Part shown: in pieces, positions 1 to 64,000 of the stretch
How the letters are laid out: each line of letters begins with the position of its first letter
How positions within the stretch are numbered: position 1 is the stretch's first letter
Assembly (NCBI RefSeq): GCF_009914755.1
Contig: NC_060947.1
Direction: 5' to 3' (one strand)
DNA from: the human T2T-CHM13v2.0 reference genome, Homo sapiens
Length of the DNA stretch: 64,000 nt
The notes under the pieces: generated by a model
The model's database searches: none
What the model saw: only the letters and a program-made list of their open reading frames with translations
What the model was told of the DNA's origin: nothing
Made by a program: the position numbers and the translations under genes

Positions 1-101
1 TCCCATTACAGAAAATGAAAAGCTCAAGCACATTCTGTGTTTCTTTCTACTCTTGACTTCCCATCATACAATCTTCTTGGAGCCGGAGGAGTTATTTAGT
101 C

Positions 102-285
102 CAGGGGTGGATGCACTGCATTGTGCTGGCCAAATCTGGCCACACACATTCATTTGCATGCCTGTCTGTGGCTGCTTTTCTTCTACAATGGCAGAGTTGA
201 GTAGATGCAACAGAGATGCTGTGGCCTAAAAAGCTGAACCCATTTATTATCTGGCCCTTTGCAGAAAATATTTTGCTGACCCCTT
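102..285 (+). mobile_element. MER58A hAT-Charlie DNA transposon, internally deleted
   Basis: caggggtgg start; ggccaaatctggcc; tacaatggcagagttgagtagatgcaacagaga; tatctggccctttgcagaaaa...gctgacccttg end, resembling recalled MER58A consensus. Confidence 0.8.
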
Positions 286-372
286 GTTTCAGAGTTAAGA
301 AACCACAGACCCAATGGGGTAAGATAATTTGTCAAAACCATGCAGGCAGATAGGGATGGAGCCAGAAGCCTT
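286..372. mobile_element. MIR fragment
   Basis: cagagttaagaaaccacagacccaatggggtaagataatttgtcaaaacc resembles MIR core. Confidence 0.5.
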
Positions 373-1637
373 GGTTTTTTTGTTTGTTTTTTGTTTTTGT
401 TTTTTGTTTTTTTATGGCTTTGTGATGGATCCATGACCTGCTGCCTGGGTATCTACAGAAAGTCAGCACACATCACACAGCTGCACATTCTCTAATGCAA
501 ACTAACCTGTAAGAAACACACCTGTCCTATGATAGGCCAGCAAGAAAGGAGATACATAGGATTGCCGGCTTTGGGCTGGGGCTGTTTCCTCCCAAACAGC
601 GTTTCACACCACCAATTCATCCACATGGTGCCCATCTGCATTAAGAATAGAAAGCCAACAAATTATTCAGAACCTGACCGACAGATATGCAATGCTGGGC
701 TGCCTGGTGAATTTGAAGAGAAGACCCATCTGAAAGCAAATATCTCTCATTACGTTTCAAATGATGAGGAAAAGATGATGACACCCTATCATCTCATGAC
801 AGAAGTCATCATGAGATGGAAAATTTCCCTGACAGAAGAAGAAGTCAACCTCTCCCCCTTCTAATCCAACTCAGTCATATAGAAAAGTTAAATCATTCCA
901 AATAAGTTGTAGCTTCACTCTCTGAAACTCTTCCTCTGAGTTCTATGCAAACTCCTCAGTCAGGAATGTAAAATCTGCCCCCATTCAAGTTCATTCCTAT
1001 CTGCCTTATTTCCCACTGCTCTCTGACACACATACCAGGCTCAGAGCCCTGGGGAATTGCACAGTCACAGGAAATGCACAGAGAGATGACCCCATGGAAA
1101 GAAACGTGCCACCTAGAAGTCTTGTTCTGCTCCAGAAACCCATTTAATAGATCTACTTCAACACCTGCACGTCCATGGCCTTCTGACAAGCTTCCTTTCT
1201 TTGCACGCTGGAATTATCTCCTTTTTATGCATTTCATTTTTGAAGACTACCCCAAACACCACTGCCCTTAGGAAGTCTTGTGCAACTACTGGACTGCTTT
1301 TGGTTATATTCCTCTTTAATCCATCACCCAATATAGAACTTTGTGAATATCTCTTTTGGAGCATGTCCGCAACTCAAATTAGTAGTCATTTGCCTCTCAC
1401 CCATTAGACCATTTTAAAGGCAAGAACAGTTTTCCTCATCTTCCTAACCCTCACCTTGCCTTCCACATAATAGATTCTCAGAATTGGGTTGTAAGAGTTA
1501 AGAAAACTCAATAGTTACTTGTTGGCTTATGTTTATTGACATCACAGATGGATCTGATATTGTTCTTCTTTGGCATTAAACTCTCCGGATCATGAAATGT
1601 GTACATAAATGACTTAATACACAGAATTACTCAAGGC

Positions 1638-1846
1638 CAGGGATTGGCAGACTTTTCTGCAAAGACCCAGGTATTTTAGGCCTTTCTGGTCTCTGTTGCA
1701 AACGTTCAACTCTGCCGTTGTAGCATTAAGGGAGCCACAGACAATCTGTAAATGAATGGCTGTAGCTGTGTGTCAATAAAACTTTATTTATAAAACCAGG
1801 TGGTATAGGTTGGATTCAGCCCTCAGGCTGTAGTTTTCTAGTCCCT
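1638..1846 (-). mobile_element. MER58A
   Basis: cagggattggcagacttttctgcaaag...caactctgccgttgtagc...caataaaactttatttataaaa = reverse complement of MER58A. Confidence 0.8.
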
Positions 1847-2548
1847 CCAAACCCTCAACAAAAAGATCCTGCACCATTCTGGTGATGCAGAACCAAGTGA
1901 AATGTGGATGGAAACTACCTTGACATTTGTTTTCTATTCAGGAATTAAAACCACAGATGTTATTTTTTTCCCTCAGTAAAATCTTTTTAAAAAACGTTTG
2001 GGGCAATGCCTTGTATCCTAATCACAGTGCACATCACTCCTCTTGCATTCATTTGCTTTTGTCTCCTCATTTATTAGCACAATTTGCTTGCGAATCACTT
2101 GTTTTATGTAGCAGTTAAATCTAGGGAAATTAACTGAATTCAGAAATGTGGGCTTGGGCTGGAAATTCTTTTTTTTCCTATATTACAATGAAATAAATTT
2201 TTCCTCAGTTTTCCAAAATAATTATGTTAATCAATTCCTGAGTCTTCAGCAGACGTGAAAGCTAAGGGCACCTTTGGTTTAAGGGGCTACAAGCAGAGTC
2301 AGCAGCTCATCTATAAACTCATATTAACAGATTGAGACACAGAACAGAGAAAATCATTCTCCATCACCTCAACACTATAACCATATTCATCTTTCAACTC
2401 TGAGGTCCCCATCTACCTAACTTTTTGAATAGATTGCACCAGTTTAAAAATTATGTTGATATTTCCAGCCATTCCCAGAAAAACAAATTTCAGTATGGAT
2501 TATCTGACTTTCAGAGAAATACAGACAAGAAAAAAAAAAAAAAAAAGA

Positions 2549-2820
2549 AGGTCAGGCACAGTGGCTCATGCCTGTATTCCCAGCGCTTTGGGAGGCCGAG
2601 GTGGGTAGATCACTTGAGCCAAGGAGTTCAAGACCAGCCTGAGCAATAAAGTGAGACCCCATCTCTACAGCAGAAAATTAAAACAAACAAACAAACAAAC
2701 AACAACAACAAAAAACCCAGGACATTAAGGTTGTAGTGAGCTAAGATCAAGCCACTGCACTCCAGCTGGGGTGACAGAGTGGGACTCTGTCTCAAAAAAA
2801 ACAAAAAGACAAAAAAAGAC
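2549..2820 (+). mobile_element. AluJ with expanded A/C-rich linker and missing start of right arm
   Basis: ggtcaggcacagtggctcatgcctgta...gatcacttgagcc; linker aaacaaacaaac; right arm resumes at cccaggacattaaggttgtagtgagc. Confidence 0.85.
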
Positions 2821-3501
2821 AAGTCTGTTGATCTGATTAGAAGGGCAATAGTTGAAGCTTTTTCCACAAGTTCACAAGCTTTCTTTTTCATCTGGATAGC
2901 TTTATTTAGTACAGTAGTTAAGTCATCTCAGGATATATTTGAAAATCACATCTTAAAGTTTTTCTCAGACATTAGTTGAGACAAATGTAACCTGGAAAAT
3001 TTAGATGGAAAAGTTCACGGTGTTTGGAGATGAGTGGAAAGTTGGGAATTTCTCAGGAACATGCTCCATGTTGGTTGTGCTGTCTTGGCTTTTCAAGTTA
3101 CTCTAACTCTGAGGATGAAACTTCAAAATCTTTTTGGTCTACAATGAAAAAGAGCCATGCTATCAGGGGACTCTGCTTCTTTTCCACATTTTCTCTTGCT
3201 TTGTGATACAGGTTTCAGTGAAATCCACTGCTTCACACTCCATCTTTTTGGGTACTGAAATTTAGGGTTGCCCTTAAAGTTTCACAAAATTCAAGATAAT
3301 TTCTAACATTTAGTTGAGGCTTGGTGGGCCCAGAAGATCCTGGAGCTGCGTTTCCCACATTGTACTTTGCAGATCACTAGAGTCCGTCAGGGTCATGAGG
3401 TGGTCCTTTAAAAGGAGTTTCCTTTTTCAAATAGTTTGGGATGTGATTGCACAGCAAACCAGACAATACTCAGTGGAGAGTTGCTGGGTCCAGGTCGGGT
3501 A

Positions 3502-4268
3502 TGAGACAGAACTCAACACCAGAGGCAAAGCTTGGTCATGGGACCAAGTTGAGGAGTAGCTAAAACAGGGCCAAGGCAGAAGCAGGTTTCCATCAGACAT
3601 GCCCACCATTGTGCCACGTCAGTTACCATTGTCACGGCAACACCCAGGAGTTTCCACCCCTTTCCATGGCAATGACCCGATGACCCAAAAGTTACTACCC
3701 CTTCCCTAGAAATTTCTGCACAAACTGCCCCTTAATCTGCAGGAAATTAAAAGTGGGTATATGCCAGGCACTGTGGCTCACACGTGTAATCCCAGCACTT
3801 TGGGAGGCTGAGGTGGGCAGATCACCTGAGGTCAGGAATTTGAGACCAGCCTGGCCAACATGGTGAAACCCTGTCTCTACTAAAAATACAAAAATTAGCC
3901 GGATGTGGTGGTGGGCACCTGTAATCCCATCTACTCAGCAGGCTGAGGCAGGAGAATCACTTGAACCCAGGAGGAAGAGTTGGCAGTGAGCTGAGACTGC
4001 CGCTGCACTCCAACCTAGGCCACAGTGGGAGACTCCATCTCAGAAACAACAGCAAAAAAAGTGGGCATAAATGTGACACTCTCTGCCTACAGTGTTATCC
4101 CGTTCTGCAGGAAAAGTCACAGAGCTGTAACACAGCTGGAGCTGTAACATTGCTTCTTCAATAAAGCTGTTTTCTTCTACCTCCAGCTTGCCCTTCAATT
4201 ATTTCCTAGACACAGCCAAGAACCCTCAGGGATTAAACCCCACTTTGTGGCTTGCCTGACCTGCATCA
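3502..4268 (+). mobile_element. ERV1 solo LTR (LTR19-like) interrupted by an Alu
   Basis: TG...CA ends (tgagacag...cctgcatca), aataaa at ~4160, ccaagaaccctc terminal motif. Confidence 0.7.
3762..4058 (+). mobile_element. AluS (Sx/Sz-like)
   Basis: Full dimer with gatcacctgaggtcagg; TSD aaaagtgggtata / aaaagtgggcata. Confidence 0.9.
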
Positions 4269-4439
4269 TGGGAACTTCTCAAAGATGCAGAGAGATCCTG
4301 AAATATATGACTATGTTTTAACTTTCTTCCAACCAACATTTTCTAAACCACTTGGACAATACAAGCCATTTGTCTCAGGGTGGGCAATAGTACCTCAGCA
4401 ACATAATGTTTCCTAAAACACAGTGATGGAAAGGCTACA

Positions 4440-4612
4440 CAACCTCTCCAGTGCTCCTGAAGCTTTGTTGCCTATGTCAACCTCAGGGATCTTATGAAAA
4501 GGTAGGTCTCAGTTACGAGGTCAAGGGTGGGGTTGGAGAGTCTCTGTTTCTGACAAGCTCCCAGGTAGGGTTGCTGTGGCTGGTTCATGGACACACAGTT
4601 AGCAAAGTGCTA
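4440..4612. mobile_element. MER5A-like hAT fragment
   Basis: gtaggtctcag...ctctgtttctgacaagctcccaggt...gctggttcatggacacac. Confidence 0.55.
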
Positions 4613-4854
4613 AGAATCCAGCCATTGCAATTGATCTTTCCATCTTTCCAAGCTCCCTTGTGCTTCACTGAACCACACCAAATAAACACTCAGTGTTATT
4701 CAGCCTTTGCGACTATTGTTTGAAATCCTACCAGATCTGGGGTTTTAAGTCAAGCCCAGCTGCACATTAGCATCATTTGGGAGGCTTTTTAAAAAGATGA
4801 ATGCCTGTTCTCCAAACTATGATATCAGAATCTCTTGAGGGTGCTGTCTGGACA

Positions 4855-5970
4855 TTTTAAAATATTGAGACAAAATGTACATAACATTCAATTAACTGTT
4901 TTAGAGTGTACAATTCAATGGCTTCTAGTACTTTCACAGTGTTGTGCAACTATCACTTTTTTCTTTACCCCAAAAGGAAACCCAGTGCCTGTTAGCAGTC
5001 ATTCCTCATTCCCTGCTCCCATCCTCAGACCCCAGCAATCACTAATTTACTTTCCATGTCTATGGCTTTTCTTATTCTGAATATTTCATATAAATAGAGT
5101 GATACAATATGTGGTCTTTTGTGTCTAGCTTATTTCACTTAGTCTAATTTTTTAATCTATATTGTAGTATACACTAGTAGTTTATTTCTCTTTATGGCTG
5201 AATACTATTCAACTGTATAGATATACCACATTTGTTTATCCATTAATCTGTTGATATACATTTTGTTTGTTTCCAAGTGTGATTATTGTTAAGAGCCCTG
5301 CTATTAACATTCATTTACATGTCTTTGGATACCTGTTTTTAATCTTTTGGGGCATGGATGGATAGATAGATATAGATAGATAGATAGATACACACATATA
5401 CACACACATATACACACATACACACACACACACACACACATATATGTATATAAAATATGCCTAGGAGTGTAATTGCTGGTTCATATGGTACCATAGACTG
5501 AATGTCTCTGTCCTCCCAAAAGTCATACATACGTTGAGATCTCAACCCCCAAGATGGAGCTATAAGAGGTGACTTAGATCTTTGGGACATGATCTAGGTG
5601 ATGAGGGTGGAGGTGATGAGCGGTGATGAGGGTGGAGCCCTTATGAATGGAATTAGTGTCCTTATGAAAAAGGCCCCAGAGAGCTCCCTCACCTCTTCCA
5701 CCATGTGCCTTCTCCACCACACAGCGAGAAGGCCCCGTCTATGAACCAGGAAGCGGGTTCTCACCAGGCACTGGATCTGCTGGTGCCTTGATCTTTGAGC
5801 CTCCAGAACTGTGAGATGGAAATGTCTACTGTTTATAAGCCACCCAGCCTATGGCATTTTGTTATGGCAGCCAGAAAGGACTAAGACATATGGTAACTCC
5901 GTTTTCACCTTACTGAGGAAATGACAAACCCTTTCTCACGGTGGCTGTGCCACTTTACATTCTCACTGGA
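4855..5970 (-). mobile_element. Old L1M (L1MB-like) 3' region with (TAGA)(CA) microsatellite and MLT1A0 insertion
   Basis: gtgtacaattcaatggcttctagtactttcacagtgttgtgcaactatcac; atttcatataaatagagtgatacaatatgtggtcttttgtgtc; cctaggagtgtaattgctgg. Confidence 0.8.
5489..5888 (+). mobile_element. MLT1A0 MaLR solo LTR
   Basis: gactgaatgtctctgtcctccc...tctatgaaccaggaagcggg...ggactaagaca; exact 5-bp TSD tatgg (5484-5488 / 5889-5893). Confidence 0.85.
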
Positions 5971-6099
5971 GAACGTCACTGGACATTTATACCTTTTTAA
6001 AGGTTCCCCATTGAGTGCGATCACCAGCAAGTGTGGACAGCACTATCCTGCAACCAAGGACGGCCTTATTCACACACTTAATACACATGTATTTAATTC

Positions 6100-6590
<491 letters not shown>

Positions 6591-7760
6591 ATAATTTTAT
6601 AATTTGCAATAGTTTCACTTCACCCTATAACATACGCACTTTCCCACATCCTGTACTATTATTTGAAAACACAGTTTAACATCTACTTGTAATCTTTTAA
6701 TATAAAACAAGCCCACTATGCACTTAATCATTATATCTGGGGCCATTTGATTTTTCCCATTTTTTATGAAATACAAATAATACTCCATGAATACTCTTGA
6801 CAATAAATATTTCCACACATCTCGGAATATTTCCTTGAGTTAAATTCAGAATCATAATTACCAAATTACAGCGTTTAGACATTTTTATCTTTATGCTGTG
6901 TTGGCCACTTCATTGGATCTGAGCTCTTTCTGTGGAGGGAAAACCAATACTTTCATTCATCACAAACAAGGAAGACAATATGGGTTATTGGCTATTTTTA
7001 TTCTATTGCAAATATTGCTGGATCACCAATTCTGGGTTAATTTTTTTCTCAATCCAGGAGAAATAGATGCTATATATTTCCAGTCTCACTGCTTCCTTGC
7101 TATTTATGATGCTTTGCCCAGCTTTTTAATTTATCAGTCCTCAGTTTCTGTACCTACACCTTAAGGGTAAAAATACCCTACCTACTTAGTGGTATAGATA
7201 ATAATGATAGAACTTGTGCAGAAAGCCCTTTGTAACTGCCGAGCACAATACAACATGTGAGATATTTTTATAACTAGGCTCAGTGCTTTGAAAAGTTCAC
7301 TCCCAGAGGACTCCCCCAATAGAAATATCCTCATTTGCTTTGAGCCGTGGCTTTCATCAGCCTGACCTAAGCTGTATTATTTGCTCTGAATTCTTTAGGG
7401 ATCTGCAGAAGCTTTACTATTCACATATGCATATTTTGCAACTGTATGAATGCACTCCTTAAATTTCTGGGAGTTGGTTCACCTTAGGCAGAATTTGTAA
7501 ATAGTATATTTCTGGCTTATTTTCTATTTCCTTTTTATTTTAAGCCATGTGCCGATTCCATTGCATCCATCTTTACAGAGCTTGCCTCAAATCCTTTTTG
7601 GGGAAGAGGCAATAGAGAAACAGAAAAACAAGTCAACAAGCAAGCAGATAGATACAGTAGCACACTGTAGGATCTATTTGATACTTCCTCTTCCTTTCTG
7701 AACCTTTATAGCAAGGTCTATACTTACATGGAAACTTTAAATAGAAACTATGACACCTAC

Positions 7761-7784
7761 CCGGAAACAGGTAAGGCTATCCAT
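7761..7784 (-). CDS. Candidate 8-codon N-terminal coding segment MDSLTCFR, phase-0 donor
   Basis: gaaaATGG strong Kozak context (A-3, G+4); 24 nt to CGG|gtaggt; no downstream exon recognised in the window; gene not recognised. Confidence 0.35.
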
Positions 7785-8068
7785 TTTCACCAGTTGACTG
7801 TAAAAAGCCTCGGTTTTCTGTCTGAATTAGGAAAATTTGTAGACTTTGAGAGGTGCAAATGAGCAATAGTCTACTATAGTGCTGCTTTAATAGCTTCGAA
7901 AGATACCTGTCCCCCCGCCACGAACCCATGCTACAAGTACTCTTTTTTCCAGTAAAGATGCATTTTGAAAAGACTATTCCGAGGCAGATAAGAGAAGCTG
8001 TTGGCATGTTTTAATGAGGGAAAATGAGAAGGGGGCTGTAGAAACAGCTCGACAGACTGCTCATCAGA
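7761..8068 (-). other. Candidate first exon of a minus-strand transcript (~300 nt)
   Basis: Repeat-free; begins ~30 nt downstream of a minus-strand TATA box; ends at donor CGG|gtaggt (7761/7760), with an alternative donor CAT|gtaagt at 7728/7727; TSS position inferred. Confidence 0.5.
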
Positions 8069-9010
8069 GCAGAAGGAAGCTTCTATGCCTTTTTATAGAC
8101 ACGCTGGCCCCCTTACGTCCCTGAAATATTCTCTCTCCAAAGTTTCAAAGGTAGGACTTGCTAAGCGGGCAGTCCCGAAAGGGAAGTCTTGGAAACACCC
8201 TCTATCTGGAACAGGACCTACCCACACTCTGGTAAAGAATAGGGTATCTATACATCCCCAACGAAGAAACTGAGCTGAAAAACCAGGATGACGAGGCATG
8301 CAAATCTATTTGCAACCTTGGGCCAAGCTCCCAAGGCCAGCCACCCTGAGCATTGCTGCTTTGCCCTCTTTGATTTCCAGGGAATTAACACTCCTCAAGT
8401 TCCCCTGCATGTCACCTGCAGCCTGGGAGAAACATGGTGACTTGGGGCTCCCTGCAAGACACGGGATGTGTGATTCAGCCCCTTTTGATGCAGTACTTGA
8501 GGAAATGTCAGGGAGCAGAGAGTGAATAATCATTTGCATCCAGAGTGCCGCAGGCAGCTCTCCAAGAGGGAGCCCGCAGAAGTTGAGGCTTCCGAGGAGG
8601 CCGGGGACCCCTGTTTAGTTTTGAACTCAGCATGGGGGGAGAAAGAGAGATAGAGAGAGAAAGACCATTTCCCACAGAGCCGACAAATGCAGGGTTAAAT
8701 AAAAACAGTGGTACCCGTGGAAGAACGGGGAGAGCGTGCCAGCTGGAGCCTTTATTTCATGTTAATCATTCTTGTAGTTGCTGTAGCCTGAGAAAGACAC
8801 ATTTGTTATGCAGACAGTGTTCGTTGTCAAAGACTGATCAAGAATGCAGGAGTGCGGCCACAAAATGAATTAGCTCTCTGGATACCAAATGGGAAAGCCA
8901 ATTCGAACCAGAGCATGGCACAAGGGCTCCAGCAGGATTGAAATATACTAGGTGCGCATAAGAGCGAGCATTGTGACCACTGCTAATTATTTGCTATTTT
9001 TAGCACAGGC
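8069..9010 (-). promoter_or_regulatory. Candidate TATA promoter / proximal enhancer
   Basis: TATAAAAAG on minus strand (8097-8089); CRE-like TTACGTCC 8113-8120; perfect octamers ATGCAAAT 8298-8305 and ATTTGCAT 8532-8539; perfect MEF2 site CTATTTTTAG 8994-9003; locally raised CpG; no repeats. Confidence 0.55.
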
Positions 9011-9553
9011 AATGAGAAAGCAAAGAGCAGGGGGAGGGGAATGCGGCAATCCAACAACAGGGTTCATTCAGAACGCCGCCGGGGGTTCACAGACCTCCGT
9101 CCATGTCCACTTCCCATGCTCCAGAATGGCCTTTATTTTTAAACTCAATAATTTTTCATTCATCCTCCTTGTGAATGTTAGGAATGTCTGCAGTTCTGAG
9201 CATGCCACAAAAGAAGACCTGTGCTGTGCCGAGGGTATGAAAGCAAAGCAGTGTGAAAGCAAAGCTTTGCTGTGCCCCAGAGAGAAACAGAACAGAAGGT
9301 CCCAATAAAGACAGAGGGTCTTTTCTAAGTGGGCACCCACTGAGCCTGTCGACCAGGAGAGATGGTCATTTTCTGTGCTTGCGTTGACTCACTTCTACAT
9401 TCTTGGACTTCCAACCCTAATCTAAAGCTCAGATTCCAAGCGTTTCAACTGCCCTTGGACCAGGCTTACTGACAGGTAGATTACATTAGGTTTCCCCACT
9501 TGACATAACGGCATTGCAGCTTAAGGCATGACCATGGAGCTACTCTATTGTCA

Positions 9554-9864
<311 letters not shown>

Positions 9865-10022
9865 TCAAGGGAAAGAAAACTCTCCCTCTTGAAGTTCTAT
9901 AGCATGTTCTTGTACTTGTATCAAAAATGCCATTAAAAAGAAACAAATATAGATAGACACATTCTTCTCTTTAAAACCTCAAAAATATTAGGCATATTCA
10001 GAAAAGCAAAGGAAAAAATCCT

Positions 10023-10345
10023 TTGTGTATATATGTATATATACATATTGTATATATACACACATATATACACATACACACACATATACACATACACACA
10101 TTCTTGATCAGCGTCACATATGTATCTATGAATATGTGTGTGTGTATGTGTATATACATATATACACACACAAAAGACTGTATAATCTATATTATATATA
10201 TAATTCTTCTGAATTATCCATTTGAACTTTTAAGATCCCATCAAACCACACCATGTCTACACTACTTAAGACATGATTTAGGCTCACAGACTTAAACTAC
10301 AGAGTGTTTAAGTGTATACACATATATTTAGATATAGATATAAAC
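10023..10345. repeat. (TA/CA/TG)n complex microsatellite containing a non-repetitive insert
   Basis: Alternating purine-pyrimidine tracts flanking a unique 100-bp segment at 10207-10306. Confidence 0.9.
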
Positions 10346-10683
10346 ATTTTAGTCAGTCAAGACACTGTATCACTGAAAATAGCTCCATGGATTCTCACCA
10401 AATAAAGAAGGCAGGGATAGGCTGGTCCAATACAGGCTTCATGGTTTGCATGGAAAAGACAAATGATCATCCCTCAGAACAGCCAAAAAGTTGATTTGCA
10501 ATTGAGATGCTTTGCACCTGAGTGAGTCCTCATCCTAGGCTTTAAGGCGTGTAGCAGCAGGAACTCATTAGATGCATGATGGCGAATGAATTCCCCAATT
10601 ATCTCATCTCAGGATGAGAGGCTGGCTGGATAAACATGTACACACACACACACACCCCACCACCGCCACCACCACCAAAAACA

Positions 10684-10970
10684 GGCCGGGTGCAGTGCCT
10701 CACGCCTACAATCCCAGCACTTTGGGAGGCTGAGGCAAGCAGATCACTTGAGGCCAGGAGTTTGAGACCAGCCTCGCCAACATGGTGAAACCTCGCCTCT
10801 ACTAAAAATACAAAAATTAGCCAGGTGTGGTGGCACACACCTGTAATCCCAGCTACTCAGGAGGCTGAGGCAGGATAATCGCTTGAGCCTAGGAGGTGGC
10901 ACCACTGCACTCCAGCCTGGGTGACAGAGCGAGACTCTGTCTCCAAAGAAAGAAAAACAAAAACAACAAA
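10684..10970 (+). mobile_element. AluSz-like with short right-arm deletion
   Basis: ggccgggtgcagtg...; ctaggaggtggcaccactgc lacks the ggaggttgcagtgagccgagatc segment. Confidence 0.9.
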
Positions 10971-11087
10971 AATGCAAGTAAGAGGGAGGACAGCATTATA
11001 ATATTACCTATTAGGATGAAATACTACTCATTGGCCAAGCTACACACACACACATGCACACACACACAACAACAATAACAACAGCAA

Positions 11088-11127
11088 CAGCAATCACATA
11101 TCACACCAGCAATCACATATCACACCA
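11088..11127. repeat. 19-bp perfect tandem duplication
   Basis: cagcaatcacatatcacac x2. Confidence 0.9.
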
Positions 11128-11627
11128 TGGCATGACTTGGTGGTAAAAGATATTCATTCATCAAACTTTTATGGGTCTGATATTCTAATATGTCCAGGTA
11201 ATACAAACTTGATTCATTCTCAAGGGATACGCATCTAAAAGGCCATGGGTCACCCATTACGGCACTCTTTTTTTATGATCATTCTGACATGATCAATCTG
11301 TGTCACATGATGACTTCTTGGGATAAAGTTACATGCAACTTCTCCAAAACACTTTTTCCCTCCCAATTTTGGACCCAGAGATGAAAGTAATTCATGGACA
11401 AACAAGGAACAGGTAGGTTCCTGCCTCTCAGAATCCTCTGAAGGATCAAAGGTATGTTTTTGAGCTGCCTACACCTGAAATCCTGATTTGGCTTTTGATT
11501 CTGTTTTCAGAACAGAAAGTGCATGTCATGGACTCCATAGAAGTCTCTTTCTGGGGAGTGCTTTAATGAGCCTAAGTAAATCCTTTGCCTCCTTTGTAAA
11601 GTTCCAGGAGAAATAATTCCACTAGGG

Positions 11628-11800
11628 AAGTAGTTCTCAGAGAGGGGATCCTTAGCAATGCCTGGCAATACTTTAGGACTTTCAGAGTTGTTAGATTATT
11701 GGAGGATGGATTCAGGGATGCTACTAAATATCTTACAATGCACACAACAGAGAATTATGCAGCCTAATGTATTACTAATGCCAAGGCTGAGAAACTCTGT
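11628..11800. mobile_element. MER20 hAT fragment
   Basis: cagggatgctactaaatatcttacaatgcaca...caacagagaattat...aatgccaaggctgagaaactctg. Confidence 0.7.
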
Positions 11801-12196
11801 TCTTTTGGTGGTTATGTACCTGAGCAGGTTGGGTCATACCTGACACAGTGTTGCCTGGATTTGGCAAACCTGGTGAAGAGAAACGCTTATCAGAGTCCTT
11901 TTCTCAAGAGGATTTTTTTTTCTGAATTATCCATATGAACGTTTAAGAGCCTATAAAACCACATCGTGTCTACACTGCCTAAGACATAATTTAGGCTCAT
12001 GGGCTTAAATCGGAGAGTGCTAGAAATGTGGACATAACTCCTGGAAACACGGATAGTATTGGGTGCTCCTGGGTTCATGCCAGGCCGGGAAATTCCGGTG
12101 CCCTAGTAGTTGATTCTCCCTTTTCCTTTCTAAATACAAACCCCGCCTGTGAACAGTACAGCTCCATCCCTGGATACATTTTAAAACACATCTAAT

Positions 12197-12508
12197 TGCC
12201 GGGCACAGTGGCTCACGTCTGTAATCCCAGCACTTTGGGAGGCCAAGGTGGGTTGATCACCTGAGGTCAGGAATTTGAGACCAGCCTGGCCAACATAGTG
12301 AAACCCCATCTCTACTAAAAATATAAAAATTAGCTGGGCGTGGTGGCAGGTGCCTGTAATCCCAGCTACTCAGGAGGCTGAGGCAGGAGAATCACTTGAA
12401 GCCAGGAGGTGGAGGTTGCAGCAAGCAGAAATCGCACCACTGCACTCCAGGCTGGGCTACAGAGCAAGACTCCATCTCAAAATAAAATAATAAAATAAAA
12501 TAAAATAA
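12197..12508 (+). mobile_element. AluSx-like with (TAAAA)n tail
   Basis: Full dimer; TSD core cacatcta on both sides. Confidence 0.9.
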
Positions 12509-12887
12509 CCACATCTACGATTTCTGACAATACTCTGGGCACATGGAGCAATGGCCTCCACCATACGATTGGTCTCCCCTGATGTCCAATCTTCCAAAAC
12601 CCAACAGCCTGTCTAGAAGATGTCAGTCACTTAGACATCTTTAAAAATGTCTGAAAAGTAACACTTGTAGGAACTTTAATTAATATATTTTCTCTGCTTT
12701 GTGTGCAATGAAGTGAGCCAGCATTTTCAAAGGAAGAGATTCAGTTGGTTCACCAGGAAGTCTGAGTTTGCCTTATGAGAATGAGATCATTTCTCCGTGA
12801 TTTCTCTCCTGCTGCAAAGAACATGGGCATCTTTTACAAACAGATTGGCCTAAGGTCTTGCACATATTATCATACTCCCACCCTCAC

Positions 12888-13418
12888 GCAGCAAACCGGA
12901 GCGGCTCCATCTTGAGTGAGGGCTAGGAAAATGAGGCTGGAACTTGCTGGGCTGCATTCCCAGAAAGTTAGGTGTTCCTAGCCTCTAGATGTTTACAGTT
13001 AAGGGAACAGATGGATAATGTTTAGTAAACAGACCCGGAATTGGGAGTGTCCAATATCCCTATATCTTGAGAACAGAAGCACTCCTAATTTTGCTTTAAA
13101 GATAATAATATTGATTCTTGCAGAATGTAGTAATAAAGAAAATTAATCCTTTATCACAAACCCTTGTAGCAGAGCACTTTTCCCCATGATCTTTTTTTTA
13201 TTTTATGTATAAACAAGTTTTGTACCTACCGGTGGATGCGTTCCTCCTCTAGCTTTCGGGAACGCCCTGCTCTGTCTATGGAGTAGCTGTACTTTCACCA
13301 CTTTACTCTGTTAATAAACTTGCTTTTGCTTTGCACTGTGGACTCGCCCCGAATTCTTTCTTGTGTGACATTCAACAAGCCTCTCTTGGGGTCTGGATCG
13401 AGACTTCTTTCCTGTAAT
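12888..13418 (+). mobile_element. MER41-family ERV1 LTR (MER41D-like)
   Basis: ctccatcttgagtgagggctaggaaaatgaggctgg; aataaacttgc; ctctcttggggtctggatcg...tttcctgtaa. Confidence 0.75.
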
Positions 13419-13607
13419 GGAAGGATTTAGTGAACACTGGATTTCGTGAGTCCCGGGAAGGAGTACACACTAATCACCAGTCAATAATTAGGCAATGAAC
13501 ACGAGTGGTGATGTTTTCAATTTGTGAAAAATTAAGTCATGAATGGACTTTTAATTTGTGGAATATTGGAGATAACTGTGCTTTTCCCGTTAGGACTCAG
13601 AAGTGAA

Positions 13608-14068
13608 TTGTATTAATCAGGGTTCTCCAGAGAAAACAGCTATTTATAAAGAGAGAGATATATAAGAAGAGATTTATTACAGAATTTGGCTCATGCAGTT
13701 GTAGAGGCCAAGAAGTCTCAAAATTCGCCATCTGCAAGCTGAAGAAGCAGAAAAGCCAATAGTATGATTCAGCCCAAGTTCGAAGGCCTGAGAATGAAGC
13801 GTGCCAGTGTCCCTGGGCAAGAGAAAATGGGTGTCTCAGCTCAAGAAGTGTGAGCAGATTTATTCTTCTTCAGCTTTTCTATTCCACACGGGCCCTCAAT
13901 AGATTGGATGATGCCCATCTACATAAGTGAGGATGGATCTTCTTTCTTCATTCTCCTGATTTAAATGCTAATCTCTTCTGGAAGCGCAGACACACCCCAA
14001 AATACATTTCACAGCTGTCTGGGCATCTCTTAGCCCAGTCAAGTTAACACATAAAACTAACCACCATG
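13608..14068 (-). mobile_element. MLT2B-type ERVL solo LTR
   Basis: tgtattaatcagggttctccagagaaa...ccatctgcaagctg...gcccagtcaagttaacacataaaactaaccacca. Confidence 0.8.
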
Positions 14069-16059
14069 CAAATTGTCTCTGTTTTTTAGTTTAGATGCCC
14101 TCCAGCAGAAGTTTTACAAATACATTCACATCAACATCTTCTGGTCACTGGATCATGTACACATCATTCGAGTCTAATTGAGGCTTGCTGTTCATTTCTT
14201 ATATTTGCAAGCAGGGTGCAAATGTTGTTTGTGCTTTATGCTGCTTGGTTGTGTGCATTGGATTATACAAACAGACATTATGGGACACATATTCATTCTC
14301 AGCAACATAGATCCTGGATGTCAGGGCTGGCATCCCTCCAGAATTAGGTCTTACTCCTAGAACATGTCAGGAAACTAATTTACTAGATCTGAGAGGGTGG
14401 AGAGTCTACCGAAGGGAAACCAGCTTTGAAGCATTGGCACCATCAGCAATCTTTACCCAAGGTGCAGGAATTACCTGTTCATCTTCGTTGTCCTATAAAT
14501 TCTGTCTCACTCAGCATCTGAGGGGTATAGCCACTTCTTTAGTCTCTTTGACTTGAGAAAGCTATTTCTTAGTCAACAATAATACAGACTTGCTTCCTGA
14601 CGGGTTGTCAAAATCCTCCTTAACATGTTATCTATCCAAACATTGTCCTAGTTACCCTGACTCCTTGGAACACTGTTTTTGTCAGATCAATGATTAATCT
14701 TCGCAAGCTGCAGAGTGAAAATGAATGTGCAACCTGTGTAGACAAGCCTTTCATTTTCAACAGGATCATAAATACCTAAGAAGGTCTTTGTAGGGTAGCA
14801 ATTGCATACACCATAATGCACATGCAAGGATGGGCAAGGAACATGAAGACAAATTCAGGGAAAGAATTAAAGGCAAAACTCAAAACCCCCATCCCCACAT
14901 AACCCAGTGCAATCGCTACACAGCATCTTCAGCAAGCCCTAACCAGAACCCTGAATCTTTCCACGACGTTATCTTTTACATGATTTCCATGAATAACTAA
15001 ATTTAATTCCCCTCTCAGAGACGCACGTGATCACATTGACTGTCATCCTTTGAACACATCAATGAGTAATTCATTATTTCTGATTCGATTTGATTCTGGT
15101 AATTCCCTAAAATGTGTTGTGGCTTATAGTCACCACCAGCTAGTTTTGGAAGTAGTTCTTTCTATACAGCTGCCTACTTAAATTTACTGAATCAAACTAC
15201 ATTGCATTATCTGTGATTTTATTTTGTTTTTAAGATTCTTCTATTCTGCAAATGCTTTCCATACAGGTAAGAAAATCCATTAGCTAATTTCCTTACTACC
15301 CAGGGATTCGTTTCCAAGAGATTTCACATTTCAATGTTTGAACATTCTTCTTCAAATTATATTTCTTTTTTAATGGTTTTCATTTTCATAGAAATTGACA
15401 TTTCTTGCACCTTAATTGTGTTATCTCCCCGGATGGCATTCCAATCTTACACATACTTTGCGCGTTTTCTATTTCTTCCCATTAAAACATAATCATTAGG
15501 TAAGTTTACTATAAGAAAAAAAAAAACACTTTAATTCCCTTTTATATAAACTGGTGCTTTAACTTAATTTTTCCTAAATATGTTCCAACAAGCAGTGAGC
15601 AGTATGGCAAACATATTATATAATATGTCACTCTCATATCTTCTCTATCCCTATCACCACTACCAAAAAAATCCCAGCAACTTTATAAGGAAGCCATTTG
15701 ACATGTAAAGACAAATTGGGCAGCATTTGTTATAAACAGATATGGGTTTGATGGCAAGGCATTGGTAGGGCCCTGGATTCTTGCCCAATGTATGCTTTTC
15801 TTTTTCAAGTTAATGAGAGGCTTTCTCTTCCACTTGCATTGAGGTCCTGTATGATGGAACCTGAACATACCATGCTCATTCTTGTCTGAGAAATGACTCA
15901 GGTCATTTCTCTCTAAATTTCAACTATTATGTAAGGTCTCCACCAAGCCCAACCACCTCCAGTAATACTCAATGTGCTGTTCTCTCTCCTTCTAAAACCT
16001 CATAGCATTGACTCTATAGGTCACTTGTGGACTCATTTATAGTCAACTCAGTGCCATTT

Positions 16060-16260
16060 CACTCTTCATTCACTTCTTCAATAACTATGAATCATCCACT
16101 AGGTGCCCAACAGAATGCCTGGCACCAGGAACACAGAAGTGGGATAGACATACTCAGTCCTGGGTCTTGGATTTACAAACCGTGAAGCAGAATCAGACCT
16201 TAGCAAAGAAACCCACAGGGTATCTGTTTTTTTAGTATCATGAGTCCCACATGAAGAATA
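16060..16260. mobile_element. L2 fragment
   Basis: ttcattcacttcttcaataactatgaatcatccactaggtgccca resembles the L2 3' end. Confidence 0.5.
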
Positions 16261-17979
16261 GTAGTATCTCAGTTCAAGAGACCTGTCTTACACAGATTAC
16301 AGCCCTCTGAGTGAAATTTTCAGCAGTTTCTCAAAAAAATAAAAATAAAACAAGAAGAAAAGAAGAAAAAGAAACCCTCTGAATGAATGTTGTCTGTTAT
16401 TTTGTATGGAATCCCTCTTCTCTGCAATAGCATCCACTCTTTCGGGGCATTGTGTTGGTAACACGTCTTAGCTCAGATGTCAGGTATTGCAAACATTCTA
16501 TGCTACCTTGAGTCTTTGTATTTTCAAACTTTCAAAAGTTTAGGAGTGCACATTTCACTCTTCTGAGCATCAGATTAAACTATCCAATCTGCTTGAAAAT
16601 TTGGGCATCTCTTTTTCACCCATCCATATGAACTTTCCTGCCTCTTTTTGCTTATAGCTGGCATTGAATTACATCCATCATACCCCTGGTATTTGTTCCA
16701 CAGTACCTTATAAAATATTCCATCACCACATTCTACATCTTTAAAAGTCAATGGAAACTTTTTCTATTTCTTTCAAAACCCATGTTTATTTGTTTGTTTG
16801 TTTTTTCAATATTTTCCTCTTTACTGCTCTGGGAGGCATTTCCAGAGATCCTTCGATCCTTCATGTTCAGTCTTGAACTTCTCTCTCTCCTCTCTCTGTC
16901 ACTCTCTGTCTCTCCCCCCACCCCCCGACCTTTGTCTCTGTCTCCGGTTGATTTATTAATACATTGGAAGATTTGAACAATGGCTCACCAGCATGTCACT
17001 GGTTAAATTTCCCATGGTTCATGAAGTCTGTGATTTCATCTCAGTAGACAGAGCTCCGAAATGATTTGAGGGCCACTCAAAAATCCATTAAAAATTAACC
17101 AAGGAATAGTCAGAATCTTGAATAGCCTAAAAAAAACCCCACAATATCAATTATGACAAGAGAACATAAAATTCCTTGCTTCTATTACCCTCAAAACATG
17201 TACCCTTTAGACCTTGGGCTAGCTGCTAAGTAGAAGCTGAAACATCTGTGTCTCTGCTATTGGTAGCTGTGTGCATTGGTACAGATCACCTAGCAAAATG
17301 CATTGCATGCCAATCTCTATTTAGGCAGACACCCAGCGAAGAGGGTCGTTGCTATGCCATTGCTGAAGACAATTTTCACATTTCTCTGTCTCTTGTCATA
17401 TTGTGTTTTGCTTTTGTGCTTTCTGTGCTGTAGAATATTATTTTTAAAAAATTCGGTGGCATTACTGCTGAATCCAATCCAATTGATACAATCCTTAATG
17501 CAACTGTAGGTAATTATCTTTCCCTGGCACATTTTTCACAATTTCCTGATGTTTTATAGCACAATTACTTGGGACCAAAATTTGGAACATAATTTCTTAT
17601 CTGTTGAGGATGAGACACTGTGGTCATTAATTACTTTCTTTTAAATACTAATTGACTTTTATACTTGAACTTATTATATACATATGGGTAAATTGTTTGC
17701 TTTTATTTTAAGCTTTGAACTCAAGGATTATCTTTGTAGTCACTGCCAAAAGCTTAGAAAAATATACATTCATGACTGCTAAAGCAGACCCATATAATTT
17801 CTGACATTTTGGCTGTAATTTTGTTCCCAAAGCCTCTGCTTAGTAAAGAAAAATACTAATTAATATATAACCTCAAATTTTATGTTCTTCTATTTCATAA
17901 CAAAAGATTTCCACTGATAATTGTTCAAAGTGTCGGGGGGAGAAGACAATGGAAATGATAGAGAAAGTCTCTCTCTTAG

Positions 17980-19625
<1,646 letters not shown>

Positions 19626-19655
19626 GGGTAGAAGTTTTGTTTATTTAAGATACCT

Positions 19656-20155
19656 AGGTAGGCAGATAGATAGGTAGGTAGATAGACAGATAGATAGATA
19701 GATAAGTAGATAGATATAGATAGATAGAGAAGATAGATCATAGAGATAGATAGATTATAGAGAAAAAAGACGATTGATAGATAGATGATAGATATATATC
19801 AGCAAATAGAGACAGAAGATATATAGACAGATGATAGATGATAGATAGAGAAGATAGAACATAGATAGAAAGAGATAGATAAATAGATCATAGAGATAGA
19901 GTAGATAGATCATAGAGATAGGTAGAGAAAAAAGGTAGATGATTGATAGATACAAGATAGATATATATCAGCAAATAGAGACAGAAGATATATAGACAGA
20001 TGATAGATAGATCATAGAGAAAGACGATAGATGATAGATATATACAGATGTAGATAGGTAGATAGAGAAGGAAGACAGATGACAGATAATAGACAGATAA
20101 TGACATACAAACATACATAGATGGATAGAATGATGGATATGATATGTAGATGGAG
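19656..20155. repeat. Complex (TAGA/GATA)n repeat with an internal 169-bp-offset duplication
   Basis: GATA-rich tract; unique core cagcaaatagagacagaag at 19800 and 19969. Confidence 0.9.
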
Positions 20156-20409
20156 AAGGAAATAAAAATATTTCACCTCAAAATACACTCAGAGGAATTT
20201 GTACAAAAATGTTTACACTGACTTTATAAGTATAATAATCCTAAATTGCAAACAGTCCAGGTATCCATCAATTGGAGAATGATCAAATAAAATGTGTGTC
20301 AATCCTAGACCAGAATATTATGCAAAAAATAAAAATCAAAAACTACTGGTATGCATAACAATATGAGTTAATCTCAATCATCTTATGCTCAGACAAAGAG
20401 CCTTACACA

Positions 20410-20592
20410 TAGGATGGCCAGATTTAGTAAATAAAAATTCAGAGCACCTGAGTAATTTGGATTTTAGACAGGTAATACATACATTTCAACATATGTTCTA
20501 AATATTTCCTGGATCAGACTTATACTAAAAATATGCATTGATTATCTGAAATCCACATTTAACTACACATAGTGTATTTTATCTGACACTCC
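20410..20592. mobile_element. MER53 palindromic hAT MITE
   Basis: taggatggccagatttagtaaataaaaat...acttatactaaaa...ttatctgaaatccacatttaact...tgtattttatctgacactcct. Confidence 0.75.
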
Positions 20593-20982
20593 TTCAAATA
20601 AAGTGTATAACTCCACTTATGTGCTAACTCATGGTGGAAAATAGTTAAACAATATTCACATAACAGGTGGGGCACAATGATTGACTAAGAGACGGCATGA
20701 CGGACCTTTCTAGGGTGCTTTTCATGGTCTACATCTCCATAGGGACCTGAGTTACACACATGTGAGCATTTGTTTAGCAGATGTAGACTTGAGATTTCTG
20801 CATTACATTGTACGTAAATTTACACACAAAAAAACCTGTAAACAAATGTAAAATTCTAGTTAAATATAAGCTTGGTGGAAATTTTGGGGGGAGATTTACA
20901 GGTACTTGCAATTTATCTTAAAATATGTTAATGATGGTCAATAGATAAAGTTGTGGAGGATTGACACAAGAATATATTTGTT

Positions 20983-21265
20983 GGCCAGATGTGGTGGCAC
21001 ATGCCTTTAATTCCAGCACTTTGGGAGGCCAAAGTGGAAAGATTGCTTGTTTCCAGGAGTTCAAGAACAGCCTGGGCAACATGGTGAGACCCTGTATCTA
21101 CAAAAAACAAAAAATTGACTGGGCATGATGGCACACATTTGTAGTCCCAGCTACTTGGGAGGCTGGGATGGGAAGCGTGCTTGAGCCAGGGAGGTTGAGT
21201 CTAGGTAACAGAGAGAGACTCTGTCTCAAAAAAAAAAAAAAAGAAGAAGGAAAAGAAAAGAAAAA
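20983..21265 (+). mobile_element. AluJ with right-arm deletion
   Basis: ggccagatgtggtggcac...; gaggttgagtctaggtaacagag skips part of the right arm. Confidence 0.85.
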
Positions 21266-21289
21266 TAATATATATGTGAAAAAGTATAA

Positions 21290-21744
21290 TGTGTTAGGCA
21301 GAATAATGGTCCCTTAAAGATGCCCAAGTCTGAATCCACAGACCTGCGAATCTGCAAAGAGTAACCAAGGTTATGAAAGAAATGGAAATTGCTAGTCATC
21401 TGACCTTGAGATGAAAAGATTATCTTGGATTATCCAATGTAATCACATGGTCACTAAAGTAGAAGAGGGAGACGGGAGAGGAATTGAGGGTGGGACTCTA
21501 TCAACTTTTCTGCTTTGTGGGCTTTAAAGTGGAGGAAGGAGCAGTAAGTCAAGGAATGCGGGATACTTGTAGAAGCTAGAAAAGCAAGGAAATAGATTCT
21601 TCCTTGAGTCTCCAAAAAGGAACACACAGCCCTGCTAGAGCTGTATCAGAATTCAGACTTCCAGGACTGTAAGTTAATAAATGTGTGTTGTTTAGCCCCA
21701 AAGTTTGTGGTAACCCAAGACAGCAGCAATGAGAAACTAACACA
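21290..21744 (+). mobile_element. MLT1D-like MaLR LTR
   Basis: tgtgttaggcagaataatggtccc...gaccttgagatgaaaagattatcttggattatcc...gcagcaatgagaaactaacaca. Confidence 0.8.
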
Positions 21745-22253
21745 TTTAGTGAAACGCTAACAGTAGAATTCAGGAGACAGGCACATAGCTGTTTAGTGGA
21801 CAATTTTTTCAACTTTTCTGGATATTTGAAAATTTTTATAATAAAATGTTGAGAAAAACATTTGAGTGGGAGTGGGACTCAAGTCATCAAATAAATAATG
21901 GAGAGAATGTCATGCTGTGGTACGTAGGTGGCCAGTGTTGTGCACAGAGGTCTCCTACTGCATTGGATGAATGAGAAGAGTCAGCAGGCTGATTTCAAGC
22001 CTATGTGAAGTCAGCAAATTCAGAGAAAGGTATACGTGGGTCTAAGACCTTTTGGTGACATAGAACAAAATAACAAGGAGGGGGAAAATAATGTGTACGT
22101 TCTTAAGACCAATAGAGTGAGGTTGGCCAAGCACATGGTTGGAGTTACAGCAAGGGAACAGAGGATCCCACTGAAGCTGAAACGTATGTACCCCCCACCC
22201 AAGTTCCCAGGCAGCAGAATGCCCTCACCATCCATGCTAATTTTATTTTATAA

Positions 22254-22781
22254 TGAGACAGGGTTCAGGACACACTTCCCCCAAATATGGAAACTTGGCA
22301 CTTGGGAAAACAGCAGAAGCCGGCCATAGATACTAGAAAAAACTTCACCCACCCCTCCTCAAAAGTTGCCTGAAGTGGGCCATAAAACCTAGTTGACCTT
22401 CCTCTGAAAAGAGGTCATGACTCATTCCAAAGGGGTCCTCCCTATACCCAGAGTAAAGAAATGTCCTGTCTGAAGACACAGGGAGGACAAGATGAATGTC
22501 AACAAACAGGCTTTCCTACATTTCCTCCTGGTTTACTCCTATTAGATCCCACCGCCTTTGTCCAATTATACTTCTATACAACTGTTGCTGCTTACCAAAC
22601 CTAAGCATTAAAATGGACAGTTTTTCCTGTTTCTTTGGGGCTTTGTTTCTGAAGGTTCCCATGTCATGTAAAACTTACATTAAACAGATCTGTCTGATTT
22701 TTTCTTGCTAATCTGATTTTTGTTATAAGTGCCTCAGCCATGAACCTTGCAATGGGTGAAAAGTCTTTTCTCTCTTATACA
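22254..22781 (+). mobile_element. MER39/MER39B ERV1 LTR
   Basis: gggttcaggacacacttccccaaatatgg...ggttcccatgtcatgtaaaacttacattaaa...cctcagccatgaaccttgcaatggg. Confidence 0.75.
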
Positions 22782-22892
22782 CACGGATGTGAAAATAGGA
22801 CTTAGAATTACACGTGGTTAACTTAGCATTGCCAGTGGTAACAGCCTGGGGAGAAAGTTGAGGGGCATAGGCCCATTTGACAGGAATGTAAC

Positions 22893-23413
22893 TGTCTCAG
22901 TCTGTTCGTGCAGCTATAGCACTCACTCTGGACTGGGTAATTTATAAAGAGTAGAAATTTATTGCTCACAATTTTGGAGGCTGGAAGACCAAGATTAAGC
23001 AGCCGGCAGACTTGGTGTCTGGTGAGGGCTGCTCTCTGCTCCCTAAATGGTGCCCTGTAGCTGTGTCCTCCAGAGGAGACAGACTATTAGGTTGGTGCAA
23101 AATTAATTGCGGTTTCTGTCATTGAAAGTAGTGACAAAAATCGCAATTGCTTTTGCACCAACCTAATATGTCCTCACATCGCAGATGGGACAGGATGGGA
23201 GAAAAGGGATAAGCTTGCTCTCTCAAGCCTCATAATAAGGGTTCTAATCCCCGCCATGAGGATGGAGCTCACATGACCTAATCACCTCCTAAAGGCCCCC
23301 ATCTCTTAATACTATTGCTTAATAGTGTCACTAATTGGGAATTAACTGAACGTTAATTGGGAATTAAGTTCCAACATTAATCTTGGAAAGACACAAAAAT
23401 TCGAACCATAGCA
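22893..23413 (-). mobile_element. MST-type (MSTC/D-like) MaLR LTR containing a MADE1
   Basis: tgtctcagtctgtt...actgggtaatttataaag...ggtgtctggtgagggctg...aaccatagca. Confidence 0.8.
23087..23166. mobile_element. MADE1 (Hsmar1-derived 80-bp MITE)
   Basis: ttaggttggtgcaaaa...ttttgcaccaacctaa, 80 bp, TA target duplication on both sides. Confidence 0.95.
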
Positions 23414-24048
23414 GGAGTCATGATGGAATGCATTTAAAGTACACATAAAAGGATTAAAGAGTCTCAATGACATGATGCTTCTTTCAATCAACCCTGGTCA
23501 AGCAAAGCTGAGCAATACAGAATGTAGTTTCATGTCCTTGTCACTTTGCCTGCATCCCTGCTTGGAAGGACCACCATCTACAGTAGAGGCAGCTTGCTGC
23601 TTGGATGCCCACTCCCAAAGCTCTTAACCCCAGCCATGGCTAATGCCTGTTCAGACTGAGGCAAGAAAAGACGGTAAAGATTGCTATGAGGAATACAAAA
23701 CAAGTTGATAGGAAAGGATAGGCTGGGGGCAGTCTTAAACCCTGGAAACCTCAGAAGTATTTAAGAAAAGACTTGAAATTGGCTGGACGTTAAATATATC
23801 ATTTGATGTAATGGGACCCCACTGTGTATGTACTTCCTCTCCTTCTCCTGATTTCCTACTACCTATTATCCTCCTTACTCCCATCTCTCTCCCTCCACCA
23901 GTGAACTTGGGGCTATCAATGGAAAAGACTATGGAATACTGGAGTTATTAGCTACAACCAGCAAAAACCTAGCTGTTAGAGGAAATGTTTCTTTCTCTAC
24001 AGAAGCTGGCTTAAAAAGCATATGTATATTCATATAGGATTCATAATA

Positions 24049-25140
24049 CAGTCATGTGTTGCTTAACGATGGGGACACACTCTGAGAAAGGCGTCATTAG
24101 GATGCAAACCTGGATGTGATAACCTACAACACACCGAGGTTGTGTGCGATTAGTCTATTTCTCCTAGGCTACAAGCCTCTACAATACGTTACTGTACTGA
24201 ACACTGCAGGCAATTGTAACACAATAGTATTTATGTATCTAAACATATCTAAACATAGAAAAGGTACAGTAAACATATGGTAAGAAAGATAAAAACGGTT
24301 CCCCTATATAGGGCATTTGCCATGAATGGAGCTCGCAGGACTGGAAGTTATTCTGGGTGAGTCAGTGAGTAATGAGTCAATGTGAAGGCCTAGGACACTA
24401 CTGTGAACTACTACAGACTTTATAAACACTGTACACTCAGGTTACATTTAATTTACTTAAAAAACACTTTTCTTTCTTTAATTTTTTTTTTTTTTTTGGA
24501 GATGGAGTCTCACTCTGACGCCCAGGCCGGAGTGCAGTGGTGCAATCTCGGGTCACTGCAACCTCTGCCTCCCGGGCTCAAGCCTCAGCCTCCCGAGTAG
24601 CTGGAATTACAGGCACCCACCATCATATCCACCTAATTTTTGTGTTTTTAGTAGAGACGGAGTTTCGCCATGTTGGTCAGGCTGGTCTCAAACTGCTGAC
24701 CTCAGGTGATCTGCCACCTTGGCCTCCCAAAGTGCTGGGATTACAGGTGTGAGCCACCACACCCGACCTCTTTCTTTAATAATAAAATAACCTTACTTTT
24801 CTGCAATTTTTTTACTTTATAAACTTTTTAGGTTTTTTTTTTTTTTTAGCTTTTGACTGTTTTATAAAAACATAGCTTGAAACACAATCACATCATTCAC
24901 ATGTGTGAAAATCTTTTTTATATCTTTATTCTATAAGCTTTTTCCATCTTTAATTTTTTTTTACTTTTTAAACTTTAAAAAAAAACCCTAAAACACAAAC
25001 ACATAACTTTGTCTAGGCCTACAAAGGGTTGGGATTGTCACTAGGCGACAGGAATTTTTCGGCTCTATTATAATCTTAGGGGATCTGCATCGTATATGTG
25101 GTCTGTCACTGACAGAATGTCGTGACGTGGCTCATGACTG
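24049..25140 (+). mobile_element. Tigger3/Golem-derived element
   Basis: TIRs cagtcatg...catgactg with TA TSD; ctcctaggctacaagcct; aaacatagaaaaggtacagtaaa. Confidence 0.85.
24482..24767 (-). mobile_element. AluSx-like inside Tigger3, small internal deletion
   Basis: poly-T then gagatggagtctcactctg...gacctcaggtgatc; TSD core tctttcttta. Confidence 0.9.
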
Positions 25141-25179
25141 TAATTGTATTTCATTTTGCTCTTTAGTTGGGATCCTTTG

Positions 25180-25700
25180 TAAAGTACTGTGAAGGATCTG
25201 AAATTTCATCCTAGTTTCAGGCTAACAAGTTAGCCTGCTAGAGCTTCATTGATGTTGGCAGAAGACACAAATCCTCTGGGTCAGAGACAAAAGACAGTTT
25301 CTACACACAGTAATAGCAGTAGGCAGAGTAGCCGTGTTTGTGCTGCTTTCCTTAACTGCAGTTCCTCCCACCCACCATCATGGGGGCTGTGTAAAGGGCT
25401 GGATGATGCCTGCCTACAGTGGATTGCATTACAGGAGATGAACCCTGTGCTTAGGGACCTGACCTGAATACTTATCATGACCAGTAAGCCTACATGGCCT
25501 CTTCTCTAGGGGGAGATATTCATTGAACTGGTAAATAAGGAAACCTACCATTTGGCTTAAAGGACGACACCATTTCTATCTTCCAAGGCTTTTACATAAA
25601 CACACATGCTTGAAAAGGATGTGCACAATACAGGCTGTCAGCACCTCTGGTTGCAATACAGGCAGAAACGCAAGAGATACAGGAAAAACTGCTTCCTTAT
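25180..25700 (-). mobile_element. ERVL-class LTR (LTR47/LTR53-like)
   Basis: gctaacaagttagcctgc...ggcagaagacac...gggtcagagacaaaagac; tctatcttccaaggct; gcagaaacgcaagaga. Confidence 0.65.
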
Positions 25701-27194
25701 ATCTACTCTATTGGACTCTTTGAATAAATGAGAAAATGACTTAGAGGTATAACCAACCAAGCCCATACCATGTCAAAAGCTGTGATATAATGATTCTCAG
25801 TCCTTCCAGAGAACGGGGTGAGAAACCCCTCATGGGTGACTCTTCTTCCTTGAAATTAGGCCTGTAGCTATGCACATCAGCAGATTTCACTGCGAGTTTA
25901 GAGCTTTCCAGAGCAATCCCAAAAGAAAATTGATCTCCGGACAACTAGCAGCTTTCCATTATGAATTGTCTTGGCCATGTGAATTGTGAACTTAACTCCG
26001 ACCATAACCTCCCTGAAAACAAGTGAAGCGCAGTGATTCAAAACCATTAGCAACCCCAAACCCATGTCTTATTCACTGCACTAGTGTCTGTTTTCTGGAC
26101 CATAAGAAGGCCCCAAGTGGACAGCCATGATTGACTATGCCTATCAAATGTGACACCTTGCATATCACTAGCGATGCATGAAGGATGGAAACTGATAATA
26201 GTTTGCTTTAATTGGGTTCTGTGCATGTGAGTACAAGTCTTTATGAGCAAGTGTTTGTCGGCAAGCCCCTTTATTATGACTGATTATTTGGGGCTGAAGT
26301 TATTGCTTAAAGGAAATCAAATTACGGCTGAGGAAGCATGCATAAAAGGAAAGATCAAAGTTTCCCGGCCAGTAAGGTAAAGCACAAACATCCTAAAGTG
26401 TTTCCTCCGTTGAATACTTCCACAAAACTATTATCTCAACATCCCTACTGATGGCATATATAATTTGGTAAAGAATTCACTTTGAAACAAATTATATTTT
26501 TTAGTTTATATCTGCTAGAATCACCGGATAGTCCAATTCTTTCTAGATTATATACTCATGTGTGTGTATATTTGTATATGTTTGTAATCTAAAATACAAT
26601 AAGAGAGAGAAAGAGAAAGAAAGAGAAAGAGTGAGAAACAGAGAGAGAAGGCTAAGAGAGAGACGTGTATGTTAATAAAAAACAGGACAAGAAGCCATAT
26701 CACTTGATCATTTTTTAACATTATTTACCTCATCTGAGTTTTAAGAACCAAATACAGCACTTATAAATGGATGAGATGGGGCCTGAAAATAAAAAGTATG
26801 TATCCAGATTGCCGGAAATGTTCATCATTGTAGTCTCTGTTGAGTACATGCCAGATGGTATAATTTCTGATGCGTCTGACAGAAACAATTTGAAGTCTAC
26901 TGGTTTAGAGAAATAATTTTCAACCTAAGTGAGGAATTAACAATAGAAGAGAAAAAAATAAATTGTTAAATTTAAAAAAGAACTATGTTGGAAAAAAAGA
27001 AACTGATAAATTAAGAGGCTGCTGTTAGGGTACCTGTGTAACTGTGATCACCGTAGAACATTGAATTGCTCATGTTGGCAGTGGTATCAAATTATGGAAG
27101 AAAATCATTAGGCCATATGGAATTGAAAATTTGAATGCAAATGATCTGTCTTTGTCTCTAGCACAAGAACTGAGAGCATCAGCTTTTAATCATT

Positions 27195-27755
27195 ATCATA
27201 GCTGCCTCTAAAATGCCCCCCAACAGTCCCTGACCCTTGCTATGCATGTCCTCATACAGTCCTCTCCTACATTGCATCAGGGTTGGTTTATTGGATCAAT
27301 AAAATATTATTATTTGCATAGTAATGGTGCATGACTCCCGCAGCTAGGTCATAAAAGAGATTATGGTTTCTGTCTTGCTCTCTCTCTTGGGTCATTCATC
27401 CTGAAGAAAGATGGCAGCCATCTTGTAAGGACACTTAAGCAGCTCTATGGAGAAGGCTGCATGGTGAGGAACTGAGGTCTTCTTCCAATAGACAGTGAAA
27501 AACTGAGATCTCCAGCTAACAGCTACATAAGTGATCCATCTTACAAGTGGTTCCTCCTGCCCTGGTCAAGCCTTCAAATGACATCAGCTCCAGATGACAT
27601 CTTCACTGCAATCTCATGAGATGCCTGAGCCAGAAATACCAAGCTCAGCCACTCCAGGATTGCTGAGTCACAGAAAATGTGAGAAAAGAAATGTGTGTTG
27701 TTGTAAGCCATTACATTTTGAGTTGCTGTGTTCCACAGCATTAGATAACTAATAT
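27195..27755 (+). mobile_element. MLT1F-like MaLR LTR
   Basis: ctaggtcataaaaga; ggtgaggaactgagg; gtcaagccttcaaatgac; cagcattagataactaatata. Confidence 0.8.
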
Positions 27756-27975
27756 AATCCCCAATGCCATCTTTCACATTGGGAACAAGATGAAATTATG
27801 ATGATGATAGCTGAGGTGAAAAATTTCAACATGGTTTAACATTGATATCAATGAAATTGGTATCAATAATGTTGACCTGACTACTTTAATAACTAAACTA
27901 CTTTAATGATTATGTATAGGAAACCCAACAGTTGGCACAATCCCATTCTTCCAAAATATTATAGCCAATGTGTTA

Positions 27976-28332
27976 TGTGTTCATCTGTTCTCATTGCTGC
28001 TAATAAACACATACCAAAGACTGGGTAATTTATAAAGGAAAGAGATTTAATGGACTCACAGTTCCACATGGCTGGGGAGGCCTCACTGTCATGATGGAAG
28101 GCAAAGGAGAAGCAAAGGCACATCTTACATGGTGACAAGAAACAGAGCTTGTGCAGGAAAACTCCTGTTTGTAAAACCATCAGATCTCATGAGACTTATT
28201 TACTACTATGAGAATAGTATGGGGGAAACTGCCCCCATGATACAATCATATCCACCTGGCCGCACCCTTGACACATGGGGATTATTACAATTCAAGGTGA
28301 GATTTGGGTGGGGACACAGCCAAACCATATCA
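27976..28332 (-). mobile_element. THE1B/C solo LTR
   Basis: gactgggtaatttataaaggaaagag...gggtggggacacagccaaaccatatca; exact TSD tgtta (27971-27975 / 28333-28337). Confidence 0.9.
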
Positions 28333-28705
28333 TGTTACAATGCATAATCTCTTCCAAATGAAAGTAGTGCAGTATAAAATAGTTTTGTTTTTTCATCATT
28401 CTCAGATGCCCATGTTCACATTTGGAAAAAAGGGTAAAAGAAAGGTAATTAAGGGGGAAAATGATGCCCCACAGATATTAAAGTATATTTTAAAGCTATT
28501 CTAATTAAAATAGTTTGGTTCTGTCTCATGGAGTATAAGAATATCTGATATATAACTCTTTATAATAAAGCAGAAAAAATTAGAAATAACTTGTGTCCAC
28601 TAGTAGAATAATGGTTAAGTAAATTATGCTTTCAATCAAATATCTTGCAAGCATTTAAAATAATAAATCATCTCAGCATAATTGTGGAGCAGTCTCCAAA
28701 TGATA

Positions 28706-28994
<289 letters not shown>

Positions 28995-29538
28995 CATGTA
29001 ATCTCTTCATGTGACTAAAATAAGATGCAAAATGGATGAGATATGATATGTGGTTAACTGCTAAACTTTAACCTTCATCCTTTAAAACGAGTTCTTAAGT
29101 TCACAATGATGTAGTAGAATTTTTTCTTTACTATGGCATTTGATTCTAATTTACCTGAAGGATTTAGAGGAAGTGTGGACCCATGACTCACTTATGTAGC
29201 TGTTAGCTGGAAGCCTCTGTTTTTCACTGAAAAACTTAAGTATTTTAGAAAGAATTTAAAATACTCTTGGCTAAACCTGCAAAATAAGTACATAAAGAAA
29301 GGTATTTTAAGATTAAATCTCAATATTTAAAACACAGTTTGGAGGGCTTTAAAAAATTCTTTATTTCTATATATTCAAACATATTACCAAACTGAAAGAT
29401 AAACAGCATTTTTAGCTATCAATCCAGGCCTGGGAAAAGCAGAGCAAGACTATTTATTTTTTGAAAACCTTAATGGGAAGAGAGAAATAAAAGTTGAATA
29501 TACATTAGTAAAAAACAAAACCTTATCACTACTCTATC

Positions 29539-29770
<232 letters not shown>

Positions 29771-32079
29771 ACATTGGGCTTTAACACTGTGATCCACAAA
29801 TTGCATCTAGACCTTCCTGTTACTATGACTTTGGTAACTAACCCAGTATAAAACTCTTTTTTCTTCTTGTTAGTTTCTCAGGAAAGATGAAATTAGTATC
29901 TATTTTAGCGAGTACTATAACGGAAGACTAGGTTTTCTTCACTGAAGTCTCCAAAATCCTAACAGACCCGAGCTACTTAACTAAAATGTTGCATCAGTGA
30001 TAAATTCGAATACAATAGGAAGAATTGTATTTTACACACATCACAGATGCAAAAACTGGTCTGGCAATTGACATCGCCAGATAATGGATTACATTTTCCT
30101 CTTTCAGATTCCAGTCCACATTGAGACTTTGATATAGTCCTCCTCAGTCCCGCCTTTCAAAATATTAAATAAGGAATTTCAAATTCTAATATTCTTATCT
30201 CCCTCATGCAACCAAACTGCCATAAATCTGCATCCCCTGCTATCTTTATCTAATAGAAGAAATCTCTCCATTTTCATTAGATGAGAAAATGAAAGAAAAT
30301 GATACCCACCACCAACAGTTCTTAATATTAGTTCCTACAGACGACAGTTATTGCACTTAAAAAGGGGCTATTGGCTCTAGATAGAAATCTAAAGTGTTTG
30401 TTCCTCTGATTGGCCCCTGCAAACTCTTTTAAAATCCACTTCTTTTGTTCTCTGCAATGTTTCGGTTCTCACCAGCACTCCCACTTCCAACCACTTAAAC
30501 TTGATTTTCCACTGTTAGGTGAAGGATGCTCGGACAACATCGCATTAATTTCAGTGGACACTACATTTTATCTAATTCAGCAAGCAGGCCTCTGTTAATT
30601 AGGCCTCCCAGCACGAGTGATGGCGAACATCTCCTCTCACTGTCACTGATCGATATTCACAACTCAAGCCATTCTCGTGGTCAATTTCTTGGGCTTCTGA
30701 GTAAAATAGAGGGTCCCATTCTTGTTAACAACCTAGACTTGCCTAAAATCGCAATTTGCTCCCGACTTGCCCGCTGAGTCCACCAGCTGCATACAAATAG
30801 CATCTCTCAATCCCTTCCTCTCCATCTTCGCTGACTACAAGAACTGCCAGAGGGGAAAAGGATTCTCCCTGCCACCACCTCAAATGCCACTGCTGCCTTC
30901 CAGCTTTGAGTCTGATGGATGGAGGACTCAGCCTGCTGACAGAGCCCGCGAAGACTTGCTGTTTGATCCCAGGGATGCAAGCCTTGTTTGGTGAAGCCCC
31001 AGGAGAATTAAGTACCGGAGCCTAATTTAATGTAATACTGCTCTGCAGCTACTTAAAAAGAAAAAGAAAAAGAAAAGGATATTGAAAGCCCACATAATTT
31101 TGTTTCCTTCCAGTTGGCCACAAAGAGTGATCCATCCAATAACTTTGGGGCCAAATACTACCTGTGCCAAGGGTTTAAAAACCCACACCCCTGGGTTATG
31201 TGGCAGACCCCAGTTTCTCCTGGAAGATGGGTAAGTCGTCAGAGCTGACATTTCTGTATAGAAAACAATGCAAAGAAACACCCTCCTAAACTACGTGAAA
31301 TACAGTGTTGCTCTGTCACTTACAGAACCAATGACCGCCAACTGAGCAAAGGAGTAGGGTTCGGAAAAAATGGAGAAGGTGAGGGGAGAAAAGGCCAATG
31401 CTGGCAGGGTAGAACATGTCATTGTTCATTTAAATTGCTTTTATTTTCAAAACACAATATAACCAGTCAGAGGTCAGTCCCCCCCGCCACACACACACCT
31501 TCCATGTGCCTAAGTGCATTACAATAGGTGATTTTCTTTTTAAGGTCTAGCTTGTATTCCTGTGGCCACCAGCGTTCTGAATCTTGCCAAAGGGACTCTT
31601 TTCTAAAAAGAAGAAACCCCAGTTAGAATAATTCCCCATTGCTGCTTAACATGTGTCTCTTTGTAATTAATTTTAAATATGCAAAGGCCCTTTTCTGTGC
31701 ACTCCTAGCTAAGGTACGCCCTGTTAGTAGGTGACAGTGTGTGCCTCCGGTGGTAAATTCGGCTTCAAAGAGAGCGATGAGCGAAGATGTGTTGGCTGCC
31801 TGTCAGACAGCATGACATAAAAGGAAACAAATACAGGAATAAATGGAAAGTTTTATGGTGAGTGAAGGCAACACTGAGTGTTACCAACGCAGTATTTTTT
31901 TTCCCTTTTCCTGAGTTCCTATGATGAGCAAAAGACCAGAAATGAGTTCTTCCACCAGGATGGTTCTTATGGGTGTATATTTACTCCAATAGTAACATTT
32001 ATTGCTGTAACAATAGGAATTAGCCTGTGGTTCATAGGCTTAATTTTACAAAGCTCGATTGCTTCTACTATCTGACTTG

Positions 32080-32886
<807 letters not shown>

Positions 32887-34648
32887 ATAACTAGAGCTGG
32901 AGAGCCCCAGGCAGGAGCCATGACAGCATCAGAGGCCACGACGAGACCCTTGCATTTTGTTCTTCAGCCGATGGAAACCCATGCAACATTCTTGATGCTA
33001 ATCAGAATCTCCCTTTGTAACCATAAGTATCACACGGCAACAATAATCAGGCAATCAATGAGGAAAGCTACATTGGAAGAGGAGACAGGTTGATGAGACA
33101 TTTACATCCAATTGCAGTGGAAGTGCTTAAGAAATCCTTCAAAAAAAACAAGTGAAAAATAGGGACTAAGACAAAACTGAGATGAAATACATTTTTCAGC
33201 ATTTAGCTAATAAATGTGTCACCCCTCCAACCCCATCACCACTTCTAAAACATGCCCTTTGCATGTAAGCTAGTTTTAGCATGAAAAGAAAGATACTTTA
33301 GTGACTGCAGAAGAAAAAAGTGTCCAAAAAAAGGACTGCCTTACAGGGATTCAACCTTATCTCAAATTTTGTCTCTTATGAATGTGGTAATTCCTAAAAT
33401 TTTGATAAGTGATGTACATATCTCCGAGTTCGACGCATTTCCTCAGTAGTGAAGAAAATGGCACAATCCTATTTTACACCACTGAGGAATTTACAACACT
33501 GAAAGATAAGAAAAATGGGCCAGGGTGTGTGAAACTCACGGATTAACAGTCTGCATCGATCAATTCTCCAGATCATTGCACAACCCCTCATGTCACTTTG
33601 TACAGGGATAGCTCCAAGGTAAAGAATATTGATGCCTTTTCTTTTGTGCTATTTTAATTATAGTTGCAAGAATTTTATTCCTAGGCCAACATATGGTAAT
33701 TTAATTCGGGGTGGGGGGGATGTTTCTATTAGTTTAATATTAAAGTTCATATTTTTTCATTGATTTTTCATTTGATGTTATATGCAGGACATATAGACAT
33801 TTAGAAAAGCATGGTATTGTTTGAGATGATGAGATCTCAAAGGCTCCAAAATTAATGGCACAGCAGAGAAAAGAGCATGAAGCAATTCTGTGAGCAGAGA
33901 GAAATGCACACACGCAGACACCAGGCACATGCATGTATCTCCACCCACGCTGGAAATTAACTGAAAAATCCTGGTCATCCAACGCTGCCTGCAGAACCAT
34001 AACCCCTTTGATTCCCGTTTCCACTGTGGTTGATGCCCTCTCATAGCTGGAAGGACTTTGGGAGCTTCTAGTAGAGGGAGCACAAACCTGAAACTTGTAG
34101 ATACAGTTCTACTCTGTGTTTTGCTTTGAGGTCTTTGAAAATTACTTAACTTCACAGTAGCTGAATTTCCTTACCTATGACGTATCAATCATCCTTTCTG
34201 ACTCTCCAAATTTATAGTGTCTATTGAATGGTGAAAAAAAATGTGCTTTGGAAAGGGAAGAATCTCACTGACAGTCTAACAAAAGTACTGGAGATCCTCA
34301 AGGTCTTGATTCTGCATTCTTTATGGTGCCGTGTAGAGGGGATTGTTTTGAGTGTCTTAATTTGCAGGAAGCCCGGAGATGTGGAGTCTGTGCAGGTCTA
34401 CGCTTCCTCCTGGATTCCCAGAGAGATCCTCTTCTTTAAAGGATGCTTGGCCTCTGCATGGTTGTTGATCTCTCCCAGCCACAGCCTCCTTCACTCATTG
34501 AACTCAGAATTTCTCCTGTGCATGCAGTACTGTTAGAGGCTGAGTAGACAGAGCCAAACTGAACCAATTTTGTTTCTGTCCTCCCAGTTCAGAGAGGAGA
34601 AGGGCATCAAACTAAAGAATTGCAGAGGTTTTTATTCATGGCAAATTA

Positions 34649-35073
<425 letters not shown>

Positions 35074-35278
35074 TTACTGAAGGGTAAGTAGAAGTTCCTA
35101 AAGAAGAAGAGGTGAGGGGTTAGGTCTAGCCAGAAGACAGTCCGCTTGAGGGTCCTAAGGGCAGAGAGACCCACATGTCACACAATGAAGAAGCATCAAA
35201 GTGCCTGAGGCCCAGAGTACAAAGAGGGGAAGGGCATAAGATGAAGCTGGAAAGGACGTTGGGACCAAAACCAAAAGG

Positions 35279-35689
<411 letters not shown>

Positions 35690-36068
35690 TAAATGATCAT
35701 TTGGAATGCCAATTAACACGCAGATTGTGAAGGGAAAATAATGGAAGCAGAAAGCCCCAATAGGAAGGTTTCTCTAGTAAAAGTGGTGAGACAAATTGGC
35801 ACTTTGCAGTACAGCACAAGCAGTGGGAATGGATGGAGATAGGACAGAGAGACGTCTACTACCCTCTGGCAAGTGTGGCCATCTCTTCCCAAAGGTGTGA
35901 TTTGCTTTTTTAACACTTCCAGGTACTTGCTTCTCATGAACTTACAATTGACATTGTGTCATTTATTTGGTGATCATTTTAATATTTTTTTACCTTTTCT
36001 AAGCATCTTCCAGCAACATCTTCAATCCAAAACTGGGGGGCCTTTTGAGAGTAGACTCGGTGAAATTT

Positions 36069-36379
36069 ATTATTTTTATTTATTAATGTATTTATTGAGA
36101 CAATGTCTTCTCTGTCACCTAGGCTGGAGTGCAGTGGCATTATCATAGCACACCATAGTCTTGAACTCCCTGGCTCAACTGATCCTTCCACCTCAGCCCA
36201 AGCAGCTGGGACTACAGGTGCACATCAACACATCTGGCTAATTTTTATTTTTTATTTTTTGTAGAGACAGAGTCTCACCATGTTGCCCAGGCTGGTCTCC
36301 AACTCCTGAACTCAAGCAATGTGCCTGCCTCAGCCTTCCAAAGTGCTGGGATTACAGGCGTGTGCCACCATGCATGGCC
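36069..36379 (-). mobile_element. AluJ
   Basis: Full reverse Alu; TSD ggtgaaattt / ggtgagattt. Confidence 0.9.
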
Positions 36380-37809
36380 TAGGTGAGATTTTTATGATGG
36401 CTTTTAGGTTGGAAGGGGAGCAGTTAGAGAGAAAAGGGTATGAAGACTGACTTCCAGGAAGCATGAGTGCTAGATCCATGACCCTGTATTTCCTGAGAGA
36501 GAACATGCAGAAGGCTCATGTTGGAGCAATGCATCCTGAGAGGAGAGAAGCCCAGGAATTATGGTTGGCAATAGTTAAGACTGAAATTCCACTAAGGCAT
36601 CAAAATAGCTGTGCTAGTGAGGCAATAAAATGTAGAAATCTGGAATTCTCAAGAGAGATATGAATATAGAATTCCATTAGCACACAGAGGGTATGAAGGT
36701 CACAGAATGCAACCAGGAAACACAGAGGCAGGTGGAGGAAACTCCACTACCTACTGGACAGGTGGAGGAAGAAGAGCAGGAAATGAGCCCTCTGAAAGGT
36801 TGCCTATTGGAAGTTTGTATTTTTCTCCTTCATCAATCTAGAGAACCTTTATACAGCCATGTTTACAAAATGTGTTCACTTAAGAGCCATTAAAGAAGGT
36901 TGTTGTTATTTTTTGACTGTTTGTTTGCTTTTGGGTTGCTTTCATTCCTTTTGCTGCCTTTGTCATTCCTCACGGAGGTCACTCCATGAACGTTTAACAG
37001 TGCACAGGTGGAGTAATCCGATATCCAGGGACCTGCACAGATGTCTTACCCTGTGTTGGCTCTTTGTAATTCCTTTCTCAGGCATTAGGTAGCTCCAACA
37101 TAATAGAACTATTGCCAACATTTTACTCTCTTTCCCTGATAACCAAAGTACCGACCTAAATTAAATTGCTGACCGCATTATTTGTGAGTCCAAATTTAGC
37201 TTCCCCTCTCGTACCATTAATGGTCTGTTGCAGAGTTTCTCTACTTCCATTTGCGAGTGTAACTATGTCCCTGCCTATCCAGGTGTCGCAATGGAAGCAG
37301 AAGTTTGGACATCAGTGAGTTTTTAGCGTGTGTGATATTGGTAGAGAAGGCACGGTGTGCAAGGACCTGGCTTGCCGTCGGAGGGTGGCGATGAAGACAG
37401 CACATGATGTCTCTTTTCAGGACAGCTGAAGCAAGTCAGCCCCATCCTGGAGGAAGCCCAGCTGCCGGCCCAAAGATCAAAGGTGTCTCCCAAGGCCGGC
37501 TGTCACTAGACTGTGCTCAACGTTTGCCCTCATCTCTATGTATGAGGACAGATATTCAGAATGATACTCCAGTTGGCTGAAATCTCCCTTTGCCATAAGC
37601 AGATAGATGGAAATATATGCATCTCTATTATAGATACCAGGAAGCATTTGTCAACGAGGATAGACAAGTGAAAGTGGCTAAATTTGACTGTAGAAAATAT
37701 GTTCATGGAGTGAATAGCCAAAATGAGGGTACCAGTTCCATTTAGGAAAAGGAAGTCTGAAAAAATATCTAAAGACAAAAGAAGGGCAGCATCTAAATGA
37801 GGAGCAGAA

Positions 37810-37990
37810 CCTAGCAGAGAAAATGATTTTAGAGTTAGGCAAACCTAGCTTCCAACATAGCCATTGTTTATTAGTAGCATGACCACATCTCTGGGTCCCA
37901 GCCTTCTTGTATTAAAAAAAAAATGATGAGCATTACATAGAGTGATACATATCTAAGTTCCTAATGGCATGCATGGCATATGATTCATGT
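37810..37990. mobile_element. MIR fragment
   Basis: tttagagttaggcaaacctagcttccaac...gccattgtttattagtagcatgacc. Confidence 0.55.
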
Positions 37991-39060
37991 CCAGAATACT
38001 TTAGTCTTTCCTTGGAAAACATTTCAACAACTTGTATTTTTGCTCTCACATCTTAAGAATATCCACGTTCCCATCCATTCTCTATAAAATATTTTTCACA
38101 CCTTGGCAAAACTTTAGGCTTCATCTCTATTAGAAAACCTATAAAAAATTCATAAATATGAAATTAGAGCCTGCAGGAATGTAAATTTTATTCTGTGGTT
38201 ATGATGTGTGCCTCCAGGAAATGACCCTTTATATGCATAAAGCTGTATCACATTTATGGTCTGATTTTGATGCCTGGATAGGAAGGATAAAGCCACCCTT
38301 TGCTTGACAGAATTCCCTTTCCATTTCCCTTCTCCTTGAATTACCATGGTCAGAATAAGGGAGAATAATAATGACTACAGTGGCTCCCAAGCAGGTTTAC
38401 GTTCATTATTTTAGTTAAGTATGACAATGGTTCTCCTGGCTTATCAAAATTAGTGAAGTTATCTGCACACAGTGAAAGAAAGATCTTAAAATATAGATGT
38501 AACCTGACCCACCCTTGGGATAAACACAGAATTTAAATAGTGAGCCCACAGCATGTTTGAAGTGCCTTGTATTTTTCAGTACTCATGTCCAAGGACAAAA
38601 AGATGAACAAGAAATAGTCCCTATTCTCAAAGAGGAAACGGTTGCCTTGCAGGGATATACCTGGAAGCAAATCAGTGAAAAGAACTAACCTTCTCAGAGG
38701 CAGTGGCATGAAAACAAGTCCTTGTATGTTGAGTAGAAAATCTGCTCACGGGCTGGACACGTGTGTTTGGGGATAAGGATGTGAAGAGAATTGAAGGCAT
38801 CAGATTTGCACATGATCCCATAGCATGTGGCCAAGCCCAATCAAATGCTGGCTGACTGCTCCTTCCCTACTCTCAAGCTGAATTCTTTTATTTATTTATG
38901 TATTTTTGTTAGCCAGGACCTTGGCATGTCTTCAAGTTGCCACAGAAAAATGTCCCTTCTTAGTGGAGAAGAGAGACCACAGGGGCATCACCTCACATTT
39001 ATTTAATTCATACATCCCATGGGTTCTCAACATGGTCATCATCAATATGCTTTTTAAAAA

Positions 39061-39347
39061 TTTTAAGATATGGGGTCTTGCTCTGGTGACCACACTGGAG
39101 TACAGTGGCGCGATCATAGCTCACTACAGCCTCAAACTCCTATGCTCAAGGGAGCATAGGAGTTTGCTCCCCAGTAGCTGGGACTACAGGCACACATCAC
39201 ACCCGACTAATTTATTGATTTTTTTTTGTAGCAATAGGGTCTCCCTTCGTTGCCCAGGGCTGGTTTTGAACTCCTGAACTCAAGCAATCCTCCTCCCTCA
39301 GCCTCCCAAAGTGTTGGGATTACAGGTGTGAGCCACAGCACCAAGCC
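39061..39347 (-). mobile_element. AluJ carrying a perfect internal hairpin
   Basis: Reverse Alu; TSD-like tatgctttttaaaa / tatgcctttttaaaa. Confidence 0.9.
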
Positions 39348-39613
39348 CTATATGCCTTTTTAAAATATACCAAATGTAATGCCTTCTTTATATCTTGAAA
39401 TAAAATTAATGTATCATAGAACCTACCACAGTCATAATTTGAAAATGAGTCAAGATAATATGCAAACCACGATATAAATGACAAAAACCAAGGAAGGTAG
39501 TTCTTATAAAATAACATGTATTCCAATATGCAAGTGATCAGGCACAGTTGCAAAAGAAGACATCATGAGACACACATCCCTATACCTCCTTAGGATGCAT
39601 AAGCCTGGGTTTA

Positions 39614-39874
<261 letters not shown>

Positions 39875-40988
39875 CTAAGAGAAAATGCAGGACATGAAAA
39901 ATCAGGATGCAAATGGCACTAGAATAACAACTAGTATTAAGATGAGGACCAACAAACAAGATTTCGTTGATAGTAGTAAAAGAAAAAAGAAAGGAAGTGA
40001 TTGCAAATAAAGTAGGGATAACATGCCAAGACAAATTGCAGACTGTCCAAGGAAAGAAAGCACGAGATCTCCGCACATGAGCTTGGGTTGCTTATTAAGT
40101 GTAGTGTCAGAGGTACTTCCCGGGCTATGACATGAAACAGGTTGTAACAAACGATCACAGAAAACATAGCCCTATTTGGAAACTCCACCATGTGTTACGA
40201 TGCCTCCAATATGGTGAGTGGAGTGCATTTCACTGACACAATTTTCCAAAGCAGGGCTCAACATTTGGAAAAATTCTAGACAAAACAAAGTACAGTCTTA
40301 CCTCACTTTTTGCAATTCTCAGACTCCGTATGAAAAAAATGGCCCTATGAATTCCCAAAATGCTCCATAGAGGGCAACACCATCTACATTCAGAATTATT
40401 AGAAGTCCTGGAAGTCAATGATAAGATTAGCTCCTGATTGAACTGAGAAATTACTGCCCTCTGAGGGGATGAGCAATCAGCGAGTATGTAGAAGGAAGGC
40501 AGAAAGAAGGAAAATGAAATACAACAGCTACCAGGTGAAGCTCAAGAATTAGATATTGAGCCCAAACTCAGACAGCTATTGAACTACTATTGCTGTCCCC
40601 AACTCTGCCCACTACAGCCCCAGGTTCTTTCCACCACCCACATGGAGAGTGGGTTTTTAGATAACGTTAGTCATTCCTCACTCATCACATGATTGCTTTT
40701 TGGCAACAGGCTGTATGTAATTTATGCCTTGCTAGGGAGGTGGACCAAGCCAAACATGGAGAAAAGAGTCATGCAACTCAAAGACATTCCTTTGTCCTGA
40801 AGCATAGCCCAGCAACACTAAGAACCCCTTGCTGCTCTTACTCATAGTCAAAAAGTCAGGCTTCGATTCTCAAAAATAGGAGTGTATACAGGTTTAACCT
40901 ATAAATGGTTCAGATAGCATTGATACACTTGCACTGACGAAGTTCTTATTTCTTTCCATGTCTTTAACATTTGGGGAGGACTGACTGA

Positions 40989-41374
<386 letters not shown>

Positions 41375-41532
41375 TTTTTTTTTTTTAATTATTTTTTTCT
41401 TATTTTTTAAAAACTAGCTTCAGGGTCTCACTGTATTGCCCTAGCTGGTCTCAAACTCCTGAGCTCAAGTGATCCTCCTGGCTTGGCCTCCCAAAGTGCT
41501 GTGATTACAGGAGTAAGCCATGATACCTGGCC
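41375..41532 (-). mobile_element. FLAM / Alu left-arm monomer
   Basis: cagggtctcactgtattgccctagctggtctcaaactcctgagctcaagtgatcctcc. Confidence 0.8.
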
Positions 41533-42549
41533 TGTTATTTTTATCTGTTAATGCTTGCAGCTCATTCTTGTGAGAGGGAGGAAGCTCTAACCCAGAGAGT
41601 CCATCTCCATTTTAAGTGCAAATATATGCTGGGCCCCGAAGGGGCTGCCATAACATGCAATTCAGATGTAGAAAGAAAGAAGGGACTGGCCCCCAGGAAA
41701 AGAGGTCATTCAGAGGGAAAGAGAAAATAGAAGGTACCAGGGGATGTGAGAAAGAATGGTGACTAAGGCAGCATGAGACATCAACATTGAGATAATTCAA
41801 CATGGTTGGAACAAAGTCAGGAGCAAAACAGCACGGTAGCCCTGCAATCTCACCATAGCATCTTCTCAAGAGAAGGATTTGCATCTCCAGGTGAGTATCG
41901 AGACTGTAAATTACAGTGAGAAAGGTGTGCACAGACAGTCTCTCATCCACCATCTTCAGACTCAAAGCACAAGGAGGGTGAGATGTCTCAACAAACACTG
42001 CAAAGAGCTGGGGAGTGATGCCAGACAGGTAACTCTGCAAAACTCATCTTGCAAGGATGATGAATAGGAGTTTTGACAATTCTGTCAAACCCTTCAAATC
42101 TTAAGTGACTTGAAAGTTCCAGTAATTTTTTTCTTTAAAACAAGTGGAATTGCACTTTTCCATTGTTATGCAAATTACCTTCCCCAAGACATCTATTTAC
42201 CTGTTACTATGGTTCTCAGGTAGTTTCTCCATGCCTTGGGCAGTGGAGGTGGGTAAGGATATAAAGTTTAAAAATGATGTCTTCAATAAGAAAGTTTGAA
42301 GAGACATTACTCAAAGAAACGATTTTAATGTGATATTTTATGTATGAGAGACCTAAGCTTTTCCTTACATGTGGGAAATAGAAAAGTATGATAGGGTTTC
42401 AAGTTCTGCCATCAAGTTTTGATAACAATCAACAAAACAACACCCTGTGTTTTTCCCTACCCCAAGACACAGCAACTTCAAATTTGAAAGATAGCTCAAT
42501 AAACAAAAATGGAGTATCTTTGCTTTTTAAAGAACTGATCTCAGCTTTA

Positions 42550-42983
<434 letters not shown>

Positions 42984-45289
42984 ACTTGGTCCTTACAATC
43001 TGCTGAGAGGCTTAAACATAAATACAAATAAACATAAACACAAACAATACACGGGAATAGCTAAGAGAAAAAGATTCAACTATGGCTTTTTTTAAAAAAT
43101 GCTGAAGAGCTTTGTAACTCTTCCAAAGACTTCATGATAAACAGCTCAGGGCCCTCTTGGTTAATGCTTGGAAGAAAAACAGTTTTTCTTTCAAACATCT
43201 TCTTTGGAACAGAGACTTCCTTCCAAAGAATTCTCTCCTGCAACCCACCCAGTAGCCAGTCTAATAAAATGTGTAAGAGGAGAAAAATGGTCTTACTCTC
43301 TCCTTTCCCCCCGTAGGGCGTAGCAAAAAATTGGAAAACAGAAAAATGGAATCTGGTGACACTTGAGACTAATGCCCGAATCTCCTGCTTCTGATTTTTC
43401 CAGCAGCCAGTCCGCATCCTCTCAGCACCCCTATTCAGCTATCACTCTCGTTTTGCTGTAGTAGGTCACAGATCAGATGATGGGGGGTGGGTGTTTGGTT
43501 TGGGTGTAACTTTTGTTGTGTTTTCAGCAGATTCAGCCCAGCACAACTTGTCAGGAGATTCATGACTTAGCAATTGTCAGGGATTGGTCAAGTCATATTG
43601 AAAATGAGATTAACTGAAAGATTCAAGTGGCCAGCCCTATGCTAGACTTTGTAGTGCTTCCAAGGGGGTTCACGTGAAGGAGTCACATCTGGGCTTCAGG
43701 CTCATCAAAGGCAGGAGTGAAACGCATTGGCTCACCCTTGGCTGCCATTGCGGGAGAAACATGGGAGGTGAGACAGCACCACGGACAGCTCCAAGACACA
43801 CGTTTCCCCTAACACGGTTCCCTCTCCTCTTGATCCTGGGTTCTCATTCTGGTTGGTCCAGACACCTAGGACTTAACAACCTGAAAACATCAGCCCACAT
43901 TGTCCCTTTAAGCCACGTGGCACCAGGTTTCTTTTTTACTGAATGTCCCAATGACTTCCTCATTTGTGAACTATCCTGGCACCCAGTTCAACATTTTATC
44001 TGAAACCCTACAAATCTTTTTCTTCTATCTCTTACAATGAAATGCGAGCCATCTTTTCATGCAAGACTCATTTTTCTAGTTGTTCTGAAAAAAAACTCTC
44101 AGTTTTTCAGAAGATTCTTTCAACTATTACCCATCCCCATCTCCCAAATCGCCACGAATGCCACCAAATATTATCAGATATTGAGATGAGGTACAGTGAG
44201 TTAGGAGGGGTGGGGGTTCTGTTTATTTTCATGATTGTTTTAAATTTGTTTTAATATTAATAATAAAACGTCCACCTCCAAACTAACCAATGGGCAAATA
44301 TACCCCTCTAAATTTCAGAGGAAACAATAAAAAGTTTGATGGCCTGTGGGAAAGCAATTAAATAAAAAATGAGAAAGCTGGGATAAGAAAATGTGTTTTT
44401 TTTGCTATAAGCCTTTTTAAAATGAGATCTGACGTTTAATTCTGACGTGAGTAATTTTTCAGATAAAATTAAACACAACATCCTGCTTCCTAATCTTTTG
44501 AGAACCAAAGCTAATGGGAGCTTTTGAAATGTGATTATGTTACTCCTCTTTTTAAAAATTTTCAGCACAACCAAAAATGCCCTTAAAATAAAGATGCTCC
44601 ACTAGAGCTTAATGGGTGTTTCCATTTCTCCTCATCTCTTCTTTCTCTCCTGAAGTCAGGATTAGGGACCTCTTTGCCTGTTTTCATAGCAGTTTGGACT
44701 TCTTCTATCATGTCAGAATGTTTCTGTGTCTCCTTTAAACTCCAGGTTCCCTGGATATAGACACTTTTTCTTGTTGCTATTCATGATTGTTTCAGTGACA
44801 ACACGACGGCTTCATGTTTATTAAGTGAATGGACAGACATTTCTTCTCTCATTTTCCTGACCAATGCTTGGGGGAAAAATCAGATTGTCAGAAAGGGTAC
44901 CTAAATGATAACTTATTGAAAATGAAAAAAAAAAAAAAGAAAGAAACCCAGCCTGTCCATTTGGCAAAGTGATGAAAATAACATGCCCCAAATATGCCAC
45001 ATTCTTCTCTGGAAAAGAAATTCTGATTCCAACTCTTCTCCCAGTCCACTTTGCTGTAAACAAGGGAAAAAAAGCATACATAATAAAGAAAAAGTAAAGG
45101 TATGTCTATGAAGAAAAAACTGGAAACAACAGACACCAACTACATCCGTTATAGTCATTCAAACTGAAAACCTCAAATTAAAAGGTTATTTAGACTGTTG
45201 CCAGTCCAGAGAATTTCAAATATCAGTCCTTTAATTTGATTTATCAAAGAGAGATAAAGAATTTGTCAAAAAAACATCAAAAAAGCAAT

Positions 45290-45410
45290 TCAGGGCCTCT
45301 TGGCTACCTTGCCAAATCAGAATCTCTGAGGGTGAGGCCTAGAACTGGGCAATCTCTAAAATTTCCCCACAGAACTCTGATGCGTGTCCAGGCGTGAGAA
45401 CCTAGACTAT
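45290..45410. mobile_element. MER5A fragment
   Basis: aatcagaatctctgagggtgaggcctagaa...ctctgatgcgtgtccaggcgtgagaacc. Confidence 0.65.
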
Positions 45411-45671
45411 AGCCCAGCCTCCATAAAACATGTGGATAGACTTGTGGCATTTCTGAGAGATGGCCATTTGGTCTCTGCTTGAAATCCTCTAATTAAAAAC
45501 TCATTGCCTTTCACAGAACTTTATTCTATTTTCAGAAACCTCAAATCATTGAAATATACTTACTGTTTTAAATCAACTATACCAAATCCTCCCATAACTT
45601 TTACTCATTGTCACTTATTTGCTCTTGGAGAATCAACAGAGCAAATCTAAACCTTCCTCGCCATTTAAACC

Positions 45672-46842
45672 CATATATATGGGGCTTTATATATATGTAT
45701 ATATACACACTATATTATATATAGTATATACATTATACATGTAATGTATATACTATATATTTTTGAGACAGTATATAGCTATTATATATAGTATATACAT
45801 ACATATATACTACATATACACTATGCATATATACTTACAATCTGCTGAGAGGCTTAAACATAAACATGAATAAACATAAACACAAACAATACAAAGGAAT
45901 AGCTAAGAGAAAAAGAAAGTCTATAAAGATGATCTTACATTTAGAATTAGCTATACATACATATACATATATACACTATATGCATAGTATAGTATATGCA
46001 GTGTATATATATTACATGTATAGTATATATGTATATATACTATATGCATAGTACATATATTAATACATATATGTACTATGTGACACGTATGTATTTTTAT
46101 ATATACATATAGTACATATACTATATACTATAGATAGTATATGTATAGTATATGTACTATACTACACTATACTAATGTACTGTACTATACCATATATACT
46201 ATATATAGTACCTACATACTATACTATATGGTATACTATATACTATATTTATACATCTATACTATACTATAGTATATACACACATATACTATGTGTATAT
46301 AGTATGCATATTATATACATATATAGTATAATATACGTACACTATACACAATACATACTATATGTATGTATACTATACATGTACATATACTAGACATACT
46401 ATATTTGTATAGTTTATATACACTATATATACCATATAGCATATAAACACTATATATACTATATAGTATATACAATATATATACACACATAGTATATACG
46501 ATATAGTATATACAATATATATACACATACAGTATATACTATATAGTATATACAATATATATACACATACAGTATATACTATATAGTATATACAATATAT
46601 ACACACATACAGTATATACTATATAGTATATACAATATATATACACATACAGTATATACTATATAGTATATATAATATATATACACATATAGTATATACT
46701 ATATGTATATACAATATATATACACATATAGTATATACTATATAGTATATATAATATATATACACATATAGTATATACTATATAGTATATACAATATATA
46801 TACACTATATAGTATATACTATGTGTGTGTATATATATATAT
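45672..46842. repeat. ~1.17-kb TA-rich low-complexity block with a 40-bp-period minisatellite and a captured insert
   Basis: Unit atatagtatatacaatatatatacacatacagtatatact repeated ~9 times (~46451-46820); non-repetitive insert at 45834-45948. Confidence 0.9.
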
Positions 46843-47124
46843 TTTGAGATAGTATCTCACTGTGTCTCCCAGGCCGGAGTGCAGTGTTGTGATCATAGCT
46901 CACTGCAGTTTCTACCTCCTAGACTCAAGCCATCCTCTTGCCTCAGCCTTCTGAGTAGCTGGGAATACAGGTTCATGCCACCATGCCCAGATAATTTTAT
47001 TTTTTCAGAGATACGGGATCACTGTGTTACCCAGGCTAGTCTCAAACTCCTGGCCTCAAGTGATCCTTTTGTCTTGGCCTCCCAAAGTGCTGGGATTACA
47101 GGCACCAGCCACCATGCCCCGCCT
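46842..47124 (-). mobile_element. AluJ whose tail end abuts the TA block
   Basis: ttttgagatagtatctcactgtgtctcccaggccgg...gatcatagctcactgcag. Confidence 0.9.
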
Positions 47125-49500
47125 TAAGCCTTTCAAGTATTTGAAAAGAGCTACCTTGTTGTATTAATTATCTGTCACTATCTAACCAATTATCAAACTA
47201 TCTCCAAGTTTGTGACCCAAAACAAAAAGCATTCCTTGAGGTTTCTGCAAATTGAGGGTCTGGATGTGGTCACCTGGGTTCTCCATTTCAAGAAGAAGAT
47301 CTCTTATAGGCTACAAATATTCTAGTCAATGGGAAAGATTCACTAAGTCCTGCCCACACACAAGTGCAAACGGATCCTCAAGAGCACCAATTTCAGCAGG
47401 CAGGGATGATTGGATACATTTTTGAAGGCCGCCTACCACATATGTGGCTCTGTTTTCTTTTCTCCGGGTCCACACTTTCCTTAATCATCTCTCCAGCAGG
47501 AAGCCCAGGTCTGCATTTCTTCATACTCTGCACTAGTCCTTACTTGGACTTAGACATTTAGCCATGGCTCTTCTCATATCTCATTCAAAAATAAAACCAA
47601 AAGGGATGCCTTTCTGTCTCTTCATTTCCCCCAAGTCCCTGTTTTTTTGTTTTAATTTAGAAAATGTTATTTGAATCTTCCCCAAAATTTAGGATATTTT
47701 CCACATAAGTCCACAAGCAGCAACTTAGATAAGCAGGCTGCCTGTGTAAGTGTGTGTCGCTATTTCCACCCTCCAACTACTTTCTTTTCTTGTTTATGCT
47801 GGATGTCTCAAAACCCATATTCTATATGAAGTCTCATTGCTCAAGCTGGGAAAGCTTTGTTCTCCAAAATCCTTGATGTTTAGACACACACAGAAAGTCA
47901 CAGTACCACACACACACCCTGAGTAGTATCCTTTAGGTTATTTTGAGCTCTTCCTTCAAATCCCAGCAGTTTGAAGTGCACATGCTGAGCAACTCTCAGC
48001 AGAGCTGAGGAAAGTCTATAAAGATGATCTTACATTTAGAATTGACTAAAGGGTTTTATTTTTAGTTTTATTGGTCTGTTTTCTGTCACAGAGGGGCTGC
48101 CATTGTAATAGTCCTGCCAAACATCGCATTCAAGATTTAATACATGGATACACCTGTCAGCCATAGCTTCCCAACTTAAAGTAAATGAATTTGTAAAGAT
48201 GCATATTTATGACTGTGCAAATTCTAAAGCTAATAGGACAAATAAACTCTCTAAATTTCCAATTTTCTACATTTAATATTTCATGTATTCAAAATGTACA
48301 CCAAGTCAGTCAATCCTCCTTCTTTCCTCAGAATGGAAATACAAACCACTGTCATTGACATCTTTATTGTGAAGTCCATACTGGACTTACCTTGGGTGTC
48401 TATATAGTGAATGCATCTTGGGAATAAGCTCAGAACACAGCCAGCATTTACGATCAAGTAAATCCAGGCTGGCTTGCTTCCTTTGACTTCTATCACCTGC
48501 CACAGGTAAAATATAATATCCCTGTAGCTGGGTGAAAACATCATGTGTTTTGGATTTATACAGATTTGAGTATACACCTGAATTTAATTAAACCACTTCA
48601 GAAATGTGTATAAATCATTGATTCTTCGTAAGCCTGCTTTCCCATGATTTAACAAATTTTAATACTAGGAATATTAAAGATGATGATAGTTCAAAATGTT
48701 GAAGAAACAAAGAACAAACGGTATATAAAAGTTGTTCATTCTCTTCCTTCTTGCTGTTTCTAGAGCTCACTAGAAAATTTCTTCCAGAAAGATATCCTTC
48801 TTACTGGAAAAACTTGGTAAAATGTACGGAGACCCCCAGAATTTTAATACTCAAGTGACACCACTTAAATGTGGATAAAGAATGAAAATCCCAGCAATAT
48901 ATTAAAGACTGGGGTGGGATTTGGGCATCTTTATGGCATAAGCCAACAACACAAAGACTGGGTCTTCTGTTCAAGAGAAGAGAGTTCTGAAAATTGCTTT
49001 CCATGAAAGCTTTCTTCTTACAATTATTTGTCCCCTCACCCTGAGCCTTAGTAATATTTTACACATGCACACAAACAGAAGCCCACATACACTCACTCCC
49101 TCTATCCTGAATTTTAGATGTACTATTCATTCAAGAAGATATGGTACAATTCCACACTTGCTAATTCATGGATTCAATACTCATTTCTTCTCTGCAACAC
49201 AAAATGGTCCTTGGAGATATGACATAGGCTCCTTTGGAGCACCATACATTGCCAAGATTTGAGTGCTACTAAACGAAATTTGAAAGTTCCCCCTTTTATC
49301 TCCATAGAATGGAGGAGGCGATGGAAGAACGGATTCACTCAAAATCATATTTGAAACACGTCTTCATGGATCCATGGTATGTTTTTTAAAGTAGGTTTTC
49401 ACTTGTAATACTTTGTCTCCATTCATAATCGTAGGGATCTGACAGGGGACTTTGCAGTCTTTTCATTTTTGTAAAAGAATTTTCCTTTTGCCACTGATAT

Positions 49501-49553
49501 TGAGCTGCAGATGAGGTGTAGTTTGAGGTGAGCTGCAGATGAGGTGCAGTTTG
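49501..49553. repeat. 28-bp tandem duplication
   Basis: tgagctgcagatgaggtg(t/c)agtttg repeated at 28-bp offset. Confidence 0.9.
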
Positions 49554-49623
49554 CCCCATGGTGTCTTTACCAGCTGCATAATATTTTGAGAGCGGAAGAG
49601 AGAACACACAGGGGATAATTTTA

Positions 49624-50867
49624 TAATTGTATTTTGTATTTTTATTAGAAAATACGTCAGGTGTGCAGAAATGTACAGATAATAACATAACAGATATCCA
49701 CAAATCTACCATCCAGACATAAAATATATATATTTTTTTCGCCATAAATTTTTCTTTTTTTTTTTTGACTGGGAAGAAAAACAGGTTTAATTGGACTTAG
49801 AGTTCCACATGGCTGGGGAGGCCTCAGAATCATGGCAGGAGGCAAAAGGCACTTCTTGCATGGTGGCGGCAAGAGAAAATGAGACGTAAGCAAAAGTAGA
49901 AACCCCTGATAAACCCAATAGATCTCATGAGACTTATTCACTATCACGAGAATAGCACGGGAAAAAGACTGGCCCCCATGATTCAATTACCTCCCTATGG
50001 GTCCCTCCCACAATACATGGGAATTCTGGGAGATACAATTCAAGCTGAGATTTGGGTGGGGACACAGCCAAACCCTATCATCCTGCCCCTGACTCCTCCA
50101 AATCTCACGTCTTCACATTTCGAAACGAATCATGCCTTCCCAACAGTTCCCCAAAAGTCTTAATTCATTTCAGCATTAACCCAAAAGTCCACAGTCCAAA
50201 GTCTCATCTGAGACAAGGCAAGTCCTTTCTGCCTATGAGCCTGTAAAATCAAAAGCAAACTAGTTACTTCCTAGATACCATGGCGGTACAGGTATTGGGT
50301 AAATACAGCTGTTCCAAATGGGAGAAATTGGCCAAAGCAAAGGGGTTATAGGGCCCATGCAAGTCCAAAATCCAGCAGGGCAGTCAAATTTTAAAGCTCC
50401 AAAATGATCTCCTTTGACTCCAGGTCTCACATCCAAGTCACACTGATATAAGAGGTGGGTTCCTATGGTCTTGGGCAGCTTCACCCCTGTGGCTTTGCTG
50501 GGTACAGCCTCCCTCTCGGCTGATTTCATGGGCTGGCATTGAGTGTCTGCGGCTTTTCCAGGCGCATGATGCGAGCTGTCAGTGGATGTACCATTCTGGG
50601 GTCTAGAGGACGGTGGCCCACTTCTCACAGCTCCACTAGGCAGTGCCCCAGTAGGGACTCTGTGTGGGGGCTCCTACCCCACATTTGCCTTCTGCACTGC
50701 CCTAGCAGAGGCTCTCCATGAGGGCCCTGCCCCTGCAGCAAACTTTTGCCTGGGTATCCAGGCATTTCCATTCATCTTCTGAAATCTAGGTGGAGGTTCC
50801 CAAACCTCGATTCCTGACTTTTGTGTACCTGCAAGTTCCAACCCTGCCAAGGGTTGGAACTTCCACC
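49624..50867 (-). mobile_element. Processed THE1A retrocopy (5'-truncated internal region, U3-R, poly(A), extra 3' segment)
   Basis: THE1-int 50081-50867; THE1A LTR 49767-50080 stops at cttcccagtc followed by poly(A) (T-run 49749-49766); exact 15-bp TSD caggggataatttta at 49609-49623 and 50868-50882. Confidence 0.85.
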
Positions 50868-51336
50868 CAGGGGATAATTTTAAAGCACTGAGACTGGGCG
50901 GCCATGGGAGAGAGATTCACCCTACAAAGCAGCAAGACACCTTGATGTAAGTCACATAGAACTGGCTCCACACGAGGTGTAAGTCTGCATCCTCACAAAG
51001 GGCGGGACTCTATAAGTGAAGACAGGAACAGGAGAGACACCCACAGCCTGTGCGTGGGGCTCAAGGCACAGGTCCAATTATCTGATGAAGGTAGGGTAAG
51101 GAGAAAAGGGGTGAGACTGCCCTGTTCCAAAGAGGATCAAGAATAGAGACTGCTTGGAAAGCGTGTGAGTTTTGGGGCTCAGGGTGGCATATCCTGAACC
51201 CCAGCACTCACTTATTGGCATTTGGGAAAACAGGCAGAGCAGGAAACCCACGTTCACCTTCCCCTCATCCTTCTCCTCCAAAGCAGGCCATGAAACCTAG
51301 GAAGGATTTTCTGACCTTCCCCAAAGCAGGCCCTAA

Positions 51337-51972
51337 TGATACAGGAGCTAGAAAGAAATTATTTAGGCAGATAGTTAGGGTAAAAGGAGTCCTCGGTAAG
51401 GCTTCCCTTTTAATAAAAAGCAGCCCCACATAATTTCTTTTCTCACAAAGAGCAGCCTGAAAAATCGAGCTGCAGACACAGATAAGCAAGCTGCAAGTTT
51501 GCATGGGTGAATGCCGGCAGCCATGCCAATACAGCAGGGCTACCTGGAAGCCAGGGGTGTTCAGCATGGAGCCTCCGTCTTCCCTTTTCTTTTCACCACG
51601 TGTACAGTAAGGGCCAGGCAACATGGCGCTGACCAGGTAGAGAACCCATCTGCATAATAAAAGGTTAAGGTGGGGCAGTCAGCTTCTTTGTGTACTGTGT
51701 AAACGGCACACCTAGTCCAACCAATTTTTTGTGCTCTATGTAAATCAGACTTTACCTCCTCAAGCTCATCTATAAAACTGCCTGCATTTCACCACGGAAC
51801 TGGCAACCCATTTTCTCCAGGACCCCACTCTCTGCAGCAGAAAGAGCTTTTCTCTTTCTTTTGCCTATTAAACTTCCACTCTTAACCTCACTCTGGTGTG
51901 ACCGCGTCCTAGTTTTCCATGGCCACGGGACAACAAACCTCAGGTTTTACCCCAGACAACAATGCCACTTCA
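51337..51972 (+). mobile_element. LTR9B-like ERV1 solo LTR
   Basis: tgatacaggagctagaaagaaattatttaggcagatag...gccacttca; exact 4-bp TSD ctaa. Confidence 0.8.
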
Positions 51973-52091
51973 CTAAGGCCTTCATTCAAGAGGGGCCGTC
52001 CTCATACCTGGGTAAAGGTATATCTTTATCTCCGAAGATGAAGAATCTGAAGACAGGTCTTGTTAAAGTTCCCCCAAGTTTGTTTCCATGA

Positions 52092-52633
<542 letters not shown>

Positions 52634-52845
52634 TCCCTGTTTTTTAAGTTTTCATTTCCTCATGAAAGCTCCTGTGTGATATAAAAACTAACATTAAAGA
52701 AATGTGTTTGCTTTACCCAAGTTAATCTGTCTTTTCTTTTAAGGGGCCTCAGGCATGAGTATAGGATGGGAAGAAAAGGTATTTCTTTTCTCCTACATGT
52801 GCAATTACTTTTAGACATTAAAAAGCAAAAACAAAAACAAAAACT

Positions 52846-52947
52846 GTAGCCCAGGGAGGTGAGGTTGCAGTGAGCCATGATCTTGCCATTGCACTTCAGC
52901 CCGGGTGACAAAGTAAGACCTTGTCTTAAAATAAATAAATAAATAAA
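52846..52947 (+). mobile_element. Alu 3' fragment
   Basis: gaggttgcagtgagccatgatc...gtgacaaagtaagaccttgtct with (AAAT)n tail. Confidence 0.8.
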
Positions 52948-53290
52948 ACTGTCTATGTAGTGGGTGAAGGAAAAAAAAATCCTTTACCTCGATAGATATA
53001 TCTTTGACATATTTTGAAATGGCTGTCACAGGTTCAGCAAACAGATGTACCCTTGCAAGGCTGTCTATTGTGGGGGGATATTTGCATCTACAGAGAATCA
53101 CCATGAATGTATGCAGGCCTTTTCCATGCCTTTCCAGGATCTAGGAGAGCTTGAGACTCTGACACCTTTACATTTAAGTCTGAAAAGAAATATTTACCAT
53201 CTCTTCTCTCTGAGAATGGTGACCTATTAGGCTTCACCTACACAACAAAGTCTGCTTTACTAGCCAGTCCTCTTTCTTTCTTGCTCCCAT

Positions 53291-54302
53291 TGTTACTGGA
53301 AAGGGGTCCTGATCCAGACACCAAGAGAGGGTTCTTGTATCTCACACAAGAAAGAATTCAGGGCAAGCCCATAGAGTAAAGCGAAAGCAAGTTTATTAAG
53401 AAAGTAAAGTAATAAAGAATGGAAACTCCATAGGCAGAGGCCCCAAGGGCTGCTGCTTGCCCATTTTTATGCTTATTTCCTGATGATATGCTAAATAAGG
53501 GGTGGATTATTCATAAGTCTTCCAGGAAAGGGGTGGGCAATTCCTGGAATGGAGGGTTCCTCCCCTTTTTAGACCATATAGGGTAACTTCCGGACATTGC
53601 CGTGGCACCTGTAAACTGTCATGGCACTGATGGGAGTGCGTTTTAGCATGCTAATGCATTATAATTAGCATATAATCAGCCATGAGGAGGACCGGAGGTC
53701 ACTCTCATTGCCATCTTGGTTTTGGTGGGTTTTGGCCGGCTTCTTTATCTGTTTTATCAGCAAGGACTTTACGACCTGTGATATAGTTTGGCTGTGTCTC
53801 CACATAAATCTCATCTTGAATAGTAGTTTCTATAATCCTCACATGTTGTGGGAGGGACCCATTTGGAGGTAATTGAATCATGGGGGCAGTCACCACCCCT
53901 ATGCTGCTGTTCTTGTGATAGTGAGTGGGTTCTCACAACATCGGAGGATTGCATAAGGGGCTTTCCCCCCTTTTGCTCGACACTTCTCCTTGCTGCCACT
54001 ATGTGAAGAAGGATGTTTTTGCTTCCTTTTCCACCATGATTGTAAGTTTCCTGAGGCCTCCCCAGTCATGCTTAACTGTGAGTCAATGAAACCTCTTTCC
54101 TTTATAAATTACCCAGTTTCGGGTATGTCTGTATTAGCAGCATGAGAACAGACTAATACAACCTGTATCTTGTGCTGACCTCCTATCTCATCCTGTGACT
54201 TAGAATGTCTAACCTCCTGAGAATGCAGTCTCATAGGTCTCAGTCTTATTTTACTCAGCCCATACTCAAGATGGAGTCACTCTGGTTCAAAGGCCCCTGA
54301 CA
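53291..54302 (-). mobile_element. MER41B solo LTR
   Basis: tgttactggaaaggggtcctgatccagac...caagatggagtcactctggttcaaa...ctgaca; exact TSD ccat. Confidence 0.85.
53779..54160 (+). mobile_element. THE1C/D solo LTR nested in MER41B
   Basis: tgatatagtttggctgtgtc...gactaataca; exact TSD acctg. Confidence 0.9.
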
Positions 54303-54704
54303 CCATAACCTGTCTGGACACTAAACCTGGTTGACCAACGTAACCTGTTTTTGGCTATGCTCCAGTCTGCATTCTTTCCATAACCTGAAGCTGGTATATC
54401 AGCTTCTGTACCTTATTGTCGGGTTGGGTCTTCCTTCTAAATGCTCCCATGTATATATGTTAAATACATTTGTATGCCATTTCTCCTATTAATCAATCTG
54501 CCTCATGTCAGTTGCTTTTCAGTGAACTTCCAGGGAGCCAAAGGCAATGGCCCCCACTTGGGCATATATAATGAAAAATCAAATTTAAAATGTTGCCTTT
54601 TTAAAATTCACTAAATAAAAATAAACATGTTCAGGAAAGCAACTCTCCTATAACTTCAAAGAGCACCCAGGTGGAAGACGGTTTGTTGTTTACTGCAATT
54701 AAGG

Positions 54705-54830
54705 GAGAGGTGATCTTGGACTTGATCTTGGACTTCAAGCCAAAACTTAAATTTACGTTGTTTAAAAGCCACCAAGTCTATGGGATTCTGTTGTTGTTGT
54801 TGTCATGGCAGCCTGAAAGTATTAAGACAT
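54705..54830 (+). mobile_element. MLT1 3' fragment
   Basis: tgatcttggact x2...aagccaccaagtctatgg...attaagaca. Confidence 0.6.
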
Positions 54831-56978
54831 TTATTGAAGGAGCCATGGAGCAAGGGATTCAGCCACGAGAAATGGGATCCTACAAGAGCACGCAGAGGGA
54901 CTAAATATTGTTACTGCACATAACGTTTTAGGATCATATAGGGTGAAAAAAATATATCCCTGGGCAACTTGTCCCACAAGATGGTTCAGAGCAGCACTAG
55001 GAAACACACATCAGACCTTGCCAATGACAGAGAAATGAAAATCACACATCACCCTGCAGCAAAACAGCTTCCAAATGAACGAGGAGAATTGGGGCAGAAA
55101 GAAACAGCTTAGCACCGGGTCATTCCCTGCCCACCCGCGTGGTCTGATCACACTGAGCTCTCTGCTCCGGGCCCTTGCAAAAAGAAAATGTGCTAGATGT
55201 AGTGAAAAGGAAAGGAGGTCCCCTGGCAGATGGTATAATATCAAAAACCATGTATTCTGCTCCTTGGGAGCTTGGTAAAAGGTGATGGACATGGTGTTTC
55301 TGGCACCTCCTGGAATATGACTTAGGGGGCCTTGACTCCCACCTCTAAGTCTCCAGCTTGGAATGGAGAGAGGAGAGCCACAGGAAGCTGAGTGTGGGGT
55401 TTCTAGCAGCATTCAAACAAGAGGAATTGAGGATACCAGCCAGTCTGTGAGCAGAGTACAGGAGCTATGGAGCTTCCCAGAGAATTCCCTTCTTGTCTCT
55501 CCCATCCTGAATGCAAGCTGAGCCCCACCCCAGCTTGCTGTGCAAGAGAACAGATCTATCCCTCAAGGTTCCTTCTCCAGCAGACCCACATGTCAGAAAC
55601 AGGGGTTATTTCTTATAGGTTGGTTTATACCTAAGACCCACTCCAAAGAAGCAGGCGGCAACAAGGCTGGGGTATGCACATAACCAAAATCGACTCACTG
55701 ATTTGGTCTTACTTAGGAAAACAAAGTTAAACTAATACTAAGAAATTTTTTTTAACAAAAACCCATAGGGACAATTCTCATTGTCTTTGCAAAATTGTCT
55801 CTGATCTCATATAAATTCTAAGTCAAAACACATAGTACCACTTTTGCAAATACTTTTAAGATAATCAGAAGTAGTATGCTAGATTTTTTAAGTCCCCTTC
55901 CCCCATACTCCTCTCATTTCTCAAATCTGAGCTGGAGCTTTAAGAAATTTTCTAAGTATTTTTAAATGGAAAGTCTATTTTTTTAATTCTAATATACCAT
56001 AAAATAATACCTACATGCAACTTGCATAACTGTAACAAATGTACAATTTATATAAAATAGCAAGTGCCACATTTATTTTTTAACTTATAAGCTTAATTAA
56101 GTCCTTACAGAGGGATTCAATGTCTCATTATTTAAGAAGGTCCTTATCTTAGTCATTCTCCAAAGTCTCTACCCTTTGATCAGAACACCAGGTAGGGACA
56201 ATTGAAAGACAAGGAGGTACAGGGAATGCTCTTATTTAATAGTAGCTGAAAACTTACATACATAGACATAGTAGTATAAACATATATGAAAATATATAGT
56301 AGCACAAACTCACATGGATGTCCACACTAAACTTATATAGATATAGTAGCATAAATTTATGTGGATGTACAACGTAGCAAAAAAAGAAGAAGAAAATGTC
56401 AAGAACCTTTGATATTCATGCTAATTCAGCAACAAGTTATAGGTCCTAGGTTTTAATATCTAAGAAAATATATAAAGTCTTACCACTAATTCAGAAATGC
56501 AGGTACATCACTCATTCTTGATTTTCCTTTTGTTAGACAAGATCCTCTCTAAGGTATCCTCTGTCTTCTTGTAAATTTCCATGTAAAAGGAAAACCACAG
56601 ATTGACCATAAACTCCTGGAGAAACTAGGGTGAAGTCCCCTTAACTGTCTGTGGGCTCTGGGAGGGCAGGAATCTCACCCCTCTGAGACTGTTCAGCAGC
56701 AAGGATTTAAGACAGAGGCCAGCACACTGTAGATGTCATGGAAGCAGTGATTGTTAGGGATTGTCATGGACACAGCTCTCCAGACAGCTGGATGCTCAGC
56801 TCTTTTTCAGGGATGCCTAAGTGGCGACTCTACCTTCTACTCTCAAACAAGAATGTGGCTGGGCTGAGGTTGCGTTTGGATCCCACATTGCCCAATTACT
56901 TCCTTACATAAACCTCAGTGTTGTTAGTGTAAATCCTTCTGGATTGGTGACCCAAGCTCATTATTATGAAAAGGAAGG

Positions 56979-57335
56979 TGTTACCGGTGGAGGGTGTCCA
57001 GGTTCTTGGCGTCTTGAACAAAGAATTGGACAAAATGCAAAAACAAAGCAAGGAAGGAATGAAGGGATTTATTGAAAATGAAAGTACACTCCACAGTGTG
57101 GGAGCGGGCCCGAGCATAGGGGCTCAAGAGCTGTGTCACACAATTTTGGGAGTTTAAATACCCTCTAGAGGATTCTATTGGTTATTTGGTGTATGCCGTA
57201 TGTAAATGGAGAGGATGAATAAAGTTACAAAGTCATTTACTCGGAGTTTGCCCTATAGAGAGGTTATTTCCTGTCATAGCTGAAGTGTGAATTGCCCTTA
57301 TGTTCCCTGGCTCCAGACCCTATTTTCCTGCCTTA
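56979..57335 (-). mobile_element. MER61A-like ERV1 solo LTR
   Basis: tgttaccggtggagggtgtccaggttcttggcg...ctccagaccctattttcctgcctta. Confidence 0.8.
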
Positions 57336-58139
57336 AAAGTGCACAGCAAAAATTCTACCTCTTTCTCAACTAGAGCAAATCCACATTTGTGCAGAATTTT
57401 GTCAACAAATGTGCTTTCCAAGCAAGGGATGGGAGCAAAGAAAAGTCCCATTGAGAAGCACTGCCATCCACTCTACAATCTGAAGCCACCCTATTCTGTC
57501 AACGTCTGCATCCTTGTTGAGTAGCTTAAACACAGAAGAGCCTGTATATTGTCACTTGCAGGTTCATCTACAATCTGATGCACAGCTCAAAGGAAGATAC
57601 ACACTTCGAGTAGTTTATCTACAATTCATACTGGATATTTGCAGGACTAAATGAAGTTCTCTTTCATTATTACTGTGAGTAACACATGTATTTTATACTG
57701 TATCGGCATGGGGATCAGGCACCATTTTAAGTCAGGGAGGAGAATGTTTCAACTTTCAGCTCTGTGCTTTAAAAATGTATGCACTAACAGGGTTTTCTAA
57801 CAATAGGCATATACACATGCATTAGTTTCCTGCTGCTGCCACAGGAAAGATGCTACAGGCATCTTTGGGGAACTAGTATTTTACAGCTCATAAATACATA
57901 TTCGTGTATATCTGTGATGAGTCCTTTTTGCAACACCGTTTCATAGCCAACACCCAGTTTACAATATATACTGGAACAAAGATGTCAGCGAAAATAAGTG
58001 AGATCCATGCACATTGCATACTTGTTTGTCTACTGATTCAGAATTCACATGGAACAGAAAATGGATAACTTAACCTCCCCCTACACACACAAACTTATGA
58101 CACTGTTGCTATATATGTGTGTGTGTGTGTGTGTGTGTA

Positions 58140-59480
58140 AACATACTTTAGAAAACTTTTAGATTCACAGTAAAATTCAGATGAAAGTACAGAGAATTCT
58201 CACCTACCCCCAGCACCCACACATGCACAGCCTCCTCTACTATCAACATCCTCCAGCACAGTAGTGAATTTGTTGTAATCAATGACCTTCCATGGACACA
58301 TCATTACTACCCAGACTCCATAGTTTACATGAGGGTTCACTTTTAATGATGTACATTCTATAGGTTTGGGCAAATGTATCATGACATTGGATCCACCACT
58401 GGAGTATAATGCAGAGTAGATTCACTGCCCTAAACATCCTCTGTTCTCTGCATATTCATCCCTCCCCCTAACTACAGCTCTTTTTACTCTCTCCATAGTT
58501 TTGCCCTGTCCAAAGTGTCATACAGCTGGGCTCATACACTACGTAAGCTTTTCCAATTGGCTCATTCACTTAGTCATATGTATTTAAGTTTGCTCCATGT
58601 TTTTTCATGGCTTGATAGCTTATTTTTTTTTTAGTGTTGAACAATATTTCATTTTTGGTTGTATCACAGTTCATTTACGTATTCACCTACTGATATGGAC
58701 TGAATGTTAGTGTCCCTCTAAAAATTCCTGTGTCAAAATCGAACCCCCAAGGGATGATGTTAGGAGGTTGGAGTTTTGGGGAGGTGATGAGGTCATGAGG
58801 GTGGAACCTCATGAAAGAGATTCGTGCACTTAGATGCAGCAAGAAGGAGCCATCTATGAACCAGGAAGTGCCCTCACCAGATGCAGAATGTGCCATGACT
58901 TGATCTTGGACTTCCAGCCTCCAGGACTGTGAGCAATAAATTTATGTTGTTTAAATGCCAGCAAATCTATGAGTTTTGTCATTGGTATATCAGGTTGAAT
59001 GGATTAAGACACTTATAGAAAGACATCTTGGTTGCTTCTACTTCTTAGAATTATGAATAAATCTGCCACAAACATCCATGTGTGGATTTTTGTGTGGATA
59101 TAAATTTCAACTCCTTTGAATAAATACCATGGAAATTGAGATTGCTGGATCGTAGGATAAGAGTATATTTATTTTTAAAAGAGTATGTTTCGTTTTATAA
59201 GAAATTGTATTCCAAAGTGGCTGTTCCATTTTGCATTCCCACCATCAATGAATGAAAGTTCCTGTTGCTCCACATCCTCACTAGCATTTGGTACTGTTGG
59301 TGTTCTGCATTTTGCCCATTCTAGCAAGTGTGGTATGTAGTGGTTTCCTGTTGTTTTAATTTGCACTTTCCTGACAACCTGTTATATAGAGTCTCTTTTC
59401 ATAGGCTTATTTGCCATCTACATATCTTCTTTGGTGAGGTGTCTGTTATGACCTTGAGCCCATTTTAAAGTCAGGATATT
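58140..59480 (-). mobile_element. L1MC1-like 3' region
   Basis: gacacatcattactacccagactccatagtttacatgagggttcact; ttgcattcccaccatcaatgaatg; preceded by (TG)n. Confidence 0.8.
58691..59011 (+). mobile_element. MLT1A0 LTR, internally deleted
   Basis: tgatatggactgaatg...catctatgaaccaggaagtgccctcaccaga...gattaagaca; TSD-like cctac / cttat. Confidence 0.8.
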
Positions 59481-59889
59481 GTTGCTTTTTAAGACAGAAT
59501 ATTGATCCTTTCCACCTCCCACCCCTAGCTCCTCTACATTCAGAGATGGCAACTCTCAGGTAAGCCACTGGGTAAGAGGTACAAGGAGGCTTTTGGTAGC
59601 TCAGAAGGTCCTAGGAGGTGAGTTCAGGATCTCGGCTGCTGGCTGGGTTGAGGGAGGCAGTACTCCAGCGTTCACGCAACTGGTGAGCTGAGGGATTCAC
59701 CACATTAATCCAGAACATTAATTGAAAAATAATCTAGTAATGGGATAAGAAGAGCTTTCACAGAAAACTGCAGCCCTGCATGAGGGAATGCCTGTCAGTA
59801 CCAGAAAATACACCCCTGAGAATGAATCTAAAAAACCTCCACTCCAACAAGCAGAAAGAAGAGCTAAGACAAAGACACATACCCGGTCT

Positions 59890-62150
59890 CTTGGCACAGA
59901 TCAGGCCTAGATAAGTCTCTCTTTATTCAAATGATAAAGAAAAAAGTGAAAAAGCAACACGGATCTAGGAAAAGAAGACAGTAAAAACAAGGGAATACAA
60001 CATCAACCTGGAGGCTGAGAAGGACTCTCTCACACCAAGATGTAATTGGCATTTTTCGTTTTCTGAAGTAAAATGATAAAGGGAAAAAAAAATCCTTCAA
60101 GCATTCAGGCAGGAAAAAAAAGTGAGAAGAAGAAAAACAGGTTACCTGCAAGAAGTCAGAATTATGTGGTACTCATATATGTCATACAGAATCCTGAATT
60201 TGAAATGTCTTTTTTCTTTTAAAGTAGAAAAGTTAGTGACAAAAGAATTTTATGCCCAACCGGGAAGTCTATCATAAGTAGAAGCAAGAGGAAAACCATT
60301 ATCGAATATCTAAGGATTCATTTTTTATAACCAAATAGACTTCTCAAAAATAAAATCTGTCTCAATTCATCAAGAGGAGAAACACAAAGAAAAATTTAAG
60401 AATGCAAAAGTTAAGAGATACGAAGCCTAGGGGTTACTACTGTAGCCAAATTAGCACAGTGTTTTGCACAAAAAAGAATTTTAAGTGTAGTTATCAAAAT
60501 AAAGTAGATGCCAAAAATTGTTGAAAAAGAGTGTAAATATTGTAACTTAACTAAATAAAATATACTTTAAGTTTAAAATCCCATATTGCAACCACCCAAT
60601 GGGTTCTCCTTGCCCGCTGCCTAGACAAGAGCCAATTTATCAAGACAGGGCAATTGCAATAGAGCAAGAGTTTAATTCACACAGAGCCGGCTGTACAGGA
60701 GACTGGAGTTTTATTATTACTCAAATCAGTCTCCCTAAAAAGTTGGGAATCAAGGCTTTTATGGGTAATTTGGTGGGTAGGGGGTTGGAAAGTGGGAAGT
60801 GCTAATTGGTCAGGTCTGAGGTGAAATCATAGTGAATCGAAGCTGTCTTCTTGTGCTGAGTCAGTTCCTGGGTGGGGGCCACAAGATCAAATGAGCCAGT
60901 TTATTGATCTGGGTGGTTGCAGCCGATCTATCAAGTGCAGGGTCTGCAAAATATCTCAAGCACTGATCTTAGGTCTGACAATAGTGATGTTATTCCCAGA
61001 AGCAATTTGGGGAGGTTCAGAATCTTGCAGCTTCCAGCTGTATGACTCCTAAACCATAATTTCTAATCTTGTGGCTAATTTGTTAGCCTTGAAAAGGCAG
61101 TCTAGTCCCCAGGTAAGAAAGGGGTTTGTCTTAGGCAAAAGCTGTGACTGACTTTGTTTCAAAGTTAAACTACAAACTAAGTTCCTCCCAAAGTTAGTTT
61201 GGCTTATGTGCAGGAATGAACGAGGACAGCTTGGAGGTCAGAAGCAAGATGGACTCAGTTAGGTCAGATCCCTTTCACTGTCATAATTTTCTCAGTTATA
61301 ATTTTTGCAAAGACAGTTTCAGTATTCTATTTGGAAAAATACAAGTTAATGAGACAAATTATCCTCACTGCATATAGTGAGAATTAAAAGATACCATGTC
61401 ATTCATCATATTGAACAATTTAGATGTTAAGAAGAATGAAAATAATCAATATGTATTGAACAGTTACTAGGTGCCAGTCATTTTCAGCATTTTACCTGTA
61501 GATTTGCAATATGGGTTCAATAACCTTCTTGAAATAGTAAAAGAGAACAAGTACATTTTACAAAGCAGAATCTGCTTTCTAATCTTTGGAAAAGACCCAA
61601 ACAAGCAAGACATAATCATATGGCAAAAGACAGAAAACAAAGGAACTAGCAAGGCAGCTTTAAAATCACTCATTAGGCAAGGAGACAGAAGTGAAGCCAA
61701 TCATATATTTTATTCTGTTGGAAAAGGTAAAGGTTAAACTCCCACCTAAACAGACAAAGACTCTCAAAATGTGCTAAAAAGAAAACCAACAAAAACAAAT
61801 ACAAATATTTGGAGGAAAATAACAGGCCAAAAACTGCTCTTTATCCCCTCTGCCCCTACTTAACAAAACCTATAGAAACTGGAAAAAAAGAATACCAAAG
61901 AAAAGAGAAAAGAGGGAATAAAAACAATTGCCATCCTCAGACTGGCAAATGGCACCAAGAAATGCAACCAACATAACACCAAAGAAGTTCTGTTTAGAGC
62001 ATATTGGCCCAAATTAAAGAGGTCACCCAGAAGCAGCTCAACAACTCCTCCTTTTGAAAGATGGGTGTAATTTTGGAGAAAGCAAATGGAAGATAATCTG
62101 GAAAACTCAAATAGCATCCTCTACTTTGGACCTACAAAGGACAAGGTTGG
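59890..62150 (+). mobile_element. Highly decayed HAL1/L1M-like A-rich remnants
   Basis: A-rich strand bias; aagaattttatgcccaac; ttaaactcccacctaaacagacaaagactctcaaa resemble L1 ORF1/ORF2-start DNA. Confidence 0.4.
60587..61321 (-). mobile_element. LTR8A ERV1 solo LTR
   Basis: Reverse complement begins tgaaactgtctttgcaaaaattataactgagaaaattatgacagtgaaag; TSD-like atat / gtat. Confidence 0.85.
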
Positions 62151-62989
62151 GGACAGTTCACAAGAAGTGGGAAAGCCTCCCTATGAGTGGGACGCCAAGG
62201 CAATGTGGTAAACAAAAAACAAAAAGTTGGCCACTACCACTACTTGCAATTTTTCTCTAAACTGGCATGTTAACGGCAATCTCAGAGTCTTCCATTTGGG
62301 GTAAAGGAGAAGGATGGGATGGCTGGGAATTCCTGAATCTTGAAGCACAAGAGCTAACTGTGAAAGAGATAGGATGGATATATTTGAAGCTATTTTCAGA
62401 GCTGTAGGATTATAGCAGAAGGACAACCCAATAGAGAAGCTAAGCCCTTCCGGGGAGTAACTGCCCCAGAAGCCAGGATACACTCCCTACTTAGCTAGGC
62501 ATGGAACCCATAGGGTTCTGCCTTGGGGCAAAATGCTTGTCCTTCTGCCCCTCAGCTGCCTAGAATTGTACTACTCAGCTGCTGCCCAAATTCTGAATAT
62601 GCTGTGGAGGCCCTTCTGCACATTCCTAATGGTTAATTCTAGCACAAACCGGAGCTGAATCAAGATCTGCCTTAGAATAAATAATTTACTGTCATCTCAG
62701 ACTGCCTGCTCATGTCACTCTCTCTCTCTCTCTGACATACACACACACACACACACACTTCACCCAGTTAACTAAACATGATCAAGGCTTAGCTTAGTAT
62801 TTAGATAACAAGCTATTAAAAATGGCCACTCACAAGCATGTTAAAAAATGTTATAAATAGTAAGTTAGGGTAAAAAGAAATGCAAGACTACATTTTCACT
62901 GTACCAATTTTATTTAAAAAGTTTCTTTCTAATGAACACATATACTTATGAAGTTTATATCTAATGTACACATTTATTTACAATTATAA

Positions 62990-63372
62990 TGTAGGTAGGT
63001 AGATGGATGGATGAAGAAAGGATGAATGGATGGATGGGATGGATGGATGGGATGGACGGATGGACAAATGCATGAATAAGTAGGTGGATAGATGGGAAGA
63101 TCGGTGGGTAAATAGATGTTTGAGTGAATAAATGGATGGATGGGTGGATAAATGGATGGATGGATAAATAGATGGACGAATGAATGGAAGATAGATGGAT
63201 AGATCATAGATGGATGAATGAAGGCACAAATGAATGAATGAATAGGTGGATAGATAGCTAAATGGCTGGCTGGATGGATGGACAAAGTAATAGATGAATA
63301 GGTAGACGTGAGGCTGAGTGGGTGAATGGATGAATGGTTGGATGGACGGATGTATGGATGAATGGATGGATA
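62990..63372. repeat. (GGAT/TGAA)n simple repeat
   Basis: Degenerate atggatggatgg tract. Confidence 0.9.
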
Positions 63373-63464
63373 GAGAAAAGTTTATAGAAATAGATACATG
63401 GATAGTCTGACTGACAGCTATTTGGATAAGTTGGTCTTTGAACTCACTCATCAAAAAGAATCTA

Positions 63465-63630
63465 ACATTTACAGCTCTGTGATCTGGGACAGATGACATA
63501 ACTTCTCTGAGCTTTAGTTCCTCATCTGTACAGCAGGAATAATAACATATATTCAGTCTACTTCTTGCAAAGATCAAATAGCTATTATTTTCCATGAGCC
63601 TGACCCATAAGAGTTGTTAAAAAATTGATG
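63465..63630. mobile_element. MIR
   Basis: aacttctctgagctttagttcctcatctgtacagcaggaataataac. Confidence 0.75.
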
Positions 63631-64000
63631 GTTTCCTTCCAATTTAAAATTACATTACCTCATAAAGACATTCTTTAAAAATAAGCAGCACTAAATGTTG
63701 TACTATTTGGGGGCAAATGAAAATCAAATCCCAAACTGAAAATATGTGTGTCCTATAATTGTACATTACATTTTAAGAAAAACTAGGATGACCAAGAGTA
63801 TTATATAACTGTACTCCTTAAAGGAATAAAAACAGATACACAGAGAGTTAGACCGTGAACAGATCTACATGATCTTTTTGTCTATAAGGTAAGGGCAGGA
63901 AAGGAAACAAACAGGAAAAGCGAGAGTTTAATTTTTAATCTATCAAAATGACCCAATATGAGTGAAATAATATGTGCTCTCTTCTGAATGGAGATGCAAT

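What the first reader, a model, noticed from the sequence alone, without database searches (positions are those of the whole stretch)
10207..10306. Second, older insert in a TA/CA microsatellite copied from 1.7 kb downstream
Seen: 10207-10306 aligns without gaps to 11920-12019 (100 nt, ~17 mismatches by hand count) and is embedded in (TA/CA)n sequence, while the other copy lies in ordinary unique DNA. Inference: the same process as at 45.8 kb but much older. Two independent cases in 64 kb suggest that TA-rich microsatellites recurrently capture local sequence. Low-complexity masking would normally hide this pattern.
Basis: partly seen in the sequence, partly recalled or inferred. Interest (0 to 1): 0.7.

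Follow-up and report, generated by a model that had tools for sequence, protein, structure and literature searches.

The report
Old local copy inside TA repeat
A 100-base piece of a human X-chromosome intron is repeated 1.7 kb away inside a TA/CA-rich repeat, likely pasted there long ago during error-prone DNA repair; such local copies are a known kind of genome scar, and only the unproven hint that TA repeats attract them would be new.

Summary
10207-10306 and 11920-12019 align without gaps at 17/100 mismatches, and a whole-genome search returns only these two copies and the chrY gametolog. Y carries the TA-embedded copy but has lost the other copy, so the event predates X-Y divergence here. 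Polarity rests on inference: the homology ends where the TA/CA sequence begins, on both sides. The 45.8 kb case is a two-donor insert whose Y site is an empty TA tract, so there the tract came first. Size, distance and single-copy status fit repair-mediated duplications (Pace 2009, PMC2671141), whose screen saw only transposon acceptors. The left tract folds strongly (z -6.0), and the 10 bases just before the donor match the tract's edge inverted (found post hoc), which suggests fold-back then template switch. Enrichment is only suggestive: 2 of 18 independent long TA tracts hold local copies, against 2 short pairs in 218 kb of non-TA DNA (P 0.03-0.13). There were no matched control tracts. 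Verdict: new member of a known kind, with an open, testable hotspot hypothesis.

The parts
10024..10203 (.). Imperfect TA/CA/TG tract left of the insert; inverted arms 10024-10047/10145-10168 (96%) and 10048-10101/10120-10173 (78%); predicted hairpin-former
   Evidence: DNA fold of 10010-10203 -38.7 kcal/mol, z -6.0, 0 of 200 shuffles as good; similar tract on Y
10013..10022 (-). Left edge of the tract; its reverse complement equals the 10 bases just before the donor homology (candidate microhomology for a fold-back-then-switch step)
   Evidence: broad null P 0.018, narrow post-hoc null 2e-4; the Y inverted arm keeps part of this motif about 40 bp before the insert
10204..10306 (+). Inferred acceptor copy (insert); weak homology may run on to about 10320 with one gap
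   Evidence: present on chrY at C24:16177724-16177826, 83%
10312..10341 (.). Short degenerate TA-rich stretch right of the insert, conserved on Y
11909..11918 (+). Donor-side half of the candidate microhomology
11917..12019 (+). Inferred donor copy in unique intronic DNA; absent from Y
10685..12490 (.). Two Alus and the DNA between them; Y has one Alu with the left flank of the first and the right flank of the second, so the donor is missing on Y
   Evidence: diagnostic sites mostly favour the second Alu; exact deletion point not resolved
45834..45948 (+). Comparison case: younger two-donor insert inside the TA tract at about 45683-46850; 2-nt overlap at the internal joint 45915-45916; empty on Y
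42992..43074 (+). Donor 1 of the 45.8 kb insert (94%, 2.84 kb upstream); present on Y
48010..48043 (+). Donor 2 of the 45.8 kb insert (34/34, 2.1 kb downstream)

Best explanation
The 100-mer at 10204-10306 is a diverged same-strand copy of unique intronic DNA 1.7 kb downstream, likely pasted into a hairpin-prone TA/CA tract by microhomology-primed repair synthesis in the germline before X and Y stopped recombining here. Inferred steps: (1) the tract forms a hairpin or cruciform and breaks or stalls a fork; (2) the free 3' end copies back along the tract to its left edge; (3) it re-primes through about 10 nt of microhomology on DNA 1.7-1.9 kb downstream and copies about 100-115 nt; (4) it rejoins the TA-rich right end. 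Later TA slippage reshaped the left junction differently on X and Y, and Y deleted the donor. Shown: the copy, its single-copy status, its presence on Y, and an empty TA site on Y for the younger 45.8 kb case. The insert is expected to be a neutral scar with no function.
For: Gapless 83% copy, E 5e-23. Only self, donor and Y gametolog in 3.1 Gb. Homology stops where TA-rich sequence starts on both sides of the 10.2 kb copy and on neither side of the 11.9 kb copy. Three-way site patterns over 10207-10306: 70 shared, 4 private to X-insert, 13 to Y-insert, 12 to donor, 1 all different, plus 3 gap columns, so the donor split off before the X and Y inserts did. Length and spacing fall inside the RD class (mean 162 bp, peak about 1.2 kb, two-donor chimeras described; PMC2671141). 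Tract folds at z -6.0. 10-nt junction match. Sister case with an empty TA site on Y and a 2-nt internal overlap. TA repeats break and are repaired by Pol theta with small templated duplications in cancer ecDNA (PMC13645644, passages).
Against: No empty site for 10.2 kb: Y is filled and lacks the donor, so direction and the prior existence of the tract are inferred. The right TA flank is only about 30 bp. The microhomology was found post hoc (broad null P 0.018), and 20-40 bp of divergent TA-rich sequence lies between it and the insert on X and Y. A 17% divergence blurs both junctions. Sequence cannot tell break repair (SDSA or Pol theta) from a replication template switch. The Pol theta evidence is somatic and on circular DNA.
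Confidence: 0.72

Rival explanations
1. Same copy, but the TA/CA-rich flanks were made by or after the insertion (low-complexity filler that later slipped), so the tract did not attract the event.
For: Y is already filled, so the order is unseen here. The left junction differs between X and Y, showing later TA turnover. Filler of 1-68 nt is common in RDs.
Against: At 45.8 kb the Y tract exists without the insert. The left tract is about 180 bp, longer than the filler range, and its structure is alignable between X and Y.
Confidence: 0.15
2. Polarity is reversed: the 10.2 kb copy is the original and the 11.9 kb copy is the insert in unique DNA.
For: Only the 10.2 kb copy is found on Y; no interrupted element could be shown around either copy.
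Against: Y lacks the whole 10.7-12.2 kb block, not just the 100-mer. The donor has 12 private changes, so it existed before X-Y divergence. Both copy ends would have to coincide by chance with the ends of a pre-existing island between TA-rich stretches.
Confidence: 0.08
3. It is an ordinary RD that landed beside TA sequence by chance; TA tracts are no hotspot. (This rival concerns the general claim and is compatible with the best explanation's account of the copy.)
For: Two non-TA local pairs occur in 218 kb (42 bp at 27493/29229, best hit local; 43 bp in L011). 16 of 18 long TA tracts show no local copy. All-size test P 0.13. The window was picked because it shows the pattern.
Against: 2 of 3 local duplications in the window sit in the 2.9% of it that is TA tract (post-hoc P 0.002). 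In the independent set both copies of 50 bp or more are TA-associated (P 0.027).
Confidence: 0.35
4. Two fragments of an old interspersed repeat, or the remnant of a 1.7 kb tandem duplication or retrotransposed piece.
For: 17% divergence is in the range of old repeat copies; the genome search gives lower bounds only.
Against: 3 hits genome-wide, while the same search finds dozens for real repeats. No further homology between the flanks. No poly(A) tail at the insert. No Rfam match in 9900-12200.
Confidence: 0.04

Closest known systems
Repair-mediated duplications (RDs), Pace et al. 2009, PMC2671141 (read: abstract, parts 1, 2 and 5 of 8, methods section 21, chrX rows 1-92 of 103 of Table S1)
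   Same: Short non-tandem copy, donor within 5 kb, single other copy on the chromosome, no poly(A) tail; the 45.8 kb neighbour matches their two-donor chimeras.
   Different: Their screen required the acceptor to interrupt an annotated transposon, and the main text never mentions microsatellites or simple repeats (0 hits). Here the acceptor is a TA/CA tract. Their proximal chrX rows start at 12.2 Mb, so this locus is not listed.
Doublets / short paired duplications (Thomas et al. 2004; recalled, paper not held)
   Same: Same-strand short pairs about 1 kb apart that arise by insertion (recalled).
   Different: Defined by exact matches of 25 bp or more (recalled). This pair's longest exact run within 10207-10306 is 15 nt, so it is too old for that screen; the 34-nt piece at 45915/48010 would qualify.
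TA-repeat fragility repaired by Pol theta MMEJ with templated small duplications (PMC13645644; abstract and passages)
   Same: TA-rich structure-forming DNA as break site; small duplications enriched there.
   Different: Somatic, ecDNA in cancer cells; the word 'germline' occurs 0 times. A donor 1.7 kb away is farther than typical Pol theta templated inserts (recalled).
FoSTeS/MMBIR template switching (recalled; PMC8421209 seen only as a search listing)
   Same: Microhomology-primed copying of nearby DNA, fold-back inversions, multi-donor inserts.
   Different: Cannot be told from SDSA or TMEJ by a 17%-diverged footprint.

Membership tests
Repair-mediated duplication (proximal RD class, Pace 2009) | Copied segment of at least 50 bp and a few hundred at most | tested here: met
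   100-103 bp; class max 619 bp
Repair-mediated duplication (proximal RD class, Pace 2009) | Donor on the same chromosome, more than 50 bp and less than 5 kb away | tested here: met
   offset 1713, gap about 1.6 kb
Repair-mediated duplication (proximal RD class, Pace 2009) | Found at only one other place in the genome | tested here: met
   3 hits: self, donor, and the Y gametolog of the acceptor site with its flanks; search gives lower bounds
Repair-mediated duplication (proximal RD class, Pace 2009) | No poly(A/T) tail of retrotransposition at the acceptor | tested here: met
   none at either end on X or Y by reading; the donor is preceded by a T run that the acceptor does not show
Repair-mediated duplication (proximal RD class, Pace 2009) | Microhomology, filler or deletion at breakpoints judged against an empty orthologous site | tested here: inconclusive
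   Y is filled at 10.2 kb; candidate 10-nt microhomology. For 45.8 kb the empty site exists and a 2-nt overlap is seen
Repair-mediated duplication (proximal RD class, Pace 2009) | Polarity from outgroup primates | not testable with these tools
   no relatives held for this genome
Pace 2009 catalogue (operational set of 824) | Acceptor interrupts an annotated transposon (detection device, not a biological feature) | tested here: not met
   flanks are TA/CA simple sequence; locus absent from the proximal chrX rows
Interspersed repeat family | Many dispersed copies | tested here: not met
   3 hits against 26-40 listed for true repeats; no Dfam library on hand
Segmental duplication | At least 1 kb and 90% identity (recalled definition) | tested here: not met
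   100 bp, 83%
Doublets (Thomas 2004, recalled) | Exact match of 25 bp or more | tested here: not met
   longest exact run 15 nt within the aligned 100-mer (mismatch list)
Pol theta (TMEJ) templated insertion | Dependence on Pol theta | not testable with these tools
   needs genetics; footprint too old

The most novel reading that the evidence does not exclude
Long TA-rich, hairpin-forming tracts are germline hotspots for repair-mediated local duplication in primates: they break, fold back, and capture 30-700 bp pieces of DNA from within about 4 kb, often from two donors, at many times the rate of ordinary DNA. Transposon-anchored and exact-match screens could not see this class, and it would be the evolutionary record of the TA fragility known from cancer cells.
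Probability: 0.5. Interest if true: 0.55.

Novelty: new member of a known kind. Interest (0 to 1): 0.37.

Why it matters
On its own this is a neutral intronic scar of a described class. It would matter if TA tracts are systematic acceptors. That would link somatic TA-repeat fragility (Pol theta/MMEJ) to germline genome evolution, explain where non-repetitive islands in long AT-rich repeats come from, and give a dated, genome-wide read-out of how breaks at TA structures are repaired. Complete primate genomes make this directly testable. The X-Y gametolog pair here is a built-in outgroup that already orders one event (45.8 kb).

Tried and rejected
Repeat-family origin: rejected. RNA family: none at gathering score in 9900-12200. 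Polarising 10.2 kb with Y failed because Y is filled and lacks the donor. A genome-wide scan and matched control tracts could not be run. AGAT-type tracts were located but not read, and only 18 of the 38 other TA tracts listed were read; a 19th (L017, 4.2 kb, nearly all TA) gave no hit and was left out of the counts. Rows dropped before counting: pairs taken as independent transposon copies (window 139/1766, 49779/54098, 54719/58897; L023, L026, L031; the LTR-like pairs on Y) and matches inside tandem arrays (L014, L027, L028, L030 5267/5351). Only L031 was tested genome-wide (remote copies 88-95% vs local 85%); the rest were judged on 68-77% identity and recalled repeat identity. Y sequence was left out of the rates as non-independent. 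Literature searches: (RD + microsatellite) 0 papers, 8 papers holding the RD title phrase, none on TA tracts by title or abstract start; searches gave no listing on germline local copies in TA tracts; two searches gave 0. PMC7615360 (passages) has no TA-repeat terms. Most subscription papers and bioRxiv supplements were not searchable, so absence from print is not established. Calendar dates for X-Y strata are recalled only.

Full report
Observation. The two stretches align without gaps with 17 mismatches in 100 (12 transitions, 5 transversions); dust-filtered blastn gives E 5e-23, and the next best placement in the window is 46/100. The upstream copy has about 180 bp of imperfect TA/CA/TG sequence on its left and about 30 bp of TA-rich sequence on its right. 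The downstream copy has no repeat hit in 11808-12160. By the hub's annotation both lie in an intron of a long PUDP isoform; there is no Rfam match.

Not a repeat family. A whole-genome search with 10204-10312 returns 3 matches: self, the 11917 copy (85% over 93 nt), and one on contig C24 (taken as chrY from its number and length; 83%). The same tool lists 26-40 matches for true repeats. The tool warns that counts are lower bounds, and no Dfam library was available.

The Y gametolog as outgroup. Y aligns to window 9566-10956 and, with breaks, to 21904-47183. At 10.2 kb Y carries the insert in the same TA/CA context. It lacks about 10.7-12.2 kb: one Alu there has the left flank of the X Alu at 10685 and the right flank of the one at 12198, so the donor is gone. 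Site patterns over 10207-10306 are 70 shared, 4 private to the X insert, 13 to the Y insert, 12 to the donor and 1 all different, plus 3 gap columns. The donor therefore split off before the X and Y inserts did. JC distance between the X copies is 0.19 (raw 95% CI 0.10-0.26), against 0.044 for the 45.8 kb insert and 0.10-0.15 for X-Y flanks. With recalled stratum ages of about 30-45 Myr (search 53 found no source) the event is roughly 40-65 Myr old; this is inference. Direction is inferred, not shown: the homology ends at the TA-rich sequence on both sides of the upstream copy and on neither side of the downstream one.

The sister case. 45834-45948 is a chimera of 42992-43074 (94%) and 48010-48043 (34/34) with a 2-nt overlap at the joint. 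Y has the homologous TA tract without this insert and keeps donor 1. For this event the tract came first and was the acceptor.

Mechanism. The left tract with its edge (10010-10203) folds at -38.7 kcal/mol, z -6.0, 0 of 200 shuffles as stable, with inverted arms. The ten bases just before the donor homology (11909-11918) equal the reverse complement of 10013-10022, the point where an inverted copy of the tract would run out. The Y inverted arm keeps part of that motif about 40 bp before the insert. Chance is 0.018 against the whole 224-bp neighbourhood and 2e-4 against the tract edge alone, the latter chosen post hoc. The likeliest path is a break or stall at the hairpin, fold-back synthesis, a microhomology switch to DNA 1.7-1.9 kb downstream, about 100-115 nt of copying, and rejoining. 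These steps are inferred; SDSA, Pol theta end joining and replication template switching cannot be separated here.

Do TA tracts capture local DNA generally? incidentally listed 38 other long TA tracts, ranked by likeness to the 46 kb tract and not by islands. I read 10 kb around the 18 top-ranked ones I could obtain (L021-L038) and self-compared them. 2 of 18 hold local copies. L030 is a 6-kb tract inside an L1-like element (name recalled) with inverted 149- and 57-bp copies of its right flank; the local flank is the best of 40 scored matches out of 4047 candidates, 93% vs 91%. L038 has inverted 67- and 169-bp copies between its flanks, unique in the genome, plus a 31-bp island matching DNA 2.9 kb away. 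The other 16 show none. In 218 kb of non-TA DNA (window, those flanks, L009-L014) there are two pairs, 42 bp (27493/29229, inverted, best hit local, shared with Y) and 43 bp (L011; not searched genome-wide), and none of 50 bp or more. With TA tracts at 16.5% of the bases, P is 0.027 for copies of 50 bp or more and 0.13 for all sizes; against my own background of about 9 per Mb, P is 0.06. Against this reading: tiny numbers; the tracts are centred while background DNA near edges has fewer possible donors; most dropped transposon pairs were not tested; no length-matched control tracts were read (only about 8 kb of non-TA tandem sequence was in the sample, with no captured piece); and the two independent cases are mostly inverted flank copies rather than same-strand captures. 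In the window 2 of 3 local duplications fall in 2.9% of the bases (P 0.002), but the window was selected for this.

Comparison with what is known. Pace et al. 2009 (PMC2671141; abstract, parts 1, 2, 5, methods, chrX rows of Table S1) describe 824 proximal repair-mediated duplications (mean 162 bp, peak spacing about 1.2 kb, 20 two-donor chimeras in their wider set). This pair meets their size, distance, copy-number and no-tail criteria; breakpoint signatures are inconclusive without an empty site. Their pipeline required a transposon acceptor, so TA-tract acceptors were out of reach, and this locus is not in their proximal chrX rows. A 2026 paper (PMC13645644; abstract and passages) reports breaks at TA repeats on ecDNA repaired by Pol theta with small duplications, somatically. 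My searches listed no paper on germline local copies in TA tracts, but the library lacks most subscription papers.

Verdict. Real, old, probably neutral, and a new member of a known kind. Interest 0.37.

Noticed in passing
window 45834-45948 with 42992-43074 and 48010-48043: Two-donor insert in a TA tract with an empty site on Y; donor 1 starts about 10 bp after a GA-rich tract (about 42852-42982).
   Followed up: yes
window 27493-27534 / 29188-29229: 42-bp inverted pair, 90%, outside TA sequence; homology stops sharply, the best non-orthologous hit is the local one, and both copies are on Y. Likely another old local duplication.
   Followed up: partly
window about 10.7-12.2 kb, 12.5-21.9 kb and 34.1-35.9 kb: Blocks missing from the Y gametolog; the first is bounded by two Alus and leaves one Alu on Y.
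   Followed up: partly
L030:4757-4907, 5445-5503, 6538-6594 (G000:C1 about 55.548 Mb): A 6-kb TA tract splitting an L1-like element holds three pieces of its own right flank, two inverted and one direct; the two short ones are identical over 57-59 bp and inverted to each other.
   Followed up: partly
L038:2932-3167 / 6726-7389; 4567-4669 / 7434-7464 (G000:C5 about 87.40 Mb): TA tract whose two flanks are inverted copies (93%, unique in the genome), with a small inverted island pair inside matching a palindrome 2.9 kb away.
   Followed up: partly
L011:154-196 / 1661-1703: 43-bp direct pair, 95%, 1.5 kb apart in non-TA DNA; looks like an ordinary doublet.
   Followed up: no
L033:4484-4577: 94-bp non-TA island inside a TA tract with no match within the 10 kb read.
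   Followed up: no
L004:518-1793 / 7653-8911 (G000:C24 about 16.166-16.175 Mb): Two 1.28-kb direct repeats, 86% identical, 5.9 kb apart, LTR-like, just upstream of where the Y homology to the window begins.
   Followed up: no
window 23085-23168: 84-bp self-complementary stretch, 81%.
   Followed up: no

What the first reader, a model, noticed from the sequence alone, without database searches (positions are those of the whole stretch)
45834..45948. Chimeric insert inside a TA microsatellite, built from an upstream and a downstream donor
Seen: 115 nt of non-repetitive DNA sit inside the TA block. 45834-45916 is a gap-free copy of 42992-43074 (83 nt, 5 mismatches, ~2.8 kb upstream). 45915-45948 is an exact copy of 48010-48043 (34 nt, ~2.1 kb downstream). 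The two parts overlap by a 2-nt microhomology (GA), both are in direct orientation, and both donors are intact. Known: long (TA)n tracts form cruciforms and are breakage-prone, and polymerase theta end-joining and MMBIR/FoSTeS create templated insertions. Inference: a break in the TA tract was repaired by serial template switching to loci on either side, which may record the local chromatin loop at the time of repair.
Basis: partly seen in the sequence, partly recalled or inferred. Interest (0 to 1): 0.8.

Follow-up and report, generated by a model that had tools for sequence, protein, structure and literature searches.

The report
Old two-donor templated insert in AT-rich block
A 115-base patch inside a hairpin-prone AT-rich repeat in a PUDP intron was stitched together long ago from two nearby stretches of the same chromosome, a clear but ordinary example of copy-and-switch DNA repair.

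Summary
45834-45916 copies 42992-43074 (83 nt, 5 mismatches, no gaps). 45915-45948 copies 48010-48043 (34/34). The two parts share a 2-nt GA. In the whole assembly the 115-mer matches only itself, the two X donors and one chrY gametolog of donor P. Donor Q's surroundings matched nowhere else. The collinear Y copy (11-14% diverged) has donor P and the AT-rich block but no insert, and the insert's X flanks map to adjacent Y positions. So the insert is derived. With Y as outgroup, 2 of the 5 mismatches are later changes in the donor and 3 are changes in the insert. The event is therefore old, roughly 10-25 Myr by inference, and is neither an assembly artefact nor simply polymerase error. Splicing, L1 hallmarks and a target-site duplication were not found. 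The best reading is one 3' end switching templates serially (MMBIR/FoSTeS-like) after trouble in a self-complementary block of about 1.16 kb. Both donors start 8 nt past structure-prone motifs. One of 20 other AT-rich blocks surveyed (chr16) shows the same pattern. This is a known kind of event with no functional consequence seen.

The parts
45834..45916 (+). Insert part P': direct copy of 42992-43074
   Evidence: 83 nt, 5 mismatches, no gaps
45915..45948 (+). Insert part Q': exact direct copy of 48010-48043. Its first two bases (GA, 45915-45916) are shared with P' and mark the template-switch microhomology
   Evidence: 34/34 identical
42992..43074 (+). Donor P, in low-copy sequence 2.8 kb upstream
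   Evidence: Apart from the insert, the only other match in the genome is the collinear chrY gametolog C24:16198834-16198916
48010..48043 (+). Donor Q, in low-copy sequence 2.1 kb downstream
   Evidence: 47150-49650 matches only itself and the insert genome-wide
45680..45833 (.). AT-rich block, part left of the insert
   Evidence: TRF rows. DNA MFE -18 to -20 kcal/mol per 120 nt. Aligns to Y 16201769-16201870
45949..46840 (.). AT-rich block, part right of the insert. It has 40/80-nt periodicity and is strongly self-complementary
   Evidence: TRF. 121 inverted-repeat pairs with arms up to 122 nt. MFE down to -28 per 120 nt. Aligns to Y from 16201863
46841..47126 (-). Antisense Alu whose poly(A)-tail end abuts the AT-rich block
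   Evidence: Read. Alu-family cross-matches. The name 'Alu' is my reading of the sequence, not a tool label
42851..42984 (+). Polypurine tract of about 134 nt with two pyrimidine interruptions, ending GGAGGGAGGGAGGGG. Donor P starts 8 nt after it
   Evidence: Sequence and run list. It holds the longest pure R/Y run in the window (76 nt)
47983..48001 (+). Perfect 7-bp hairpin with a 5-nt loop. Donor Q starts 8 nt after it
   Evidence: About 1% of non-block window positions lie within 10 nt downstream of such a hairpin
47993..48003 (+). 11-nt exact reverse complement of 42999-43009 (= 45841-45851, inside P/P'), ending 6 nt before donor Q
   Evidence: 9 of 3970 random 25-nt places reach a match of >=11 nt with P

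Best explanation
A single old repair or replication-restart event. A replication fork stalled or broke in a hairpin/cruciform-prone AT-rich block. One free 3' end then primed on the minus strand at 42992 and copied 83 nt. It dissociated, re-annealed through its terminal GA at 48010 and copied 32 more nt. It then returned to the AT-rich block. The net result is a 115-nt insertion with both donors left intact (MMBIR/FoSTeS-type serial template switching, or an equivalent synthesis-dependent end-joining of a two-ended break). SHOWN: the two templates, their direct orientation, the 2-nt junction, the low copy number of both donors, the absence of the insert from the Y gametolog, and divergence on both lineages since the event. 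INFERRED: the initiating lesion, the enzymes, the direction of synthesis, and the idea that template choice was helped by single-stranded DNA exposed next to a polypurine/G-rich tract (donor P) and a hairpin (donor Q), and by an 11-nt complementarity between the nascent P copy and the sequence just before donor Q.
For: The copies and the junction are exact. Genome-wide, the 115-mer hits only itself, donor P, donor Q and one chrY paralog of P. Donor Q's region and donor P's region gave no other match. ChrY is collinear with X 36004-45678 and with 46088-47175. It carries donor P and the AT-rich block but no insert. The X sequence left of the insert (45745-45828) maps to Y 16201769-16201870, and the X sequence right of it (45951-46070) maps to Y 16201863-16201977. 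These Y positions are adjacent, so the insert is a clean addition. Polarisation with Y: at positions 32 and 61 the insert keeps the Y state and the donor changed. At positions 34, 35 and 62 the insert changed. At 5 further sites insert and X donor agree against Y, so the template was the X copy. The block is strongly self-complementary: DNA MFE is -15 to -28 kcal/mol per 120 nt against mostly -2 to -12 in nearby non-repeat sequence, although the Alus also reach -15 to -18; arms reach 122 nt. Both copies run in the same direction, as expected for one 3' end always using the same template strand. Donor starts lie 8 nt after a polypurine tract of about 134 nt and 8 nt after a 7-bp hairpin. The 11-nt inverted match next to donor Q is reached at 9 of 3970 random places. 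The same pattern occurs at a chr16 AT-rich block. Multi-template germline templated insertions are documented (PMC8421209, passages).
Against: No pre-insertion allele was available, so microhomology at the two outer junctions and any small target duplication cannot be read. The Y block is too diverged for that. Nothing distinguishes DNA from RNA templates, or a replicative switch from repair of a two-ended break. The non-B-motif and 11-mer observations were noticed after the fact, so their small probabilities are not proper tests. Donor Q cannot be polarised because X-Y homology ends near 47175. Fragility of this block is inferred from predicted folding only. That the window lies in fragile site FRAXB rests on my recalled coordinate conversion, not on a tool.
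Confidence: 0.7

Rival explanations
1. A pre-formed chimeric fragment was captured at a double-strand break and joined by end-joining (a class-2 TSIP-like patch). For example, a cDNA could be made from PUDP intronic pre-mRNA or an antisense transcript, with the reverse transcriptase switching template at GA.
For: Class-2 TSIPs are break patches without a target-site duplication or poly(A), and many templated insertions are RNA-derived (PMC5110952, whole-text part 1). Templated insertions come from transcribed loci through a DNA/RNA hybrid intermediate (abstract of 10.1101/2022.09.30.509517). Both donors and the acceptor lie in one transcribed gene span (hub annotation). No significant flank duplication was found.
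Against: The P/Q junction has no GT-AG, GC-AG or AT-AC signal on either strand in any of the three registers that the GA overlap allows (read). Joining would therefore still need a template switch. Both parts have the same orientation as their donors and lie within 3 kb in cis, which a local DNA switch explains without an RNA step.
Confidence: 0.15
2. Two independent insertions happened at the same spot. P' was inserted first and Q' later landed exactly at its 3' end, or the reverse.
For: P' shows 5 of 83 differences and Q' shows 0 of 34, which could suggest different ages.
Against: At 6% divergence about 2 differences are expected in 34 nt, and zero then has a probability of about 0.13, so the two parts are not distinguishable in age (my arithmetic). 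A second hit exactly abutting the first, with shared GA and the same orientation, is improbable. Only 3 such low-copy short duplicates exist in 64 kb.
Confidence: 0.04
3. The insert was copied in one stretch from a homolog or sister chromatid that carried a 4.9-kb deletion (43075-48009), whose junction reads P|Q.
For: The P-end to Q-start junction has the topology of a deletion junction with 2-nt microhomology.
Against: This needs an extra unobserved allele. Homologous repair from such an allele should transfer the deletion rather than insert only 115 nt of junction into the middle of the deleted interval. No other copy of the junction was found in the assembly.
Confidence: 0.03
4. The insert is an assembly artefact, or the 115-mer is ancestral and the 'donors' are the copies.
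For: AT-rich blocks are hard to assemble. No long reads could be inspected here.
Against: A chimeric mis-join would give exact copies. Here the insert differs at 5 sites, and at 2 of them it keeps the ancestral (Y) state that the donor has lost. Donor P sits in a continuous X-Y alignment and Y lacks the insert. Donor Q is embedded without a break in sequence that matched nowhere else.
Confidence: 0.02

Closest known systems
MMBIR / FoSTeS templated insertions at breakpoints of non-recurrent rearrangements, and germline multi-template 'MMB-TI' events (PMC8421209; PMC11541566 introduction)
   Same: Short segments are copied from nearby templates, several templates are used in one event, there is 2-nt microhomology at the switch, and the donors are left intact. 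Germline events using up to five templates are reported.
   Different: MMB-TIs as searched in PMC8421209 are inverted copies of templates within 100 bp. Here both copies are direct and the templates lie 2.8 kb upstream and 2.1 kb downstream. No larger rearrangement accompanies the event.
Polymerase-theta end-joining (TMEJ) templated insertions
   Same: Both are a templated insertion with microhomology at a repaired break. TMEJ is implicated at common fragile sites under replication stress (PMC11541566, passages).
   Different: That study analysed potentially templated insertions of 2-15 bp copied from bases near the breakpoints. Here the segments are 83 and 34 nt and were copied from kilobases away.
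Templated sequence insertion polymorphisms, class 2 (PMC5110952)
   Same: Both are a patch of genomic sequence inserted at a presumed break, without poly(A) and without a target-site duplication. The size falls in the reported experimental range of 73-414 bp.
   Different: TSIP donors are distant, often on other chromosomes, and often RNA-derived. Here two donors lie in cis within 3 kb. The event looks fixed and old by divergence, but polymorphism was not tested.
AT-rich hairpin/cruciform-forming repeats at fragile sites (Flex1 of FRA16D; expanded TA repeats in MSI tumours)
   Same: The acceptor is a long, self-complementary AT-rich block. Such repeats stall forks and are cut by structure-selective nucleases (abstracts of PMC12972899 and PMC9890227, search listing).
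   Different: Those are near-pure (AT)n tracts studied in somatic cells or yeast. This is a complex 40/80-nt periodic block, and breakage here is only inferred.

Membership tests
MMBIR/FoSTeS-type serial template switch | Inserted segments are copies of other genomic templates that remain intact | tested here: met
   83 nt (5 mismatches) and 34 nt (exact) copies, with both donors present
MMBIR/FoSTeS-type serial template switch | Microhomology at every switch junction | tested here: inconclusive
   GA (2 nt) at the P/Q switch. The two outer junctions cannot be read without a pre-insertion allele, and the Y block is too diverged
MMBIR/FoSTeS-type serial template switch | Arises at a stalled or broken fork and depends on break-induced-replication factors | not testable with these tools
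   There is only indirect support: strong predicted hairpin potential of the block
MMB-TI as defined by MMBSearch (PMC8421209) | Insertion is an inverted copy of a template within 100 bp | tested here: not met
   Both copies are direct and the templates lie 2760 and 2062 nt away.
Polymerase-theta (TMEJ) templated insertion | Short insertion templated from sequence next to the break | tested here: not met
   115 nt from templates 2-3 kb away. The 2-15 bp class and templates near breakpoints are from PMC11541566 methods
TSIP class 1 (L1 ORF2-mediated) | Target-site duplication, poly(A) tail, TTTT/A insertion site | tested here: not met
   No poly(A) or poly(T) at either end of the insert. Flank similarity is no better than block background: score 45 against a mean of 84 for adjacent pieces, and 51 against a background maximum of 53.
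TSIP class 2 (break patch) | Patch without TSD or poly(A), templated from a distant region, polymorphic in humans | tested here: inconclusive
   No TSD or poly(A). However, the donors are local, and polymorphism cannot be tested here
Retrocopy of a spliced transcript | The junction coincides with canonical splice sites | tested here: not met
   In the three registers allowed by the GA overlap, the implied intron ends read TT..GA, AT..GG or GA..AG on + and their complements on -. None is canonical (read)

The most novel reading that the evidence does not exclude
Long self-complementary AT-rich blocks are recurrent germline acceptors that capture kilobase-range snippets from both flanks. Template choice is set by non-B DNA next to the donors (polypurine/G-rich tract, hairpin) and by short complementarity that anchors the nascent strand beside the next template. 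Such inserts would then be datable fossils of which flanking sites were single-stranded and in contact with a stalled fork. Support so far: this locus; one clear second case among 20 other blocks surveyed (chr16, with direct and inverted copies from about 1.6 kb upstream and about 2.4 kb downstream); and post-hoc positional coincidences (p about 0.002 and about 0.01).
Probability: 0.25. Interest if true: 0.55.

Novelty: new member of a known kind. Interest (0 to 1): 0.3.

Why it matters
This is a clean, datable, natural example of a two-template insertion. Both donors, the switch junction and an outgroup (the Y gametolog) can all be read. It shows that kilobase-range, direct-orientation template switching into AT-rich structured repeats has happened in the primate germline. 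With the chr16 case, it suggests that a genome-wide census of such islands in complete assemblies would be worthwhile. No exon or annotated element is touched, so no functional consequence is expected.

Tried and rejected
- **Target-site duplication.** Local alignments of the insert's flanks score no better than unrelated pieces of the block. AGCTAT and CTAT[AG]CATA each occur only twice in the block, with one copy on each side of the insert. That is suggestive, but the alignment scores do not support it, so I left it as inconclusive.
- **Global X-Y alignment across the block**. It was unreliable, so I replaced it with separate local alignments of each flank.
- **Splice origin.** Rejected because there are no canonical splice sites.
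- **Y copy as template.** Rejected: the insert differs from Y at 8 of 83 sites and from the X donor at 5 of 83, and it shares 5 X-specific states.
- **Error-prone synthesis as the sole source of the clustered mismatches.** Rejected for 2 of the 5 mismatches. The CA>TG pair at positions 34-35 could be two transitions through a CpG intermediate, which is inference.
- **Survey hits other than L026**. By coordinates alone, the hits in L021, L023 and L028 lie between neighbouring islands or tandem units. L015 gave two 26-nt matches at 88-92% that I did not follow up.
- **Literature.** I found no paper describing this insert. Searches were aimed at mechanisms and context, not at this locus, so this is not a claim of absence from print.

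Full report
**1. Observation**

Reading the window and comparing base by base confirms the finding.
- 45834-45916 equals 42992-43074 over 83 nt, with 5 mismatches and no gaps.
- 45915-45948 equals 48010-48043 exactly (34 nt).
- The two parts overlap in GA, both are direct, and both donors are intact.
- Identity ends sharply at all four outer ends.
- Self-BLAST gives E values of 5e-32 and 4e-13 for the two matches and nothing else above noise.
- A window-wide self-BLAST found only three low-copy duplicates of >=28 nt at >=90% in 64 kb. Two are these. The third is an inverted 42-nt pair at 27493-27534 / 29188-29229.

The host is not a simple microsatellite. Tandem Repeats Finder gives only 65-66% matches for period 2. 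It finds 40-nt and 80-nt periods, the latter at 96% over 4.6 copies. The block (45680-46840) is about 80% A+T. It holds 121 inverted-repeat pairs with arms up to 122 nt. Predicted DNA folding energies are -15 to -28 kcal/mol per 120 nt, against mostly -2 to -12 in nearby non-repeat sequence, although the Alus also reach -15 to -18. The block abuts the tail end of an antisense Alu at 46841-47126 (my reading).

**2. Copy number**

The whole assembly could be searched.
- The 115-mer matches itself, donor P, donor Q and one place on contig C24 (chrY), at 90% over the P part only.
- Donor P with its flank (42975-43400) matches only itself, that Y place and the insert.
- 47150-49650 around donor Q matches only itself and the insert.
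- The tool warns that it skips very common words and scores only the best candidates. These results therefore exclude a young repeat family, not an ancient decayed one.

**3. The Y gametolog as outgroup**

Y 16189000-16208999 is collinear with X 36004-45678, and again with 46088-47175 across the block and the Alu. Substitution divergence is 11.1-14.3% in four segments. This fits stratum 4 'around STS', for which 10-15% is reported (PMC2817401, passages). X-Y homology was not found beyond about 47175, so donor Q has no outgroup.

Y has donor P in the collinear position and has the AT-rich block, but no insert. The X flank left of the insert (45745-45828) aligns to Y 16201769-16201870. The right flank (45951-46070) aligns to Y 16201863-16201977. 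The two flanks are therefore adjacent on Y. The insert is derived on the X lineage, or was lost from Y, which is less simple.

**4. Polarising the mismatches**

- At positions 32 and 61 the insert has the Y state and the X donor differs. The donor changed after the copy was made.
- At positions 34, 35 and 62 the donor has the Y state and the insert changed.
- At five other sites insert and X donor agree against Y. The X copy, not the Y copy, was the template.

This has three consequences. First, the insert is real and old, because an assembly mis-join would be an exact copy. Second, at least two mismatches cannot be synthesis errors. Third, a rough age follows. Five differences in 115 sites is 4.3% (Poisson 95% range about 1.4-10%), against 12.4% X-Y divergence next door. 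Allowing for a faster Y (recalled) and a stratum-4 age of 30-50 Myr (recalled, Lahn and Page 1999), the event falls at very roughly 10-25 Myr. This date is inference, not measurement. Zero differences in the 34-nt Q part is compatible with the same age (probability about 0.13).

**5. What it is not**

- **Spliced retrocopy.** In all three registers that the GA overlap allows, the implied intron ends are non-canonical on both strands.
- **L1-mediated insertion.** There is no poly(A) and no target-site duplication beyond block background. The criteria are from PMC5110952.
- **MMBSearch-type MMB-TI.** That class is an inverted copy with a template within 100 bp (PMC8421209).
- **Typical polymerase-theta insertion.** That class is 2-15 bp with templates at the breakpoints (PMC11541566 methods).

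**6. Mechanism**

The simplest account is one 3' end that left the AT-rich block. It copied 42992-43074 from the minus strand, switched through GA to 48010 and copied to 48043. It then rejoined the block. The mirror-image order from the other end is equally possible. The common orientation of both parts fits one end using one template strand throughout.

Three further observations bear on template choice. All were noticed after the fact.
- Donor P begins 8 nt after a polypurine tract of about 134 nt that ends in GGAGGGAGGGAGGGG. The tract contains the longest pure purine run in the window.
- Donor Q begins 8 nt after a perfect 7-bp hairpin. About 1% of non-block positions lie within 10 nt downstream of such a hairpin.
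- 11 nt inside P (42999-43009) are the exact reverse complement of 47993-48003, which ends 6 nt before donor Q. A match that long was reached at 9 of 3970 random places.

One reading is that the nascent P copy annealed there, opened the duplex and exposed the minus strand on which its own 3' end then primed. This is a hypothesis only.

**7. Context**

- AT/TA repeats form cruciforms, stall forks and are cut (abstracts in the listing).
- FoSTeS, MMBIR and TMEJ are the candidate routes at fragile sites (PMC11541566).
- Insertions need donor-acceptor contact (abstract).

FRAXB is mapped to hg19 X:6,595,111-7,548,235 (table in PMC4232749). From recalled gene coordinates I think the window lies inside that interval. 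I had no liftover tool, so this is unverified.

**8. Is it a one-off?**

Sequence like the block occurs at 336 or more places genome-wide (40 of 1963 candidates were scored). I fetched 20 distinct loci from the top of that list. I ran a script that finds non-AT islands inside AT-rich blocks and matches them to the surrounding 10 kb. The script recovers both parts of the present insert as a control.

- **15 of 20 loci:** no hit.
- **3 of 20 (L021, L023, L028):** the hits lie between neighbouring units, judged by coordinates only.
- **1 of 20 (L015):** two 26-nt matches, not followed up.
- **1 of 20 (L026, chr16):** a clear case.

In L026, islands at 4538-4612 and 6504-6582 (direct) and at 4679-4715 and 6617-6655 (inverted) copy 2825-2903. 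Islands at 5513-5565 (inverted) and 6163-6220 (direct) copy 8585-8633. The first donor matches nowhere else in the genome except an inverted duplicate of the whole locus about 105 kb away that carries the same islands. The second donor belongs to a multi-copy family that I read as L1, but its best matches (96%) are the local copy and its duplicate. A second batch of loci could not be fetched.

**9. Verdict**

The event belongs to a known class, touches no annotated element, and is of modest interest. The more general idea, that such blocks are recurrent acceptors with structured donors, is open and testable.

Noticed in passing
L026 (G000:C16:20492500-20502499), islands 4538-4612, 4679-4715, 5513-5565, 6163-6220, 6504-6582, 6617-6655: A 2.4-kb AT-rich block on chr16 holds six non-AT islands. 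They are direct and inverted copies of a low-copy stretch about 1.6 kb upstream (2825-2903) and of a repeat fragment about 2.4 kb downstream (8585-8633). The whole arrangement is repeated in an inverted duplicate about 105 kb away (C16:20389664-20391542).
   Followed up: partly
window 45761-45775 and 46842-46856: TTTTTGAGACAGTAT, near the left end of the AT-rich block, resembles the tail junction of the antisense Alu at the right end of the block (TTTTGAGATAGTAT). The Y copy has the same internal motif at about 16201787. The block may have grown from the Alu tail by old internal duplication.
   Followed up: no
window 45670-45690; Y 16201567-16201597: A GC-clamped palindrome sits at the left edge of the block (X: CCCATATATATGGGG; Y: AAAGCCCCATATATATGGGGCTTT).
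   Followed up: no
window 27493-27534 and 29188-29229: An inverted pair of 42 nt (38 of 42 identical) lies 1.65 kb apart. It is the only other low-copy short duplicate of >=28 nt and >=90% in the window.
   Followed up: no
window ~47175 (Y ~16202785): X-Y gametolog collinearity, continuous from 36004, was not found beyond this point, just past the Alu. X 47150-49650 has no Y match.
   Followed up: partly
window 42969-42983: GGAGGGAGGGAGGGG lies at the end of the polypurine tract and is a possible two-tetrad G-quadruplex motif. The Y gametolog lacks it (it reads GGAAGGAAAGAAGGAGAGAAA at this position).
   Followed up: no

What the first reader, a model, noticed from the sequence alone, without database searches (positions are those of the whole stretch)
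49609..50882. THE1A mobilised as an L1-type processed retrocopy with apparent 3' transduction
Seen on the minus strand: an L1 endonuclease-type site (gcttt|aaaattatcccctg); 5'-truncated THE1 internal sequence; an LTR that stops ~20 nt after its ATTAAA signal with no U5; a poly(A) run; ~125 nt of unrelated sequence (49624-49748) ending in AATAAA and an A-rich tail; then the identical 15-bp TSD. Known: integrase-inserted MaLRs have complete LTRs and 5-bp TSDs, as the other THE1 copies here do, and L1-processed ERV copies are established for HERV-W. Inference: two rounds of L1-mediated retrotransposition, in which an already processed THE1A copy elsewhere was transcribed through its tail into flanking DNA and copied again.
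Basis: partly seen in the sequence, partly recalled or inferred. Interest (0 to 1): 0.75.

Follow-up and report, generated by a model that had tools for sequence, protein, structure and literature searches.

The report
L1-made THE1A chimera with chr2 tail
This is an old, inert fossil on the human X: half of a THE1A retrovirus-like element, cut at its poly(A) site and fused to a 130-base piece whose only other copy is on chromosome 2, between matching 15-base repeats, likely pasted in one step by LINE-1's copying enzyme switching between two RNAs.

Summary
The anatomy is real. On the minus strand, an exact 15-bp repeat at an L1 endonuclease site flanks 788 nt of THE1A internal sequence, a U3-R LTR that stops 20 nt after ATTAAA (about 42 nt of U5 missing), an A run, and about 130 nt of other DNA. 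That last piece has one other copy found in the genome, at chr2:151,308,599-727 (88%), so it is not local DNA. The chr2 donor has no THE1 in the 35 kb upstream. The 'A-rich tail' is copied from chr2, so there is no second poly(A). The donor junction is also not an R/TTTT site today. Both parts have diverged equally from their sources (8.7% and 8.5%), which fits one event. Best reading (0.5): L1 reverse transcriptase started on a polyadenylated chr2 RNA, then switched via a T run onto the poly(A) tail of a THE1A RNA. Rivals: transduction from a lost source (0.27) and a nested second insertion (0.18). L1-processed THE1 copies are rare: 2 of 2,644 motif-matching LTR ends. Primate orthologues of both loci would decide.

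The parts
50868..50882 (-). 5' target-site duplication copy (14 bp counted from the canonical TTTT/AA nick, 15 bp as an exact repeat); its last G is shared with THE1A
   Evidence: (D6)
50081..50868 (-). 5'-truncated THE1A internal sequence, 788 nt of about 1,570; family name recalled, not from a repeat library
   Evidence: colinear with full-length relatives, 86-89%
50830..50865 (.). 16-nt-arm inverted repeat (15 of 16 complementary) near the 5' end; one arm replaces about 20 nt of THE1A sequence with a net 10-nt loss; likely a short fold-back template switch
   Evidence: (I5)
49767..50080 (-). 3' LTR, U3-R only; ATTAAA at 49791-49786; ends 20 nt later; about 42 nt of U5 absent
49749..49766 (-). 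internal A run (A12 G A5); the last 4 A's are shared with the chr2 donor
49622..49752 (-). copy of G000:C2:151308599-151308727 (+), including AATAAA (49646-49641) and the A-rich 20 nt after it; the donor looks like the 3' end of an old L1M (family recalled; upstream DNA is repetitive)
49609..49623 (-). 3' target-site duplication copy, joined to the chr2 piece with no intervening poly(A)

Best explanation
A 5'-truncated THE1A copy cut at its poly(A) site and a 130-nt piece matching chr2 lie inside one 14-15-bp duplication at an L1 endonuclease site, and were likely inserted in one L1 event as a two-RNA chimera. Shown: the parts, their order and orientation, the chr2 match, the TSD, the site and the equal divergence. 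Inferred steps: (1) ORF2p nicked X at TTTT/AA. (2) It primed on an RNA from chr2 cleaved 20 nt after the old AATAAA, at or next to the start of its tail, so no tail was copied or kept. (3) After about 130 nt the cDNA ended in a T run. (4) That T run annealed to the poly(A) tail of a THE1A RNA from some proviral copy. (5) Copying went on for 1.1 kb and stopped, giving the 5' truncation. RNA-level joining of the two RNAs before copying would leave the same sequence and is counted here. The product is likely inert.
For: The donor exists, with no THE1 in the 35 kb upstream and no other copy found. The junction falls in a shared A run, as T-run annealing needs. Both parts are in the same orientation within one TSD at a canonical site. 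Ages match: 11 of 127 substitutions (8.7%, 95% CI 4.4-15%) for the chr2 piece, and a non-CpG median of 8.5% (7.0-9.6%) to 29 THE1A relatives. The donor has poly(A)-site geometry, with AATAAA, 20 nt, then a T run. The donor junction has C, not a purine, 3' of the would-be nick, so it is not an R/TTTT target as defined in PMC3649969 (passages). Same-orientation chimeras within one TSD are described for U6/L1, U6/pseudogene and Alu/L1 (PMC4476161, PMC11838501; passages).
Against: No positive signature separates it from a lost-source transduction. Published switches mostly involve U6 or an L1 RNA partner (PMC4476161 says switching 'might be restricted to U6 and U6atac'). I found no sign of a same-strand L1 upstream of the donor; the L1 there is antisense (partial check). 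Transcription of the donor was not tested. The missing terminal poly(A) is atypical for any TPRT model. The EN-site argument is weak: 1 of 9 roughly called Alu TSDs also had GG before the TSD, and either base may have mutated.
Confidence: 0.5

Rival explanations
1. Two-round 3' transduction. A processed THE1A once sat at the chr2 junction. A read-through transcript passed its U5-less poly(A) signal, ended at the next AATAAA, and was copied to X. The source never fixed or was lost.
For: The order element - A run - unique flank - AATAAA is exactly the transduction layout. A U5-less signal would favour read-through (inference). The junction is in an A run. Lost sources are documented: PMC12593883 found sources for 84% of transduction-bearing SVAs and inferred loss for others (passages). 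Ages fit.
Against: No source at chr2. The junction is not R/TTTT today. There is no second poly(A). It needs two rare events: processed THE1 copies are 2 of 2,644 motif-matching ends, and the source would have had to be transcribed without its 5' U3 while unfixed.
Confidence: 0.27
2. Two separate insertions at one spot. A processed THE1A inserted first. The chr2 piece was later put into its tail/3' TSD, by a second TPRT or by templated break repair.
For: The donor start shares 6 nt (AAAATT) with the start of the TSD, and its last 8 nt match the TSD's first 8 at 7 of 8 positions, so both ends have microhomology to the X site. PMC4476161 notes that nested second insertions can mimic chimeras (passage).
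Against: The 3' junction lies exactly at the original canonical nick with only the site's own four A's. A second nick there would fall inside a T run and give a TSD of only about 6 nt. The equal divergence of both parts leaves little time between events, though the CI is wide.
Confidence: 0.18
3. Not L1-made: an integrase-inserted THE1A damaged by deletions, with a chance repeat and local or assembly-derived extra DNA.
For: None found beyond the absence of an empty-site comparison (the flanks could not supply one).
Against: Exact 15-bp repeat at both ends. The LTR stops at the poly(A) position and is followed by A's. The donor on chr2 is 88% identical, which is too diverged for a mis-assembly.
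Confidence: 0.05

Closest known systems
HERV-W processed pseudogenes (PMC5016936, PMC5537654)
   Same: U3-R 3' LTR, poly(A), TT/AAAA site, TSD of 5-15 bp
   Different: The element is a MaLR (THE1A), a family where this route is rare (2 of 2,644 ends scanned), whereas 135 of 213 HERV-W loci are processed. An extra chr2 piece lies between the poly(A) and the TSD.
L1-made chimeric retrocopies: U6/L1, U6/pseudogene, Alu/L1 (PMC4476161, PMC11838501, PMC2104539)
   Same: Two RNAs of different origin, same orientation, one TSD, EN site, 5'-truncated 3' partner
   Different: The 5' partner is a long Pol II ERV-like RNA joined through its poly(A) tail and is itself 5'-truncated. The 3' partner is a single-locus old repeat end, not an active L1, and has no tail.
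L1/SVA 3' transductions, including those with lost sources (PMC12593883)
   Same: Element - A run - unique flank with poly(A) signal - TSD
   Different: No source element at the donor, no second poly(A), and the carrier would be a promoter-less processed copy.
Tailless retrocopies (described in PMC2912911)
   Same: TSD-flanked copy whose 3' end has no A tail
   Different: Those are mostly 3'-truncated small RNAs. Here the end coincides with a poly(A) site.

Membership tests
L1-processed ERV copy (HERV-W-type criteria) | 3' LTR is U3-R, without U5 | tested here: met
   ends 20 nt after ATTAAA; 29 of 29 relatives continue
L1-processed ERV copy (HERV-W-type criteria) | poly(A) after R | tested here: met
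   A12 G A5
L1-processed ERV copy (HERV-W-type criteria) | TT/AAAA site and 5-15 bp TSD | tested here: met
L1-processed ERV copy (HERV-W-type criteria) | 5' LTR is R-U5 | tested here: inconclusive
   the copy is truncated inside the internal region
L1-processed ERV copy (HERV-W-type criteria) | empty orthologous site with one copy of the TSD | not testable with these tools
   no primate genomes held; the flanks gave no repeat spanning the site
THE1A subfamily | best match to the THE1A model in Dfam/Repbase | not testable with these tools
   name recalled from the LTR end; about 1.9-kb LTR spacing in relatives; other LTRs in the window only 68-72% alike
3' transduction | the 3' segment maps to one donor locus | tested here: met
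3' transduction | source element directly upstream of the donor segment | tested here: not met
   (this one genome only)
3' transduction | second, non-templated poly(A) before the TSD | tested here: not met
3' transduction | donor junction is an L1 EN site (R/TTTT) | tested here: inconclusive
   not met in today's sequence, but 1 of 9 Alu controls is similar and the ancestral base is unknown
template-switch / ligation chimera | two unlinked RNA sources, same orientation, one TSD at an EN site | tested here: met
template-switch / ligation chimera | both parts inserted together (co-occur in all orthologues) | not testable with these tools
   only equal divergence shown
template-switch / ligation chimera | terminal poly(A) tail | tested here: not met
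integrase-inserted MaLR | complete LTR ending in CA with 5-bp TSD | tested here: not met

The most novel reading that the evidence does not exclude
L1 reverse transcriptase can jump from an ordinary intergenic RNA onto the poly(A) tail of an ERV-like RNA. This lets MaLR RNA enter the L1 pathway and leaves a structure that imitates a 3' transduction, so some 'lost-source' transductions with an internal poly(A) would in fact be template-switch chimeras.
Probability: 0.4. Interest if true: 0.6.

Novelty: new variant of a known kind. Interest (0 to 1): 0.38.

Why it matters
Reviews describe HERV-W as the only HERV group mobilised by L1 (PMC5537654, passages). This locus, and a probable 47-nt copy on chr16, show that MaLR THE1 RNA was also taken up occasionally. 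If the chimera reading holds, it extends known L1 template switching from small RNAs and Alu to long polyadenylated LTR RNAs, and it warns against reading every element-poly(A)-flank structure as a transduction. It is one ancient copy with no sign of function, so the interest is mechanistic.

Tried and rejected
- Source THE1A at the donor: none in chr2:151,273,600-151,308,598. The only THE1-like piece in the 40 kb read is a complete solo LTR about 3.1 kb downstream, 79% identical. DNA further upstream than 35 kb was not read.
- Parent THE1A: none of the 29 relatives analysed stands out (10.1-12.5% substitutions, against 8.5-12.5% among 14 of them). Only 40 of 12,029 candidates were scored, so a closer copy may be missed.
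- 5' inversion (twin priming): rejected; the first bases align in sense to relatives.
- Same-strand active L1 feeding the donor: not seen. The RVT_1-bearing L1 about 15 kb upstream is antisense (9 of 76 listed frames scanned).
- Other processed THE1 copies: of 4 loci, chr5 has an intact U5 and chr9 is cut by an antisense Alu-like insertion. The chr12 hit is not THE1. The other hits were not fetched; total matches were 53 against 54 in the control.
- EN-site control from Alus: the first try called 3 of 37 TSDs and the second 9 of 28; too few to decide.
- Empty site from a repeat spanning the insertion: the 5' flank's repeat ends about 330 nt away and the 3' flank is unique.
- Rfam: no match.
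- Literature: searches found no paper on L1-processed THE1/MaLR copies or this locus, judged from listings and abstract starts. The library lacks most subscription papers. Buzdin 2003, Szak 2003 and Garcia-Perez 2007 were not held, and no supplements were read, so the locus could be in their tables or in those of PMC11838501.

Full report
Observation. Read on the minus strand, the locus runs: GCTT, a 15-nt sequence (50882-50868), THE1-type internal DNA to 50081, an LTR from 50080 to 49767, an A run (A12 G A5, 49766-49749), about 130 nt of other DNA with AATAAA at 49646-49641, and the same 15 nt (49623-49609). The repeat is exact and occurs twice in the whole window. The 5' junction region never matched any of 2,940 random 60-mers over more than 10 nt. 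Counted from the TTTT/AA nick it is 14 nt.

The THE1 part. A search of the genome scored 40 of 12,029 candidates; the best are 86-89% identical over the full 1.1 kb. In the 29 relatives fetched and analysed, the sequence continues past this copy's end into the rest of the LTR, about 42 nt more; one is interrupted soon after. This copy stops 20 nt after ATTAAA and turns into A's. Relatives have LTRs about 1.9 kb apart, so this copy lacks the 5' LTR and about half of the internal part. Its first bases are in sense, so there is no twin-priming inversion. A 16-nt-arm hairpin at 50830-50865 replaces about 20 nt, with a net loss of 10. The two other THE1/MST-like LTRs found in the window are complete, with 5-bp repeats. 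The name THE1A is recalled; no repeat library was available. These features meet the criteria given for L1-processed HERV-W copies: U3-R end, poly(A), TT/AAAA, 5-15-bp TSD (PMC5016936, passages).

How rare. The 14-nt motif around the THE1 poly(A) signal has 2,644 exact matches (55 in the control). Four loci have seven A's within 30 nt. One has an intact LTR end, one is cut by an Alu-like insertion, and one on chr16 is a 47-nt piece with an A tail and an imperfect 11-bp repeat. So 2 of 2,644 look processed. This is a lower bound, because mutated signals and eroded tails are missed.

The extra piece. It has one other match in the genome, G000:C2:151308599-151308727, at 88% (2 candidates, both scored). 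A search with 731 nt of the donor region found no other copy among 40 of 51 candidates scored, only short repeat hits upstream. The donor lies about 414 kb from the nearest NID-domain exon on that contig (gene name NMI recalled). It reads like the 3' end of an old L1M (recalled), with AATAAA, 20 nt, then a T run. The match begins in a four-A run shared with the THE1A A run and continues through the A-rich stretch into the first bases of the TSD.

No source. The DNA directly upstream of the donor is not THE1, and none was found in the 35 kb upstream. A complete solo LTR, 79% identical, lies 3.1 kb downstream. An L1 about 15 kb upstream is on the opposite strand. Wherever the junction is placed in the A run, the base 3' of the would-be nick is C or T, not the purine of the R/TTTT definition (PMC3649969, passages). 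This is weak: of 28 Alus with a 5' end, 9 gave a rough TSD call, and 1 of the 9 also had GG before it. PMC12809410 (passages) reports that the endonuclease is only modestly specific in vitro.

Age. The piece differs from chr2 at 11 of 127 aligned bases (8.7%, CI 4.4-15%). The THE1A part differs from 29 relatives by a non-CpG median of 8.5%. Both parts thus date to about the time THE1A spread. No relative stands out as the parent.

Mechanism. Three L1 routes fit.

(A) One event with two RNAs. Priming was on the chr2 RNA at the start of its tail, followed by a switch from the cDNA's T run to the THE1A poly(A), or the RNAs were joined beforehand. This needs nothing missing from the genome. It explains the A-run junction, the canonical nick at the 3' end, and the equal ages. 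Same-orientation chimeras in one TSD are described for U6, Alu and other RNAs (PMC4476161, PMC11838501, PMC2104539; passages and one section part). Against it, those mostly involve U6 or an L1 RNA.

(B) Transduction from a processed source that was lost. The layout fits, and lost sources are inferred for some SVAs (PMC12593883, passages). But it stacks a rare first event, transcription without the 5' U3, loss of the source, and a non-canonical site.

(C) A nested second insertion. The 6-nt and 7-of-8 microhomologies of both donor ends to the start of the TSD favour it. The junction at exactly the first nick and the equal ages argue against it.

The weights 0.5, 0.27 and 0.18 are judgement, not computed. 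The missing terminal tail is unexplained under all three, except by priming at the body-tail boundary, where five bases pair, or by erosion.

Novelty. A review calls HERV-W the sole HERV group mobilised by L1 (PMC5537654, passages). Four searches found no report of processed THE1/MaLR copies or of this locus, within a library that lacks most subscription papers; three key older papers and all supplements were unseen. Each ingredient is known, but the combination appears undescribed. The copy has no Rfam match and, by the annotation supplied with the finding, lies outside exons in the PUDP span. Verdict: real, L1-made, most likely a chimera and not a two-round transduction; new variant of a known kind; interest 0.38.

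Noticed in passing
L049 (G000:C16:57349343-57349402, minus): A 47-nt THE1 R-region piece followed by 12 A's, flanked by an 11-bp repeat with one mismatch at a TT/AAAG site: likely a second, tiny L1-processed THE1 copy.
   Followed up: partly
window 50830-50865: Near-perfect 16-nt-arm hairpin (-16.1 kcal/mol as DNA) that replaces a natural, weaker quasi-palindrome of THE1A; looks like a short fold-back template switch, timing unknown.
   Followed up: partly
L047 (G000:C9, about 113529200-113530200, minus): THE1 copy whose first LTR stub (about 36 nt) joins directly to internal sequence and whose 3' LTR is cut by an antisense Alu-like insertion.
   Followed up: no
L062 4900-10000 and L061 1-1000: A long antisense L1 (RVT_1 hit on the minus strand) with a GC-rich stretch at its 5' side about 14 kb upstream of the donor; an antisense promoter there could transcribe towards the donor, untested.
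   Followed up: partly
L063 7453-7901 and L062 3536-3973: Two similar LTR-like repeats about 6 kb apart, probably one ERVL-type element (family recalled).
   Followed up: no
window 49501-49553: Two 25-nt copies 28 nt apart (96%) in the 3' flank, a local tandem duplication.
   Followed up: no
window 27996-28333 and 53779-54160: Two complete solo THE1/MST-like LTRs, each with a 5-bp TSD.
   Followed up: yes
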